Shown piece by piece: positions 1-64,000 of a stretch of DNA of 64,000 nt. The position numbers and the translations under genes are program-made. The DNA is from Syntrophales bacterium (lineage in GTDB: Bacteria; Desulfobacterota; Syntrophia; Syntrophales; UBA2210). Location: positions 2,240,001-2,304,000 of the forward strand of contig CAXXKT010000001.1 of the NCBI GenBank assembly GCA_963662405.2. The letters are read 5' to 3'. The notes beneath the pieces were generated by a model. The model ran no database searches. It was given only the letters and a program-made list of their open reading frames with translations, and was not told the origin of the DNA. Position 1 is the stretch's first letter. The number at the start of each line of letters is the position of its first letter.

Positions 1-328
1 TGAAGACGGCACAGCACGCCCCGAGGCCAGACCGGGATTGTCCGTGAAATCGTATCTTTGTACCGATGGGTGTGCTGGATCAATGATCGGCATCTGCATG
101 TTCCTTTCATGCCTCTGTCAAAGGCGGCAGGGATTGTACGCCGAAAATAAAAGCTGTCAGGAGAGATCTTTCAGGATTTACCGCTTAGTATGGTGATCCT
201 GCCTCCGACCTTCCTGTCGGAGGAGAGTCTCTTGACAGAGTTCTTTCTTTTTATCTATAGTGCGCCTGAGCGGATGCAGGAAGTGCCGGGGCATCGCCAT
301 GAAACGAATTCGAAAGAGCGTGTGATTT

Positions 329-913
329 ATGGAACCATTGATTTCGCGCATCGACCACGTGTCGATCGCCGTTCGTGACTATGAGAAGGCTGAACACTTC
401 TTCCGCACCGTTTTGGGGGTGATACCGGGGGCGGTTGCCGAAGATCCCGTGATGAAGTATGTGTGGCAGATATTTTCCTTGGGTGACATGAGCCGGCTTG
501 AGTTGATGCGGGCGACGGGGGAGGGGAGCTTCCTCGATAATTTCCTCGCGGAAAGGGGCGGGGGGGTCCACCACGTGACCCTGCAGACATCGGATATTGA
601 AAGGGCGAGGGATGTCCTCGAGAAAAACGGTATCCCCTATTTCGGGTACAACGCATACGCGGATAGTTACTGGAAGGAACTGTTCATCCATCCCCGTGAT
701 GCCTTCGGCGTCCTGATCCAGATCGCCGAGTTTCATGCCCCGGACTGGTTGAACGAAGAGGTCAACCTCCCCAGGGGAAAACGGTGGGAGATCGATACGA
801 CGGATGAAGGAATCCGCCTCAATCTCGCCCACCCCGGCGGTGGCCGGATGCGACTGGAACTCACTCAGGACGAGGTCAAAAATCTGATTGCCGATCTTAA
901 TAAGAATCTATAA
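329..913 (+). CDS. VOC/glyoxalase superfamily protein, methylmalonyl-CoA epimerase-like, with C-terminal extension
   Basis: Motifs IDHVSIAVRD, LELM, GGGVHHVTL, FIHPRDAFGVLIQIAE, followed by about 55 extra C-terminal residues. Confidence 0.8.
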   Translation: MEPLISRIDHVSIAVRDYEKAEHFFRTVLGVIPGAVAEDPVMKYVWQIFSLGDMSRLELMRATGEGSFLDNFLAERGGGVHHVTLQTSDIERARDVLEKNGIPYFGYNAYADSYWKELFIHPRDAFGVLIQIAEFHAPDWLNEEVNLPRGKRWEIDTTDEGIRLNLAHPGGGRMRLELTQDEVKNLIADLNKNL

Positions 914-987
914 GGGGGAACAGGGCGTACTGATGAGGACCATATCCCGGGTGACAGAAATACACGACACCCGGTCTTCTTGATTCG

Positions 988-1548
988 CTATCCCAGGATT
1001 TTCGCTTCCTTTGCGACATCGCCAATGGCCCGGTGCAGATCGGCCAGGCTGCCGTCGTTCCCGATGGTGTACTGCGCCTGCCGCCCCGCCTCCGCGACGT
1101 GGAAGAGATCCTCTTCTTTCCGGTCCAGGGCGAGGAACTGTTCAAAGCTGTGGGGATCACGTTCCTCCCCCCGTGCGACCATTCGCTCGTATCGCTGCCT
1201 GGAGTCGGTCATGGCGACGTTGATCAGGATGAAATCGTCCGCGAAGAATTCTCTGAGAATCGTGACATCGGCCAGTGACCGGATCCCGCTGATCCCCACC
1301 GCCTGATCTTTTTCTTTCTTGATCCGTTCGGCCAGGAGCCTGACGAAGCACCCCTCGCCCCGCTCGCGGAACCAGCGCTCCGAGATGGCGCGGAGGTTGT
1401 CGCGCGTTGCCTCCACCCCCTCCTTCGCCGCGATATCCCGCACCATATCGCCCGTGGAGAAAAAGGGGACACCGTAGGTAGCCTTGAGGTACTTGAGGAC
1501 CTCGTCTTTCCCCGAGCCGTTCTGACCGACTGCACCGATAATCTTCAT
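988..1548 (-). CDS. P-loop nucleoside-monophosphate kinase family protein (dephospho-CoA kinase / UPF0200-like)
   Basis: N-terminal Walker A GQNGSGKD; start moved to ATG 1548 behind a GGAGGAG RBS. Confidence 0.7.
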   Translation of the reverse strand: MKIIGAVGQNGSGKDEVLKYLKATYGVPFFSTGDMVRDIAAKEGVEATRDNLRAISERWFRERGEGCFVRLLAERIKKEKDQAVGISGIRSLADVTILREFFADDFILINVAMTDSRQRYERMVARGEERDPHSFEQFLALDRKEEDLFHVAEAGRQAQYTIGNDGSLADLHRAIGDVAKEAKILG

Positions 1549-1641
1549 AATAGCTCCTCCTTGAGAGAGGTGAGGATTATAAAAGAAAATCCCCACCCGC
1601 TGATCGCGGGCAGGGATTCGTGTGCTCTTTGTTGTATGCGT

Positions 1642-4600
1642 TTACACTTCGGCGTCGCACCGCAGGCAGCGAGATGCCTCTTTGATGGCGATCTCGATGG
1701 CGTAGCCGAGTTCCACCTCGTCGAAGTTGGTCTTCCGCTGGGCGGCATCCAGCTCCGGCATGGCGGCCTGAGGCTGTTCCTCCGATTCTTCGTCGATCTC
1801 GAAGGGGATATCGATATCTTCGACCGGGGCCTCCCAGGGGAGTTCGCCGTTCTTGGCGCGGATCGCACTGTCGATATCCTCGGCGGCCTGATGTCCCGCC
1901 CCGATGGCGCCGACGACCGTCCATGGTCCGGTCACCGCGTCACCTCCGGCGTAAAACTTTTCGCTGGTGGTGCGGGACTTGCACCCCTCAGCGAGGTCGA
2001 AGCACTCCCACCGGTTGACCGTAACATCGCTCTCCTTCGGTACGAAGGAAAGATCAGGTGTCTGGCCGATGGCGGCGACGACGGCATCGACGCCGAGGGT
2101 GAACTCGGAACCTTCAACAACGACAGGCCGTCTCCGCCCGCTGTTGTCGAAGTCTCCCGCCTTCATCCGCTCGCAGGTGATGCCGGTTACCTTGTCCTTC
2201 TCCACGACGATCTTCTTGGGGGCCACGAAGTACTCGATCTTGATACCCTCATGCTCGGCGGCGATGATCTCTTCCTCGGCCGCGGGCATGTCCTCGCGCG
2301 TCCTCCGGTAAAGGATCGTGACGTCCGCCCCGAGGCGGAGCGCGCACCGGGCGGCGTCAATGGCGGAGTTGCCTCCACCGATCACCGCGACCCGGGAACC
2401 GAGGGTCTTCTCGCCCTTCAACCAGGCATCCTCGTTGAGATTGAAGTCTCTCAGGAATTCGACGCCGCCGAAGACACCGGCCGCGTCTTCTCCTTCGACC
2501 CTCATCCGCTGGCTCTTGTGCGCACCGGGGGCCATATAGATGTAGTCGTATTTCTTTTCCACGTCCTCGAAGGAAATGTCCTTGCCGACGCGGGTGTTGC
2601 ACTTGATCTCCACGCCCAGGGCTCGGATGTCGTCGATCTCTCCGGCGAGGATGTCACGGGGCAACCGGTATGAGGGGATCCCGTAGCGGGTCATCCCTCC
2701 CGGTTCGGGGAGCTCCTCGAAGACGGTCACGGCGTAGCCGCGCAGGGCCAGATCCTTAGCGGCGGTGAGACCCGCGGGTCCAGCGCCGACAACCGCGATT
2801 TTCTCCTTCCGGTCGACCGTGACGGGGTCGACCGCCGGACGGGTCGCGTTGTCGGTGATGAACCGTTTGATGAATTTGATGGCAAGCGATTCATCCAGGG
2901 TATTGCGTCGGCACTTGGATTGACACTGATGGTCACAGACCCTCCCGCAGATGGCGGGGAAGGGGTTCGTCTTCATCATGACCCGGTAGGCGTCGTCGAA
3001 TCTCTTGGCGCGAACCAGTGCCATGTACTGAGGAACATCCATGCCGATCGGACAGGCGTTCTGACAGGGCGACTTGAAGAGCGCCGAGCAGACACCGGCC
3101 GAGCAGTGCTTGTCTCTGATGTGGGCCTCGTATTCGGCCCTGAAATACCGGAGGGTGCTCAGGACGGGGTTGGGGGCCGTCTGACCGAGGCCGCAGAGGG
3201 CCGCGTTCTTGATTACGTCGGCCATCTCTTCGAGGAGTTCGATGTCTCCCTCCTGGCCTCTTCCCTCGCAGATGTTGGTGAGGATCTCCAGCATTCGTTT
3301 CGTCCCCTCGCGGCAGGGGGTGCACTTACCGCAGGATTCATCCTGGCAGAAGTCCATAAAGAACCGGGCCATATCGACGGGACACATGTCTTCGTTCATG
3401 ACGATCAGTCCGCCGGACCCCATGATGGCCCCCAGTTTTGCGACGTTCTCATAATCCACCGGGGCGTTGAGGTGCTGGACGGGGATCATCCCGCCGGAGG
3501 GACCGCCCAGCTGTGCGGCCTTGAACTTCTTTCCCTTCGGTATGCCGCCGCCGATATCGTACACGATGGTCCCGAGGGAGGTCCCCATGGGTACCTCGAC
3601 GAGGCCGACGTTGTTGACGTCACCCGTGAGGGCGAAGACCTTGGTCCCCTTACTGGTCTCGTTTCCGACGTTGGCGAACCAGGCGCTTCCCTTCGCGATC
3701 ACCTGACCGACGCTGGCCAGGGTCTCCACATTATTCAGTACGCTCGGTTTCTGCCAGAGGCCGGCGACGGCGGGGAAGGGGGGGCGGGGCCTTGGCATCC
3801 CGCGGTTTCCCTCGATCGATGTCATGAGCGCCGTCTCTTCGCCGCAGACAAAGGCGCCCGCGCCCTGGTAGACCTCGAGGTCGAAGTCAAACCCGGTGTC
3901 GAGGATATTCTCGCCGAGGAGGCCGTATTCCTTTGCTTGTCCTATGGCGATGTCCAGGCGGCGGAGGGCCAGGGGATATTCAGCACGGCAGTAGATGTAT
4001 CCCTTGTGAGCCCCGATCGCCTTCGCGGCGATGATCATCCCCTCGAGGACGGCGTGGGGGTCGGCCTCAAGGACGCTCCGGTCCATGAACGCCCCGGGAT
4101 CGCCCTCGTCGGCGTTGCACAGGACGTACTTGACGTCATTCTGCGACTGGGAGGCGAACTTCCACTTCAGGCCGGTCGGAAAGCCGGCGCCGCCGCGCCC
4201 GCGGAGGCCGGAGTCGAGGACCTCCTGGATGATCTCCTCCGACGTCATCTCGGTGAGGGCCTTGGCCATCCCGGCGTACCCGTCGCGCGCGATGTACTCG
4301 TCGATCACTTCCGGATCGATCAACCCCTTGTTCCTGAGCACCCGCAGTTCCTGGTGGGCGAAGAAGGGAATCTCGTTCATCTTGGGGATCGTCTCCTCCG
4401 TGGACGGCTCCTTGTACAGGAGGCGCTCCAGGGGTCTTCCCTTGAGGAGATGTTCTTCAACCAGTTCGGGAACATCCTCCGGCTGGACCATCATGTAGAT
4501 GATACCGTCCGGGTAGACGACCATGATGGGCCCCATGGCGCAGAAGCCGTTACAGCCCGTTTCAACCAGCTTTATTTCATCGGCGAGGCCCTGTTTGTCC

Positions 4601-4695
4601 AGCTCCACGGCGAGTGCCTGCTTGACTTTTGCGCTCCCCGTGGCGTGACATCCGGTACCCCCGCAGATCAGTATGTGAGACCGAAAAACTTTCAT
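1642..4695 (-). CDS. HydB/NuoF-like NADH-binding flavoprotein fused to a GltD/NfnB-like FAD/NADPH oxidoreductase module
   Basis: Thioredoxin-like 2Fe-2S N-terminus (CGGTGC...GCNGFC), GRGGAGFPTG, ADEGDPGAFMD, SCGKCTPC; then PCQNACP...CGRVC...C, GAGPAG, GGGNSAIDAAR, YRRT, YAGGD. Confidence 0.9.
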   Translation of the reverse strand: MKVFRSHILICGGTGCHATGSAKVKQALAVELDKQGLADEIKLVETGCNGFCAMGPIMVVYPDGIIYMMVQPEDVPELVEEHLLKGRPLERLLYKEPSTEETIPKMNEIPFFAHQELRVLRNKGLIDPEVIDEYIARDGYAGMAKALTEMTSEEIIQEVLDSGLRGRGGAGFPTGLKWKFASQSQNDVKYVLCNADEGDPGAFMDRSVLEADPHAVLEGMIIAAKAIGAHKGYIYCRAEYPLALRRLDIAIGQAKEYGLLGENILDTGFDFDLEVYQGAGAFVCGEETALMTSIEGNRGMPRPRPPFPAVAGLWQKPSVLNNVETLASVGQVIAKGSAWFANVGNETSKGTKVFALTGDVNNVGLVEVPMGTSLGTIVYDIGGGIPKGKKFKAAQLGGPSGGMIPVQHLNAPVDYENVAKLGAIMGSGGLIVMNEDMCPVDMARFFMDFCQDESCGKCTPCREGTKRMLEILTNICEGRGQEGDIELLEEMADVIKNAALCGLGQTAPNPVLSTLRYFRAEYEAHIRDKHCSAGVCSALFKSPCQNACPIGMDVPQYMALVRAKRFDDAYRVMMKTNPFPAICGRVCDHQCQSKCRRNTLDESLAIKFIKRFITDNATRPAVDPVTVDRKEKIAVVGAGPAGLTAAKDLALRGYAVTVFEELPEPGGMTRYGIPSYRLPRDILAGEIDDIRALGVEIKCNTRVGKDISFEDVEKKYDYIYMAPGAHKSQRMRVEGEDAAGVFGGVEFLRDFNLNEDAWLKGEKTLGSRVAVIGGGNSAIDAARCALRLGADVTILYRRTREDMPAAEEEIIAAEHEGIKIEYFVAPKKIVVEKDKVTGITCERMKAGDFDNSGRRRPVVVEGSEFTLGVDAVVAAIGQTPDLSFVPKESDVTVNRWECFDLAEGCKSRTTSEKFYAGGDAVTGPWTVVGAIGAGHQAAEDIDSAIRAKNGELPWEAPVEDIDIPFEIDEESEEQPQAAMPELDAAQRKTNFDEVELGYAIEIAIKEASRCLRCDAEV

Positions 4696-4737
4696 CGGAT
4701 ATGTATCCTCCTTCAGTAGTAGTTGTGTCTCCTTGTC

Positions 4738-5112
4738 CTATTCCGTGACCTTGGCCAGGACAAAGGGGGTCTGTACCTCGCCCTCGAGGATGTGCCTCTT
4801 GAAGACCTGCCTCATCTTATTGGGGTTCATGAATTCATAGATGATGGGATCCTGTCCGAGTATCTCAACGGTTATCTCCGGCTCTCTGCTGCACAGGCCC
4901 ATGCATCCCGACGTGGTGACGACGACGTCGTTGACACCCGCCTCTTCAATCTCGCTCATCAGGGTATCCATCACCTCGCGCGCCCCGGCGGCTATTCCAC
5001 AGGTCCCCATGTGGACAGTGACCTTAGCCCGTCTTTCCCCCGCTCTCAGGGCGGTCTCACCCTGCACACGCTCCTTGATCTTCTTCAGATCTTCTATCTT
5101 TAGTTTTGCCAT
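4738..5112 (-). CDS. Thioredoxin-like [2Fe-2S] ferredoxin subunit (HydD/HndB-like)
   Basis: VHMGTCGIAAGA...SGCMGLCSREP. Confidence 0.85.
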   Translation of the reverse strand: MAKLKIEDLKKIKERVQGETALRAGERRAKVTVHMGTCGIAAGAREVMDTLMSEIEEAGVNDVVVTTSGCMGLCSREPEITVEILGQDPIIYEFMNPNKMRQVFKRHILEGEVQTPFVLAKVTE

Positions 5113-5123
5113 GTCGTACCCCT

Positions 5124-5618
5124 CTAATTGTATTGCTGTAGGATGCCCTTCAGTTTGTCGGGCTTGACCCTCCCGTGGATGTCCTCATCAACGACAACGA
5201 CCGGCCCCAGGCCGCACGCCCCGAGGCACCGGACCGTTTCATAGGTGAACATGCGATCCGCCGTTGTCTCCCCCTCCTTGATACCGAAGAGTTTTTCCAT
5301 GTTTTCGGCGATCTTCTTGCCGCCTCTTACATAGCAGGCGGTACCCAGACAGACACGCACGGTGTGCTTCCCGCGCGGGTGCATGGTAAAGAAGGAATAA
5401 AAAGTGACAACGCCGTAGACGTGGCTGAAGGGTATGCCGAGCTCCCTGCCGATCCTTTTCTGCACGGGGACCGGAAGGAACCCCAGAAGCTCCTGGGCCC
5501 TTTCCAGCACCGGGATCAAACCCCCGGGCTGACCCTTGTGCCGCTCGATAATCCCGTCCAATTCCTTGATCTGTTCCGCGGTAAACTCTTTTACAAGCTC
5601 ATTGTACTCTGAATCCAT
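5124..5618 (-). CDS. NuoE/HydC/HndA-like [2Fe-2S] subunit
   Basis: VCLGTACYVRG...RCLGACGLGP; GVVTFYSFF. Confidence 0.9.
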   Translation of the reverse strand: MDSEYNELVKEFTAEQIKELDGIIERHKGQPGGLIPVLERAQELLGFLPVPVQKRIGRELGIPFSHVYGVVTFYSFFTMHPRGKHTVRVCLGTACYVRGGKKIAENMEKLFGIKEGETTADRMFTYETVRCLGACGLGPVVVVDEDIHGRVKPDKLKGILQQYN

Positions 5619-5659
5619 ATATTCCTCCTTGATGGAAAGTCAAAAGAGAGAGCGAGGTG

Positions 5660-6208
5660 CTATCTCCCGGCCCCGATCTCTTTCAGACTATCCTGTATGT
5701 TTTTCTTCAAAAATTGCAGAACCGTCGGATGGTTAATAGGAATGTCATCCAACTCTCTTTTCAGGTCCCGCGTATCCAATGTGTATGAATCATTGCCGTT
5801 TACGTGTGTATACACAAAATCAACCCCCGGATTACCGGTTATCAGCGTCGCCACGGTTGACGCCATGTCGCCCAAGGGCTGGCGATCGATGTGGCTGTAT
5901 CCAAAGTCCGCTGCCACCGTTGTCCCTTCACCTCGCTTCGATCTGATCGTACACCCTCCACCGGTGATCGTGGCGGCCTGGGAGAGCATGGGAAGGCCCA
6001 GTCCTACTCGGCGCACCGTTTTTGATGTGTAAAAGGGGCTCAGGGCCTTCTGAACGGCATTCCGGCCCATCCCCTCGCCGTTGTCGATGATCTCGATACG
6101 CAGGATATCGTGTTTCCGGTCCTCGGTGATGCCGATCCGTATGAGGTTTGCCCCCGCCCGCGTGGAGTTCTCGGCGATATCGAGAATATGCATGGCGAGT
6201 TCCTGCAC
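5660..6208 (-). CDS. Histidine-kinase-like ATPase (HATPase_c) of hydrogenase-associated regulatory cassettes
   Basis: HILDIAENS, DNGEGM, GLGL, HIDRQPLGD. Confidence 0.85.
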   Translation of the reverse strand: MQELAMHILDIAENSTRAGANLIRIGITEDRKHDILRIEIIDNGEGMGRNAVQKALSPFYTSKTVRRVGLGLPMLSQAATITGGGCTIRSKRGEGTTVAADFGYSHIDRQPLGDMASTVATLITGNPGVDFVYTHVNGNDSYTLDTRDLKRELDDIPINHPTVLQFLKKNIQDSLKEIGAGR

Positions 6209-6211
6209 GGG

Positions 6212-6964
6212 TCACTCCTCGATGAACCGTCCCTCACGCCCCGCGAAGGCCATCTTCAACTCGGGAAGTGAGGGTTCCTTCATAACGATCCGCGTGACCC
6301 CTGTTCCGATGTCTCGAATAAAGTGGGCGTCGGACGACTCGATGAAGGGATAGCTTCTCAGCTCAGGATATCGGTCACGCGCCATCTTCGCCCCCGTCCT
6401 GCGGGATATCTCAATGGCATCAAAGCGTATATCGGGGGGGATAAATCCCAGCTGCCCCATGACGCTGAAACTTTCCCGGTCAATATGCGCGGCGATCGCG
6501 ATCCCACCTGCGGCATGAACGACCTCAACGACCTCCTGGAGGGAGAGATCCGTGGCGCCTATGAGGAGCCGGTCGTTGAATCCCTCCACTTCGTCCGCCG
6601 CATTGACGATCGCCTGACAGCCGAATATCTCTTCCCGATTCGAACCGGAAAGAGCGGCATAGATCGTTCCCTGCACCCTCGACAGGTCAGCAACTGTTTC
6701 AAAGAGCGTAATGACGTGGGCCTCTTCTTTGGACGTGATTTCCATTCCGGGGAAGACGTGAAGGGGTTTCCCTCGGGCGGCTTCGATCACGTACGGGACA
6801 TTCTCGGAGGCGTTGTGATCGCATATGCCGATCACATCCAACCCTGCGGCGACCGATCTCGCGACAAGGGCTGAGGGATACATATCCAGATCCGCACAGG
6901 GGGAAAGACAGGTATGTATATGTAAATCACACCGGAACTCCTTGATCCCCGTTGCCATAGGCAC
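6212..6964 (-). CDS. PHP-domain phosphoesterase
   Basis: DLHIHTCLSPC, CDHN, GMEI, AHIDR, SSDAH. Confidence 0.85.
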   Translation of the reverse strand: MPMATGIKEFRCDLHIHTCLSPCADLDMYPSALVARSVAAGLDVIGICDHNASENVPYVIEAARGKPLHVFPGMEITSKEEAHVITLFETVADLSRVQGTIYAALSGSNREEIFGCQAIVNAADEVEGFNDRLLIGATDLSLQEVVEVVHAAGGIAIAAHIDRESFSVMGQLGFIPPDIRFDAIEISRRTGAKMARDRYPELRSYPFIESSDAHFIRDIGTGVTRIVMKEPSLPELKMAFAGREGRFIEE

Positions 6965-7020
6965 GCATCCCGATCCTGAAAAGCCTCCTGCCGTCCGATA
7001 GTGTCCCTGTGCATCACCCG

Positions 7021-7356
7021 TCAGGGATGCATGAGGGTATATATCCGGCCGGCGATTTCAAATCCGGACAGTTCGGTCGACAGGATGGGGATTCCCTCCT
7101 GTGAGGCTCGTTGGATGGTGTCCTCGTCGGGGTGTCTCCCCTGAATGAGGATAATCCCCGCCTGTTCCTTCAGGACACTTACCGCCACGATATTCTGGTG
7201 CGTCTGACAGGTGATCCATACGTCGCCGCTCTTGCTCCCCGCCATAACGTTGCTGAGAAGATCGCCGACGTACCCGCCCGACACCTCTCTGTCCAGGTGG
7301 CCCTCGCCACATTGTACCGTGAGGCCTAATTGCTCAACCAGAAATGCCACATCCAT
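7021..7356 (-). CDS. DRTGG / HPr-kinase N-terminal-like domain protein
   Basis: GGYVGDLLSNVM...WITCQTHQNIVAV. Confidence 0.8.
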   Translation of the reverse strand: MDVAFLVEQLGLTVQCGEGHLDREVSGGYVGDLLSNVMAGSKSGDVWITCQTHQNIVAVSVLKEQAGIILIQGRHPDEDTIQRASQEGIPILSTELSGFEIAGRIYTLMHP

Positions 7357-7361
7357 TTATC

Positions 7362-7784
7362 TCACCTGTTGATCAGAATCCTGAGATGGGTCCCTTTCCC
7401 CTGTTCCGATGATATTTCGAAGGTGTCGGAGCAGTTCTTTATGTTGAAGAGGCCCATACCCGCGCCAAATCCCATCTCCCGAATCCGATCATTAGCTGTA
7501 GAATACCCCTGAACCATGGCCTGCTCAATATTGTCTATCCCCGGACCGATATCCTGTATGTCCAGTAATATGTAATCACATGTTACCCGGAGACCGACCG
7601 TTCCATGAACGGCATAGGAGATGATGTTAACCTCCGACTCATAGGTCGCAATCGCTACCCTCCGGAGTATGTCATCCGGTATCCCGATTTTCCTCAGAGT
7701 CTTTTTGACCTCGACGGAGACCTTTCCGGCTTCGTCGAATCGTTCCCCTTCAACAGGGAAAGAGTGTTCGTACTCCTGAGTCAT
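7362..7784 (-). CDS. Anti-sigma-factor-type Ser/Thr protein kinase (RsbT/RsbW-like)
   Basis: YESEVN, DIGPGI, GYSTA, GFGAGMGL. Confidence 0.85.
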   Translation of the reverse strand: MTQEYEHSFPVEGERFDEAGKVSVEVKKTLRKIGIPDDILRRVAIATYESEVNIISYAVHGTVGLRVTCDYILLDIQDIGPGIDNIEQAMVQGYSTANDRIREMGFGAGMGLFNIKNCSDTFEISSEQGKGTHLRILINR

Positions 7785-8161
7785 AACGGAACAACACTTT
7801 CAGGGCCTTCGATTTTTCTGATGCACCCGACTATCCCGTTTGCGTACAGTCTCCCCGATGTTTCGAAGAGGATATACCGTGTAGAGAGAACGGGAATATC
7901 CAGCTCTTCCGCCAGGCTCAACGTCTCTTCGGGGGGGATTTTCCCCCGGACCACCAAGATGGCCGAATTGTCCACGATACTTGCGATCCTGACGATCTGG
8001 GGATTGGTAAGGCCGGTGATCATGATGCTTCCGGGCTTCGCAAAGGCGAGGACATCGCTCATCAAATCGGCGCTGAAAGCGGTTTTCACCTCTTTGTTCA
8101 GATAATCCCCCCCTACTAAGATCTTGGCATCCAACAGATCAGCTATCTCACGAAGGGTCAT
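7781..8161 (-). CDS. DRTGG domain protein
   Basis: ADLMSDVLAF...ITGLTNPQIVR; start moved to ATG 8161. Confidence 0.8.
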   Translation of the reverse strand: MTLREIADLLDAKILVGGDYLNKEVKTAFSADLMSDVLAFAKPGSIMITGLTNPQIVRIASIVDNSAILVVRGKIPPEETLSLAEELDIPVLSTRYILFETSGRLYANGIVGCIRKIEGPESVVPL

Positions 8162-8462
8162 TCCTTGCCTCCCTGGCTCTTCTGCTCCGTCTTTTCTCTC
8201 CTTGACTCTCTCAGAGATACAACACGCAAGCCGGAACAACATCGTGGAAGAAATTGCACTTTTCAGCTACAGAAATCGACTTCCCCTAGCACACGGATGA
8301 GATCATGTCAATGTTTTTGGGCTTCAGCACGTATACAATACCGATAAACCGGCGATAAACCCAAGCCACGGTTGAAAGGAGACGGATAGTGGAAAAATAG
8401 AGCGTACTTCCCTCTTGGATCCCCCCTCACATTTTTCGATTGACAGTCCGTACCTCCTTTGA

Positions 8463-8480
8463 TATTTAGTGTACAAAATA
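8463..8480. promoter_or_regulatory. Putative MarR operator downstream of a TTGACA -35 element
   Basis: Near-palindrome TATTTAGTGTACAAAATA; related copy at 8915-8932; TTGACA at 8440-8445. Confidence 0.45.
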
Positions 8481-8497
8481 TATGGAGTGGAATACAC

Positions 8498-8911
8498 ATG
8501 CATTACTGCGATGATTGTATCCTCTTTCTTCTGTCAAAAGCCCATCAAAATGTCTACGGGAAATACAAAAAACGGCTCCAGGGATACGGTCTCACACCTG
8601 CCCAGCATCTAGTGGTCTTTGCCCTCTTCGAGGAAGAAGGGGTCTCGGCCGGTGAATTGGGAAAACAACTCACCCTCGATAACGCGACGCTTTCGGGGAT
8701 TCTGGATCGTCTTTCAGATGGTGGGTGGATTGTCAAGGAATCGTCTGAAGAGGATAAACGCTCATTGAAGCTGTATCTGACGCCCAAGGCGAAAGAGCAT
8801 ATACCTGTCCTGGAACGCGAGGCCAGTGAGGCAAACCAAGAGGCGCTCAGCCGGTTCGGGATCGAGGAGAAGCTGCTGTTTAAACGATTTCTGAAAGATA
8901 TGCAGTGCTGA
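8498..8911 (+). CDS. MarR family transcriptional regulator
   Basis: GLTPAQ...LDNATLSGILDRL...EDKRSLKLYLT; N-terminal CDDC. Confidence 0.9.
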   Translation: MHYCDDCILFLLSKAHQNVYGKYKKRLQGYGLTPAQHLVVFALFEEEGVSAGELGKQLTLDNATLSGILDRLSDGGWIVKESSEEDKRSLKLYLTPKAKEHIPVLEREASEANQEALSRFGIEEKLLFKRFLKDMQC

Positions 8912-9101
8912 AGTTGCTTTGTACGCAAACTATATGGCGGGGACGCTGCTTTCCACCGGGGGCGGTACGGTATTGGTTTACCATTTGATTTACAATAGGA
9001 TGTGTCAACGGCTGGCGGAGGGTGGTCTTATCCCCCCTCCCGTCCGTGATCGCAATATTGCACAAAGATAAAACCGATTACCTGTTGAGGAGGAGGGAAT
9101 C

Positions 9102-11039
9102 ATGAAAGAGCTGAGGCATATTTTGTCTCCGATTACCGTGAAGGGTGTGGAGATCCCGAACCGCGTTGTGATGCCCCCCATGGGGACAAACCTGGGAAAT
9201 GCAGATGGGACGGTGAGTGAAGCAAATATCGCCTATCTGAGACGGCGTGCCCGGGGCGGTCCGGGCCTGATCATTACCGAGATCGTCGCCGCCCACCCCG
9301 ATGGGATATCGATTGACACACAGCTTGGGGCCTACGATGACCGCTTCATACCGGGTCTTACACAAGTGGTTTCTCTCGCACACGAGGCGGGGAGCCGGAT
9401 CTTCATGCAGATCCATCACGCGGGTCGCGAGAGTCTGCACATGCTGAGCAAGGGGAAGGCCATGGGTCCTTCGGCGATTCCCAGTCTCATCTATCGAATG
9501 CCGCCGCGGGAGATGACGATCGATGATATCAAAGAGACGATCGCCGCCTTCGGCTCGGCTGCTCGACGGGCTCGAGAGGCGGGGTTCGACGGTGTGGAAC
9601 TTCACTGTGCTCACGGATATCTCCTGACCCAGTTTCTTTCGACCCTCTCCAACCAGCGGACCGACGAATACGGTGGGGCCACGCTGAAAGAGCGATCCCG
9701 GTTCGTTGTTGAACTCATACAGACCGTCAGAAAGGACGTCGGGGATGATTTCCCCGTATCGATCAGGATCTCGACGGAGGAATTCATCAAGGGCGGGTAC
9801 ACGGCCGATGATATGCAGACGATTCTCCCCGATTTTGTCTCTGCGGGGATTGATATCATCCACGCCTCCTTCGGGACTCACGGGAGCCCCGGGGGGATCA
9901 CCAGCGCCCCCATCGAGTACGAGCCCGGCTTCAACGCCTGGCTTGCACGAAAGGTGAAGGATGTCGTTGATATTCCCGTTATCGCCGTGGGCCGTTTCAA
10001 CCATCCGGAACCGGCCGATGAGGTCATCAGGCGTGGTGATGCGGATATGGTTGCCTTCGGGAGGCAGTTCCTTGCCGATCCCGATTTCCTGATCAAAGCA
10101 AGGGAAGGCCGCGTTGAGGATATCAGGAAGTGCCTGGCCTGTAATCAGGGTTGTATCGAACGCCTGGTTCTTGGCGAGGGGAATATCCGGTGTGCCATCA
10201 ACCCCGAGACGGGGCAGGAGACGATCTATCCGGAAGGACCGGCGGCTCATCCGAAGAATGTGTGGATTGTCGGAGGGGGACCGGCCGGTCTGACGGCGGC
10301 CTCCGAGGCCGTTCGTCTGGGACATACCGTCACCCTCTTTGAGAAGGATGGTGATCTGGGCGGCCAGATTCGATTTGCCCGGATACCTCCCCACAAGGAG
10401 GCGTACGGCGAATGGATCGACTGGCTGATCGACCAGGTGAAAAAAGCAGGGGTGACGATCAGGACCGGAACGGAAGTGACGGAATCGATGGTGCACGAAG
10501 GAAAACCCGATGCGGTTATCCTCGCCGCGGGCGGGGAGAAGATAGTCCCCGAAATATCGGGACTCGACGCTCCTCATGTCTGTGATGCCTGGCAGGCCCT
10601 GAGCGGTTCCGTGAAACCGGGAGAAAACGTCCTGGTCATCGGCGGCGGGCTTATTGGGATGGAAACAGCGGATTTCCTGAGTGAGCAGGGGAGTAAGATC
10701 ACCCTGGTGGAGATGCTCAAGCACTCGCCCGTCCAGAAGATTACGTCACACGGGTACATGCTGCACCGACGGCTGCGCGACAAAGGGGCCCTCCTTCTCT
10801 TCAGCACGACGGTGAAGGCCGTCGGCGACGGGAGCGCGGTGATCGAGACGGCGGGAGAGGAGTCGACGATTACTCCCATCGATCAGGTGGTGGTTGCCGT
10901 GGGGCTGAAACCCGCGGACGGTCTCAAGGCGGTTCTCGAGAAGGAAGGAATTCCCTGCACGGTGGTCGGCGATGCTGCCGGAGCCCGGAGGATCATCGAG
11001 GCTACCGATGAGGGAGCACGAGCCGCCTGGGCTCTGTAG
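9102..11039 (+). CDS. NADH:flavin oxidoreductase (OYE barrel + 4Fe-4S + FAD domain; 2,4-dienoyl-CoA/enoate reductase family)
   Basis: HCAHGYL, NQRTDEYGG, CLACNQGC...CAINP, GGGPAG, GGGLIG. Confidence 0.9.
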   Translation: MKELRHILSPITVKGVEIPNRVVMPPMGTNLGNADGTVSEANIAYLRRRARGGPGLIITEIVAAHPDGISIDTQLGAYDDRFIPGLTQVVSLAHEAGSRIFMQIHHAGRESLHMLSKGKAMGPSAIPSLIYRMPPREMTIDDIKETIAAFGSAARRAREAGFDGVELHCAHGYLLTQFLSTLSNQRTDEYGGATLKERSRFVVELIQTVRKDVGDDFPVSIRISTEEFIKGGYTADDMQTILPDFVSAGIDIIHASFGTHGSPGGITSAPIEYEPGFNAWLARKVKDVVDIPVIAVGRFNHPEPADEVIRRGDADMVAFGRQFLADPDFLIKAREGRVEDIRKCLACNQGCIERLVLGEGNIRCAINPETGQETIYPEGPAAHPKNVWIVGGGPAGLTAASEAVRLGHTVTLFEKDGDLGGQIRFARIPPHKEAYGEWIDWLIDQVKKAGVTIRTGTEVTESMVHEGKPDAVILAAGGEKIVPEISGLDAPHVCDAWQALSGSVKPGENVLVIGGGLIGMETADFLSEQGSKITLVEMLKHSPVQKITSHGYMLHRRLRDKGALLLFSTTVKAVGDGSAVIETAGEESTITPIDQVVVAVGLKPADGLKAVLEKEGIPCTVVGDAAGARRIIEATDEGARAAWAL

Positions 11040-11178
11040 ATGGCAGGATAGACAGGGAGAAGGAAGAGAGGGGGAAGGAACGCGCGTGGCGGTTGGCCAT
11101 CCTGCGGTGAATCGTGAGTGGGTAAACAGGGTCTTCGTCATGTTTCCTTGCCGGGTGCCTTTTCAGTGGTAGACGAAA

Positions 11179-11212
11179 AGAGGCCCCCTGGATCCAAGTC
11201 CAGGGGGCCTCT
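11179..11212. terminator. Intrinsic terminator hairpin between convergent genes
   Basis: AGAGGCCCCCTGGA-tccaag-TCCAGGGGGCCTCT, with a T-run following on the minus strand. Confidence 0.75.
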
Positions 11213-11243
11213 CGTGTTTCAGGACCCCGGGTCCATCATCCCA

Positions 11244-12443
11244 TTACACCTCTCGTGTCCAGAGAGATGCCATGGAGGGACCACTTCCGACGCACAGGGA
11301 TGCCCCGCCGGTCGTTTTGTTGATCCGTTCGAGTTCGTAGTAGAGTGACACGATGAGGCGAAGCCCGGTGCACCCGATGGGATGCCCCAGGGCGATTCCC
11401 GAGCCATTGGTATTGACGTTGTCGAGACTGAGCTTTATGCCCATGTCTTCCTCCAACTTTCTCCCGACACCAAGAAATTGGGCGGCGAAGGCCTCGTTGA
11501 TCTCCCAGTAATCGATATCTTCGAACTGCATTCCTGCTTGCTTGAGGCACTTGGGAATGGTGACCGCCGGCCCCAGGCCCATGACAAAGGGATCGACCCC
11601 CGCACTGCAGATGTTGATCAGTTTCAGGAGAGGCGTGACACCGAGTGCCTCGGCCTTGGTCTTGGACATGATCACCGCGGCCGCGGCGGCATCGTTGACC
11701 CCTGAAGCATTGGCGGCGGTCACGACGCCCCCTTCCTTGAAGGCGGGACGCAGCTTCCCCATGGCCTCAAGATTGGCATCCGGAATCATATGTTCATCGG
11801 TATCGAATATCGTCACGCCCTTCTTCGTCTTGATCTCTACCGGGACGATTTCGCGTTTGAATCGGCCTTCCCGGACGGCCCGTGTCGCCCGTTGGTGACT
11901 GATCAGGGCGAGCTGATCGCACTCCTCTCGGGTGATGCCGTACCGCTCGGCAACATTCTCAGCGGTCATGCCCATATGACCGGGGACGAGTTCATCGACA
12001 AGGGCGTCACGGATCATATGATCCTCCAGTGTGCCCGGTCCCATCCGGTATCCGCTGCGCCCTTTAGGGATCAGGTAGGGCGCTCCTGTCATGCTCTCGA
12101 CCCCGACCACGAGGCCGATCTCGGTTTTCCCGAGCATGATGTTGTGACAGGCGATCTCCATCGCTCTCATGCCCGAGGCGCAGTTCTGATTGACGGATAC
12201 GGCCGAACTCTCGTGGGACAGGCCGATTCTCATGCTCACCTGCCTCGCGGGGAGAGACCCCTGCATTGCGGGGAGGCATTGTCCCATGACGATCTCATCA
12301 ATCGTATCGGCGGAGATACCCGCCCTCTTTACTGCTTCCTTTCCGGCCGTGACGGCAAGATCCCGGGCCGGTACGTCCTTCAGACTCCCCAGAAATCTGC
12401 CGATGGCAGTTCGACATGCGGATACAATGACAACTTCTTCCAT
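11244..12443 (-). CDS. Thiolase (acetyl-CoA C-acyltransferase)
   Basis: NQNCASG, NEAFA, GHPIG, SLCVGSG. Confidence 0.95.
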   Translation of the reverse strand: MEEVVIVSACRTAIGRFLGSLKDVPARDLAVTAGKEAVKRAGISADTIDEIVMGQCLPAMQGSLPARQVSMRIGLSHESSAVSVNQNCASGMRAMEIACHNIMLGKTEIGLVVGVESMTGAPYLIPKGRSGYRMGPGTLEDHMIRDALVDELVPGHMGMTAENVAERYGITREECDQLALISHQRATRAVREGRFKREIVPVEIKTKKGVTIFDTDEHMIPDANLEAMGKLRPAFKEGGVVTAANASGVNDAAAAAVIMSKTKAEALGVTPLLKLINICSAGVDPFVMGLGPAVTIPKCLKQAGMQFEDIDYWEINEAFAAQFLGVGRKLEEDMGIKLSLDNVNTNGSGIALGHPIGCTGLRLIVSLYYELERINKTTGGASLCVGSGPSMASLWTREV

Positions 12444-12698
12444 TACTACACCTATCCTCCTTTTCCTATATGCCGTAGAGTGTCCCCATCGCCCATGAGT
12501 CGGGCGCCTGATGGCTTCTCAAGATAGCGGTTGATGTTATGATCCTCCGCCACCGTATGACGGAGGGTTTGATTGATCGCGGGCAGGACAGAGGCCCTGC
12601 CCGCGAATCGGCGCCCCGTGCATCATCCGGTTCGGGTTACTCACCGTCACCGTTGGTGTGGTTTATCCCAGACGTGTCAAGCGTGAGGGAGCCTTTGT

Positions 12699-13475
12699 TT
12701 ACTTATTCTTCTTTGCTCGTGCCGCCGCAAGTTTCTCTTGCAGGGCATCAATTCGCTGATGATTGTCCTCAGACCCGATAAAGGTTCTGAAGAGCCATTC
12801 TTCCACTCTCATTGCGCTGTCGAGGTCCTGACCCAGAACGTGGTTGGAAAGCTGCTTGGTCTCTTTCAGACACATCCTGTCGTAGGTTGCCATCTCTTTG
12901 GCAATGGCCATAACGGACTCGATCAATTTTCCTTCCGGGAACACCTGGGATACATACCCCATCTTTTCCGCTTCATAGGCATCGTAGATGCGACCGGTGA
13001 GAGCGACTTCCTTGGCACGCCCCAGGCCGATGATTCGCCACAGGGGATCCATGATCGGTGTCAGTGAGAGAACGATCTCGCGCTGTCCGAACTTGGCCCG
13101 TTCCGACGCATAACGGATATCACACATAAGGGTCAGATCGAATCCCCCGGCAATAGCAGCCCCGCCGACCGCGCAGATAACGGGCTGATCGCAGTACAGG
13201 ATCGCTCGGTATGCCCGGTGGAAGAGGGCGGTGTAATCTTCGTTGGATACCTTTTCCAGCTTGCGGATAATGGTCAGATCGAATCCGGCTGAAAAGTATT
13301 TTTCACCTCCCGTCAGGACGACCACATTGACATCCTGGCGTTTGCTGATTTCGGTAAAGAGTGTCTCGATTTCCTCAAGGACCTCGGGAGCCAGTGAATT
13401 TCCCTTATCCGGACGGTGAATAGTCACCGTCGCCACCTTGTCTTCAACCGAGAGCAACAAGTATTTCAATTCCAT
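12699..13475 (-). CDS. Enoyl-CoA hydratase/isomerase (crotonase) family protein with non-canonical active site
   Basis: FSAGFDL, AIAGGFDL...CDIR...FGQRE. Confidence 0.85.
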   Translation of the reverse strand: MELKYLLLSVEDKVATVTIHRPDKGNSLAPEVLEEIETLFTEISKRQDVNVVVLTGGEKYFSAGFDLTIIRKLEKVSNEDYTALFHRAYRAILYCDQPVICAVGGAAIAGGFDLTLMCDIRYASERAKFGQREIVLSLTPIMDPLWRIIGLGRAKEVALTGRIYDAYEAEKMGYVSQVFPEGKLIESVMAIAKEMATYDRMCLKETKQLSNHVLGQDLDSAMRVEEWLFRTFIGSEDNHQRIDALQEKLAAARAKKNK

Positions 13476-13505
13476 AACGCCTCCTTATCCCGTTTCTTTG
13501 TTTTT

Positions 13506-14645
13506 TTAGCGCAAAAATTCCGCTGCTGACATTACCCTCTGGATCTCATTTACACCCTCGTAGATCTCCGTGAGCTTCATATCACGGAACATCCTTTCAA
13601 TGGGGAACTCTTTCGAGTAAGAAAAAGCGCCCATGATCTGCATGGCGTTGCTGACTACGCGATGACATGCCTGGGAGACGAACAGACGCGTCCGGGCCGA
13701 TTGAAAGAGGATATCTTCTCCCTGCGATTTCTTGAATGCCGTTGCATAGGTGGAATAGCGCATCGCCTCTATATCAGACGCCATCTCACCGAGCAACCAT
13801 TGAATCGTCTGAAATTTGGTAATCGGTTTCCCTCGCTGAACCCGTTCCTTGGCATACTGGAGGGCCGTATCAAAAGCACCCTGGGCCAGCCCGGTAGCTT
13901 CTGCGGAAATCCCCAGTTTTCCGACGGCAATCTCCGTCGTCAGGGTCTTGAAGGCCTTTCCCCGGAACGCCTCGCCACCGAGCGTGTTTTCATACGGAAC
14001 ACGGACATCCTGCAACACGACGTCGGCGACTTCCATGCCGTTCATCCCCATCTTCTCCACCAATTTGGGGGTGGCGTATCCTTTCGTGTCTTTGGGAACG
14101 ATGATTGCGGTGATCTTACCGTCCAACTCCACATCCTTGCAGAAAAGGATGATATAACCGGGGATCGAAGAGTTCGTAATGAAGATCTTTTCTCCATTGA
14201 TGACCCACTCGTCTCCTTCACGGACGCAGGTTGTCTTGACCGCTCCCGGGTCGGAACCTGTCGATGGTTCCGTGAAAGCGAAGCTGCCGACGGCATCACC
14301 CTGGAGCACGTCGGGGAGGTATTTCTTCTTCTGTTCCTCTGTTCCGAATTCTTCGAGTGAACCGGCACAGAGGCAGTTGACCGAGATGTGACCACCGATC
14401 GAGCAGTAGACGCGTGATAACTCTTCAAGGACTATCACATACTCGAGATATGTGCTTCCCACGCCGCCGTATTCGGTGGGATATTGGATGCCGTAAAAGC
14501 TCAGATCGCGCATCTTCTTGATCAGATCACGCGGGGTCCGCTTTGTCTCTTCCATCATATCGATGAGAGGCGCAATCTCCATTTCCGCAAATTTCCTCGC
14601 CGTCTCCCGAAACATCGCTTGTTCTTCCGTCAGATAGAAATCCAT
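13506..14645 (-). CDS. Acyl-CoA dehydrogenase
   Basis: FAFTEPSTGSD, NGEKIFITN, IYEGVNEIQR. Confidence 0.95.
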   Translation of the reverse strand: MDFYLTEEQAMFRETARKFAEMEIAPLIDMMEETKRTPRDLIKKMRDLSFYGIQYPTEYGGVGSTYLEYVIVLEELSRVYCSIGGHISVNCLCAGSLEEFGTEEQKKKYLPDVLQGDAVGSFAFTEPSTGSDPGAVKTTCVREGDEWVINGEKIFITNSSIPGYIILFCKDVELDGKITAIIVPKDTKGYATPKLVEKMGMNGMEVADVVLQDVRVPYENTLGGEAFRGKAFKTLTTEIAVGKLGISAEATGLAQGAFDTALQYAKERVQRGKPITKFQTIQWLLGEMASDIEAMRYSTYATAFKKSQGEDILFQSARTRLFVSQACHRVVSNAMQIMGAFSYSKEFPIERMFRDMKLTEIYEGVNEIQRVMSAAEFLR

Positions 14646-14753
14646 ATGTTCCTCCTAAGTTTCATTTTTCTTATGTCGTGCCGCTTACCGAGGTTACCGG
14701 CCTTCTCGTTGATCTCTCGCCCGAGAGCATTGCCGTTATCGATCTGAAAAAGA

Positions 14754-14793
14754 CCATGAGCGACCCCGCCGCTCACAGCGGGGTTGCTCATGG
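14754..14793 (-). terminator. Hairpin/terminator downstream of the abfD-like gene
   Basis: CCATGAGCGACCCCGC...GCGGGGTTGCTCATGG, followed by TCTTTTT on the minus strand. Confidence 0.6.
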
Positions 14794-14837
14794 AAAGCAT
14801 CATTGTCTGATTGACTCAGGATATTATCCTCAACAGA

Positions 14838-16313
14838 TTAATACCATGAGCGTTTTTCCCTGAAGATCCCTTTCGTCGATTCCTCGACCGGGATGCCCGC
14901 AAGCTTCTTCGCGAGGTTTTTCGAATGCTCCATGTTGTGATCACGATAGATAGCCACCTTTTCAATAATCGGCGAACCGCCTCCATGAAGCGCATCGACC
15001 AGTTTGTGACCACCCCAGGTAGAGACCATCATGTCCTGAAACAGGCGAAATGCGCGGTGCTGCTCTTCGGCAGATACATCAGGGTTGCGCATGATATATT
15101 TGTCAAGAAACGGTCCGATTTTCTCATCGGCGAAATCAGCCTCGCTGGGGAGGGTACAGGCCAGACCACCGGCAATGGCCGCAAGGTTCTCGTACTCCCG
15201 ATATATCGATTCGCCGGCCAGCATCCGCCCGGCGTTGACATAGTTCGTATCCGGTACGTATGTCCCGGAATCGGCTCGCGTGGCATTGATCGCCGCCGCA
15301 ATACCCGCGGCGTATATCAGGTCGACGACCTGGACCATGTTCGCGAGCGTATGCCGCACGTGTCCCGCCTTCTCGATGCCGTTGTACTCCGCGGCCAGGG
15401 CCGTACACCCTGTTACCACCTCTGAAAGGGCCGCCTTGCATCCCGTGTAGCTGTGGCGGTGGAACAGGGCAAAATAAAGCGCAAGCTTACCCGCCTGCTC
15501 CGTTTCACCACAAAGAAAGACGCGATCCCATGGAATGAATGCATTATCGAAGATCGTTACAGAGTGGGAGAACCCGATATTGGCATGCGGGGCACTCAAT
15601 TTGTCGCGCTTCGGCGGATAGAAGGGGGCGTTCACCAGGGTTACGCCTTCCCAGTCAGCGGGAATGGAGAACGCAACCGCCCAGTCCGTCTCGTCGGGCA
15701 TCATATTCCGTGTCGGGATAACGACGATTTCGTCGACATAGGCCGAGGCCGAGTTGTGGGCCTTGGCACCGCTCACTATGATCCCGTCCTCGCGTTTCTC
15801 AACGACACGTACGTAGAGATCGGGATCTTTCTGCTGTCCCGGCCGCCAGATCCGGTTGCCCTTGGCATCCGTCTGGGCACAAACGAGGGACAGATCTTCA
15901 GCCTGTACCTTTTTCAAAAACTCGATAAAAGATTTATTATAGCTTGTTCCGTGTTTCTGATCGGCGTCATAGGTGGCGATCGAAAGGGCATTCAGACCAT
16001 CGATTCCCATGCATCGCTGGATACATCCGCCCACCTCCTGGGCATAAAGCCTGGTCATCTTCTGCTTGTTCAATAGATCTTCGATGCTCTGGTGAATATG
16101 GCAGAAACGGTTGATCTTTTCTCCCGTGAGATGTGAGATGGCCGTGCCTATACCCTCGTATGCCGGGTCAAAGGCGAAATCATAAGTTGATGCCATGACA
16201 TTGATCCCACCCATGATCTTCGGGTTGAATCGATCCACATATTTGCCGTCCTGAAATACATTGGGTTTTAATTTGGCTATCCTCTCTTTGTACTGCTCAC
16301 CGGTAATCATCAT
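14838..16313 (-). CDS. abfD: 4-hydroxybutyryl-CoA dehydratase-like radical dehydratase (AbfD/HpaB fold)
   Basis: GGCIQRCMG and HRHSYTGCK supply the Cys/Cys/His/Cys 4Fe-4S ligands; QTDAKG; HGGGSP. Confidence 0.8.
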   Translation of the reverse strand: MMITGEQYKERIAKLKPNVFQDGKYVDRFNPKIMGGINVMASTYDFAFDPAYEGIGTAISHLTGEKINRFCHIHQSIEDLLNKQKMTRLYAQEVGGCIQRCMGIDGLNALSIATYDADQKHGTSYNKSFIEFLKKVQAEDLSLVCAQTDAKGNRIWRPGQQKDPDLYVRVVEKREDGIIVSGAKAHNSASAYVDEIVVIPTRNMMPDETDWAVAFSIPADWEGVTLVNAPFYPPKRDKLSAPHANIGFSHSVTIFDNAFIPWDRVFLCGETEQAGKLALYFALFHRHSYTGCKAALSEVVTGCTALAAEYNGIEKAGHVRHTLANMVQVVDLIYAAGIAAAINATRADSGTYVPDTNYVNAGRMLAGESIYREYENLAAIAGGLACTLPSEADFADEKIGPFLDKYIMRNPDVSAEEQHRAFRLFQDMMVSTWGGHKLVDALHGGGSPIIEKVAIYRDHNMEHSKNLAKKLAGIPVEESTKGIFREKRSWY

Positions 16314-16412
16314 CTCTTAAAATCCTCCAATTCGTTCATTTTTTCTCATAGGCGATTGATCGATTTGATTGGCATCACTGTCACCCCATAAGGGCCAACA
16401 TATCTCACAACA

Positions 16413-16458
16413 TTGTCTACAATATTGTATGTACATACTTGAATTTGTAATGTCAAGC
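16413..16458 (-). promoter_or_regulatory. Leftward promoter (-35 TTGACA) with GntR-like boxes
   Basis: TTGTCTACAA-TATTGTATGTACA at 16413-16435; reverse-strand GCTTGACA at 16451-16458. Confidence 0.5.
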
Positions 16459-16857
16459 CTTTTTTTGTGGTTTTGCGAACGATGTTTGGAGATGGTAAAA
16501 GGCGCGTTTCAACAATACAATACCATGACTGTTCGCCCCCTTATCCCGCATTGGAACGAGCGCATGAGAGACGTCCAGCAGGAGAGGCAGGATAATGCCG
16601 GTTGGCGGATGGAGTGGATCGTTACGGATTACTTTTTTAGAAATACGGGGAGTGCCGTGAGCATTGTGCCACGATCTCTGCCCTGAATCGAATTTGCAAT
16701 AACATAGATGGCGAAAGCGGGGGATGTCTGAAAAACAGCTCAAGTGGAAGCGAACAGATTAGAGCGATGCCATACGGGTTATAACTAGTCGGTAACTATT
16801 CTAAAGATTAATGCTTGACAATTCGTGGAAAGTGGGGTAGCACGCCCATCATTGGTT

Positions 16858-16881
16858 GATTGTATGCAATCTTGGAGACAA
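16858..16881 (+). promoter_or_regulatory. Putative GntR operator
   Basis: GATTGTATGCAATC-TTGGAGACAA, nearly identical to 19357-19380; GCTTGACA upstream at 16813. Confidence 0.6.
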
Positions 16882-16953
16882 GAAATCCGGCACGATTGTA
16901 GCCAAGCCAGTTTGAACGAAAAAACAAAACCGTAACCCGAGGAGGAGAAAGAT

Positions 16954-17718
16954 ATGATTCTAGAGAAGTTCAAACTTACGGGGAGTGTTGCTCTTGCGAC
17001 TGGTGCCAGTCGAGGGTTGGGCCAAGGGATGGCCATTGCGTTGGCAGAGGCGGGTGCGGATGTGGTGCTGGTTGCCCGGACGGAATCCGCTTTGGAAAAA
17101 ACGGCCGCAATTATCAGGGAAGTCGGGTCTCAGGCGCTGGTCGTGCAGGCGGACCTGGCAAAGGACGGCGAAGCTGATCGAGTCGTGCGAAATACCGTGG
17201 ACCACTTCGGTCGGATTGACATTCTTCTGAATGCCGCCGGAACACAGGTCCGAAAGCCCATACCGGAAATCACGGAACAGGACTTCGATTACGTCATGGA
17301 TGTCAACCTTAAGGCCCTTTACTTCATAAGCCAGTCGGCCGCACGGGAGATGACCAAGAGAAACAAAGGGAAAATTATCAATATCGCCTCGCTTTCCAGC
17401 TTTATCGGTTTGAATAACATCAGTATATACGCGGCCAGCAAGGGTGGTGTCGCTTCGCTTACGCATCAGTTTGCCGTTGAATTAGCCAAGAGTAATATAC
17501 AGGTTAATGGCATCGCACCTGGGTATTTTATCACGGAATTGACGAAAGCGCTGTTCCAGGATCCGGAGAGGGCCAAATGGGTTTTGGGGAAGATTCCTCT
17601 CGGGAGGACCGGAGACCCGGATGACTTGAAAGGTGCCGTTGTCTTCCTTGCGTCGTCGGCTTCGGATTATATCACCGGCCACATTCTTAATGTCGATGGT
17701 GGATGGTTGTCCGCTTGA
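16954..17718 (+). CDS. SDR oxidoreductase (KduD / gluconate 5-dehydrogenase-like)
   Basis: TGASRGLG, YAASKGG, NGIAPGY, VDGGW. Confidence 0.9.
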   Translation: MILEKFKLTGSVALATGASRGLGQGMAIALAEAGADVVLVARTESALEKTAAIIREVGSQALVVQADLAKDGEADRVVRNTVDHFGRIDILLNAAGTQVRKPIPEITEQDFDYVMDVNLKALYFISQSAAREMTKRNKGKIINIASLSSFIGLNNISIYAASKGGVASLTHQFAVELAKSNIQVNGIAPGYFITELTKALFQDPERAKWVLGKIPLGRTGDPDDLKGAVVFLASSASDYITGHILNVDGGWLSA

Positions 17719-17729
17719 TGACAAGTATG

Positions 17730-17755
17730 AAAGGGGGGATGTGCCCCCCTTTTTT
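17730..17755 (+). terminator. Intrinsic terminator after the SDR gene
   Basis: AAAGGGGGG-atgtg-CCCCCCTTTTTT. Confidence 0.6.
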
Positions 17756-17837
17756 CGTTCGAGACCTGGCTGCAGGTCGAGATGACAATATGTCATGTTT
17801 CGATAAACATGAAAATTCATATGAGAGGAAATCTATA

Positions 17838-19064
17838 ATGCAAGAATTTACGACACCGAAAGCACTTGCGGGGCTCCGCGTCCTCGACTTGACGCGTGTC
17901 TATGCCGGGCCCTACTGCTCGACATTGCTCGGGGATATGGGCGCGGAAATTATCAAGATCGAGCCTCCCGGTGGTGAGGTGATGCGCGATAATCCCCCGC
18001 AGGTCGAAAATGGGAAGGGAGGACCGCATACGGCAAGCCGGAGCGGATATTTCTTGGGATTGAACCGGAACAAGTATGGGATTACACTGAATCTGAAACA
18101 CCCGGGGGCATTGCAGGTATTCAAGGACCTGGTCAAGATTTCGGATGTTGTCCTCGAAAATTATCGGCCCGGGGTGATGAAACGTTTGGGGATCGACTAT
18201 CCCGTCCTGAAGGAGATTAATCCGCGCATTGTTCTGGGCAGCATCAGTGGTTTTGGACAGGATGGACCGTATGCAGACCGAATGGGTTTTGATACGATCG
18301 CCCAGGCCATGAGCGGTTTCATTTCACTGACCGGCCACCCGGGTGGCCCTCTGACGAAGGCCGGCACCTCTTTGGCCGATGCCAACGCCGGTGTCCATGC
18401 TGCTTTCGGGGTTATGTGTGCTTTATGGTATCGGGAGCAAACGGGGATCGGACAGCATGTGGATGTCTCCATGCAGGAAGCCATGGTTTCGATCCTGGAG
18501 AATGCGATTGTGAAATGGACCATCGGCGGAGTGATTCAAACCCCTATCGGTACCATGAATCCCAACGATGCCCCCTGGGGGGCGTATAAGTGCAAGGATG
18601 GCTATATCATGATCTGTACCCTGGGCAACGAACACTGGCTTCGTTTTTGTGATGCCCTGAAAAAACCTGAGTGGGCTGAAGACCCCGAGTATGCGACAAA
18701 GGAACAGCGCTGGGAAAAGAAATACGCTCTTCTCGAACAGATAGAGGATATCACGACGCAATATACCGTTGAAGAAGTCGGGAAGATGCTGGACGATAAC
18801 CGGATAGCCAACTCCCGCATCCTCAATATCAAAGAGGTCGTCGAAGACCCGCATCTGAATGCACGTGGGTATTTCGTAGAAGTAGAGCATCCTGTCATAG
18901 GGAAAGCCACGATCCCCGGGATGCCGTTCAAGATGTCCGAAACCCCCGGAACGGTGGATCGTCCGTCCCCGCTCGTTGGTGAGCATGACCAGTTGATACT
19001 GGGGAAATACCTGAATCTCACCGCAGAGGATATAGAAAAGCTGCACGAGGAGGGCGCGATGTGA
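17838..19064 (+). CDS. Family III (CaiB/BaiF) CoA-transferase
   Basis: LAGLRVLDLTRVYAGP, NRNK, ENYRPG, catalytic Asp in SLADANAG; start moved to 17838. Confidence 0.92.
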   Translation: MQEFTTPKALAGLRVLDLTRVYAGPYCSTLLGDMGAEIIKIEPPGGEVMRDNPPQVENGKGGPHTASRSGYFLGLNRNKYGITLNLKHPGALQVFKDLVKISDVVLENYRPGVMKRLGIDYPVLKEINPRIVLGSISGFGQDGPYADRMGFDTIAQAMSGFISLTGHPGGPLTKAGTSLADANAGVHAAFGVMCALWYREQTGIGQHVDVSMQEAMVSILENAIVKWTIGGVIQTPIGTMNPNDAPWGAYKCKDGYIMICTLGNEHWLRFCDALKKPEWAEDPEYATKEQRWEKKYALLEQIEDITTQYTVEEVGKMLDDNRIANSRILNIKEVVEDPHLNARGYFVEVEHPVIGKATIPGMPFKMSETPGTVDRPSPLVGEHDQLILGKYLNLTAEDIEKLHEEGAM

Positions 19065-19354
19065 CAGGCGCGTCCCATGGAGAATGCATCGAGTGGGGGC
19101 AATACAGATCCACCACCCAGAGATGCTTGACCTGATACGGGACGGATGCCGGTGGTTGTGGAGACCGTCATTTTCCCGGCAGCGCAGATGTGGTGTTTCC
19201 ACGACCTCTCCCATGGGTTGAAGAAGGGAATTGATGCAGAGGAAAGGCATTCGTATCGCGGAGGATGGCGGTTCGGATTTTGATAAGAGAGACGGTGGAC
19301 TGATTGTGAAATAAAGCTTGACAAAAAACAGTGTTCAGAGTAGGCCATTCCTCG

Positions 19355-19380
19355 TAGATTGTATGCAATCTACGAGACAA
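19355..19380 (+). promoter_or_regulatory. Putative GntR operator upstream of the ABC transporter
   Basis: TAGATTGTATGCAATCTA-CGAGACAA; TTGACA at 19318. Confidence 0.6.
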
Positions 19381-19529
19381 CATATTAAACATTGTTGTAT
19401 AATACTTTTGGCGGTTGCTGTTGGACAGACGGAGCGGGACAAGATCGTGAAGGTCTTATAAACTGTTTTGGCAAAAGTAACCATGCGTTTTTTTAGCAAT
19501 ACAAGATATCAATAAAGAAAGGAGCTGTT

Positions 19530-20786
19530 ATGAAAAAGAGATACTTGGTACTGGTTGGTATGTTGGCGTTTTGTTTTGTGATAGGAGGCATGATCACAGC
19601 GGGAACCGTGAGTGCTGCAAAGACCGTTAAGCTCGGGGCCATTTACCCCTTTACGGGGCCTATGGCGCTGCTCGGTGAGGAGAGTTATCGAGGAGCCGAG
19701 TTGGCAACCATGCTGGTCAATCAGAAAGGTGGGTTGTGGGGAAAGCAGATAGAGTTTGTCAAAGGCGATGCGCCGAATGCCAATGCAGGGCAGGCCGAGG
19801 CGGAGAGACTCATCAACAGGGAAAATATCCAAATCATATTCGGATCATATTCCAGCTCAATATCGTATGCCGCATCGGAAGTTGCTAATCGGAACCAGGT
19901 GACATACTTCGAGTTGGGTGGTATTTCCGATCCCATCACGGAGCGCGGTTTTAAGTATCTTTTCCGCACGTGTCCCACGGCATCCATGTTCGCGTATGGC
20001 CAGGTTAAGTTTATTGCGGAATATGCCGCTGAGAAACTTGGCAAGGCTCCGAAGGATATGAAGGTTGCCATCGTCCATGAGGATTCGCTGTATGGTACTA
20101 CCGTGGCGAAGTACAATGAAGAGGCCCTCAAGAAGTATGGTGTAACCCAGGTTATGGCCGCACCTTACAATGCAAAGGCAGTGGACCTTTCAAGTACGAT
20201 CCTGAAATTAAAAAAATATAATGCCGATGCGTTGTGCGCCACCTCGTACATAACCGACGCGATTCTTTTCTGGCGTCAGGCGAAAGAACTGGGCTACAGC
20301 CCGAAGGTATTGGTCGGTTCCGGTGGCGGTCATACCATGAAGGATTTTCAAGATGCATTGGGTAGTGACGTGGAAGGTGTTGCCAATGTGGACTTTACAC
20401 AGTTCGAGGTCAATAAGGCGTTCGCTCCCGGACTTGACGAATTTATCGAACTTTACAAGAAGACTTACAACATGCCGCCGAGGTCCGGTCACTCTCTGAC
20501 CAACTTTACCGGTGCACTGATCATGTATGCCGTGCTTGAGAAAGCCGGTTCTTTTGATCCCGAAGCGGTGAGGAAGGCGGCGTTGGCATACAAACAGGAT
20601 CCCGGGACAACGCCTTCGGGATGGGGTGCCGATTTTGATCCCAAGACGGGTCAGAACCTGGCCTGTGAAGTGCTGACGATGCAGTGGACGAAGGAAAAAC
20701 TCGTAACGGTATGGCCTGAAAATGCGGCGGTACAGTCTCCGATCGTACCGATGCCCACGTGGGAAGAGAGAGCTGCGGGCAAATAA
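19530..20786 (+). CDS. Liv-type (HAAT) ABC transporter substrate-binding protein
   Basis: Signal peptide; KLGAIYPFTG, GSYSS, YLFRT. Confidence 0.9.
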   Translation: MKKRYLVLVGMLAFCFVIGGMITAGTVSAAKTVKLGAIYPFTGPMALLGEESYRGAELATMLVNQKGGLWGKQIEFVKGDAPNANAGQAEAERLINRENIQIIFGSYSSSISYAASEVANRNQVTYFELGGISDPITERGFKYLFRTCPTASMFAYGQVKFIAEYAAEKLGKAPKDMKVAIVHEDSLYGTTVAKYNEEALKKYGVTQVMAAPYNAKAVDLSSTILKLKKYNADALCATSYITDAILFWRQAKELGYSPKVLVGSGGGHTMKDFQDALGSDVEGVANVDFTQFEVNKAFAPGLDEFIELYKKTYNMPPRSGHSLTNFTGALIMYAVLEKAGSFDPEAVRKAALAYKQDPGTTPSGWGADFDPKTGQNLACEVLTMQWTKEKLVTVWPENAAVQSPIVPMPTWEERAAGK

Positions 20787-21041
20787 TTCGCTGTTCGTTA
20801 TCCAAGGCGGATATCGTTTTTGAAAAAGGGAAAGAAAGGGGGTGTGGTTTCCCCCCCCTTCTTCTCCCCTCCATGCTCATTGAAAAATAATTCAGTGGTG
20901 TCGCTCGATAACATGGTTGTCTGACAGGTGCGGGCGATTCTGAAGTGAAATCGTTTATGTTCCAAATAAGGTGTGAGTAGTTGAAACAAAAATGCTGGTA
21001 AGAACCGTACAGCTTGAAATCACAAGGTGAGGAGGAAGAGT

Positions 21042-21932
21042 ATGATAGCGGACCTCATGCAAATCCTAGTGGTGGGATTGATGCTGGGGGGAATATATGC
21101 ATTGGTGAGTATCGGTTTGACAATGATCTTTGGTGTCATCAGGATTGTCAATTTCGCCCACGGTGAATTCTTGATGATGGCTATGTATATAACGTTCGGG
21201 TTAAATATCATGCTTCACATAGACCCTTATGTTGCTATCATAGTGGTGGCACCGTTGCTCTTTATAACCGGAATGTTGATCCAGAAGTTTTTTATTCAGC
21301 CAATTCTTAATTCTCCATCGAATGTTCAGATCTTCGTGACGCTGGGGCTTTCCATTGTCCTGCAGAACCTGGCCCTGATGTTGTTTAAGGCGGACTACCG
21401 AACAATCAAGACCGCCTATCAGACCGCAGTAGTCCATGTGGGGCCGTTGCTGATAAGTTGCTCTCGTTTGATAGCTTTTCTCGTTGCCGTAGCGATTACG
21501 CTCCTGCTGTTCGCTTTCTTGAAGTGGACGTATAAAGGGAAAGCAATACGGGCGGTTGCGCTGAATCGTAGTGCGGCTGCCTTGATGGGGATTAACGTTC
21601 ATCACATATACACCTTGGCGTTCGGTATCGGTGCGGCCTTGGTGGGTGTGGCCGGTGCGATGTTGATGCCTATCTATTACGTTTTTCCAACCGTTGGAGG
21701 TCTCTTCACACTCACCGCTTTTGTGGTGGTTGTCCTGGGAGGCTTAGGGAGTATCGGAGGCGCATTTTTGGGTGGCTTAATTATCGGGGTAGTTGAGGCG
21801 CTTGCCGGGGCCTTTATTGATCCAGGGCTCAAAGAGGCTGTATATTTTGCGATCTTTATCCTTATCCTTGTTTTCAGACCGGCCGGGTTGTTTGGTATGG
21901 GTAGAGGTTCCGAGGAGGTTGGATCAAAATGA
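21042..21932 (+). CDS. Liv-type ABC permease (LivH-like)
   Basis: GLTMIFGVIRIVNFAHGE; VVLGGLGS. Confidence 0.92.
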   Translation: MIADLMQILVVGLMLGGIYALVSIGLTMIFGVIRIVNFAHGEFLMMAMYITFGLNIMLHIDPYVAIIVVAPLLFITGMLIQKFFIQPILNSPSNVQIFVTLGLSIVLQNLALMLFKADYRTIKTAYQTAVVHVGPLLISCSRLIAFLVAVAITLLLFAFLKWTYKGKAIRAVALNRSAAALMGINVHHIYTLAFGIGAALVGVAGAMLMPIYYVFPTVGGLFTLTAFVVVVLGGLGSIGGAFLGGLIIGVVEALAGAFIDPGLKEAVYFAIFILILVFRPAGLFGMGRGSEEVGSK

Positions 21933-22933
21933 TATCAAATTTAATAGCGAAAAAAGAATACGATAAGTTGATTTTGGGGCTTGTGGGCATCGTTGTTCTC
22001 ACGCTCCCGTTGGTATTAGTAAACAAATTTTATCTCCATATCCTGATTACGGTGTTTCTGTTTGCCGCGGTCAGTAGTGCATGGAATATCATCTGTGGAT
22101 ACGCCGGTCAGCTCTCCCTTGGGCATGCGGCCTTCTTCGGGATCGGTGCGTATACGTCAACGCTTCTCTATGTGCGGCTAGGCGTGTGTCCGTGGGTCGG
22201 TATGCTTGTGGCCGGTATCTTGGCGATGATCGTCGCCCTGGGGATCAGCTATCCCTGCTTCCGGCTTCGAGGACCATTCTTTACATTGGCGACCCTTGCC
22301 TTTGGTGAGGTGGTAAGGCTGGTCACCGTTTTCTGGCGCCCCCTTACCGAGGGGTCCGTCGGAATCCTTATCCCCTTCAAACCGTCATTCGGTAATATGA
22401 TATTTTCAGGCAAGGTTCCATACTACTATTTGACACTCATTCTACTCGGCGTAGTGCTTCTGGTCTCATACTGGGTCAAGAATTCCAAACTCGGTTATTA
22501 TCTGGAGGCACTCAAGGAAGATGCGGATGCAGCGGAGGCATTGGGGGTTCCCACAACGCGCTGCAAGCTTATTGCAATGGGTCTCAGCGCCTTTTTCACC
22601 GGAATTGCAGGTGTCGTGATGGCGCAGTACCTCTTGTTTGTTGAGCCGGATGGCGTGATGGAGATGAACCTCTCGATCAATTTTGCCATGATTGCCGTGG
22701 TGGGAGGAATGGCGACGGTTATTGGCCCCGTGCTCGGTGCCTTCATAATGGTACCCCTGAATGAGCTTTTGCGCGGGTGGCTCGGCGGCGACTTTGTCGG
22801 GCTCAATATGGTGATTTTCGGAGCTCTGCTGATCACGGTTGTCATGTTGCTGCCGAACGGTATTCTCCCCTGGGTGCAGGGTAAGTTGAACAGGCGTGCA
22901 CTCGCTCAAGAAACTGTTACGGAAAAGGTGTAA
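21929..22933 (+). CDS. Liv-type ABC permease (LivM-like)
   Basis: GYAGQLSLGHAAFFGIGAY; LRGPFFTLATLAF. Confidence 0.92.
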   Translation: MISNLIAKKEYDKLILGLVGIVVLTLPLVLVNKFYLHILITVFLFAAVSSAWNIICGYAGQLSLGHAAFFGIGAYTSTLLYVRLGVCPWVGMLVAGILAMIVALGISYPCFRLRGPFFTLATLAFGEVVRLVTVFWRPLTEGSVGILIPFKPSFGNMIFSGKVPYYYLTLILLGVVLLVSYWVKNSKLGYYLEALKEDADAAEALGVPTTRCKLIAMGLSAFFTGIAGVVMAQYLLFVEPDGVMEMNLSINFAMIAVVGGMATVIGPVLGAFIMVPLNELLRGWLGGDFVGLNMVIFGALLITVVMLLPNGILPWVQGKLNRRALAQETVTEKV

Positions 22934-22956
22934 AATAGCTGACGGAGACGAGAAAA

Positions 22957-23691
22957 ATGAGTCAAACAATATTGCAAGCAGAAAATTTGACGAAACGGTT
23001 CGGAGGACTGGCCGCCGTCGATAACCTGAGTTTCAGCATCACTCAGGGAGAAATACTCGGATTGATTGGCCCGAACGGGGCGGGGAAAACCACCGTGTTT
23101 AATCTCATTACAGCGGTATTCCCCAAAACGAACGGCAAGATAATCTTTGATGGAGAGGATATTACCGATATCGGTCTGCCGCATCAGGCGTGTGCGAAAG
23201 GGATTGGGCGGACGTTTCAGGTGGTGAAGCCCTTTGGTGATATGACCGTACTCGAGAATATCATGGTCGGTGCCTTTAATCGGACGAAAAGCGTTGTTGA
23301 GGCGCGTGACCGATCCCGGGAAGCAGCCCAGTTTGTCGGCCTGGAACGGTCGGAAAGCGCGCTGGCGAGGAGCCTCACCATATCCGATAGAAAGAGATTG
23401 GAGGTTGCCCGAGCGCTTGCCACACAACCGAAATTGCTCCTCCTCGATGAGGTGATGGCGGGTCTGAACCCAACAGAGGTAGAGGAAACCCTTCCCTTGA
23501 TCGCGAAGATTCAGGAAAAGGGTATTACCATATTTATTATCGAACATATTATGCAGGTGATCATGAAGGTTTCACATCGCATCATTGTGATGGATTACGG
23601 ACGTGAACTTGCTGTGGGTCTCCCGGCGGATATCGCCAGAAATGAAAAAGTCATAGAAGCTTATTTAGGGGAGGAAACTTCCAATGCTTAG
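22957..23691 (+). CDS. Liv-type ABC ATPase (LivG-like)
   Basis: GPNGAGKTT, LLLDE, VIEAYLG. Confidence 0.92.
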   Translation: MSQTILQAENLTKRFGGLAAVDNLSFSITQGEILGLIGPNGAGKTTVFNLITAVFPKTNGKIIFDGEDITDIGLPHQACAKGIGRTFQVVKPFGDMTVLENIMVGAFNRTKSVVEARDRSREAAQFVGLERSESALARSLTISDRKRLEVARALATQPKLLLLDEVMAGLNPTEVEETLPLIAKIQEKGITIFIIEHIMQVIMKVSHRIIVMDYGRELAVGLPADIARNEKVIEAYLGEETSNA

Positions 23692-24388
23692 TTTAGAAAA
23701 TGTCAATGTTGCCTATGGTGATGTGCAGGTCTTATGGGATATTTCCATGAGTATTGGCCAGGGCGATCTTGTTGCTCTGGTCGGTGCCAACGCATCGGGG
23801 AAAAGCACAACCATCAACACCCTCTCGGGACTGGTTAAGCCCCTTTCCGGGACGATTCTGTTTGACGGTCAACCGATACACGACATGGATCCTCATAAGG
23901 TTGTCGAGTTAGGGGTTGTGCAGGTTCCGGAAGGAAGGCAGCTCTTCTCGCATATGTCGGTGATGGAGAATCTGGAACTGGGAGCCTTCACTCGCGAGGC
24001 GCGAAAGTCCAAGAAGAAGAATATCGATATGATATTTGATATTCTGCCGGATCTCAAGGCGAAGGCGAAGACCTTTGCCGTGGAACTCAGCGGTGGTCAG
24101 CAGCAGATGTGCGCCATAGCGCGGGGATTGATGGCGGAACCGAAACTCTTGATGATCGATGAGCTTTCCCTCGGGTTGTCGCCTCTCCTGGCGCAACAGA
24201 TGTTTGATCTGGTGAAAAGGATCCATGAGCAGGGGATAACCATCCTTCTGGTGGAACAGAATGTCCGCCAATCACTTCATATCGCAGACGACGCATTTGT
24301 TCTTGAAAACGGATGTGTCGCGATGTGTGGTAAGGCCTGTGATCTGTTGGAGGACGAAGGGTTGAAGCGGGCGTATCTCGGGATGTAG
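23684..24388 (+). CDS. Liv-type ABC ATPase (LivF-like)
   Basis: GANASGKST, LSGGQQQM, VEQN. Confidence 0.92.
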   Translation: MLSLENVNVAYGDVQVLWDISMSIGQGDLVALVGANASGKSTTINTLSGLVKPLSGTILFDGQPIHDMDPHKVVELGVVQVPEGRQLFSHMSVMENLELGAFTREARKSKKKNIDMIFDILPDLKAKAKTFAVELSGGQQQMCAIARGLMAEPKLLMIDELSLGLSPLLAQQMFDLVKRIHEQGITILLVEQNVRQSLHIADDAFVLENGCVAMCGKACDLLEDEGLKRAYLGM

Positions 24389-24658
24389 GGATCGCCATGC
24401 GCTCCTGTGATCAATTATGGAGTTCTTGAAAAATAACAGGTATCATGTAGTTATGATTTTCTATGCGTGGTTCGGGAACGTCGCGTAGTCGGCCCTATGC
24501 CCCCGGGTTTCAGAGCTGAGGGCATTCATTCGGTTGTGAGGGATTGGCGCACGGATGTGGTATGCCGGGGGCAGTGTACGACGCGGGTGGAGAGTCAGCA
24601 TACGGGATGTTCCGCAGAAGGAATGTCGCATTATACGCTGGGTGATGGAGTGGGAAAG

Positions 24659-25690
24659 ATGCGTGCAGTGGTAAAGACGGAAAGAAAAAGAGGCGCGGTG
24701 GAGGTCCTCGATGTCCCCTCTCCGGAGGTTTCGGAGAGAGACGTCCTGATCAGGACAGAGGCCTGTGGTATTTGTGGGAGTGATCTCCATGCTTATCAAT
24801 ACGATCCGGGATACGAGTTCATACAAATACCGGTCATATTCGGCCATGAATATTGCGGGACGGTTGTCGACACCGGCTCAGCAGTTGAAAACTTTAAACC
24901 GGGAGACCGGGTCGTCGTCGAATCAGGAAGCTATTGCGGAGTGTGCCGCCACTGCCGGGAAGGAAATTCTAATCTCTGTGAGCATTACCAGGTATTTGGC
25001 TTGGCCCGAGACGGTGGCATGGCACAGTTTTCATCCGTTGGTGAACGGTTCATTCACCGTTTGGATAGCAGGGTCGACGCTCCCAGTGGCGCCCTCGTTG
25101 AACCGGCCACCGTCGCCATCCATGCTGTCGCCGACAAGTGCACCGTCGGGTTGGGCTCTCGCGTCGTGGTGACGGGATTGGGTGTCATCGGTTTGCTGGT
25201 GGCCCAAGTGGCGAGACTGAAGGGAGCAAGCAGGGTCATCATGGTGGGCACTGCGGACGATGAGGAGATCCGTTTGCCCCTGGCGAGAACTCTGGGCTTT
25301 GAAACGATATCTCTTGCGCACCAAACGCTCGCTCAAGGGGTCGCGTCACTGACCGGTGAGTCTGAAGTTGATCTGGCCATTGAATGCTCGGGAAATGGCA
25401 AGGCGATTGAAGATTCCGTATCGCTTTTACGGAAGGGCGGTACGCTTCTTGTCGTCGGTTTGTATCCAAAGCCGGTCGAACTATTCCTGACGCCCCTTGT
25501 GCGAAGAGAAATTTCTCTCGTCACCAGTTATTGCTCACGATGGATCAACTATGAGCAAGCTATTGAACTTTTTGCAACAGGAAAGCTTGATCCGAGTCCT
25601 TTGATCTCCACCTACGATCTCAAAGATGCACCTGAGGCATTTGAGGACTCACTGCGGAAAAGAGTCGTTAAGGCGGTGCTGATACCGTAG
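24659..25690 (+). CDS. Zn-dependent medium-chain dehydrogenase (threonine/sorbitol dehydrogenase-like)
   Basis: GICGSD, GHE, CGVCRHC...C, GLGVIG; start moved to ATG 24659. Confidence 0.9.
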   Translation: MRAVVKTERKRGAVEVLDVPSPEVSERDVLIRTEACGICGSDLHAYQYDPGYEFIQIPVIFGHEYCGTVVDTGSAVENFKPGDRVVVESGSYCGVCRHCREGNSNLCEHYQVFGLARDGGMAQFSSVGERFIHRLDSRVDAPSGALVEPATVAIHAVADKCTVGLGSRVVVTGLGVIGLLVAQVARLKGASRVIMVGTADDEEIRLPLARTLGFETISLAHQTLAQGVASLTGESEVDLAIECSGNGKAIEDSVSLLRKGGTLLVVGLYPKPVELFLTPLVRREISLVTSYCSRWINYEQAIELFATGKLDPSPLISTYDLKDAPEAFEDSLRKRVVKAVLIP

Positions 25691-25922
25691 CTCTATAAGC
25701 GCGGGCATGATCCTTCCCGATGTGAAGAGAGGGTGGCACTGCCCATTTCGTGGTACGGGAGACGGGTCGCGGCGTTACCGACCTGGAACCATGGATTGCT
25801 CCGATTATGCGTTCTCGAGTTCTCGCATGCAGGAGACGGAGGATATGCCGGCACCATGACGGATACATCCGGGGCGCATGCTTGTTTTCGAGGGGATCAC
25901 GGGAAAAGGAGAGCACCGGAAC

Positions 25923-26240
25923 ATGATACGCCGAGATGATTATCGTAAAAGGTTCGCAGGGCTGGAGCCGAACCTGTACAGGGGCGGCAAGACCATCGAC
26001 CGGTTTGACCCAAAAAAGGTGGGTGGCATGAGCGTTATGGCTGCAACCTGCGACACCGCCTTCGGTCCCGCGTATGAGGATCCGGGGACCGCCACCGTGC
26101 ATATCACCGGAGAAAAGATCAATCGTTCTTGCCATATCTCCCTGAGAGTGGAGAACCTCCGCAACAAGCAGAATATGAGCTGTCTTTCCAGTCAGGAGGT
26201 GGCCGGGTGCACCCGGTGCTGTATGGGGATCGATGCCCGG
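25923..26240 (+). pseudogene. Decayed 5' fragment of an abfD-like gene
   Basis: ...DRFDPKKVGGMSVMAATCDTAFGPAYE...HITGEKINRSCHI...NKQNM...QEVAGCTRCCMGID aligns with the first ~105 aa of 14838-16313, then similarity is lost. Confidence 0.85.
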
Positions 26241-26513
26241 TACGGGGGTGGTTCTCCCGACGGCAAGATCCCCCATCGCCCACAGGGTGTCGAACCTGAT
26301 GATATTTGCCTGGGGATAAGAGGCAAATGCCGAAGAATACGGATCCGGTACCCCCTTTTGTGCTGGAAGGGGGTACGAGATTCTGTTATACAGGGAAAGG
26401 CTGAAACCTCCCATGCCCTGATCAGTTTGGAAAAAGCACGATGACTTGCCGCAGGATGTCGTGAATTGGCAAGGTGCTTTGTTGAATCTGCAATTGAAAC
26501 GATATAAGGAGGA

Positions 26514-27212
26514 ATGATGGCTAAAGAATCGACTGGGAAATCATTACGGCAGATCATTTATGAAAAAATACGAGATGACATCACCTACAGGCGTCTCGTG
26601 CCGGGTGAACGTCTGACGGAGATGGAATTATCCGAGCGGTACAGCGCAAGCCGCAGCCCCATTCGTGAGGCTCTGAGACAGCTCGAGAGCGAAGGGCTGC
26701 TCTCTTTTCAAAGGAATAAAGGAATTACCGTCCGTAAGCTCACCAAGAAACAACTGGGAGAACTATATGAATCGATGGCTGTCCTTGAAGGGTATGTAGC
26801 CGGTCTCGCCGTGAAAAAAATGGATGAAAAGGCCATCGAGACCCTCTCCACTCTTCATAAAGAGTTGATCAGGGCCGCCCGGGAGAGGGATTTGCCGTTG
26901 TGGTTTCACAACAATACCCGTTTCCACCGAATCTTCAGAGATACGGCGGAAAATGAGACGCTCAACGATCTCATCGATATGATTCAAAGAAGGGTCCATC
27001 TGTATCAGCATAGGTCTGTCGATTATCATCGAGCGTTCGACCTGTATATCGAACACCACCAAGAGATCATTACTCTCTGCAAACAAAAAGATTCCGCGGG
27101 CACCGAGCGGGTTATGAGGATCCATGTACAGACGGCGTACCGGTATATCATGGAATCATTATTGATGGATGAAGGCTTATTGGTACAAAGAGCTGCTTCC
27201 CTGGTCTCATAG
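26514..27212 (+). CDS. GntR family regulator (FCD domain)
   Basis: PGERLTE...SRSPIREALRQLESEG; NTRFH; EHHQEI. Confidence 0.92.
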   Translation: MMAKESTGKSLRQIIYEKIRDDITYRRLVPGERLTEMELSERYSASRSPIREALRQLESEGLLSFQRNKGITVRKLTKKQLGELYESMAVLEGYVAGLAVKKMDEKAIETLSTLHKELIRAARERDLPLWFHNNTRFHRIFRDTAENETLNDLIDMIQRRVHLYQHRSVDYHRAFDLYIEHHQEIITLCKQKDSAGTERVMRIHVQTAYRYIMESLLMDEGLLVQRAASLVS

Positions 27213-27683
27213 GGCGCACGGCGGGTACCTTCCTGTAGAGAGTATATACAAAGATTCATTGGGGTGTCATTCCGACATTCAACCATTGGATCGGTCATGT
27301 GTCAATGCCGTTATCTCATAAACGGCTACCCTCCATATCACACCAATTTTCATTACGCTTGTCACAAAACACCGTGTGGTGGAATCCCCGGGAGACGCTC
27401 AACACCTCCGCAATCAAGAACGGAATATAAGATATCGTGCCGAGTCCTATGGTCTCTCCCGCACCCTGCGGCGCTTTTTCGCATGATATATGCGGTTGCT
27501 CCGCCTCATGCTGTCTGTCTTGAAAGAATATTTTTCATGCAACGAAAAATGTGTTATAGGCCCCGAGTGTAAAATCTCCGGGTGCTTGTTGATTTCCCTT
27601 GAGCGCGCTGTAAGTGAATAGTGTTCCTGATTTTTCCTGTGTCTATATGTGCCTGAATCTATTGATATAAAAGGAGGAAATAC

Positions 27684-28733
27684 ATGTTCAAGACGAGAAT
27701 GACGGAGATGTTCGGAATACAGCACCCGATCATGCTGGCAGGGATGAACTGGATTACAGAGCCGAATTTAATATCGGCGGTCTGCAACGCCGGTGGGCTG
27801 GGTATCCTGGCCACCGCGCGGTGTACTCCACAAGAGACCCGGGAGAACATCAGGCAGATCAAGGATATGACGGACAAACCCTTTGGGATTAATCAGATCC
27901 TCATTGGCCCCGGTGCCAAAGAGAATATTGAAATCGCCATTGAAGAGAGAATTCCTTTCATCAACTATTCCTTGGGAAAACCATGGTTTGTCGATGACGT
28001 CCATGCGTACGGTGGTAAGGTTATCGGGACGATTGCCGTCGCCAAGCACGCGGCCCGCGCGGTAAAACTGGGATGTGATGCCCTGGTCGTCACGGGGCAC
28101 GAGGCGGCGGCTCACGGCGATGCCGCAACATCTTTGGTCCTGATTCCCTTGGTGGCAAGCATGGTGGACATCCCTCTGATCGCTGCGGGGGGCTTTTACA
28201 ACGGACAGGGCCTGGCAGCGGCGCTTGCGTTGGGGGCCGACGGGATATCGATGGGGAGCCGATTCATGGTTGTTGAAGAAAGCATGGTACATGACAACTT
28301 CAAGCGGCTCTGTATAGAGGCCACGGAACAGGATACGCTCTACGACAATGTCTTTGACGGGATGGATGGCCGTGTCCTGAAGACAAAGGAAGCCGAGGCG
28401 ATGATGAGGCGGGGTTTCCCGATTGTCGAAGCGATCAAGGGTGCCCTTTTGGCGAAGAAGATTTTCAAGATGTCCTTTGCAAAATTCTTGGGCGCGGCCG
28501 TCGAGATGGTGCGCGCAGAAGAAGGGCACCCCCTCCTGGTTCTCGCCCGGCAGGCCGTCGCAAATATGAAACATATGAAGGCACTCAACGAGGGCGATGT
28601 TGAAGGCGGGATCCTCTTCGCCGGTCAGTGCTGCGGAGGAATTACCGATATCCCCACGACAAAGGAGGCAATCGATCGGATTATCGCGGAAGCCGAAGAG
28701 ACGCTGCAGAAGGTGAATGCCCTGAAGGTATAA
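27684..28733 (+). CDS. Nitronate monooxygenase / FabK-like FMN oxidoreductase
   Basis: NAGGLG, GHEAAAHG, IAAGG, GISMGSRF. Confidence 0.85.
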   Translation: MFKTRMTEMFGIQHPIMLAGMNWITEPNLISAVCNAGGLGILATARCTPQETRENIRQIKDMTDKPFGINQILIGPGAKENIEIAIEERIPFINYSLGKPWFVDDVHAYGGKVIGTIAVAKHAARAVKLGCDALVVTGHEAAAHGDAATSLVLIPLVASMVDIPLIAAGGFYNGQGLAAALALGADGISMGSRFMVVEESMVHDNFKRLCIEATEQDTLYDNVFDGMDGRVLKTKEAEAMMRRGFPIVEAIKGALLAKKIFKMSFAKFLGAAVEMVRAEEGHPLLVLARQAVANMKHMKALNEGDVEGGILFAGQCCGGITDIPTTKEAIDRIIAEAEETLQKVNALKV

Positions 28734-28910
28734 AAGCGTCGACGGCTCATTTCTCCGGGGCCATTCATGGTCCCGGGCGCCCCACTTTTTATTCCATACC
28801 GGGGGGACGGATTGTTTCCCCCGCCCCCCGGTTCCTTATTCCCTTCGCTCGCTCATGGATACCCGGTGGCGGGGAAGCCCCACTCTATTGATCCAGCGTG
28901 AAGGCGTATC

Positions 28911-29516
28911 CTATCCAAAGAGGTCTTCTCTCGCAGCCAGCAGGCGGTGCAGAGCTGTCATGTTGGTCAGGACGGCTAAGAGGCACACTGCCGCAACGAT
29001 CGGAATATCGGCATCATCAACAGAGTACCATGAAACCGGCACGGTCAGGATGGATCCTGTGACGAGCAGCAGGACCCGTTCCGGACGTTGCATGAACCCG
29101 ACAACGCGTATGGTACCAAGCGACTCGGCGCGGGCCTTTACGTAGCTCACCGTGAAGGAACCAAGTAAGGCCAGGATTATAGCAAAAAACATCCAGTGAT
29201 AGCGATAGTATATCAAGAGACCGGCGAAAACGATGAAGTCGGCATAGCGATCGAAGGTGGAATCAAGGAGCGCCCCAAAGAGAGTCGATTGGCCTTTCAG
29301 GCGGGCCATTGTTCCGTCGAGGGTGTCGAGAAACCCGGACAAAAGCAGGGTCATGCCGCCTGTGAAGAAGAGACCACCGGCATACATGATCCCCGCGACC
29401 AGCGATACGATGAGGGAAACGAACGATATCACGTTCGGCGAGACCGATGATCGTACCAGCGGCCTGAGCAGTCGTTCGATCAGACCATAGTATGTCCTCA
29501 GAAGCCTTTCTCGCAT
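28911..29516 (-). CDS. CDP-alcohol phosphatidyltransferase, probable phosphatidylinositol-phosphate synthase
   Basis: DTLDGTMAR...GALLDSTFDRYAD; SYVKARAE; QRPER; divergent from ino1. Confidence 0.8.
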   Translation of the reverse strand: MRERLLRTYYGLIERLLRPLVRSSVSPNVISFVSLIVSLVAGIMYAGGLFFTGGMTLLLSGFLDTLDGTMARLKGQSTLFGALLDSTFDRYADFIVFAGLLIYYRYHWMFFAIILALLGSFTVSYVKARAESLGTIRVVGFMQRPERVLLLVTGSILTVPVSWYSVDDADIPIVAAVCLLAVLTNMTALHRLLAAREDLFG

Positions 29517-29647
29517 TTTTCCCTGTCTTTCCCCCCTGACTCCCGTTGCGTCGCGGGTTGCTCCTGCCGGTATGGCATACCGTGAAACAATACGAGAAAT
29601 CAATAAGTCAACCCGATACCTGCTTCAGATAACGGGAAATAATATTA

Positions 29648-30383
29648 GGGTCTTGACTAGAACAGCACACGGAAATATGTTAAGAGTCTAGTCATGTCAA
29701 TAAGTAACAAGTATGTAAAAAATTCCAAAATTTCAGAGGCAAAATTTAGAGAGATCGTGAAGTATTTTGCCTTCGATTTGGATGCTCAAACCATCGCTCT
29801 TTTAACAAAACTCAATAGAAATACGGTGAATCGATATCTGTCTTTGATTCGTCAACGTATAGCTGATCTGTGCGAAGAAGAATCACCATTTCAGGGTGAA
29901 ATCGAGGTTGACGAATCATATTTCGGTGCAAAACGTATCAAAGGGAAACGAGGCCGTGGGGCCGGGAGAAAAACCCCTGTATTCGGTATCCTGCAACGAA
30001 AAGGCAGTGTCTATACCGAAATCGTTCCCGATTGCGCCAGGAAGACTCTCCAGGCCATTATCAGGGGCAAAGTTGAACCGAATAGTGTCATACATTCAGA
30101 TAGTTGGAGAGGCTATGATGGTTTGGTTGACTTGGGATACAAAAAGCATTACCGTGTTCATCACGGAGCCAATGAATTTGCCAGGGGGAAAAGCCACATC
30201 AATGGCATTGAATCCTTCTGGTCATTCGCAAAACGGAGGCTGATGAAGTTCCATGGTATTCCACAATCAACCTTTTACCTGCATCTCAAGGAATGTGAGT
30301 TCCGGTTCAACAACCGTAACACCGATATCTATAAATTGTTGTTAAAGAACTTCAAAAATAAACCGCTGTTCTAGTCAAGACCC
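29648..30383 (+). mobile_element. IS1595-family insertion sequence (IS1016-like), apparently intact
   Basis: Perfect 19-bp terminal inverted repeats GGGTCTTGACTAGAACAGC; 8-bp flanking direct repeat TAATATTA. Confidence 0.93.
29694..30374 (+). CDS. IS1595 family DDE transposase
   Basis: EVDESYFG, IHSDSWRGY, HINGIESFWS, ECEFRFN. Confidence 0.93.
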   Translation: MSISNKYVKNSKISEAKFREIVKYFAFDLDAQTIALLTKLNRNTVNRYLSLIRQRIADLCEEESPFQGEIEVDESYFGAKRIKGKRGRGAGRKTPVFGILQRKGSVYTEIVPDCARKTLQAIIRGKVEPNSVIHSDSWRGYDGLVDLGYKKHYRVHHGANEFARGKSHINGIESFWSFAKRRLMKFHGIPQSTFYLHLKECEFRFNNRNTDIYKLLLKNFKNKPLF

Positions 30384-30511
30384 TAATATTATTGATCGCA
30401 GGATGTCCACGGAATTTTTGATTTTCATTATTGATCTCTTATTGTATCATACAATGATTCATGGTTCTGTATCGAATATTCGCATGTGGCTTTCTTCAGG
30501 AGGTGATTGTT

Positions 30512-31603
30512 GTGGGTAAAATCAAAGTAGCGTTGGCGGGGGTTGGTAATTGCGCCAGTTCACTGATTCAGGGCATTCATTACTATAGAGAGAAAGAAGC
30601 CGAGGATGTGATAGGCCTCATGCACGGGGATATCGGGGGATATCGGCCCGGAGACATCGAGGTGGTCGCGGCGTTTGATATTGACACGCGCAAGGTCGGT
30701 AAAGACCTCCACGAGGCCATATTCGCCCCGCCGAACTGCACGACGATCTTTTATCCCGATCTTTCAGTGTCAGGGGTGACGGTTCAGATGGGGAAGATCC
30801 TGGACGGTGTTTCCGATCATATGAAAGAATATGACGAACAATATATCTTTTCCCCCGCCGGGCTTCCTGAACCGGAGAGGGAAGCGGTCGTGTCGGTCCT
30901 GAAGGAAAGTGGCGCCCAGATCCTCCTGAACTACCTGCCGGTCGGCTCTGAGGAGGCGACTCGATTTTATGCGGAGTGTGCACTGGAAGCGGGCGTTGCC
31001 CTTATCAACAACATACCTGTCTTTATCGCCAGCGATCCGCTCTGGGCCGGGCGCTTCGAGGCGAAGGGTCTTCCCCTCGTCGGCGATGATATCAAGTCAC
31101 AGCTCGGCGCGACCATTACACACCGCGTCCTTACCGATCTCTTCAGGAAAAGGGGCGTCAAGCTGGATCATACCTATCAGATCAACACCGGCGGTAATAC
31201 AGATTTTCTGAATATGCTGAATCGCCACCGCCTGAAGTCGAAGAGAACATCAAAGACCGAAGCGATTCAGTCGGTTATGGAGAACCGTCTGGCCGATGAA
31301 GATATCCATATCGGGCCGAGTGATTATGTGCCGTGGCAGAAGGATAATAAGGTCTGCTTCCTTCGGATGGAAGGGAGGATATTCGGTGATGTCCCGATGG
31401 ATATAGAGCTTCGCCTCTCGGTTGAGGATTCGCCGAATTCAGGGGGCGTCGCGATAGATGCCATCCGCTGTGTCAAACTTGCTCTCGACCGCGGAGAGGG
31501 GGGAGTCCTTGAAGGGCCGTCTGCCTATTTCTGCAAGCATCCGCCGCGCCAGTATGCCGATGATGAGGCATATCGGAAGACGGAGGAATTCGTAAAGAGG
31601 TGA
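30512..31603 (+). CDS. ino1: Inositol-3-phosphate synthase
   Basis: GVGNCASS, NYLPVGSE, GDDIKSQLGAT, GGNTDFLN, DSPNSGG; GTG start behind AGGAGG. Confidence 0.93.
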   Translation: MGKIKVALAGVGNCASSLIQGIHYYREKEAEDVIGLMHGDIGGYRPGDIEVVAAFDIDTRKVGKDLHEAIFAPPNCTTIFYPDLSVSGVTVQMGKILDGVSDHMKEYDEQYIFSPAGLPEPEREAVVSVLKESGAQILLNYLPVGSEEATRFYAECALEAGVALINNIPVFIASDPLWAGRFEAKGLPLVGDDIKSQLGATITHRVLTDLFRKRGVKLDHTYQINTGGNTDFLNMLNRHRLKSKRTSKTEAIQSVMENRLADEDIHIGPSDYVPWQKDNKVCFLRMEGRIFGDVPMDIELRLSVEDSPNSGGVAIDAIRCVKLALDRGEGGVLEGPSAYFCKHPPRQYADDEAYRKTEEFVKR

Positions 31604-31904
31604 AGGACGACTCTGCTCATCGCAACCCGCTCCTCTGAAACAGACAGGGAGAACGATGGCAACAGAGGGGGGACCGCTCTTCCTGCCCCATATCCTCACT
31701 TGCTTGTGGCGTTTGAACCGGGGGGTACCTGACGGAGAGATCTCTATTCATACCAAAAACAACAGGTAACCCACGACAGTCAACGGTGAGCCGTGAGTCC
31801 TATTCTTTTATCGATTGCTCTGCGGCGCTGACCCATCACTCTCTGGAAGTGAGATCCCGATTGAGGCGCTGGGTCGGGTGTGCCTCCGCTCAATAACGAC
31901 ATAT

Positions 31905-31936
31905 TACAGCCATAACGATATATCGTTATGGCTGTA
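31905..31936. promoter_or_regulatory. Perfect 32-bp palindrome, candidate upstream activator site
   Basis: TACAGCCATAACGATA|TATCGTTATGGCTGTA, about 70 bp upstream of a sigma-54 promoter. Confidence 0.55.
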
Positions 31937-32003
31937 TGGGCACGCCTTTCTTCGTTCAGCCACAAGGTGTTGTATATGCATCCGAATAGATCGTCTTCGT
32001 CCG

Positions 32004-32018
32004 TGGCACGGCACTTGC
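32004..32018 (+). promoter_or_regulatory. Sigma-54 (-24/-12) promoter
   Basis: TGGCACG-GCAC-TTGC matches the TGGCACG-N4-TTGC consensus; a sigma-54 activator gene lies downstream of the operon. Confidence 0.8.
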
Positions 32019-32429
32019 GCTTGTAGGTATGGTTCAGATAGTTGTCTCTGCCATTTTTGGGCGAACCCGATGGGCCTACCAACGAATGATCTCGGCGGGG
32101 CGCACAGATTGCTTATGGGATGCTGTTGGATGACTGAGACGGGGGCGGATATCATCACAGAACACAGCACAGTACAGGGGAGAAACGGTCGCGGACCGTA
32201 CATCCGAATCCTGGAACATCATAGGTGCGGTACCTATCATGTATCCAGGCCTGAAGATTGACGGGTGTGCCCCCGCCGCGGCAGATGGAAGCCTTTTGAC
32301 AAGAAGAAACAGGAAAGGTTGTAATGCGGGGAGGCTCGTCACGAGGTGAATGTTCCTGAATCTCGTACATCAGGAGCGGCTTTGTGCAACGAGTGCGGAG
32401 CGGAAACATTTTAAGAAAAGGAGAGGATC

Positions 32430-33692
32430 ATGAAAAAGATGCGTCTGTTTTTGAGTGTTTTTATTGCCATCTCTGTTGGGGCGTTGGGGGTGTCCACGGC
32501 AGCTATCGCGAAGGAAAAACCCATCAAAATCGGTTTCATGGGGAACCTGTCTTCGCCGGCAACACTGAGCTCACAGGCCGCTGCCAAGCTGGCGGTCAGC
32601 GAGATGAACTTAGCCGGCGGGATCCTCGGACGGCATGTCGAGCTAATCATTGAAGACACAAAGGGAGAAATTCCAAAGTCCATCGAGATCTATAAGAAGC
32701 TGGTCATGTACAATAAAGTGGATGCCGTGGTGATAGCCGAAAAGGTTGAAATGGGTGTTGCCGGGATGGAGATCGGCGCCGAACTCTTCCGGGAGTTTCC
32801 GCATATCATGTTTTCAACCATCGGATCGGGAGATACCATCTGGCATCATGTCCGGGACAATTATGACAAATATAAATTCGGTTTCCAGACCTACTATTAC
32901 ATCTCGACAAACTACCTGAACATTATGGGAAAGGAAGTCTTACCGAATTTCTTCAAAGAGACGGTCGGCACCAACAAGGTCGCCATCATCTATGAGGATA
33001 TGGAGTGGACCAAACCCCTCCGCAAGGGTCTCGAGGGCGTTTCCGCCGGCTTGAGGGCTGAGTATGTGAAAAAGGGGATGGAGGTCGTGTATGAGGCGAC
33101 CCTGTCGCTCGACCAGAAGGTATTCAGCACCGTCTTTGAAGAGATCGCTGCATCAGGCGCCGGTGTGATGGACTGTGTCGTGGGATACATAGACCAGGGT
33201 TCCTTTATCAAGCAGTGGGCGCAGTCCAGTGCCAAGGATATCCCCTGGTTCATCTGGGGCGGTCTTGCCGGCATGCCCGTGGCATGGAAGATGACAGAGG
33301 GAAAGGTCGCCGGTGGTTCCGTCGGCTCGTCCTTTGTCAAGATCCCTATCACGGAGAAGACCATTCCCTTCATGGATGACATGGTGCAGAAGTATAAAAC
33401 GGGTCCTATCTTCGGATCACACACCACCTACGATACACTGAACGGTTACAAGAAGGCGGTGGAGCAGGCGGGGGGCACGAAGGATATCGATAAGCTCATC
33501 AAGTCATTGGAGCATGTTCGCGAGGTTGCCGTTCTGGGAACGATTGGTTGGGATCCCCAGTATCATTATAATCTGCCCTATCCGGATTATATCACCCCCA
33601 TCGTCCAGTGGCAGAGCGGGGAAATGGTGGTGGTCCAACCCTTGAATATTGCAACGGGGAAGTTCAAATCCCCGAAGGAATTACGGAAGTAG
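32430..33692 (+). CDS. Liv-type ABC substrate-binding protein
   Basis: Signal peptide; PIKIGF, GGILGRHVELIIED. Confidence 0.88.
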   Translation: MKKMRLFLSVFIAISVGALGVSTAAIAKEKPIKIGFMGNLSSPATLSSQAAAKLAVSEMNLAGGILGRHVELIIEDTKGEIPKSIEIYKKLVMYNKVDAVVIAEKVEMGVAGMEIGAELFREFPHIMFSTIGSGDTIWHHVRDNYDKYKFGFQTYYYISTNYLNIMGKEVLPNFFKETVGTNKVAIIYEDMEWTKPLRKGLEGVSAGLRAEYVKKGMEVVYEATLSLDQKVFSTVFEEIAASGAGVMDCVVGYIDQGSFIKQWAQSSAKDIPWFIWGGLAGMPVAWKMTEGKVAGGSVGSSFVKIPITEKTIPFMDDMVQKYKTGPIFGSHTTYDTLNGYKKAVEQAGGTKDIDKLIKSLEHVREVAVLGTIGWDPQYHYNLPYPDYITPIVQWQSGEMVVVQPLNIATGKFKSPKELRK

Positions 33693-33815
33693 TATACGAT
33701 TTTGCGGAACGGTGGGCGGTTCACCGGAAACGGTGCCTATCCGCCCACCGTACCACGGTGCCCGCGGCATGAGAAGGGTGCAGGGGTGCCGGACAACAAC
33801 ACGAGAGAGTGAATT

Positions 33816-34691
33816 ATGGCCGTTGCTATTCAGAACATCATTGTCTATACGATCATATGGGGATCGATTTATCTCCTTATCTCGATGGGATTTTCATTGA
33901 TCTGCGGCGTATTGCGCATTTTCCATCTGGGATACGGGGCCACTTTTGTGATTGCCGCATATGGCACCTGGCTCTTTATGCATGAGCTGTCACTGGGGCT
34001 GGTGCCGAGTATTCTGCTCATGGTCCTTTTGCAGATCACGATCGCCATCTTGGTATTCTACAAGGGGGTTTTCCAGCGCTATCTCGACGAAGAGGAAAAT
34101 CTCCTGGTAGTTTCAATGCTGATTTTCTTGGCTGTTGCCCATTTTGCCAATTACCTCTATCCGCAGACGGCGGGAGTGAGTCTCCCTACCGCCCTGGTGA
34201 CCGGCATGGTTCAGATCGGTGCCGTGAAGATATCCTCTGAGATGATCGCCGCCGCCGTGGTCGGTGTCGTGGTCACGGGACTCTTCATCCTGATGTTTCT
34301 CAAGACACGCATCGGCCTGATTATCAGGTCGATGAGTCAAGACGTGTACGCCGCGAAACTGATGGGGGTCGGTGTCGATAATATGTACTATCTGGCGATG
34401 ATCCTGTCGGTCATTCCCCCGACCATCTGTGTTCTCATGATTGCCCCCTTCTGGAGTATCGATCCGTTCATGGGGGCGCCGCTCCTCTTGACGGCAATGC
34501 TCATTGCCATCCTCGGCGGATTGGGAAATCTGAAAGGAAACATCATTGCCTCGTATCTGATCGCGTTTATCCACTTCTCGGTGAGTTTCCTGTGGGCACC
34601 CCGTTTTATGGGGCTTGCGGCCCTTGTTGTGACGCTCATTTTCTTGATTGCGAAACGCGGAGGATTAGTGGCGGGAGAAACGATATGGTAA
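33816..34691 (+). CDS. Liv-type ABC permease (LivH-like)
   Basis: GFSLICGVLRIFHLGYG; ILGGLGN. Confidence 0.88.
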   Translation: MAVAIQNIIVYTIIWGSIYLLISMGFSLICGVLRIFHLGYGATFVIAAYGTWLFMHELSLGLVPSILLMVLLQITIAILVFYKGVFQRYLDEEENLLVVSMLIFLAVAHFANYLYPQTAGVSLPTALVTGMVQIGAVKISSEMIAAAVVGVVVTGLFILMFLKTRIGLIIRSMSQDVYAAKLMGVGVDNMYYLAMILSVIPPTICVLMIAPFWSIDPFMGAPLLLTAMLIAILGGLGNLKGNIIASYLIAFIHFSVSFLWAPRFMGLAALVVTLIFLIAKRGGLVAGETIW

Positions 34692-35728
34692 AGTTTGAAT
34701 TAAAACGGGACAGAATCTTAGTACGGTGGGGTATTGAAAAACTGGAGTGGTGCATCGAACCGCGTTACTGGAGAAATCCGATCATCGGTGTCGCGCTCCT
34801 CTTAATCCTGCCGATATTCTTTTATTCGCTGCCGCATATCCTGACGATGCTGACGACAGCCAATCTACTGGCGGCCATGGCGATCCCCTTAAGCCTGCAG
34901 ATCCTGGGGACGGCACGTGTCAATTTCGGGCCCCAGCTCTATCTGGGGATCGGTGGCTATACCGCTGCACTCCTCAATCTGCATTTTGGCTGGAGTCCCT
35001 TCTTTACCCTGATTGCCACCATCATCGTTTGCGGATCGGTTGCCCTGCTATTGAGCCCGACGACTTGGATTGCAAAGGGACTCTATTTTTCGCTCATAAC
35101 CCTGATACTTCCCCTGACCTTTCTCGACCTGACCTATCAGTTCGGCGATATCTTCAGGGGGGAGGTCGGACTCTTCGGGATGAGTCCGCTCCTCGATCTG
35201 GGACGGGTCCGCTGGAACTACATGGCGTATTACTATCTGTCCCTGTTCATGATGCTCCTCTTCATTCTCATTTCGGATAAGATCGTTCGCTCCCGGTTTG
35301 GCGTGACGCTGGCGGCGATCAACGAGAATGAAGAGGTGGCCCGGATGATGGGGATTGATGTCCCCAAATACAAGGTCTTTTATTACGTCTTTCCCTCCAT
35401 CCTCATCGGGATCGTCGGATGGTTCATCGTCCACACCTTCAGGTCATTTGCGGGGGTTACCTATCTTCCACTCGAGTTTATGCTGAAGGTGCTGATTATC
35501 GTCATCATCGGGGGGCGTGCCTTTGTCTATGGTGCGGTCCCGGGCGCATACGTCGTCGCCATTGTTGAGGAGGTCCTCCGCGGTTTCGGGCACATCAACC
35601 AGTGGGTATTTCCACTCGTTCTGATTGCCTTGATCTTTTTCCTGCCGCGGGGGGAAGGCCTCTGGGGTTTGTACCACAAACGACATCCCCGCGACTATTT
35701 CCCCAAGCTCCATGTCAGGCGAGAATAA
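34685..35728 (+). CDS. Liv-type ABC permease (LivM-like)
   Basis: NFGPQLYLGIGGY; KGLYFSLITL; start moved to 34685. Confidence 0.88.
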   Translation: MVKFELKRDRILVRWGIEKLEWCIEPRYWRNPIIGVALLLILPIFFYSLPHILTMLTTANLLAAMAIPLSLQILGTARVNFGPQLYLGIGGYTAALLNLHFGWSPFFTLIATIIVCGSVALLLSPTTWIAKGLYFSLITLILPLTFLDLTYQFGDIFRGEVGLFGMSPLLDLGRVRWNYMAYYYLSLFMMLLFILISDKIVRSRFGVTLAAINENEEVARMMGIDVPKYKVFYYVFPSILIGIVGWFIVHTFRSFAGVTYLPLEFMLKVLIIVIIGGRAFVYGAVPGAYVVAIVEEVLRGFGHINQWVFPLVLIALIFFLPRGEGLWGLYHKRHPRDYFPKLHVRRE

Positions 35729-35802
35729 CCGGGTATTGTTACTCGTTACAAGAGTCTCCCAAGAGTACGTGAGCCTTACCATTGCAAGGAGAATTGTGAA
35801 AC

Positions 35803-36531
35803 GTGATTGAAATAAAAAATATCGGGATTAAATTCGGGGGCCTGCAGGCACTCGACGATGTCAGTTTTTCAGTCGGAAAAGGGGAGGTGGTTGGCCTGAT
35901 CGGGCCAAACGGTGCAGGCAAGACAACAATGATGAATATCATATGCGGCCTGTATAAACCAACCACCGGGTCGATCCATTTTGAGGGGACCACGATTACC
36001 GGTTTGCCATCCAACAAGATATGTCACCTGGGTATATCGAGAACCTACCAGATACCGCAGCCTTTTTATGCAATGACCGCGCTGGGAGGGGTGACCGCCA
36101 GTGTCCTGAATGGAAAAAAACGGCCCAATATGTGTCTTTCGGACGCCGGTCTTGAGGCATCATATTACCTCGAATTTGTCGGTCTCTTCGCAAAGCGTGA
36201 CGAACTTGCCAGCAACCTCAACCTGTATGAACTGCGGATGCTTGAGCTCGCCCGAGCCCTGGCGACGACACCGAAGCTCCTCCTCCTCGATGAGGTGATG
36301 GCCGGATTGAACCCGGTCGAATCAACCCGGGCCCTTGATATGATCTGGAGCGCTCAGGACCAGTTCGGGATAACGCTGTTATGGATTGAACACGTGATGA
36401 AGATCATCATGAATGCCGCCCAGCGCATCGTTGTTCTCCAGTACGGCAAAAAGATCGCGGAGGGGCCTCCCGATCATATTGTCAAGGATCCGCGAATCAT
36501 AGAGGCCTATTTAGGGGGTAAGCGCCGATGA
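35803..36531 (+). CDS. Liv-type ABC ATPase (LivG-like)
   Basis: GPNGAGKTT, LLLDEVMAG. Confidence 0.92.
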   Translation: MIEIKNIGIKFGGLQALDDVSFSVGKGEVVGLIGPNGAGKTTMMNIICGLYKPTTGSIHFEGTTITGLPSNKICHLGISRTYQIPQPFYAMTALGGVTASVLNGKKRPNMCLSDAGLEASYYLEFVGLFAKRDELASNLNLYELRMLELARALATTPKLLLLDEVMAGLNPVESTRALDMIWSAQDQFGITLLWIEHVMKIIMNAAQRIVVLQYGKKIAEGPPDHIVKDPRIIEAYLGGKRR

Positions 36532-37235
36532 TGTTAACGATTGAAAACCTGAATGTCTCGTATGGCGTGATTCCGGTCCTGCATAATGTCAAGCTGGAAG
36601 TGGGGGAGGGAGAACTGGTGGCCCTGCTCGGTGCGAACGGTGCGGGGAAGACGACGCTTCTCAACACCATATCGGGTCTCATGCGTGGAACGTCGGGAAC
36701 CATCTCGTTTCTGGGGGACAACATCGAACATACATCCCCCCAGAAGATCGTCCAGGGAGGAATCTCACAGATACCGGAGGGACGGAAGATATTTCCCTAC
36801 CTGACGGTGAAGGAAAATCTGTTCATGGGGGCCAGTACCCGCCATGCATGGGGCTCGCGGTACCGGATGTTTGATGAGGTGTCGGAGATCTTTCCCATCC
36901 TGCGGGAACGAACAGAACAGCGAGCAAGCCTCATGAGCGGAGGCGAGCAGCAGATGCTGGTTATTGCCAGAGGGCTCATGGCACGACCGAAACTCCTCAT
37001 GATCGATGAACCGTCGCTGGGATTGAGCCCTGCATTCCAGGACCTGATCTACGAGGCCATCGAGGCGCTTCCGAAAAAGGGGATAACCGTTCTCCTGTCG
37101 GAGCAGAATGCCCAGATCGCATTGGAGATCAGCAACAGGGGGTATGTCATGCAGGACGGCGAAGTCGTCATGGAAGGTACCAATACGGAGCTCCTTGCAA
37201 GCGACCTGATACAGAAAGCGTACATGGGAGTGTAG
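36528..37235 (+). CDS. Liv-type ABC ATPase (LivF-like)
   Basis: GANGAGKTT, MSGGEQQM, DEPSLGL. Confidence 0.92.
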   Translation: MMLTIENLNVSYGVIPVLHNVKLEVGEGELVALLGANGAGKTTLLNTISGLMRGTSGTISFLGDNIEHTSPQKIVQGGISQIPEGRKIFPYLTVKENLFMGASTRHAWGSRYRMFDEVSEIFPILRERTEQRASLMSGGEQQMLVIARGLMARPKLLMIDEPSLGLSPAFQDLIYEAIEALPKKGITVLLSEQNAQIALEISNRGYVMQDGEVVMEGTNTELLASDLIQKAYMGV

Positions 37236-37239
37236 AGTT

Positions 37240-38604
37240 ATGAAAAATGATTACTTCTCATACACAGCAGAGATCTTCGATCGATCAAAGGTGAATCAAA
37301 AATCGGAGGCGCTGAAGGGGATACGGGTCCTGGATCTGTCCCACATGATATTCGGCCCCAAGGCGGCCAATATCCTTGCCGAGCATGGTGCCGAGGTCAT
37401 CAAGGTCGAGGTCCCCTATCAAGGTGATTACTGGCGCTCATCCACCTACTGGGGGAAATACTGGAAACACTCGAATCCCATGTGGCACTTCATCAATCAC
37501 AGTAAATATTTCGTCGGTATCGATGTCAAGTATCCGCGGGGGAAGGAACTGATCCTCGAGCTTGCGAAGCAGTCCGACATCGTGATCGAGAATTTTGCCA
37601 GCGGAACCGTCGAGGCTTGGGGGATCGGTTATACCCAGGTCAGTAAGATCAATCCCAAGGTTATTTATGCGAGCATGAGCACCTTCGGGCAATCGGGACC
37701 GGCACGCTTCTTCCCCGGATGGGATCTCCTGGCACAGGGGGCAAGCGGGGTCATCAGTATCACCGGGTATCCCGATACGGAACATTACTTCAAGGCACCG
37801 GACTTCTACGGTGATTTCTATCCCGGTTTTTTCGCCGCCATGACGATCATGATGGCTCTTAATTACCGTGAAAAAACCGGTGAAGGACAGTATCTCGATG
37901 TGTGCCAGACGGAGATTCTGATGCGCTCTCTCTTCAATTTTACCTATAGCAGCGTGCAGGGAGAAGAGCTCGGACGGACGGGTAATCATGATCCCACGGC
38001 GGCGCCTTCAGGGATCTTCAAGGCGGCCGACGACGTGTTCTTTGCCGTGGCGATCGGTACGGATGAACAGTTCCGTTCGCTGTGCACCGTGATGGAGAGA
38101 GAGGCTCTGATTACGGACAGTCGTTATGCAACGGCCTTGGAACGGCTGAAGAAGGAGCACGCCAAAGAGTTGGATACTCTTGTCAAGGAATGGATCGGGA
38201 CGAAGAGATCCGGAGAGCTGCGGACCCTTGCCAAGGAGTGCGCCTTTCCCCTGGGTGAGGTCATGGATGATCTGAAATTGTCGAATGATCCATGGAGGAG
38301 AGAGAGGGGAAGCGTCGTGGAGGTTGAAGACGAGATGTACAAGAAGCTGGTTATGGCGGGGTCTGCCGCCATGATGAGCAGGACGCCCGGACGGATCAAA
38401 TGGCTGACCCGGCCTCTCGGATACCATAACCGGTATGTCTTTAAGACACTTCTGGGATTATCGGAGGAGGAGATACGTACCTTGGAGAAAGAGCGAATCG
38501 TGGGAACGTGGGACTATCGCGTCGGACAACGGCCCCCTGTGTACTACGACATGGAGACGGATACCATGTTCAATTACGATGGGAAGGGGGGTGATGACAA
38601 TTAA
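37240..38604 (+). CDS. Family III CoA-transferase, catalytic-type subunit
   Basis: LKGIRVLDLS, GAEVIKVE, WDLLAQGASG, FYGDFYPG (catalytic Asp retained). Confidence 0.88.
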   Translation: MKNDYFSYTAEIFDRSKVNQKSEALKGIRVLDLSHMIFGPKAANILAEHGAEVIKVEVPYQGDYWRSSTYWGKYWKHSNPMWHFINHSKYFVGIDVKYPRGKELILELAKQSDIVIENFASGTVEAWGIGYTQVSKINPKVIYASMSTFGQSGPARFFPGWDLLAQGASGVISITGYPDTEHYFKAPDFYGDFYPGFFAAMTIMMALNYREKTGEGQYLDVCQTEILMRSLFNFTYSSVQGEELGRTGNHDPTAAPSGIFKAADDVFFAVAIGTDEQFRSLCTVMEREALITDSRYATALERLKKEHAKELDTLVKEWIGTKRSGELRTLAKECAFPLGEVMDDLKLSNDPWRRERGSVVEVEDEMYKKLVMAGSAAMMSRTPGRIKWLTRPLGYHNRYVFKTLLGLSEEEIRTLEKERIVGTWDYRVGQRPPVYYDMETDTMFNYDGKGGDDN

Positions 38605-39955
38605 AGAGAAAATCTATTCGCGACACATGCAGAACAAGGGCGCCGCCAAACGGCTCTCGGAATGGAGCAATGTGATCGCCGATATCATGTCTCCGGAGGG
38701 AAAACCGGAGGCGTTGAGTGGGACGGTCGTCTTGGATCTGAGTTACGCCAACTTTACCGGCGTTATTACTTCGGCCCTGCTTGCCGAGGCGGGTGCCGAG
38801 GTCATCAATATCGAGCCACCCGAAGGCGATCCGGCGCGTGTCATGACCCCTTACGGCGTTACGCTCCAGGAGACCGGTATTCCCTACCTGATGGAGAGCA
38901 GAAACAAGTTCAACATCACCCTTGACATCCATGATGCGGCGGACCGGGAGAATCTGATTGCCCTCGTCAAGAAGGCGGATATCCTGATCGAGACCTTTGA
39001 ACCCGGCATGATGGATTCCCTCGGGATCGGATATCGGCAGCTTGAAAAGATCAACTCCGGCCTGATCTATCTGGCGATTACTCCGTACGGCCAGTATACG
39101 CAACGGGCGGAGGAATGTGCCTCCATGCCGTGGTCCGACCTGACCAGCCAGGCCGAATCGGGACTTGCCGCCCTGATCGGAGGACTGGAGGATGAACCGG
39201 ATCCATACAACTGGCCGACACGATCCGGGTTTTACGCGGCCGGATATGCCACCGCCGTTTCGAGCGTGTGCAGTACGCTCATCGCCCTTTTCTTCAAGGG
39301 CCGCACCGGTCAGGGGCAGATGATCGATGTCGCGACGGCGGATTCATTCTCGTCCTGTGTCGGTATCCCCTCCACAATCGGGTATATCTGGAAGAGGCCG
39401 CGACCCCGGTACGGGACGCTCGACTACGGTCTGTGCCCCTACGGATTCTTCAAATGCAAAGACGGTTACGCCGCAATCGCCTGTTTCAGGGATCAGGATT
39501 TCAGAGCGGCCCTCCGGATACTGGGCCTCTGGAAGATCGAGGAAGACTGGAAGACGCTCCTGGATCGGATCACCGATGATGTCGAAAAGGCGAAGATTCT
39601 CAACCGGGAGATAGAGAAGGCCGTGGCCGGCATGACCTTTGAGGAGATCTTTACCAAGTTTCAGGCTTTTTGTATGAAGGCTGCAAAGTCGAAGTGGCGG
39701 GGAGGCGGTTTGCCGGTTACCACCAAGATGCTGCGTCCCATGGAGGTTATGGAGATAGAACACTGGAAGGTGCGGAATGCCTTTTTCAAGGCGGACGATA
39801 CCTATTACGGGACCTTTCAGGTGCCGACGACGGGGAAAATGTCCAAGACGCCCATGAGAATCAAGTCGATCTCGGCCCGTATCGGAGAGGATAACGACCG
39901 AATCTATAAAAAATATGGATTGAAGATACACAGAGCCAATTCAAACCCGGCATAG
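38594..39955 (+). CDS. Family III CoA-transferase, probable non-catalytic partner subunit
   Basis: LSGTVVLDLS, GAEVINIEPPEGDP, SDLTSQAESG; expected catalytic position reads FYAAGYA with no Asp; overlaps the previous gene. Confidence 0.8.
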   Translation: MTIKEKIYSRHMQNKGAAKRLSEWSNVIADIMSPEGKPEALSGTVVLDLSYANFTGVITSALLAEAGAEVINIEPPEGDPARVMTPYGVTLQETGIPYLMESRNKFNITLDIHDAADRENLIALVKKADILIETFEPGMMDSLGIGYRQLEKINSGLIYLAITPYGQYTQRAEECASMPWSDLTSQAESGLAALIGGLEDEPDPYNWPTRSGFYAAGYATAVSSVCSTLIALFFKGRTGQGQMIDVATADSFSSCVGIPSTIGYIWKRPRPRYGTLDYGLCPYGFFKCKDGYAAIACFRDQDFRAALRILGLWKIEEDWKTLLDRITDDVEKAKILNREIEKAVAGMTFEEIFTKFQAFCMKAAKSKWRGGGLPVTTKMLRPMEVMEIEHWKVRNAFFKADDTYYGTFQVPTTGKMSKTPMRIKSISARIGEDNDRIYKKYGLKIHRANSNPA

Positions 39956-40101
39956 GGCGTATGCCGGACTCATGAGCACTCCTGTGCTCATCGGGGTGGC
40001 GGTAATGAGATAGATGGCTTTGTGAAGGGACAGGGGTGCCTCCTGTCCCTTCGTGCGATGGCAAAACGATCGTGTCAATCTGGTAAGGAGGATAATCTGG
40101 A

Positions 40102-41658
40102 ATGCCCTTTGAAAAACAGATGGAAGAGCTGGAGCGCCGACGTAAAAAGGCCCTGATGATGGGGGGCGAAAAGAAGATCAAGAAACAGCACGATGAGGGT
40201 AAGTATACGGCCCGGGAGCGGATCGATACGCTGATTGATCCGGGCTCATTCTCCGAGGTCGGAATGTTCAATCACTCCGACATGCCGGGGATGGAGGAGA
40301 AGAGCCCCGCCGACAGCAAGGTCGGGGGATATGGCCAGGTCAACGGGCGCCCCGTCGGCATACTCGCCGCGGATTTCACCGTTCTGGGTGCCACATCGAG
40401 CCGCATCGCCGCGCGGAAGGAAGGCGATATCAGGGATATGGCGGATCGCCATGGCTTCCCCTTTATCTATCTGGGTGAGGCCGGGGGGGCGCGCATGCCC
40501 GACATCATGGGATCGGCCGGTCTGGCATCCTACGGAGGCGGACGCCGGGATTCCTTTATCGAGCATATGAGCCGGGTGCGAAAGACCCCCATGGTGATGG
40601 CCGTTCTGGGCAGGTGCTATGGAGAACCGACGTGGATGGCCTGCCTCGCCGATTTTGTGGTGATGGTGAAAGGGACGGCGATGGGGGTGTCGGGTCCGCG
40701 GATCGTATCGATAGCCTTGGGAGAAAATATCACCGACGAGGAACTGGGGGGATGGGAGCTTCATTCCAAGGTAACGGGGATGGCCGACCGGGTGACGGAG
40801 AATGAAGATGAGTGTTTCCAGGTCATCAGGGATTATCTGAGCTATATGCCCGCCCACAACGAAGAGCTGCCACCGCTTGCGCCGGTCCCGGAGGGATCGG
40901 GAGAGAATATGGGGGATATCCTCAACCTCCTCCCTGAAAAGCGGAACCGGACCTACGACATGAACCGGATCTTGGAATGTGTCATGGACAAGGGGAGCCT
41001 CTTCCCGATCAAACCCCTCTTCGGGAGGACGGTGATCACCTCGTTGGCGCGGATTGAGGGAAAGGTGGTCGGTATCGTGGCCAATCAGCCGCAGTTCAAC
41101 GCCGGCGCCATGGACACGGACGGAATCGAGAAGGTGATGAGCTTTCTCTGCCTGTGCGATTCCTTCAATATACCCTTGGTCTTCTTCGAAGATATACCGG
41201 GGTTTCTGGTGGGGCGCGAGGCGGAACGCAAACGGGTCGGGGCGCACGTCATGAATTTCATGAACGCCCTGGGACTCCTCACCGTCCCCAAGATTACCGT
41301 TATCGTGCGGAAGGCCTACGGGATGGCCTACTGGAACATGTGCGGTTCCGGGAGCGGGGCCGATTCGATCGTTGCCTGGCCGTCGGCCGAGATGAGCTTT
41401 GTCGATCCGGTCATTGCCGCGAACGTGGTCTTCGGAGCGAGCCCGGCAAAAAGCCCGGAAGAGCAGGAGGAACGCATAGCAAAAATGGCCGAAGGGACAG
41501 AGCCATATGGCGCCGCGGGACTGCACTTTATTCATGATGTGATCGACCCCCGTGAGACACGAAACCACATCATCAAGGTCCTGCGGCAGACCCAGGACCT
41601 GTCGAAGACAAAAGGAATCAGCGAGCATCGGCTCGCCAATTGGCCCACGAAGTTTTAA
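40102..41658 (+). CDS. Acyl-CoA carboxylase/decarboxylase carboxyltransferase subunit
   Basis: TARERID, GGARMPD, GIVANQP, DIPGFLVG, RKAYG, IDPRETR. Confidence 0.9.
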   Translation: MPFEKQMEELERRRKKALMMGGEKKIKKQHDEGKYTARERIDTLIDPGSFSEVGMFNHSDMPGMEEKSPADSKVGGYGQVNGRPVGILAADFTVLGATSSRIAARKEGDIRDMADRHGFPFIYLGEAGGARMPDIMGSAGLASYGGGRRDSFIEHMSRVRKTPMVMAVLGRCYGEPTWMACLADFVVMVKGTAMGVSGPRIVSIALGENITDEELGGWELHSKVTGMADRVTENEDECFQVIRDYLSYMPAHNEELPPLAPVPEGSGENMGDILNLLPEKRNRTYDMNRILECVMDKGSLFPIKPLFGRTVITSLARIEGKVVGIVANQPQFNAGAMDTDGIEKVMSFLCLCDSFNIPLVFFEDIPGFLVGREAERKRVGAHVMNFMNALGLLTVPKITVIVRKAYGMAYWNMCGSGSGADSIVAWPSAEMSFVDPVIAANVVFGASPAKSPEEQEERIAKMAEGTEPYGAAGLHFIHDVIDPRETRNHIIKVLRQTQDLSKTKGISEHRLANWPTKF

Positions 41659-41678
41659 CCTCTTTTGCTTTGCCACTC

Positions 41679-41712
41679 GTGCCCCCTCTTCCTTCTGAAG
41701 GAAAGGGGGCAC
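41679..41712. terminator. GC-rich hairpin at the end of the operon
   Basis: GTGCCCCCTCTTCCTTC-t-GAAGGAAAGGGGGCAC; no clear U-tract. Confidence 0.45.
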
Positions 41713-41885
41713 CCCCATCCATATTTGTTCCAACAGTTGACAATCCCCTCCCGACGGTGTAGGAATCTGCTCTCTACACGAAGAAAACCCGAAAAGAGAA
41801 CGGGATGTTCTGGCCAAAGTACCATCTGTTGTGATTCATCAATCTGCCTGGAGTTGCGTGGGGAAGCTTTCGTCCGGAGGTGTGA

Positions 41886-44800
41886 ATGAGTGCGAAGAGA
41901 TACTGGTCTGAAGCGGCAATCCGTCAATATCGGGAGACGTTGTCTCCGGCGGCCTTGTTTGATGGTGAGTTTAATATCGACTGGCTTCAGGATCTGACTG
42001 GGGGGAAGGCGTCGGAAATCTTTGCCGCCTTGAAATTTGGTATTACCAAAGGGTGGTTGTCCAGCCAGGATTTCCTCAGATTCTCCTTTATAGATCACAT
42101 CGAACAGCAGGCACTGCAGGATACCCTTTCTCTTGACAAGAAAAAGGCATTGCACCGGAAGATTGCCGACCTTTTACTTCAGCATGCTCCCGATGGGATC
42201 GACGCCAAACAGAGATTGGCCCGGCATCTCCTGTTCGTTTCCAACGATCTCGACGGCTGTCGCCTCCTGATCGAGATAGGCGATTTCCATCGCAAAAAAT
42301 TCCGGGACGATGAGGCACGTCTCTACTATGCTAAGGCTATCGATGATCTCAGAGGGCACAAAGGGGAAGAAAAAAATCGTTTCTTCGTCGAAGCGGCACT
42401 TCAGTATGCCAAGGTCTCCGCAGACAATACGGATCCGAACCAGGTAATATCGATCATAAAAGAGGCGATCCGCCGAGCACACATATGTGGATATGGGAAT
42501 TATGTGGGTTTTTTAGAAATGCACCTGGGCAAGAGCGAATGGCTTCGCTCCCGATATCAACCCGCCCTGCGCCATTTTAAAAAAGGATGGGCGCTGACCC
42601 GTGAGATAGATGATCCCATAACGCAGAGATCGGCCCTGATTTTGGGTCTTTTCTTTCACTACTGGTCGGGAAACTATCGGGAAGCGGTACAAACCTACGA
42701 AACCTTCGTTCCGGATGTAGAACACACATTTCCCAAAGAGAGCATGCCCCTGCTGGCCGCCCTTACCGCAGGGGCATGCCTGGGGCATACCGGTCTGTAT
42801 TCTCAGGCCCTGGGGATGCTCCATGCCATCCGGGAACATAGCCGGAATATTGGGAACCTTTCAATTGCTGGCCTGGCGGGGGTCACGATGGGCCATCTGC
42901 TGCTGGAACTGCACCGTCCGCAGGACTCCATACAGCACATAGAGGCGTCGCTGGATGAGGCAGTCAAAAGTCGGAGCATCTATGCCCAAATCGGGGGATT
43001 GGGACTCCTATCCTATGCGTATCACCTCATTGGTGATGACGTGAGGGCCGTCTCCGCCTTATGTGAATTTCTCGAGCTGAGTAAGCGGGGGCGAATGACG
43101 GTGAAGTATACGGCCTTGTGGCTGTGGATTTGCTGGGCCGTGGAAGAGGGGCGGTTGCCTCGGGTAGAAGAGTTTTCCATGAAAGAGGAGATTGATTATT
43201 CGATTCGGAGTGGGAATCTTCTTATGAAGGGCGTTGCCTATCGCTACCGTGCGCTCATGGGTAGAAAGGAAGGCCTGCCCGGTAAAAATATCATCCAGGA
43301 TCTGAAAAGATCCATTTCCTCTCTTCAGACCTCCGGTCACCAGATTGAACTCGCTCAATCAAAAATGGAATTGGCCCGGGAGTATCTTCGGGTCGGCAAT
43401 GAAAAAAGGGCGGTGGAATGGGCCACACCTGCCGTTGAAACCTTGTGTTCCATCAATGAAGCACTGGTACCTGATGATATGCGACCTCTGGTCAAGGATC
43501 TGCGGTACGGTGAGAATCTTCTTGATGAGATCCTGCAGTTGAGCCGGGAGTTAACGACGATCAGGGACTATAAAGAGCTGCCGCGGCGCATTATCTCTAC
43601 GATCAACCGCCTTACCGGTGCCGAACGAGGAGCCATCTTTCTCCTCGAGGATCAGAATCCCGATAAGATTGTTCTTCGGGCCGCGAAGAATCTCATGTCG
43701 GAAGACATTACGATGCCCAGTTTTGATGCGCCTATGAGACTGATCAAAATGACGGCGAAAACAGGAGAGGGGCGCGTCATGGATCTGGACATACAGGAAC
43801 AGCCCGGATCATCTGAGACAAATGCTATTCGCTCGTGTATCTGTGTCCCCATGACCATTCGAAACAGGGTGGGGGGTGTCCTCTACCACGATAACCGCCT
43901 GTTCCGGAGTGCCTTCAAGGAATCAGACTTGAAAGTGCTGGACTATTTCGCCGCTCAGGCCGCTATCGCCATAGACAACGCTCAGGCCTGGACGACCCTC
44001 AATGAACTGTATGAGAAACAACGGCTGGAAAAGCAGTATTATGAGCAAGAATACCTGGAGACCATTCACTTCGAGGATTTTGTGGGAAAGAGCCCCTCGA
44101 TTATTAAGGTCTTCAACCAGGTGGAGCAGGTATCAGAAACCGATGCCACGGTTTTGATATTAGGGGAAACGGGGGTCGGAAAGGAGCTCGTGGCCCGGTC
44201 AATCCACCGAAATAGCCCCCGCAGCCAAAAGCCCTTTATACGGGTTCAATGCAGTGCACTCCCCGAGGCGCTGATCTCAACCGAACTCTTCGGCCATGAG
44301 AAGGGGGCTTTCACCGGGGCGACAACACGGCATATCGGACGGTTCGAACTGGCAAACGGAGGCACCATATTCCTCGATGAAATTGGCGATATATCGATGG
44401 ACGTTCAGGCGAGGCTGCTTCGGGTCTTGCAGACCAAAGAGTTTGAGCGGGTGGGAGGGCACGAAACCTTGCAGTCTGATTTCCGCCTCCTCGCAGCGAC
44501 GAATCGAGATCTGCAACGGGAAGTGGAGCGGGGCCATTTTCGACAGGATCTGTACTATCGGCTCAATGTTTTCCCCATCGATGTTCCGCGTCTCAGGGAC
44601 CGGGAAGGAGATATCCCGCTTTTGGCCCATTATTTCTTGAGGCTCTACGCCGGTAAATTCAATAAATCCCTTGAAAGCATCCCGGAAGAAGAAATGAAGA
44701 AACTTTTGGCGTATAATTGGCCGGGAAATGTGAGAGAATTGGAGAACGTTATCGAACGGGGTGTCATCCTGAGCAGGGGACCGTATTACAAGGTACCGGA

Positions 44801-45035
44801 GTTGGAGGGTACTCGTTCCCTGCCGCCTGAGCGGACCGCTGTGAGCCTGCGGGAGAATGAACGGGATCACATTATTCGTGTATTGCAAAGGACGGGAGGG
44901 AAGGTGACGGGAATGGGGGGTGCAGCAGATATTCTTGACATCCATCCCAACACTCTTTTTTCAAGGATGAAAAAACTGGGCATTCACCGGCGGGCGCACT
45001 ATATCTCAAAGACAGACATGAATGCCCGGCATTAA
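41886..45035 (+). CDS. Sigma-54 enhancer-binding protein with helical-repeat N-terminus, GAF, AAA+ and HTH domains
   Basis: [39 protein letters not shown] segment AERGAIFL...RSCICVP. Confidence 0.93.
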
Positions 45036-45110
45036 TACAGGCAATAGAAAACGGTGAATCATCCCTGAATGGGGGATACCCGTCAAACAGAGAACGGAAA
45101 GGAGCGAATC

Positions 45111-45908
45111 ATGGATTTATCGTTGTTTTCACTGGAAGGAAAGGTAGCGCTCATCACAGGCGGGAGTCGTGGTATCGGACGCGCCTGTGCCCTTGCCCTC
45201 GCCGATGCGGGGGCCACGGTCGTGGTCAGCAGTCGGAAGATTGAAGGGCTCGAACCGGTGGTGGATGAGATCCGCGCGAGAGGCGGCAGGGGGATGGCCA
45301 TTGCGTCTCATGTCGCAAAAACGGAGGACTCGAAGGTTCTCATCGAAAAGATTATGAAAGAATTCGGTCGGCTTGATGTCCTCATGAACAACGCCGGGAC
45401 CAACCCGTACTACGGTTCCCTCATGGAGCAGGATGAAAAGACCTGGGATGTCACGATGAATGTCAACCTGAAAGGGCTCTTCTTCCTCAGTCAGATGGCG
45501 GCGCGGGTCATGAAGGAGCGGGGCGGCGGATCGATCATCAACACCTCCTCAATCGGGGGATTGATCCCCGGAGAACTGGGAGTCTACTGCGTCACAAAGG
45601 CCGCCGTCATCATGCTGACCGAGGTGATGGCCAAGGAGTGGGGGCAGCACAATATCCGGGTCAACGCCATTGCCCCGGGGGTGATCAAGACGCGCCTCAG
45701 CGAGGCCCTGTGGAAGGACCCGGCGGTGGGGGCGCAGGTGGAGCGAAATATGCCCCTCATGCGTCTCGGTGAGCCGGAAGAGCTTGCCGGCGCCGTTCTT
45801 TTGCTGGCGTCCGATGCGGGAAGCTACATAACGGGGGAGACGATTGTGGTCGATGGGGGGCGTATCTATGGAGAGCCGGCGCATCTGGAGAAAAAAGAGA
45901 GCCGTTAA
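45111..45908 (+). CDS. SDR oxidoreductase (DHRS4-like)
   Basis: TGGSRGIG, NNAGTNP, YCVTK, NAIAPG. Confidence 0.9.
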   Translation: MDLSLFSLEGKVALITGGSRGIGRACALALADAGATVVVSSRKIEGLEPVVDEIRARGGRGMAIASHVAKTEDSKVLIEKIMKEFGRLDVLMNNAGTNPYYGSLMEQDEKTWDVTMNVNLKGLFFLSQMAARVMKERGGGSIINTSSIGGLIPGELGVYCVTKAAVIMLTEVMAKEWGQHNIRVNAIAPGVIKTRLSEALWKDPAVGAQVERNMPLMRLGEPEELAGAVLLLASDAGSYITGETIVVDGGRIYGEPAHLEKKESR

Positions 45909-45975
45909 GGGGAGTCTTTCCTCAAATATTGCATTGATACAGGGGATGGAAACTTTATAGAGGAGACTGAAAGGA

Positions 45976-47412
45976 ATGGGAACACAGAAGGATTGGGAGG
46001 CTATTTTTGACCCCAAGACGGTTGCGGTCGTCGGGGCCCCCCGTAGGAGACCCCCGGGATGGCCGGGGATATTCGGAAGCCTCCGTGATTACGGGTATCA
46101 GGGGAGACTCTACCCCATCAACCCGAGTGCCCCGGAGGTTGAAGGGATCAAGAGCTATCCCGATCTCGTGTCGGTCCCGGAGCCGGTCGACCTGGTGATC
46201 ATCTCCGTTCCAGCCCCGGCGGTCCCTGCGGCCCTCAGGGACTGTATCGCCTCGGGAAACCGGAACGTGCACATCTTTACCGCCGGGTTCAAGGAAACCG
46301 GTGAGGAGGAGGGGATGCGGCTCCACGGGGAGATCGAGTCAATCGCCCGCGATGGGGGACTTCACGTTATCGGCCCCAACTGCATGGGGGTGTTCGTTCC
46401 CAGCCGGCGGCTCGTGACCTGGATCGGAGCGCCCGAAAAGAGCGGTCCCGTGGCCTTTGTCAGCCAGAGCGGCGGCCACGCCCAGGATTTTACTAATTTC
46501 TCCGCCCGGCTGGGGATCGGTTTCAGCAAGGTGATCAGCTTCGGCAATGCCCTGACCCTGGACAGCCCGGATTTTCTTGAATACCTTGCGGATGATCCCG
46601 ATACGGAGATCATCACCATGTACCTGGAGGGAGTCAAAGACGGTCGCCGGCTCATCGAACAGGTGTCCCGGATCAATCCGATTAAACCGGTTATCATCCT
46701 GAAGGCCGGGTTGACGGAGGCGGGGACCAAGGCGGTGGCTTCTCACACGGGTTCGATGGCGGGAGGGGGACAGATCTGGGACGCCTTCTTCAAAGAAACA
46801 GGTGCCATACGGGCCCATTCGCTCGAAGATATGGCCTTTCTCGCCCTCGCCTTTCGGCACTTGAAGACGACGCGGGGTTCCCGTGTGGCCGTTATCGGTC
46901 ACGGGGGCGGTATCGCCGTTTCCGCGGCGGACGCCTGCAGCAACGCGGGGCTTGAAATGCCCCCCTTCAGTCGGGCGACGGAGCAGGCCCTGCGGGCCTT
47001 TATACCGGCTGGGGGAAATATTATCAAAAATCCGATCGACGCCATGCCGATCTTCCGCGACTTGGAGATCTTTCGGGCAATGATCGACGTGGTATCCTCC
47101 GAGCCCCAGATCGATATGCTCATCGTTTCGCTTTCCCTCGACTGGCTCTACAATGTCGACAAGGGACAGCAGATACAGAAGGTGACCGACTACCTTGCCG
47201 GTCCGGTTGCGGAGCGACTCCACGGAAAACCTCTTGTCGCCAGTTGGAGGACCTACCGGAACGACCCGGCGATACGGGAGGTGGGGTGCCGGCTCGAAAA
47301 GCAACTCCTCGAATCGGGAATCCCCGTCTACCGTGGGTTCGAACAGGCATCGATGACCCTTGCCCGGTGGGCGTGCTATCACCGGTTCCTGCATGGGCGA
47401 GGACTGAAGTGA
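45976..47412 (+). CDS. Acyl-CoA synthetase (NDP-forming) alpha-type subunit (CoA-binding + ligase domains)
   Basis: GPNCMG, SQSGG, YLEG, ASHTGSMAG (phospho-His); no ATP-grasp domain. Confidence 0.85.
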   Translation: MGTQKDWEAIFDPKTVAVVGAPRRRPPGWPGIFGSLRDYGYQGRLYPINPSAPEVEGIKSYPDLVSVPEPVDLVIISVPAPAVPAALRDCIASGNRNVHIFTAGFKETGEEEGMRLHGEIESIARDGGLHVIGPNCMGVFVPSRRLVTWIGAPEKSGPVAFVSQSGGHAQDFTNFSARLGIGFSKVISFGNALTLDSPDFLEYLADDPDTEIITMYLEGVKDGRRLIEQVSRINPIKPVIILKAGLTEAGTKAVASHTGSMAGGGQIWDAFFKETGAIRAHSLEDMAFLALAFRHLKTTRGSRVAVIGHGGGIAVSAADACSNAGLEMPPFSRATEQALRAFIPAGGNIIKNPIDAMPIFRDLEIFRAMIDVVSSEPQIDMLIVSLSLDWLYNVDKGQQIQKVTDYLAGPVAERLHGKPLVASWRTYRNDPAIREVGCRLEKQLLESGIPVYRGFEQASMTLARWACYHRFLHGRGLK

Positions 47413-47599
47413 CCCCTCTGTTGTGCCGTATCCACCCGCAATTATTCGCGGCAATTACCCCCTCTTATCCTGTATCCTGCCGGACAACAAGACCGGTTGA
47501 CTTGGAACACGAAAAGCAGTATCGTCGGTGCCGGAAGAACAATGGGTACTGGACGGGCCTATGGGTCTGTGTGCCATTCGATTTTGAGAGATCGGGTCA

Positions 47600-48559
47600 G
47601 TGATGAGGGATGAAGAGAAGGACAGTGACCAGCTGGTGAGCGAAGCAACAGCCCTCCGCCGACGGGTCCGAGAACTCGAGCGAGCGTCGCATCATGAAGA
47701 CCTGCAGGCCAGGAAGGAATTGCAATCGAGCGAGGACAAGTATCGTATTATCCTTGAAAACATAGAAGAGGCCTATTTTGAGCTCGATCTTGCCGGAAAT
47801 TTCACCTTTTTCAATACAGCGACAGTGGAGATGCTGGGATACTCGGCGGAAGAATTGGCGAAAATGAATTACCGGGACTATGTCCTGCCGGAGACAACCA
47901 TACGCCTCTTCAAGATATTCAACAAGATATATCGAACGGGAGAGCCTGCCGATATCTTCGATTACAAGGTTATCAGGAAGGATGGGACTTACCGATTTCG
48001 TGAGATGTCCGCGTCCTTGATCCGTGGGCCCGATTGTGATCCGATCGGCTTCAGATGTCTGGCGCGGGATGTGACCAAGCGAAAACAGGCGGAAGAGGAG
48101 TTGAAAAAGAAGGAAGCGGAGCTTGAGAGAAAATCCGCTTCCCTTGTTGAATCCAACGCGGCCCTGAGGGTCCTGTTGAAACAGAGGGAAGAGGATAAGG
48201 TGGAGTTTGAAAGAAACGTGATATCAAACGTAAGAGAAATTGTTGCCCCTTACATTGAAGAATTAAAGAAAAGTCAGTTGACCGCTAATCAAAGTGTGTG
48301 TATTGAAACCGTCGAAGCTAACTTGCAGAACATCATTTCACCCTTCTTACGCAATATCACGTTAAGACAATTTAATCTAACCCCGAAAGAATTTCAGGTA
48401 GCCAACCTTGTCAAAGAAGGCAGGACTACGAAGGAAATAGCAGATTTCTTAAATATTTCCCCTGGGGCGATTGATTTTCACAGAAACAACATCAGGAAAA
48501 AATTGGGTCTAAACAACAAAAAAAGCAATCTCAGATCCTATCTGTTGTCACTATCGTGA
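47600..48559 (+). CDS. PAS + LuxR-HTH transcriptional regulator
   Basis: PAS segment (GNFTFFN...RKDG...RDVT); [22 protein letters not shown]...[10 protein letters not shown]. Confidence 0.9.
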
Positions 48560-48859
48560 TTAATCCCCAGCGGGAATTTCCCGTCCGTCCGTAAGGGTTT
48601 GGAGATTCATTACCAGTCTTTCCCTCATATATTCCTAGTAATTAATTCGTATTGAAAAAAGCACTCCATCCTGTCATGAGTACCCTGCTTTGCGATGTAT
48701 CCCCTTCAGTAACGGGCGGGGTGAGTGTATGGTAACTGGTTAATATTGAAGATGAAATAGATCGTTTAACAAGAGTCGAACCGGAGCGGCTAGCTGAGTG
48801 GGTCAAGCAGGGATGATTCTTAAACATTTTCAAAATACGATCACAGCCGTTGCCAAGCT

Positions 48860-49300
48860 ATCCGTAACGGCCATATGCGAAACGGATCCTGTAGATTTAA
48901 GATTACGAGTATTGGCGGCAAGCAGCTTGCCTAGGCATCATCTGCACTCATCTGTTACACCCGAACCAAACAATGCCGTAAAATTTACTTCAAACGCTCC
49001 ACCAAACATGACTTTCCCGTGGCGGCTTTTCCCTTGGCTCGCACTCGGGGACCGCTTAAAAACCAGCCTCCACAAAATGTTTTTTGGGGTATTCCATTCT
49101 CCGACTGGTCACCCCAAGCGCTATCACAACATCCGAAACATCCCATGCCGGACCATCCACGCCTGTGTTGTGCGGCAGCAAAGGGCTGGCATGGGTAAAT
49201 CTCCTGACGTTGGTCGACGACGTATCATAGCCTTAAGCTTTGTGCGCTCCTCCTTAGTCAGTGTTACTCGATATCTCGGCGAGATGGCAACCGTTTTCAT
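48860..49300 (-). pseudogene. Degenerate IS630-family transposase, N-terminal part
   Basis: Across frameshifts and stops: SPRYRVTLTKEER / ALGVTSRRMEYPKKHFVEAGF*AVPECEPREKPP / FGGAFE...KLLAA...VSHMAV. Confidence 0.7.
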
Positions 49301-49427
49301 TGAGTTGTCTCCAAACGCATCTCCTATAAATACGAAAGATACCAAGTCACATGGTATCAGGGTTCCGAGCGACCTTTATGCACAAAGCGTCAGAAGACGC
49401 TAATAATAAGATTGGGAGGTTTGTATT

Positions 49428-50471
49428 GTGAAGAAGTTTCTGATGTTTTCGGTTGTAGTATTGGTTGTTTTTTTTGCATGTACAATTGTTGTAACGGACG
49501 TTTCTTTTGCTGAAGACAAACCCATAAAATGGAGATGTCAGACCCATTGGCCGCCGTCCAGTTCGGCCTATAAACCGGGTGCTGTGTGGATGGCCAATGA
49601 GATTAAAAAACGTACAAATGGTCGCCTTATCATCGAGTTATATACTGAAGGCCAGTTGGTACCTTCCAAAGATATCTTTTCAGCGGTTAAAAGAGGAATG
49701 ATTGAGGTTGGTGTTACCCCTCCTCAATACTATGCTGGTAAAGTTCCTCTGGCAAAGGTCGCATCCGGTCTTCCCTTCAATTTCATGTCGACATGGGAAT
49801 GCGCCTATTTCTATAAATGGATGGGGTTTGAAGATATGATGCGTGAAGCGCTGGCGAAACATGGTCTTTTCTATGCGACGGAAAAGGTTTATGCAGGCCA
49901 GCTTGTGACGAAAAACCCCATAAGATCCTTAGCAGATTTTAAAGGGACCAAAATCAGGGTGACCGGGATAACCGCTCAATACCTCGCCGCGATTGGGGGA
50001 TCAAGCGTATATATGCCTGGTGGGGAAACTTATTCCGCGCTGGCATCAGGTGTGGTTGACGGTGCCCACTGGGGAGACATGACGGGTGCGGAGAGCATGG
50101 GATTTTTTGAGATTTGCAAGAGTCTTCTTTGGACAGGTATAAACGTGACCGGGCTCGAGACGTGGCTCATAAATCAGAAAGCCCTTGATAAGCTCCCAAA
50201 AGATATACAACAGATTCTTTTTGCCCTCTTTGAAGAGCATTTTTGGAAAAGCACCAACGAGCACGAGTGGGCATTGCAACATTTCCTTCCAATATACCAG
50301 AAAAAATATGGTTTAGAGGTTACCCATATACCCCCCGAGGAGTATGCCAAACTGCAAGCAGCGGCAATGCCTCTCTGGAAAGAGGTGGCTGATCTGAGCC
50401 CTGAATGTGCGAAGGGTGTTGAGATGATAATAGAACTCAATAAGTCATTAGGACGGTTGCAACAATATTAA
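49428..50471 (+). CDS. dctP: TRAP transporter substrate-binding protein
   Basis: Signal peptide; TNGRLIIE; FKGTKIRV; YSALASGVVDG. Confidence 0.9.
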   Translation: MKKFLMFSVVVLVVFFACTIVVTDVSFAEDKPIKWRCQTHWPPSSSAYKPGAVWMANEIKKRTNGRLIIELYTEGQLVPSKDIFSAVKRGMIEVGVTPPQYYAGKVPLAKVASGLPFNFMSTWECAYFYKWMGFEDMMREALAKHGLFYATEKVYAGQLVTKNPIRSLADFKGTKIRVTGITAQYLAAIGGSSVYMPGGETYSALASGVVDGAHWGDMTGAESMGFFEICKSLLWTGINVTGLETWLINQKALDKLPKDIQQILFALFEEHFWKSTNEHEWALQHFLPIYQKKYGLEVTHIPPEEYAKLQAAAMPLWKEVADLSPECAKGVEMIIELNKSLGRLQQY

Positions 50472-50490
50472 TGTCACCCTCGGGGATGGT

Positions 50491-50638
50491 TGAAATCCCT
50501 CGCCTTTAGGCGAAGAGAAGTTTCGCGAAATCCCGTAGGGATAAGCGTTTATAATTGTTTTACTAAAGCAGCCGTTTATTGGTCGAATTCATTCGACGCG
50601 GCTGCTGAACCCCTCGACTTGTAGTCGAGGGTAGTTCA
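50491..50638 (+). mobile_element. Miniature non-autonomous IS200/IS605-like element (left- and right-end hairpins only)
   Basis: TGAAATCCCTCGCCTTTAGGCGAAGAGAAG ... GAACCCCTCGACT-tgt-AGTCGAGGGTAGTTCA. Confidence 0.55.
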
Positions 50639-50763
50639 GTGGCCCTTCGCTTGGCAAAAGACAGAATAAGACAATAAACAATAGTGAGATGGCTCGGGAT
50701 CCGGCAAACTCTAGCAGGATGTTGGACCGAGTCATCTCATCTTGAGACGCCAGGGGGAATAGT

Positions 50764-51306
50764 ATGACGAAACTTGAAAAATGGGTTCTATTTATTGATT
50801 TTGTAAACGGATGGTGGGGGAGAATATTATCCTATCTTGCCCCGGTTATGGCAGTTTTAATTGTCTTTGAGATAGTGATGAGGTATTGCTTTAATTCCCC
50901 CACAACGTGGAGTAACGAACTGACACAAATGATATTTGGATGTTATGTGGTATTATGTGGTGGATATGTGCTTTTACGGGGGAAACATGTACGTGTTGAT
51001 ATATTATCCTCTCACTTTTCACCTAAAACCCAAGCTGTTATCGAGATAGTAACTTCTCCTCTTTTCTTCGTTTTCTCTGGAATGCTGTTATATTATGGGG
51101 GTTCTTTTGCCTGGGAATCGGTAAGTGCTTTGGAACATACCCAAACAGCATGGAATCCTCCCTCGTACCCGGTGAAATTAATGGTCCCCGTGGGGGCTTT
51201 TTTCTTGCTGTTGCAAGGTATAGCAACACTGATCCGGAACGTTGTCGTGCTTTTTGGCGGACAGAATCTGGTGCTGGCACAGGGCAAGGAGAGGAGTGAC
51301 ATATGA
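50764..51306 (+). CDS. dctQ: TRAP small permease
   Basis: EIVMRY...PTTWSNELT...HVRVD. Confidence 0.9.
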   Translation: MTKLEKWVLFIDFVNGWWGRILSYLAPVMAVLIVFEIVMRYCFNSPTTWSNELTQMIFGCYVVLCGGYVLLRGKHVRVDILSSHFSPKTQAVIEIVTSPLFFVFSGMLLYYGGSFAWESVSALEHTQTAWNPPSYPVKLMVPVGAFFLLLQGIATLIRNVVVLFGGQNLVLAQGKERSDI

Positions 51307-52622
51307 GTATTGAGCTGTTGACTATTTTGTTTTTTGGGGCCCTGATGATTTTCATTTTTCTCGGGGTGCCCCTTGCATTCGTTCTCGGTGGACTGTCACT
51401 TGTATTTCTTGCTTTCACATGGGGACCCGGGGCCTTTTTTATAGTACCCGTACATGTCGCCGGTTCAATGGGAAGTTTTAGCCTTGTTGCCATCCCGTTG
51501 TTTATATTTATGGCCATGCTTTTAGAACGATCAGGGGTGGCTGAGGATTTGTACCAAGCGATGTACCTATGGTTTGGTAGACTCCCAGGAGGATTGGCGA
51601 TCGGGACTTTGGCCATCTGCGCAATTTTTGCCGCCATGTGTGGTGTCAGTGCTGTGGCTGTAGTGACAATGGGTGCCATTGCCCTTCCCTCGATGAGACG
51701 CCGTGGGTATGACAAGCACCTCATAATCGGTTGTATCAATACCGGGGGAGGGTGGGGAGTTCTCATACCGCCCAGCATTCTCATGATTGTTTATGCCATG
51801 ATTGCAGAAGAGTCCGTCGGAAAGCTGTTCGCGGGTGGTGTGCTCCCGGGGCTGCTGCTTTTTGTGCTCGTTTCCACCTATATTGGGGTTCGGTGTTTCC
51901 TTCAGCCGAGCTTGGCGCCACCACTGCCCCCTGAAGAACGTGTGAATCTGAGGGAAAAAATCAAAGCTCTCCGATCAATCTTTTTACCTATGATGATCGT
52001 TATAATGGTTTTAGGTTCCATTATGATGGGAATTGCGACACCCACTGAGGCAGCTGGGCTGGGTGCCTTGGGTTCCGTGATTGCAACTCTTGTACACAGA
52101 AAATTAAACTGGACGCTGTTCTCCGAGGCATCCATTAATACCTTGGAACAAACCGGGATGATCATGTGGATCATCTTTGGTGCCCACTGTTTCAACGCGG
52201 CTTACCAGTCGATGCAGGCTTGCGAGTTGTTTACCCGTTTGATGCTACACATACCAGGCGGGCCTTGGGGGACGATTATATTTATCCAGATCGTGATTTT
52301 CATACTCGCGATGGTCTTGGACCCAGTTGGGATCATGATGATAACCCTTCCCGTGTTTTTACCGGTTATAACGTCTTATGGGTTTGATTCCCTTTGGTTT
52401 GGTATTCTCTTCGTCATTAATCTTCAGATAGGATATATGACGCCCCCCTTCGGGTTCAACCTTTTTTACACAAAGGCTATTGTTCCCCCTGATATTACCA
52501 TGGGCGACATATATAAATCGGTTACACCTTACGTGCTCGTTTCTCTTGTGGGTCTTATCTTTGTCATGGTGTTCCCCGAGATTGCGGTATGGCTCCCTAA
52601 TAAACTTTTTGGAGGAAACTGA
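51303..52622 (+). CDS. dctM: TRAP large permease
   Basis: LVAIPLFIFM, LIPPS, ATPTEAA, TPPFGFNLF. Confidence 0.92.
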   Translation: MSIELLTILFFGALMIFIFLGVPLAFVLGGLSLVFLAFTWGPGAFFIVPVHVAGSMGSFSLVAIPLFIFMAMLLERSGVAEDLYQAMYLWFGRLPGGLAIGTLAICAIFAAMCGVSAVAVVTMGAIALPSMRRRGYDKHLIIGCINTGGGWGVLIPPSILMIVYAMIAEESVGKLFAGGVLPGLLLFVLVSTYIGVRCFLQPSLAPPLPPEERVNLREKIKALRSIFLPMMIVIMVLGSIMMGIATPTEAAGLGALGSVIATLVHRKLNWTLFSEASINTLEQTGMIMWIIFGAHCFNAAYQSMQACELFTRLMLHIPGGPWGTIIFIQIVIFILAMVLDPVGIMMITLPVFLPVITSYGFDSLWFGILFVINLQIGYMTPPFGFNLFYTKAIVPPDITMGDIYKSVTPYVLVSLVGLIFVMVFPEIAVWLPNKLFGGN

Positions 52623-52737
52623 ACCATAAAATACTAAAAGACCACTTCATGAAATGGAGCGGAATAAGTTGGTTTGCACGGCCTTGTGCTTGTGCAGTAA
52701 AATGACTAAGGATGGTGAGAAAGAGAGGTTGTTTTGT

Positions 52738-53985
52738 ATGGCATCAAGTGGGAAAGGGCCTTTAGCGGGTCTTAAGGTGGTTGATTTATCTGAATTTGTG
52801 GCGGTTCCCGTAGCGGCAAAGCTGTTTGCGGATTGGGGAGCGGAAGTCGTAAAGGTGGAAAAATTCGGAGGTGATGACTGGCGTTCGTATGGTCCGTTCT
52901 TTAATACCCCCTATGAGGACGATGAGAATCCGCTCTTTGACATGGAACATTTGAATAAAAAATTTCTTGCCCTGAATCTGAAGACGGATAAAGGCCGGGA
53001 GGTTATACACCGTCTCTTGTCCGAAGCAGACATATTTATGACGAACTACCGGGGTGATGCCCTCAAGAGGCTGGGGCTTTCATACGAGGATTTGACCGTG
53101 CTCTACCCGAAACTCATTTTTGCACATTTGACTGGGTTCGGAGAAAAAGGCCCCGATGCCGGAAGACCGGGGTTTGATGTCGTTGCCTATTGGGCTCGCA
53201 GTGGTGCGATGCTCGATCTGGTTCCGGCCGAGGTCGGCGTTCCTATCAACGCCCCCTTCGGGTTTGGAGATCATATCACAGGTTCGGCCCTTGCCGGGGG
53301 AGTCTTGGCCGCGTTATACAAACGGGAAAAAACCGGCCGCGGCGATAAGATAATTATGTCATTATTTGGTCACGCTATTTTTTGTGCCGGATGTATGATC
53401 ATGTCTGCCCAGGACAGGTATGGAGATCCTTTGCCGCGATACAGGGAGAGACCCGGTAGTCCTGTCGGACATACCTATCAGTGTAAAGATGGGAGGTGGA
53501 TACTCCTCTCCATCCTTGTGTACGATCGTTATTGGCCGATACTTTGTAAGGAGGTTCTTAACCGGCCCGATCTTCTTCAGGATGAACGTTTTCACACAAG
53601 GCCTACTCCTAAAGGGTATAGCGCCGAGTTGTACAAAATCTTACATGACGAATTTAAGAAAAAAGACTCCAATGAATGGTCTTCTCTACTCCGAGCGGCA
53701 GATATCGCCTTTGAGAATGTCGCACACTTCAGTGAGGTCACAAAAGACGAACAGGCGTGGGCCAATGGGTATATTTTTGAACATACCTTTAAGAACGGGA
53801 ATAAGGCGATATTGCCCAAGACATCCATTCAGTTCGGGAGTTACAACGTTCCTAACCCCCTTCCCCGGGCGGGGACGCGTGTGGGCGAACATTCGGCGGA
53901 TGTGCTTCTGAAGATGGGGTATACAGATTCCGAAATCGAGGATCTTGAAAAGGAGGGCATCATCAAAAAGCCTTCTTCACAATAA
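52738..53985 (+). CDS. Family III CoA-transferase (FldA/HadA/BaiF-like)
   Basis: PLAGLKVVDLS, PGFDVVAYWARSG, FGDHITG. Confidence 0.9.
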   Translation: MASSGKGPLAGLKVVDLSEFVAVPVAAKLFADWGAEVVKVEKFGGDDWRSYGPFFNTPYEDDENPLFDMEHLNKKFLALNLKTDKGREVIHRLLSEADIFMTNYRGDALKRLGLSYEDLTVLYPKLIFAHLTGFGEKGPDAGRPGFDVVAYWARSGAMLDLVPAEVGVPINAPFGFGDHITGSALAGGVLAALYKREKTGRGDKIIMSLFGHAIFCAGCMIMSAQDRYGDPLPRYRERPGSPVGHTYQCKDGRWILLSILVYDRYWPILCKEVLNRPDLLQDERFHTRPTPKGYSAELYKILHDEFKKKDSNEWSSLLRAADIAFENVAHFSEVTKDEQAWANGYIFEHTFKNGNKAILPKTSIQFGSYNVPNPLPRAGTRVGEHSADVLLKMGYTDSEIEDLEKEGIIKKPSSQ

Positions 53986-54062
53986 GATTCGATCACTTGA
54001 AATGAATATAATGTATGTGCGGGAGAAGGCGCAGGGAGGATTGACAAGAGGCAGAATCTTTA

Positions 54063-54173
54063 TGAAATACCCCGTCCTGTGGACGGGGATGAATGCGGAG
54101 CAGGGGCAGGGGGGATGCAATCCCCCTCATTTAAGCTTTTCAGATGCCCCGCCCTGTGGGCGGGGTAATTCTC
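54063..54173 (+). mobile_element. Miniature IS200/IS605-like element (paired end hairpins)
   Basis: GAAATACCCCGTCC-tgt-GGACGGGGATGAAT and GATGCCCCGCCC-tgt-GGGCGGGGTAATTCTC; preceded by TTTAT. Confidence 0.6.
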
Positions 54174-56054
54174 GTGTGCCCGGCATGGGCAGCAGCTTGG
54201 AGGTGAGAGTCCTCTACAGGTCCTGATGGTGGAAACTGTTAGCCGAGGGCAAGGGCGTCCATCGCGAGGTGGGGTCTGAAGGAAGCCGGAGGCAAAATCC
54301 CGATCCGAGGAACACGAATCGCATATCAGGCTGTATCATTGGGGCGAGCTTACGTGAGAAGGCGAAGCCCGTAGCCATCAAACGGTGATGCAGTAAATGC
54401 GGCGGATGCGGGGTGAAGGCGGCTGTTCTTACCCGGGGAGGTCTGGGAACCTGTCGGAGACGACAAGGGGTTTCGCAAGGGACTCTGAACGGTTTCCAGA
54501 AGTCAGCAGAGGCCGTATTAGGTGTGGCGCAAGCCGGGCTGAAGGGCCGAACGTGTGGTCGGTGGTGAGACTCAAGGATTCGTGGTCGTGGAGATGCGGC
54601 AACTTTCATTATTCGATGAAGGCCTTCTGTCATGTTTGAAGGGTGAAGCCCCGAGGAGAGATGGGAGGAGGTATCAAGCGGCGGCGGCATTGGAGAGATC
54701 CGAACCCATCATGGTTGACCTGATGCAGGAGGTAGTGAACAGGGAGAACGTGATTCGCGCATGGAAACGAGTCAGGGCGAACAAGGGGAGCCCCGGCATT
54801 GACGGGATGACCGTCGATGAACTGACGGATTACCTGCGGGAACACTGGCCGCGGATTCGGGAGGAGTTGTTGACAGGGGAGTATCGCCCCCAACTGGTGA
54901 AAGAAGTAGTGATTCCGAAGCCGGGAGGCGGGACCAGACGGCTTGGTATCCCCACGGTGACGGATCGATTTATCCAGCAGGCAATTTTGCAGGTGCTCGA
55001 TCCCCTGTATGATCCGACCTTTTCGGACTACAGTTATGGCTTTCGTCCTCGTCGCCGTGCTCATCAGGCGGTGAACCGAGCGAAGAGATGCATATCTGAA
55101 GGATACGAATGGGTGGTCGATATTGACCTGGAGAAGTTTTTTGACCGGGTGAACCATGACATCCTCATGGGGAGACTGGCCAAGAGGATCGGTGACAAGC
55201 GCATTCTCCGGGTTATTCGTCGGTATGTGCAGGCCGGGATCATGGTCAATGGGGCCGTACAGGAAAGGTGGGAAGGGACGCCGCAGGGCGGACCCTTATC
55301 GCCGCTGCTGGGCAACATTCTTCTGGACGCACTGGACAAGGAGTTGGAACGGAGGGGTCACCGATTCTGCCGGTATGCGGACGATGTGAACATCTATGTC
55401 AAGTCTCAGCGCGCCGGGAAGAGGGTGTTTGAATCCATTGAGGCATTTTTGCTCAAGCGGTTGAAGCTTCGGGTGAACCGGGACAAGAGTGCGGTAGCCC
55501 GATACCATGAGCGGGGATTCTTAGGATTCGGCTTTACCTCCGGGAAACTCCTCAAGATCAAGCTGACGGGCAAGGCCCTGAGGAACTTCCGGGACCGAGT
55601 CCGGGCGATCACGAGGCGATCTCGGCGCGTCTCCATCAACCGGATAATCGAGGAACTCCAGACGTATTTGAGAGGATGGATCGGGTATTTTCATCTGATC
55701 GAGACGTGGACGATTCTGCGGGATCTGGATAGTTGGATGCGCAGGAGGTTGCGGTGTTTCATGGTCAAACAATGGGTAAACAACTGCCATACCCGTTATA
55801 AGAACCTGATCCATCTGGGAGTAGGGAAAGATCAGGCGCGTATCGCGGCAGGGTCAAGCAAAGGACCTTGGGCGTTGTCCAACATGAAACCGCTGAAGAT
55901 TGCTTTGTCCAATCGGTTTTTTGCCGAACGGGGTTTTCTTGGACTCTGGGGTCAGGCTCAAACATTGGGCAAGACTACATGAACCGCCGTGTACGGACCC
56001 GTATGCCCGGTGGTGTGGGAGGGCGAAGGCCGTGAGGCCTTCCCCTATCCCGAT
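54174..56054 (+). mobile_element. Group IIC intron, complete
   Basis: 5' GTGTGCCCGGCATGGG; IIC domain I motifs (GGTGAGAGTCC, CTGAAGGAAGC, GAGGAACACGAA, CTTACCCGGGGAGG); domains V/VI GAACCGCCGTGTACGGACCCGTATGCCCGGTGGTGTGGGAGG...CCTATCCCGAT. Confidence 0.93.
54555..55982 (+). CDS. ltrA: Group II intron reverse transcriptase/maturase without endonuclease domain; true start may be ATG 54594 or 54711
   Basis: NKGSPGIDG, RRLGIPTVTDR, SYGFRP, DLEKFFD, GTPQGGPLSP, RYADD, LRGWIGYF. Confidence 0.95.
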   Translation: MVGGETQGFVVVEMRQLSLFDEGLLSCLKGEAPRRDGRRYQAAAALERSEPIMVDLMQEVVNRENVIRAWKRVRANKGSPGIDGMTVDELTDYLREHWPRIREELLTGEYRPQLVKEVVIPKPGGGTRRLGIPTVTDRFIQQAILQVLDPLYDPTFSDYSYGFRPRRRAHQAVNRAKRCISEGYEWVVDIDLEKFFDRVNHDILMGRLAKRIGDKRILRVIRRYVQAGIMVNGAVQERWEGTPQGGPLSPLLGNILLDALDKELERRGHRFCRYADDVNIYVKSQRAGKRVFESIEAFLLKRLKLRVNRDKSAVARYHERGFLGFGFTSGKLLKIKLTGKALRNFRDRVRAITRRSRRVSINRIIEELQTYLRGWIGYFHLIETWTILRDLDSWMRRRLRCFMVKQWVNNCHTRYKNLIHLGVGKDQARIAAGSSKGPWALSNMKPLKIALSNRFFAERGFLGLWGQAQTLGKTT

Positions 56055-56192
56055 TCAGCCGCATGAAACTTCAGCCCTTTGTCCAGAGATGTGGCGAGTG
56101 TTGGAGAGGACTCAAGCGGGTTTAATGCTCTGAAGAAAAATAGCAAGTCCTGCGATGATTTGATTTCGGAAAGAGAAAATGAGGAGGAAGAG

Positions 56193-57242
56193 ATGAAGCG
56201 GAAAACATGGGGCAGAATAGCTTACTGTATTGTGATGTTGTCACTTATTAGTTTTACCTTACCATGTCAGCGGGTACATGCGGATGAGCAAGGAAGAATT
56301 AAAGCACTTGAAGCGAAGATCGCAGCTCTTGAAGAAGGGAGTATCCGTGTAATACACCCAGCTCCATGGGTGAAAGTTGCGGATGATCCTAAACTTGTAA
56401 TTGAGGGTCCGGCATTTGATCGAGAGGGTAATCTTTATGTATCAGGGGTTGGAACTGGAGAGATATTCAAGATTACACCAAATAAAAAAGTTACAAGCTT
56501 CTTTAAACATCCTGCTATAAATCATATGTCTTCTATCGATATCCATAAAGATGGAAGACTCTTTTGTTGTACTTATACATTAGGGACTATAATTGTTGTT
56601 ACCCGTGATGGAAGTAGTTACGAGGTAATAGTTGATAAAGCTAATGTTGAGGGAATGAAAACCCCCGATGATATAGTGTTTGATTCTAAAGGGAATTTCT
56701 ACTTTACTGATCTTTTTGCCAGTAAAGTTTGGTATGTCACGTCAGATTTTAAAACTGTAACCGAACTCAAACCGAGAGGGACTTTCCCCATGTACCCTAA
56801 TGGAATTAGTTTGGTTGAGAGCCCAATTTCCGGGAAAGAAAAACGCTTATTGATAGCCGAGTATAAGGATGGATTTTTATGGCGTTTTGATATCGACGCA
56901 GCAACACCGTGGAAAGCCGCTCCTATGACATTGGGGTCAAATTTCTACCCTGTGAATTTTGTTGCGCCTATGTCTGACTCAAATGCAGTAGATGCAGACG
57001 GTAATGTGTATCAATGTGTCAATGGTAGGGGTATTATTATCCTGGAAGCAAATACGTATAGACGTGTAGCAGAGGTGCGGTTTCCGGTAGTGGATTCCGG
57101 GGAACAAATGGGTGTGACTAACATGACCATTAAACCTGGTACCAATGAAGCGTACGCGGTGGTGAGTCATGGCCCACACGGTGCTGAAGTCTACAAGTTT
57201 ACTGCACTTGGCAAAGCTCCGGCTTATTTTTCACATCAATAG
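56193..57242 (+). CDS. Secreted SMP-30/gluconolactonase (Drp35-like) beta-propeller lactonase
   Basis: Signal peptide; EGPAFDREGNLY, PDDIVFD, PNGI, SDSNAVDADGNVY; AT-rich. Confidence 0.85.
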   Translation: MKRKTWGRIAYCIVMLSLISFTLPCQRVHADEQGRIKALEAKIAALEEGSIRVIHPAPWVKVADDPKLVIEGPAFDREGNLYVSGVGTGEIFKITPNKKVTSFFKHPAINHMSSIDIHKDGRLFCCTYTLGTIIVVTRDGSSYEVIVDKANVEGMKTPDDIVFDSKGNFYFTDLFASKVWYVTSDFKTVTELKPRGTFPMYPNGISLVESPISGKEKRLLIAEYKDGFLWRFDIDAATPWKAAPMTLGSNFYPVNFVAPMSDSNAVDADGNVYQCVNGRGIIILEANTYRRVAEVRFPVVDSGEQMGVTNMTIKPGTNEAYAVVSHGPHGAEVYKFTALGKAPAYFSHQ

Positions 57243-57482
57243 GAGATAATGGAACAAACGAAATATGATACATCTGTCAGAGGGCAAGACGGTAATGAGA
57301 AACCATAAAGAAGTGTTGAGAAAAAATGTGTTAAATCAAAATAAAAATCCGTATCATATAAGTATGCCGCGGTCAAAAAGGCGAACAGAGCCTCCCTCGA
57401 ATGGATATAGACGGAAGGATCACTTATCTCTATCCTTCCGTTCTGTTGTTGCCACACACTGGGTGAGAGGAGAAAGCGGTGG

Positions 57483-57947
57483 TCAGATTTTGTAAGTTAT
57501 CAGACTGTATATGGCAACGTCAAAAACATAGTATTGGGTTTTGAAATGTTGGCCAGTAAAATTTTTCGCTATATGAATCGAGCTTTTACCCTTGATGAAA
57601 TCGATCACCTGCGCCACAGAATATTTCGGCGGTATGGAGATCAACATAGGGACATGATCAGATCTGAGATGCCCCTCCAAGACGTTACTTTCCCTCTGCA
57701 TCGCGAGGTCTTTGAATGTTGACCCGAGATACTGACGTAATTGCTCATATATCGCTCTCCTCCGGTATTTCGGTCTCCATACCACATGATACTTGCATTC
57801 CCATACACTATGGCTTAAAATCGCGCTGTCTTTCAATTGAAACCTCCTCCCCTGTAAACTTCGAACGGTTCACGGTGAGGAGGTTTTCTTTATATTCCCG
57901 GAGATGTCAAACTCAGGGAGTCCCCCGGCAAAGCCGGGGGTTTACCT
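57483..57947 (-). pseudogene. tnpA: IS200-family element relic: truncated tnpA (57836-57483) with left-end hairpins
   Basis: LSHSVWECKYHVVW.PKYRR; HUH motif degraded to DHVP; IPPKYSV...IKGKS; C-terminus lost; hairpin CCCCCGGC-aaa-GCCGGGGG at 57922-57940. Confidence 0.85.
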
Positions 57948-58263
57948 AAATAAAATTATTAAAATATGGAAAGAGCCTCTTCCCAAAAGGGGATCTGGGA
58001 AGATTCTAAAAAAGAACCGTGAAACTTTTCATGATGCTCCAGCTTGTTTTTGCTTATCTGTCAAAACCACCGACAATGTCAGTGGGGGGGCGTGGGAGGC
58101 ATGTGTGCACCGATTATATAAGGTTTTACCTTATATAATACTGATAATTAATTGGTATTCCATTTTTTTGTTTAGCTGGGGTACATAAAGCGAACAGATG
58201 GTGATGGGTCGTTGGTATTTTTTATTTGATACAAAATGTATACGGCACAGGAGGAATTAGACG

Positions 58264-60099
58264 GTGGAATTTAAATATGATGTGAGGGATCTGCAGTTTA
58301 TTCTAAAGGAATGGCTTCCCATGGAGGAGGTCCTGGCATGTGATCGTTTCAAGGACAACTACGGTCTGGATGATGCCGATATGTACCTGAGCGAGGGGTA
58401 CAAGGTGGCTCGCGAGGTGGTCAGTCCGATTAATGCCGAGGGGGACAAGATCGGCGCCATCCTTAAGGACGGCGTGGTAACGGCGCCCCCCGGGTACGCT
58501 GAGGTATACAAATTTCTCCAGGAAAACGGTTGGGGGTCCACGAGCGAGTGTGTCGAGCTGGAAGGCGGGATGCCACTCAGTCTCTACAAGGCCATCTTCG
58601 AGATGAATACGGCGGCCTGCCCCGCCGTCATGTCGTATGTCAAGTTGACGAGCGGCGTGGCGAATCTCCTCATCGAGTTCGGTGAGGAAAAGGACAAGGC
58701 TCTCTTTCTGCCCAAGCTCCTCGGCGGTGACTGGCAGGGGACGATGTGTATCACTGAACCGAATGCCGGTTCCGATGTGGGTGACTCCACGACAAAGGCT
58801 TTTCCGACGGACGACCCCGCGGTCTGGAAGATCAAAGGTACCAAGATGTTCATTACCGGCGGGGACGCAGGCACCTGTGAGAACACGATTCACATGGTCC
58901 TGGCGCGGCCCGAGGGAGGTGCACCCGGATCTGCCGGTCTCGGGTTGTATATCGTTCCCAAGTACCGGGTGAATGATGATCAGTCACTGGGTGCCTTCAA
59001 CGATGTGATAACTGTTGGAATCGAACACAAGATGGGGCTGAGGGCTCAGGCGACGGCGCTCCTGAATTTCGGCGAGAACGACGACTGCTACGGTATCAGA
59101 ATGGGGCCCATGCCCGACGAGAAGGGACGGTCTAGGGGACTGGGCATGATGTTCAACATGATGAACGAGTCTCGGATCGGCACGGGGCACAACTCCAATA
59201 CGCAGGCTGCGGTGGCCTATTCCTTCGCATCACGGTATGCCACGGAACGTATCCAGGGCAGGCCCTTCGGCGATGCGAAGGCCGAGAGGGTCCCCATCAT
59301 CAAACATGAGGACATACGAAGGATGCTCCTCGATATGAAGGCCATGACAGAGGGTGTCCGAGCCATGATCTTCAAGGGCTTCTACTATCTCGATATAGCC
59401 GGAAACTCGGCCGATAAGGAAAAGGCCAAGGCCTGTGCCGGTCTGGCGGCGGTGTTGACACCTCTGGTCAAGGGTTACGGGAGCGAGGTGAGTCTCGGCG
59501 TCATCGCGGAGGCGATGCAGGTCCTGGGCGGTGTCGGTTACACCACCGAATATCCCATCGAACAATCGATGCGCGACTCGAAGATCCTGACCATCTGGGA
59601 GGGGACCACCTTCATCCACGGGAACGACTTGGTGGGCCGCAAGATGAGGATGGAGGGAGGCACCCCCTTTGACAACTGGATGGCCACCATCAAGGATTTT
59701 ATCGATGCCAAGGGGGGTACCCCCGGCCTTGTCGAGGAGATAGGGCGGCTTCAAAAGGCCTACGACTGTGTCGAGGAGATACGCGCTCTCTATAGTACGT
59801 GGTACGCGAATATGGATGAAAAGAAAGAGTTTATCCCCCTCAACGCGGTTCGTGTGATGACGATATGCGGCCAGGTTCAGGTGGCCCAGTGCCTTCTTGA
59901 GCAGGCCGTGATCGCTACAAGAAAGCTCGCAGATCTCCCCGCAGACCACTTCGATCGACCCTTCTATGAGGGGAAGGTGGCCAGCGGTCGGTACTATGCC
60001 AATCAGGTCCTGCCCGCCACCTTCATGCTAACGGAGATGATCAAGAGCGAGGACCGGGCCTGTCTGGACTGCCCGGAGGAGGCCCTCATTGTCGAATAG
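58264..60099 (+). CDS. Acyl-CoA dehydrogenase (long, ~600 aa type)
   Basis: GTMCITEPNAGSD, GTKMFITGG, IEHKMG, QVLGGVGY, IWEGT. Confidence 0.93.
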   Translation: MEFKYDVRDLQFILKEWLPMEEVLACDRFKDNYGLDDADMYLSEGYKVAREVVSPINAEGDKIGAILKDGVVTAPPGYAEVYKFLQENGWGSTSECVELEGGMPLSLYKAIFEMNTAACPAVMSYVKLTSGVANLLIEFGEEKDKALFLPKLLGGDWQGTMCITEPNAGSDVGDSTTKAFPTDDPAVWKIKGTKMFITGGDAGTCENTIHMVLARPEGGAPGSAGLGLYIVPKYRVNDDQSLGAFNDVITVGIEHKMGLRAQATALLNFGENDDCYGIRMGPMPDEKGRSRGLGMMFNMMNESRIGTGHNSNTQAAVAYSFASRYATERIQGRPFGDAKAERVPIIKHEDIRRMLLDMKAMTEGVRAMIFKGFYYLDIAGNSADKEKAKACAGLAAVLTPLVKGYGSEVSLGVIAEAMQVLGGVGYTTEYPIEQSMRDSKILTIWEGTTFIHGNDLVGRKMRMEGGTPFDNWMATIKDFIDAKGGTPGLVEEIGRLQKAYDCVEEIRALYSTWYANMDEKKEFIPLNAVRVMTICGQVQVAQCLLEQAVIATRKLADLPADHFDRPFYEGKVASGRYYANQVLPATFMLTEMIKSEDRACLDCPEEALIVE

Positions 60100-60147
60100 G
60101 CCGCGTGCCTGTTTTCTGATAAACTATAAACTTTATATAAGGAGTGA

Positions 60148-61335
60148 TTGAGCATGAAAGAGATTTATCTTGTTGATGGTGTCAGAACCGCCGTGGCGCG
60201 TGCGGGAAAGAGGTCCTGGTTTACGAATGTCCGGGCCGATGACCTCGCAGTACGGGTTATAAACGAACTGATTCGGAGGACCGGTCTGGAAGAAAAGAAG
60301 GAGCAGATTGATGATGTAATCCTGGGCGGGACTGCCCTGATGGAGGATATGGGCTCGAACATCGGTCGGTTATCCGTTATTATGGCCGGTCTTCCCTACA
60401 GCGTACCGGGGTGTACCATTGACCGTTTTTGCGCCTCGGGATTGCAATCGATCGCGAATGCCGTTGCGGCCATCAATATGGGATGGATGGATATGGTTAT
60501 CGCGGGGGGCGTGCAGCACATGACCCACGTCCCCATGGGAACGGGATCATCACCCAATCCCCGGCTCGGAGAATTCTGCGACCCCCGAATGAACTCTATG
60601 GGTTACACCGCGGAGATGGTGGCCCGGGACTTTAATATCAGCAAGGAGAAGCAGGATAAGATGTCTGTGGAAAGCCATGCCAAGGCCCATAAGGCAACGG
60701 TCGACGGCCTCTTCAAGGAAGAGATCCTTCCCATTGAGGCGGATATTCCCACGAAGGATGGCGGCACGGAGCGGATGGTGGTCGACCGGGATCAGGGCAT
60801 CAGGCCCGAGACGACGATGGAGACCCTTGCGACCCTCCCCACGGTATTCATGGATGACGAGAAGGCGACCGTCACGGCGGGAAACTCCAGCCAGGTTAAT
60901 GATGCCGCTGCCTGCGTTCTGGTTGCCAGCAAGGAGAAGTGTGACGAACTGGGGCTGAAACCGAAGCTGCGACTGATCGATTATGCCGTCGTCGGTGTGG
61001 ACCCCAAGTATATGGGGATCGGGCCCTCTGTTGCAATCCCGAAGGTCTTGGAACACGCCGGGATGACGATGGATCAGATCGGTCTGTGGGAGGTCAACGA
61101 GGCCTTTGCATCCCAGGCCGTCTACTGCACGGAGAAGCTCGGAATCCGCGATCACGAACTGCTCAATCCGCGGGGAAGCGGTATCTCGCTGGGCCATCCC
61201 TTGGGATGCACGGGGAGCAGGATCGCCGTTACATTGATGCACGAGATGTCTTCCTATGGTGTCCAGTATGCCGTTGAGAGCATGTGTATCGGTCATGGCC
61301 AGGGGGCTGCGGCGATCTGGGAGTGGGTTGGATAA
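60148..61335 (+). CDS. Thiolase (3-ketoacyl-CoA thiolase)
   Basis: DRFCASG, NEAFA, GHPLG, MCIGHGQG. Confidence 0.95.
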   Translation: MSMKEIYLVDGVRTAVARAGKRSWFTNVRADDLAVRVINELIRRTGLEEKKEQIDDVILGGTALMEDMGSNIGRLSVIMAGLPYSVPGCTIDRFCASGLQSIANAVAAINMGWMDMVIAGGVQHMTHVPMGTGSSPNPRLGEFCDPRMNSMGYTAEMVARDFNISKEKQDKMSVESHAKAHKATVDGLFKEEILPIEADIPTKDGGTERMVVDRDQGIRPETTMETLATLPTVFMDDEKATVTAGNSSQVNDAAACVLVASKEKCDELGLKPKLRLIDYAVVGVDPKYMGIGPSVAIPKVLEHAGMTMDQIGLWEVNEAFASQAVYCTEKLGIRDHELLNPRGSGISLGHPLGCTGSRIAVTLMHEMSSYGVQYAVESMCIGHGQGAAAIWEWVG

Positions 61336-61410
61336 GGGTCCTTGGCCTTTGTGGCAGCACTCAAAATGTAGTATACAGCGAAGCTAAATATGAGTGAAAG
61401 GAGTGTATCA

Positions 61411-61869
61411 ATGGCAAAAGAATTACCGCTGGAAGAGATCAGGAAACTTGTGGGAACGGAGGTTTACGTTTCCGGCTGGAAGAAGATTGAGCAGGATCAG
61501 ATCAATCAATTTGCCGATGCCACGGAGGATCATCAGTGGATTCATGTGGACCCGGAGAAAGCGGCCGAGGGGCCCTTTGGTACGACGATCGCCCACGGGT
61601 TTCTGACCCTTTCACACATCCCCTTTTTCAGTTACCAGGGCGCTGTTTCGCCCGAGGGGGCGAAGATGTCGATCAATTACGGCCTGAACAAGGTCAGATT
61701 TCTCAATCCGGTCGCCGTGGGATCAAAGATACGGGACCGGATCGTTCTCGCGAACGTTGAGGAACAGCAGGGGGGACGGGTCCTCATAACGACGACCCAT
61801 ACGATCGAGATCGAGGGGCAGGAAAAACCGGCCTGCATCGCGGAATCTCTTGGACTGGTTTTTGTTTAA
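61411..61869 (+). CDS. MaoC-family (R)-specific enoyl-CoA hydratase
   Basis: FADATEDHQWIHVD, TIAHGFLTLS, NYGLNKVRF. Confidence 0.9.
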   Translation: MAKELPLEEIRKLVGTEVYVSGWKKIEQDQINQFADATEDHQWIHVDPEKAAEGPFGTTIAHGFLTLSHIPFFSYQGAVSPEGAKMSINYGLNKVRFLNPVAVGSKIRDRIVLANVEEQQGGRVLITTTHTIEIEGQEKPACIAESLGLVFV

Positions 61870-61899
61870 AATGTTTTAAACGCAGAGGAGAGATAAAAG

Positions 61900-63366
61900 A
61901 TGAGAACAAAAGAAGAATATATTGAAGGTTTGAGCAAGATGAAGAGAAACCTTTTCATCAACGGTGAAAAGATAGGGCGTGATGATGAGCGGTTTGTCCC
62001 GGGTTACAATGTCATGGGAACCACCTTCGAACTCGCCGCGAAACCCGAGTATGAAGGATTCCTCACGGCCACCTCACACCTGACCGGTGAAAAGATCAAT
62101 CGCTTTAACCACATCCACCAGAATACGGAGGATCTGCACAAAAAACAGGACATGACCCGGCTCTATTGTCAAGTCGTGGGTGGGTGTGTCCAGCGGTGTA
62201 TGGGGATCGACGCGACAAACGCCATCTATACCGTTTCCTACGAGGCGGACAAGTCGAACAAGGGAGCTACCCAGTATCACGAGAATTTCAAAAAATGGCT
62301 GGAGCGGTTTCAAACGGAAGATCTGGTGGGATGCTGCGCTCAGACCGACGTCAAGGGCGACCGGATGTTGCGCCCCAGCAAGCAGCCCGACCCTGACTCC
62401 TACGTCCATGTGGTCGAAAGAAAGAAGGATGGCATCGTTGTCAGCGGTGCCAAGGTCCACATCTCGGAATCGGCGATTGCAGACGAGATCCTTGTAGTTC
62501 CCACACGGGCCTTAATGGAGGATGATAAGGATTATGCCGTTTCATTCGCCATCCCCGGCGACTGGGATGGATTGAAACAACTGGTCACGATCCACAACTG
62601 GCGTGACAGAAAGTATTTTCCCAAGGGATTCAACGCGGGGAGCAATGACTCCTACCTGATATTCGACAATGTTTTCATCCCCTGGGAGCGGGTCTTTTTG
62701 TGCGGCGAATACCAGCACGGCGGGATCCTGGCTCTCCTCTTCGCCCTTTTCCACCGCCACAGTTACTCGGGCTGCAAGCCGGCGCTGGGAGACCTGATGC
62801 TGGGGACCTGCGCCCTGGCAGCCGATGCCAACGGTATCAGCAAAGCGAAGCACGTCCATTCCAAATTTGCGGAGATCATCAAGGTAAGCGAGCTGGGATA
62901 CGCCGCGGGATTTACCGCATCAGAACTGGGAAAACCGGAGGTGTATATACCGGGGAAGGGGTTTGTCCCGTATGGACCGGGTAACTATATCCCCCACTCC
63001 ATTTATGCCAATGTGGGCCGTTGTCTGACCGGCGAGGCCGTCTTCCACGAGATGGAGATGCTGGCCGATATCTCCGGTGGAATGCCTGCCACGTTCCCCC
63101 ATGAGGGGGAGTTTGTCAATCCGGAAACGGCCGAGTTTGCCAAGAAATACACCACCCGAAGCTCTAAGATGTCACCGGAGAACCAGGCTCAGCTGTGGCG
63201 CCATGTTGGTGACCTGGCCTGTTCCGCCAAGGGGGGCATCGCCAACTTCGGCGCGCTCCACGGCGGCGGATCTCCCCGGATGGAAACCATCGCCATCACG
63301 ACCCAGTACGACATCGAGGCTCGCAGGGAGATTGTCCGGAAGGTAGCCGGGATGACGAAGGATTGA
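61900..63366 (+). CDS. abfD: Second 4-hydroxybutyryl-CoA dehydratase-like protein
   Basis: GGCVQRCMG, QTDVKGDR, HRHSYSGCK, HGGGSP. Confidence 0.8.
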   Translation: MRTKEEYIEGLSKMKRNLFINGEKIGRDDERFVPGYNVMGTTFELAAKPEYEGFLTATSHLTGEKINRFNHIHQNTEDLHKKQDMTRLYCQVVGGCVQRCMGIDATNAIYTVSYEADKSNKGATQYHENFKKWLERFQTEDLVGCCAQTDVKGDRMLRPSKQPDPDSYVHVVERKKDGIVVSGAKVHISESAIADEILVVPTRALMEDDKDYAVSFAIPGDWDGLKQLVTIHNWRDRKYFPKGFNAGSNDSYLIFDNVFIPWERVFLCGEYQHGGILALLFALFHRHSYSGCKPALGDLMLGTCALAADANGISKAKHVHSKFAEIIKVSELGYAAGFTASELGKPEVYIPGKGFVPYGPGNYIPHSIYANVGRCLTGEAVFHEMEMLADISGGMPATFPHEGEFVNPETAEFAKKYTTRSSKMSPENQAQLWRHVGDLACSAKGGIANFGALHGGGSPRMETIAITTQYDIEARREIVRKVAGMTKD

Positions 63367-63420
63367 TGTGAAATTTGTAAGGAGAGAGCGTTACGGTTGT
63401 TATAAGAAGGGACAGAGGCG

Positions 63421-64000
63421 ATGATCAAGCAAATGTTTGTCGCCGGCGCGGGGTTGATGGGAGGTGGGATCGCCCAGGTCTGCGCGCAGGCGGGTTATGA
63501 GGTGACGATCCGCGACCTGAGCGAAGAACTCATCGAAAAGGGCCTTCAATCGGTCAGATGGTCGGTGGAGAAGCTTGTGGAGAAGGGAAGGAGCCCGGGC
63601 AGTGTCGATGAGATCATGGGCAGGATCACGGGGACAACCGATCTTGCCGCCGCCTCCGCCGCCGATTTTGTATTTGAGGCCGTCGTTGAGGATCTCAAGA
63701 TCAAGCGGCAGCTCTTCGCAGATCTCGATTCCATATGCCCCCCCTACGCCGTCTTCGCGAGCAACACCTCGGCGATCCCCATCACAAAGATCGCGGAGGC
63801 GGTGGGCAGGAAGACCCAGTTCCTGGGGGCCCACTTCTTCAGCCCCGTTCCGATGATGCGGATCGTGGAGGTGGTGAGGATTTCCGAGACATCCGAAGAA
63901 ACGATCGTCCTTGTCGAAGAGATCTGCAAGTCCCTGGGGAAGGAGACGATTCGGGTCAACCGCGACGTTGCCGGCTTTGCCCTGAACCGGATCAATTATC
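63421..64000 (+). CDS. 3-hydroxyacyl-CoA dehydrogenase, truncated by the window end
   Basis: Own translation: MIKQMFVAGAGLMGGGIAQV...FEAVVEDL...ASNTS...HFFSPVP; absent from the ORF track because no stop codon is in the window. Confidence 0.92.
   Translation, partial: MIKQMFVAGAGLMGGGIAQVCAQAGYEVTIRDLSEELIEKGLQSVRWSVEKLVEKGRSPGSVDEIMGRITGTTDLAAASAADFVFEAVVEDLKIKRQLFADLDSICPPYAVFASNTSAIPITKIAEAVGRKTQFLGAHFFSPVPMMRIVEVVRISETSEETIVLVEEICKSLGKETIRVNRDVAGFALNRINY

Follow-up and report, generated by a model that had tools for sequence, protein, structure and literature searches.

A group IIC intron joined to the right end of a miniature IS200-type element, and a lineage of relatives that likely lands on transposon ends

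Results

A group IIC intron directly follows a miniature IS200-type element

The window, the whole stretch of 64,000 nucleotides analysed here (Syntrophales bacterium, assembly GCA_963662405.2, contig CAXXKT010000001.1, positions 2,240,001 to 2,304,000), carries on its plus strand a small transposon-like element without a transposase and, joined to its right end, a group II intron with its own reverse transcriptase (RT). The features of the locus are listed below in window positions, with the evidence for each.

54059..54063, plus strand: TTTAT insertion motif, host DNA outside the element (TTTAY stands left of the family copies; empty sites)
54064..54173, plus strand: miniature IS200-type element of 110 nt, no transposase (intron-free copies; ends align with those of a tnpA-bearing IS200)
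54070..54088, plus strand: left-end hairpin CCCCGTCC-tgt-GGACGGGG, then ATGAATGC (the motifs AATA-hairpin-ATGAATGC also occur at full IS200 left ends)
54110..54126, plus strand: internal hairpin GGGGGAT-gca-ATCCCCC (also present in the left region of full-length IS200)
54147..54165, plus strand: right-end hairpin CCCCGCCC-tgt-GGGCGGGG (folding, comparison with full IS200)
54170..54173, plus strand: IBS1, the last four IS bases, TCTC here and TCAC in the family (covariation-backed pairing with EBS1)
54174..56054, plus strand: group IIC intron, 1881 nt (four genomic copies with the same limits; Rfam matches)
54258..54547, plus strand: core of domains I-IV (Rfam RF02001 at 54258-54427, RF01998 at 54464-54547)
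54354..54357, plus strand: EBS1 GUGA (covariation across 90 non-redundant relatives)
54711..55982, plus strand: RT/maturase of the intron, lacking an endonuclease domain (RVT_1 and GIIM are the only Pfam matches)
55982..56054, plus strand: domains V and VI with the 3' end ...GAU (RF00029; fold z = -3.9)
56055..56055, plus strand: IBS3, the first 3'-exon base, T (T in 4/4 genomic copies)

Inspection of the sequence confirmed that the intron opens with GTGTG at 54174, closes with ...CCCGAT at 56054 and is followed by TCAGCC. Its boundaries are fixed by the identity of the four copies, by the matches to RF02001 (144.8 bits) and RF01998 (46.6 bits), both above the cut-off, and by a match to RF00029 that spans model positions 1-77 and stops on the final intron base, with a score of 38 bits that is slightly below the 40-bit cut-off (E 2.3e-05). 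These three matches supply the domains of a group II ribozyme, domains V and VI at the 3' end included. The RT reading frame is open from 54555 with a likely ATG at 54711, and the protein has the make-up of a class C RT/maturase without a DNA endonuclease (En-less). Its best solved relative is the GsI-IIC RT (6ar1, E 3.7e-140), aligned over the full length from near that ATG. Positions 54174-56054 are an intact group IIC (bacterial class C) intron. The first-pass annotation, made from the letters alone, had assigned this class and had placed the 5' end at the GTGTG directly behind a hairpin and TAATTCTC; the domain matches, the domain content of the RT and its closest solved relative agree with the former, and the latter holds to the base.

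The intron occupies the exact terminus of the miniature element

Upstream of the intron, the single-stranded DNA between 54060 and 54180 folds into three hairpins (z = -3.6 against shuffles). The intron lies shortly after the last of these stem-loops, an 8-bp GC hairpin whose foot is 8 nt before the insertion site; the tail between them (54166-54173) reads TAATTCTC and is not the T-run of a Rho-independent terminator. The left and right hairpins are 77 nt apart start-to-start and TTTAT stands 6 nt before the left one, close to the first-pass description of a sister hairpin about 75 bp upstream behind TTTAT, from which the pair had been read as the two ends of an IS. That reading is borne out by comparison with complete elements. 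The genome contains 13 Y1_Tnp matches, and a full IS200 at C1:266180-266800 encodes a TnpA of 146 aa (132.7 bits to PF01797) between a left end of the form AATA-hairpin-ATGAATGC and a right end of the form GATG-hairpin-AGCTTCAC; the miniature element aligns with both, so its ends are homologous to those of an autonomous element with a Y1 (HUH) transposase. A search for cognate tnpA and tnpB genes succeeded for tnpA, at this full-length copy, and returned no tnpB anywhere in the genome. The Y1_Tnp match nearer by, at 57519-57809 on the minus strand, was rejected as the cognate transposase, since the gene is truncated and belongs to another subfamily.

Copies of the 54063-54173 segment free of the intron, which had been proposed as a check, were found in the same genome (C1:903780-903886 and C2:356800-356873) and nine times in the related genomes G004, G005 and G015, where eight of the nine end in TCAC followed by T. 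All copies in the related genomes have a TTTAY or TTAY-like motif at their left flank. The window copy lacks about 11 nt at its left end that the other family members have. The termini were defined by filled and empty sites. When the filled site L109 was compared with its empty counterparts in G007 and G001, the element proved to be inserted between TTTTAT and the flank without duplication; its final base is the C of TCAC, and the empty site reads TTTTAT joined to the right flank. A second filled/empty pair agreed save for a 1-nt indel, and the L107 comparison covered the left flank only. Since the flanks of the window locus (53300-54065 and 56055-56900) had no match in 30 related genomes, these empty sites of other family copies stand in for an empty version of the locus itself. 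Because the element ends at ...TCAC without duplication, the intron begins immediately behind the last right-end base of this miniature IS200 derivative.

The element has the properties of the IS200/IS605 family: it carries hairpins just inside both ends in place of terminal inverted repeats, and it inserts 3' of a short motif without target duplication. It is multicopy, and one of its sites is polymorphic across species. A match of its minus strand to the Rfam family anti-hemB (21.7 bits against a cut-off of 49.5, E 0.04) was taken as chance.

EBS1 is complementary to the terminal bases of the IS family

GUGA is part of ACGUGAGA, the loop that caps the helix GCUU/AAGC. When loop positions 3-6 were set against exon positions -4 to -1 in 90 non-redundant relatives, 296 of 360 cells were paired, compared with a mean of 176 and a maximum of 205 in 2000 shuffles. 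This covariation sets the register: EBS1 is GUGA, complementary to the family terminal TCAC, as had been suggested from an alignment by eye. The exon of the window copy, TCTC, departs from it by the one mismatch already seen in the first reading, a U.U at position -2. The alternative GAGA (54356-54359), which would pair perfectly with TCUC of the window copy, performed at chance level (194/360 cells; 4/90 relatives fully paired) and was discarded. At the other side of the insertion site, T occupies position +1 in 24 of the 27 loci of a provisional clade list (the 62%-identity set plus L022). According to the first-pass annotation, many IS605/IS1341 right ends finish in TCAC too.

Close relatives of the intron sit at IS200 right ends

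The RT tree comprised 95 sequences from 159 related loci, truncated RTs and loci with missing 5' ends being left out. The RT of the window belongs to a clade of 20 (support 1.0) that contains every case in the tree of an intron at an IS200 end. Its members, spread over several phyla, follow tnpA (7), miniature elements (3), a hairpin resembling a right end for which neither tnpA nor a left end was found (9) or another sequence (1); none of the 20 sites has a T-run, a feature of 33 of the 75 sites outside. These counts overstate independence, since the members are kin. The exon ends in T[C/T/G]A[C/T] in 21 of 23 loci at 62% RT identity or more and in 5 of 83 outside. Directly upstream and on the same strand, Y1_Tnp (Pfam) was found in 8 of 19 relatives with at least 500 nt available, versus tnpA in 3 of 58 loci outside the 62% set (tblastn); those three are probably one element sampled three times, because their 5'-exon sequence is the same. 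At least two TnpA subfamilies are represented among these transposases, and in L142, L159 and L127 a second hairpin, of the left-end type, is present.

The geometry of the site is conserved as well. A hairpin is found in 21 of 23 clade exons, and the distance from hairpin to insertion site is 8-9 nt in 18 of the 23, compared with a mode of 5-6 nt outside. No hairpin is present at L121, whose exon ends in the IS target motif (...TTTTAT|), or at L138. Collectively, these data support the view that the close relatives form a lineage sitting at IS200 right ends. With the same site behind IS200 transposase genes in the closest relatives, the lineage likely lands on transposon ends and not on gene terminators. 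A lineage of this kind had been put forward in the first-pass annotation, for which homologues lying mostly after Rho-independent terminators were to count against the idea; that pattern is absent within the clade and true of distant IIC relatives.

Two loci in E. coli were noted separately. A relative of the intron on a plasmid lies after a T-run terminator, beside an IS3-type fragment, and a degenerate chromosomal intron adjoins a truncated tnpB on the opposite strand, with no hairpin.

Group IIC introns usually choose terminators, a habit that does not enter into how the class is defined structurally. It could be argued that this is an ordinary terminator-homing intron, that IS200 right-end hairpins resemble terminators, and that the landing was incidental, with no specialised lineage involved. 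The distant IIC relatives (45-58% RT identity), which occupy classic hairpin plus T-run sites with an EBS1 matching the T-run, agree with this explanation, as do the E. coli plasmid relative and one member of the clade itself, L133, which lies after rplQ as at an ordinary terminator. We nevertheless consider it improbable: T-runs are absent from the clade and common outside it, conservation extends to the T[CTG]A[CT] ending and the 8-9 nt spacing, both of which fit the geometry of the IS end, tnpA directly upstream is concentrated among the close relatives, and in the genome studied here all four copies are on IS200-type ends.

Four copies of the intron occupy two types of IS200 end

The four genomic copies are 99.9-100% identical across exactly nt 1-1881 and have unrelated flanks, which implies that the intron moved recently. 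Their 5' exons are the miniature element in two cases and CCCCGCGG-type right ends in the other two (copies 2 and 3); two exons end in TCAC and two in TCTC. The sense strand of the intron coincides with the G-rich strand in 4/4 copies, a number that is small and confounded by gene orientation. IS200-type ends free of the intron are also present: the perfect site on the full IS200 (C1:266768) is empty, and so is a palindromic pair at C2:149233.

Copies 1 and 4 have in common the intron and an identical 106-nt stretch of the miniature element of the window. This would be expected if the intron were a passenger or permanent component of the IS, spread by TnpA with the element and not by homing of its own. 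Metagenome contigs carrying the sequence of miniature element plus intron without the flanks of the window are consistent with the same idea (the contigs are assembled and come from four sets, three probably of DNA and one of unrecorded type). Against such a composite element, the miniature element ends at TCAC, before the intron, and no right end made of a hairpin and TCAC follows the intron 3' end. Intron-free copies of both the miniature element and the full IS200 exist, copies 2 and 3 stand behind a different type of right end, and the two miniature copies with the intron are not alike in their left ends and at position -2. We therefore give a composite origin very little credence.

The least tenable proposal, that the intron splits a TnpB omega-RNA at the scaffold/guide junction and that splicing restores the guide, has in its favour only the position at a right end of the IS200/IS605 family and is already refuted for this locus, its probability being close to nil: neither TnpB family, PF07282 or PF01385, is matched in the genome, which is 100% complete, the OrfB domain is absent from 142 upstream ORFs of 22 related loci, and the associated elements are IS200s with tnpA only, so that there is no tnpB whose 3' end, with the IS right end, could encode a guide scaffold and no guide here for splicing to restore.

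Discussion

The explanation that we favour, and hold to be probable, is that an intact IIC intron reached the right-end terminus of a miniature IS200 by retrohoming in which IS200 right ends serve as the target. In this process the intron RNP would recognise the hairpin that the right end forms when single-stranded; the last four bases of the IS, 8-9 nt past the hairpin foot, would be read by EBS1 and the T that follows by EBS3. Reverse splicing would then take place into the same phosphodiester that TnpA would cut. The strand used may be the exposed template of the lagging strand, which would also be the strand on which IS200/IS605 elements act. Each new copy of IS200 or of its miniature derivatives could thereby offer the intron a fresh landing site, and the intron transcript might be supplied by read-through from an upstream gene or from tnpA.

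We tentatively go one step further, to a reading that is possible but in our estimation rather unlikely, in which the lineage is a dedicated hyperparasite of IS200. Its EBS1 would read the cleavage tetranucleotide of TnpA and the intron would enter at the same phosphodiester, while the spread of IS200 would continually make new homes on a hairpin-folded single strand at the replication fork. Excision of the IS would be altered in turn, either by the intron or by the TCAC-to-TCTC change, which was seen at occupied ends only. Hairpin-less members whose exon ends in the IS target motif, such as L121, might then be scars of TnpA excision that left the intron behind.

Group IIC introns are described as settling behind transcription terminators, the known departure being integron attC sites. 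If retrohoming to IS200 ends is correct, the right-end hairpin with its terminal tetranucleotide would be a third class of IIC target. Two mobile systems would be linked, both of which act at the replication fork on single strands folded into hairpins, in what would be a natural case of one selfish element specialising on another. No report of IIC introns homing to IS200 ends was found in the literature in the parts consulted, and an earlier mention in Robart et al. 2007 or Quiroga & Centron 2009 is possible. IS200 ends in front of such introns are easily mis-annotated as terminators, and the mobility of an IS200 may change when an intron occupies its right-end terminus. With the rules suggested here, a hairpin, 8-9 nt and T[C/T/G]A[C/T]|T, there could be more freedom in designing targets for hairpin-guided IIC introns.

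Comparison with known systems

Transposase-less miniatures of IS200/IS605 elements are known as PATEs or MITE-like elements. The element described here resembles them in that it retains the hairpins of both IS200 ends, has several copies and enters its targets behind TTTAY with no duplication; it differs only in the intron at its tip and in the deletion of about 11 nt at the left end of the window copy.

GsI-IIC and B.h.I1 are terminator-homing introns of bacterial class C. The class is described as terminator-homing in the cited sections (PMC7306698, PMC3522654), and the present intron resembles its members in the En-less RT, nearest to that of GsI-IIC, and in the IIC-type ribozyme matches. 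Introns of this class pair with their exons through a short EBS1/IBS1 of about 4 nt and through EBS3/IBS3 and have no EBS2; the intron studied here has the EBS1 located by covariation and a candidate IBS3. It also shares with them an intergenic position, in the sense direction, a few nucleotides past a DNA stem-loop. Unlike them, it follows the right-end hairpin of an IS200 and not a hairpin with a T-run, the spacing is 8-9 nt and not about 5-6, and IBS1 is the terminal tetranucleotide of a transposon.

Integron attC sites are the targets of the IIC-attC introns, S.ma.I2 among them (PMC7923331). As far as the cited text describes them, they offer a parallel as an IIC sub-lineage in which terminators were exchanged for a recombination site that belongs to another mobile system and is folded from a single strand, although their target is an integrase attC site, whereas the one here is the end of an element mobilised by TnpA, a Y1 transposase of the HUH type.

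Of the two nearest cases in the literature, one is that of the IIB introns in ISEL1 of T. elongatus, where, as here, group II introns are repeatedly found in an IS200-family element; the authors regard insertion elements as a source of new unoccupied sites. By the same passages, those introns are of class IIB1 (CL), they recognise their target by sequence through EBS1, EBS2 and EBS3, and the site is 'in' the IS, unlike the terminus occupied here; these passages contain no placement at an end hairpin or at a cleavage site. The other is that of P. putida, in which two of nine intron copies are placed at REP sequences (PMC1525189).

Finally, IStrons are described in the cited excerpts as a group I intron fused to an element of the IS200/IS605 family (PMC4227781, PMC10690162), and in both cases a self-splicing intron, predicted as such here, is physically coupled to a transposon of this family. 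According to these excerpts, however, an IStron is a single chimeric unit with a group I intron inside the IS, moved by the transposase. The locus described here is of a different build, with a group II intron that carries its own RT just outside the boundary of an IS whose intron-free copies exist alongside it.

An intact class C intron with defined boundaries

Rfam searches placed group II intron domains I-IV at 54258-54547, far over the cut-off, and domains V-VI at 55982-56054 (38 bits, cut-off 40), the last position of the model falling on base 56054. The intron open reading frame carried RVT_1 and GIIM domains only (Pfam), and the closest solved structure to its reverse transcriptase (RT) was the GsI-IIC reverse transcriptase (6ar1, E = 3.7e-140, full length). 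The 1881-nt unit was present in four copies in the source genome with 99.9-100% identity, and the likeness ended exactly at 54174 and 56054. The Rfam domains, the RT and the exact ends of the four near-identical copies therefore define an intact class C (IIC) intron and confirm its boundaries; judging from the near-identity of the copies, it appears to have been recently mobile. The TTTAT motif, hairpins and GTGTG start described in the first-pass annotation were all found at their positions, and the locus is arranged as follows:

53985: 3' end of a CoA-transferase gene
54059-54063: TTTAT
54070-54088: hairpin CCCCGTCC-tgt-GGACGGGG
54110-54126: second hairpin, unrelated to the first
54147-54165: third hairpin CCCCGCCC-tgt-GGGCGGGG, followed by TAATTCTC
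54174: intron start, GTGTG

A miniature IS200 element forms the 5' exon

As single-stranded DNA, 54060-54180 is predicted to fold into three hairpins (z = -3.6). The IS200 Y1 transposase family had 13 matches in the source genome (100% complete), including an apparently intact full IS200 on contig C1 (266180-266800), encoding a TnpA of 146 aa with HVH and C-terminal Tyr recognised by eye. Intron copy 3 is 3 kb away from this element, whose left-hand motif is CAGAATA-hairpin-ATGAATGC and whose right-hand motif is GATG-hairpin-AGCTTCAC. The 110-nt window element aligned with both ends and lacked the transposase region, in agreement with the earlier proposal that the paired hairpins are IS left and right ends.

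The search for intron-free copies proposed alongside the cognate tnpA was also productive. Decayed miniature copies were found in the source genome (C1:903780-903886 and C2:356800-356873), and three genomes from the same genus or family contributed nine further intron-free copies. Aligned miniature copies were alike from directly after a TTAY-like motif up to TCAC, and the TCAC terminus was followed by T in 8 of the 9 copies from relatives. Orthologous sites in two related genomes (G007 and G001) were empty and read TTTTAT|T(C)GTATTT...; the filled site in a third (G005) read TTTTAT, then the element GAAAATACC...TAATTCAC, then the flank TAGTATTT... The distance to the next conserved block was 27 nt at both filled and empty sites, and a second filled/empty pair agreed except for a 1-nt indel. 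IS200/IS605 elements characteristically insert after a fixed short motif without duplicating the target, have subterminal hairpins and lack inverted repeats. Since the filled and empty sites fix the element limits, the comparison places the intron exactly at the IS right end, as first suggested, between the last IS base and the host flank. Some 11 nt of the left end found in other copies are missing from the window copy, which may therefore have lost mobility. Downstream of the intron, at a distance of 1.5 kb, is the truncated remnant of an IS200-type Y1 transposase (57519-57809, minus strand; 82.6 bits to PF01797, frame of about 117-128 aa); its subfamily differs from that of the presumed parent of the miniature element.

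The first-pass annotation had further suggested that the intron would sit at an omega-RNA scaffold/guide junction. This has no basis at the window locus because neither TnpB family was matched in the 100% complete source genome.

Occupied and empty ends in the source genome

Intron copies 1 and 4 directly followed the miniature element, the two elements being identical over 106 nt. Copies 2 and 3 followed CCCCGCGG-type hairpins with tails AGCTTCTC and AGTTTCAC, which matched the full-IS200 right end and lay downstream of subtilase and RNase D-like genes. The 3' exon began with T at all four copies. Three further perfect sites were empty: the full IS200 right end (C1:266768), oriented opposite to the occupied ends relative to GC skew, and both palindrome arms at C2:149233. 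Extended perfect palindromes at C2:149225-149260 and C1:2490920-2490960 combine the IS200 right-end motif with its mirror image (GTGAAGCT-hairpin-AGCTTCAC) and give right-end-like sites on both strands, all intron-free.

Two of the four occupied IS ends read TCTC (window 54170-54173 and C1:2552830-2552833), and all unoccupied family ends read TCAC or, once, CCAC; intron occupancy seems to go with an A-to-T change at position -2. The sense strand was the G-rich strand for 4/4 copies (contig 1 skew: negative at 0-0.99 Mb, positive at 0.99-2.72 Mb). This fits entry via the lagging-strand template, although it is only suggestive with four copies and a confounding gene orientation.

EBS1 is complementary to the family's IS terminus

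The pairing register was evaluated on 90 non-redundant relatives with 5' junctions placed by nhmmer. Between loop positions 3-6 (GUGA, 54354-54357) and exon positions -4 to -1, 296 of the 360 cells were paired, as compared with a mean of 176 and a maximum of 205 in 2000 shuffles. The GAGA register, two bases on in the loop ACGUGAGA, would pair perfectly with the window UCUC and paired in only 194/360 cells. Because GUGA pairs far above shuffles and the shifted register does not, covariation supports the original assignment of EBS1 to GUGA, complementary to the terminal TCAC of the family; the window copy has one U.U mismatch.

An association with IS200 ends among close relatives

The relatives comprised 79 genomic and 80 metagenomic loci, which gave 110 usable 5' junctions. 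Distant relatives (45-58% RT identity) mostly followed hairpin and T-run terminators, and their EBS1 covaried with the T-run. Tabulating the 5' exons of close homologues, as had been proposed, revealed an exon end T[C/T/G]A[C/T] at 21 of 23 junctions with at least 62% RT identity versus 5/83 in the rest. The hairpin foot lay 8-9 nt from the site in 18 of these 23 (elsewhere the mode was 5-6 nt), and the first 3' exon base was T in 24/27 loci of a provisional list comprising the same set plus L022.

Of the 19 loci with at least 62% identity and no less than 500 nt available 5' of the intron, 8 had a same-strand IS200 Y1 transposase gene (Pfam) as the immediate upstream neighbour, its end 35-140 nt from the intron (L017, L019, L117, L122, L125, L131, L135 and L137); L120 had a partial tnpA at a contig end. 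Outside the close group, tblastn found tnpA upstream in 3/58 loci, probably one element sampled three times since their 5'-exon sequence is identical. Loci L142, L159 and L127 each carry an additional hairpin of the left-end type and resemble miniature derivatives. The transposases of L019 and L135 were 75% identical to the source-genome TnpA, those of other loci belonging to a different IS200 subfamily; this diversity indicates that the association is not a single inherited insertion.

In an RT tree of 95 sequences, the window RT and these IS200-linked loci fell in one clade of 20 (support 1.0); the tree excluded loci whose RT match was below 380 aa, those with an internal stop and those lacking a 5' junction (including L131, L134, L135, L138 and L142). 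T-run sites occurred at 0/20 positions in the clade versus 33/75 outside. A right-end-like hairpin alone was found at 9/20 clade sites. One site, after rplQ, resembles an ordinary terminator, and in two relatives from the clade (L121:540-570 and L138:1975-2005) the intron had no hairpin in front of it. The L121 exon ends in ...CTTTTAT, the IS target motif; speculatively, it could be a scar from which TnpA excised the IS, leaving the intron behind.

Outside the clade, an Anaerolineaceae IIC intron (L038:1391-1975, also L170 and L179) lies about 210 nt after an IS200 tnpA, behind a hairpin and TTGTGATTT, and could be an independent instance of the same habit. In IIC relatives at a greater distance (L026:3765-3835 and L079, L083 and L089, each at 3810-3880), the intron starts directly after domain VI of another copy; these head-to-tail tandems suggest that domain VI can act as a target hairpin. 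The window query also gave 1148 chromosomal matches in E. coli genomes. The one inspected (L206:2791-2945, NZ_CP043033.1) is a degenerate IIC intron that lacks a preceding hairpin and directly adjoins an InsQ/TnpB pseudogene, truncated and on the opposite strand; the other sampled matches covered the same query part at similar identity.

Proposed mechanism and known systems

Site geometry, the EBS1-IBS1 match and recurrence across the clade are established. As in IIC intron homing to terminators, the RNP would recognise a hairpin in single-stranded DNA, here that of the right end, and would then reverse-splice after the last IS base, the presumed TnpA cleavage position, which we take by analogy with IS608.

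Full-text literature searches, with part of the key literature out of reach, found no account of IS200 ends as targets of IIC introns. IIB introns of T. elongatus occupy a conserved position within ISEL1, an IS200-family element (PMC2882425), and REP sequences hold 2 of 9 intron copies in P. putida (PMC1525189). The other nearest known items are IIC-attC introns and group I IStrons.
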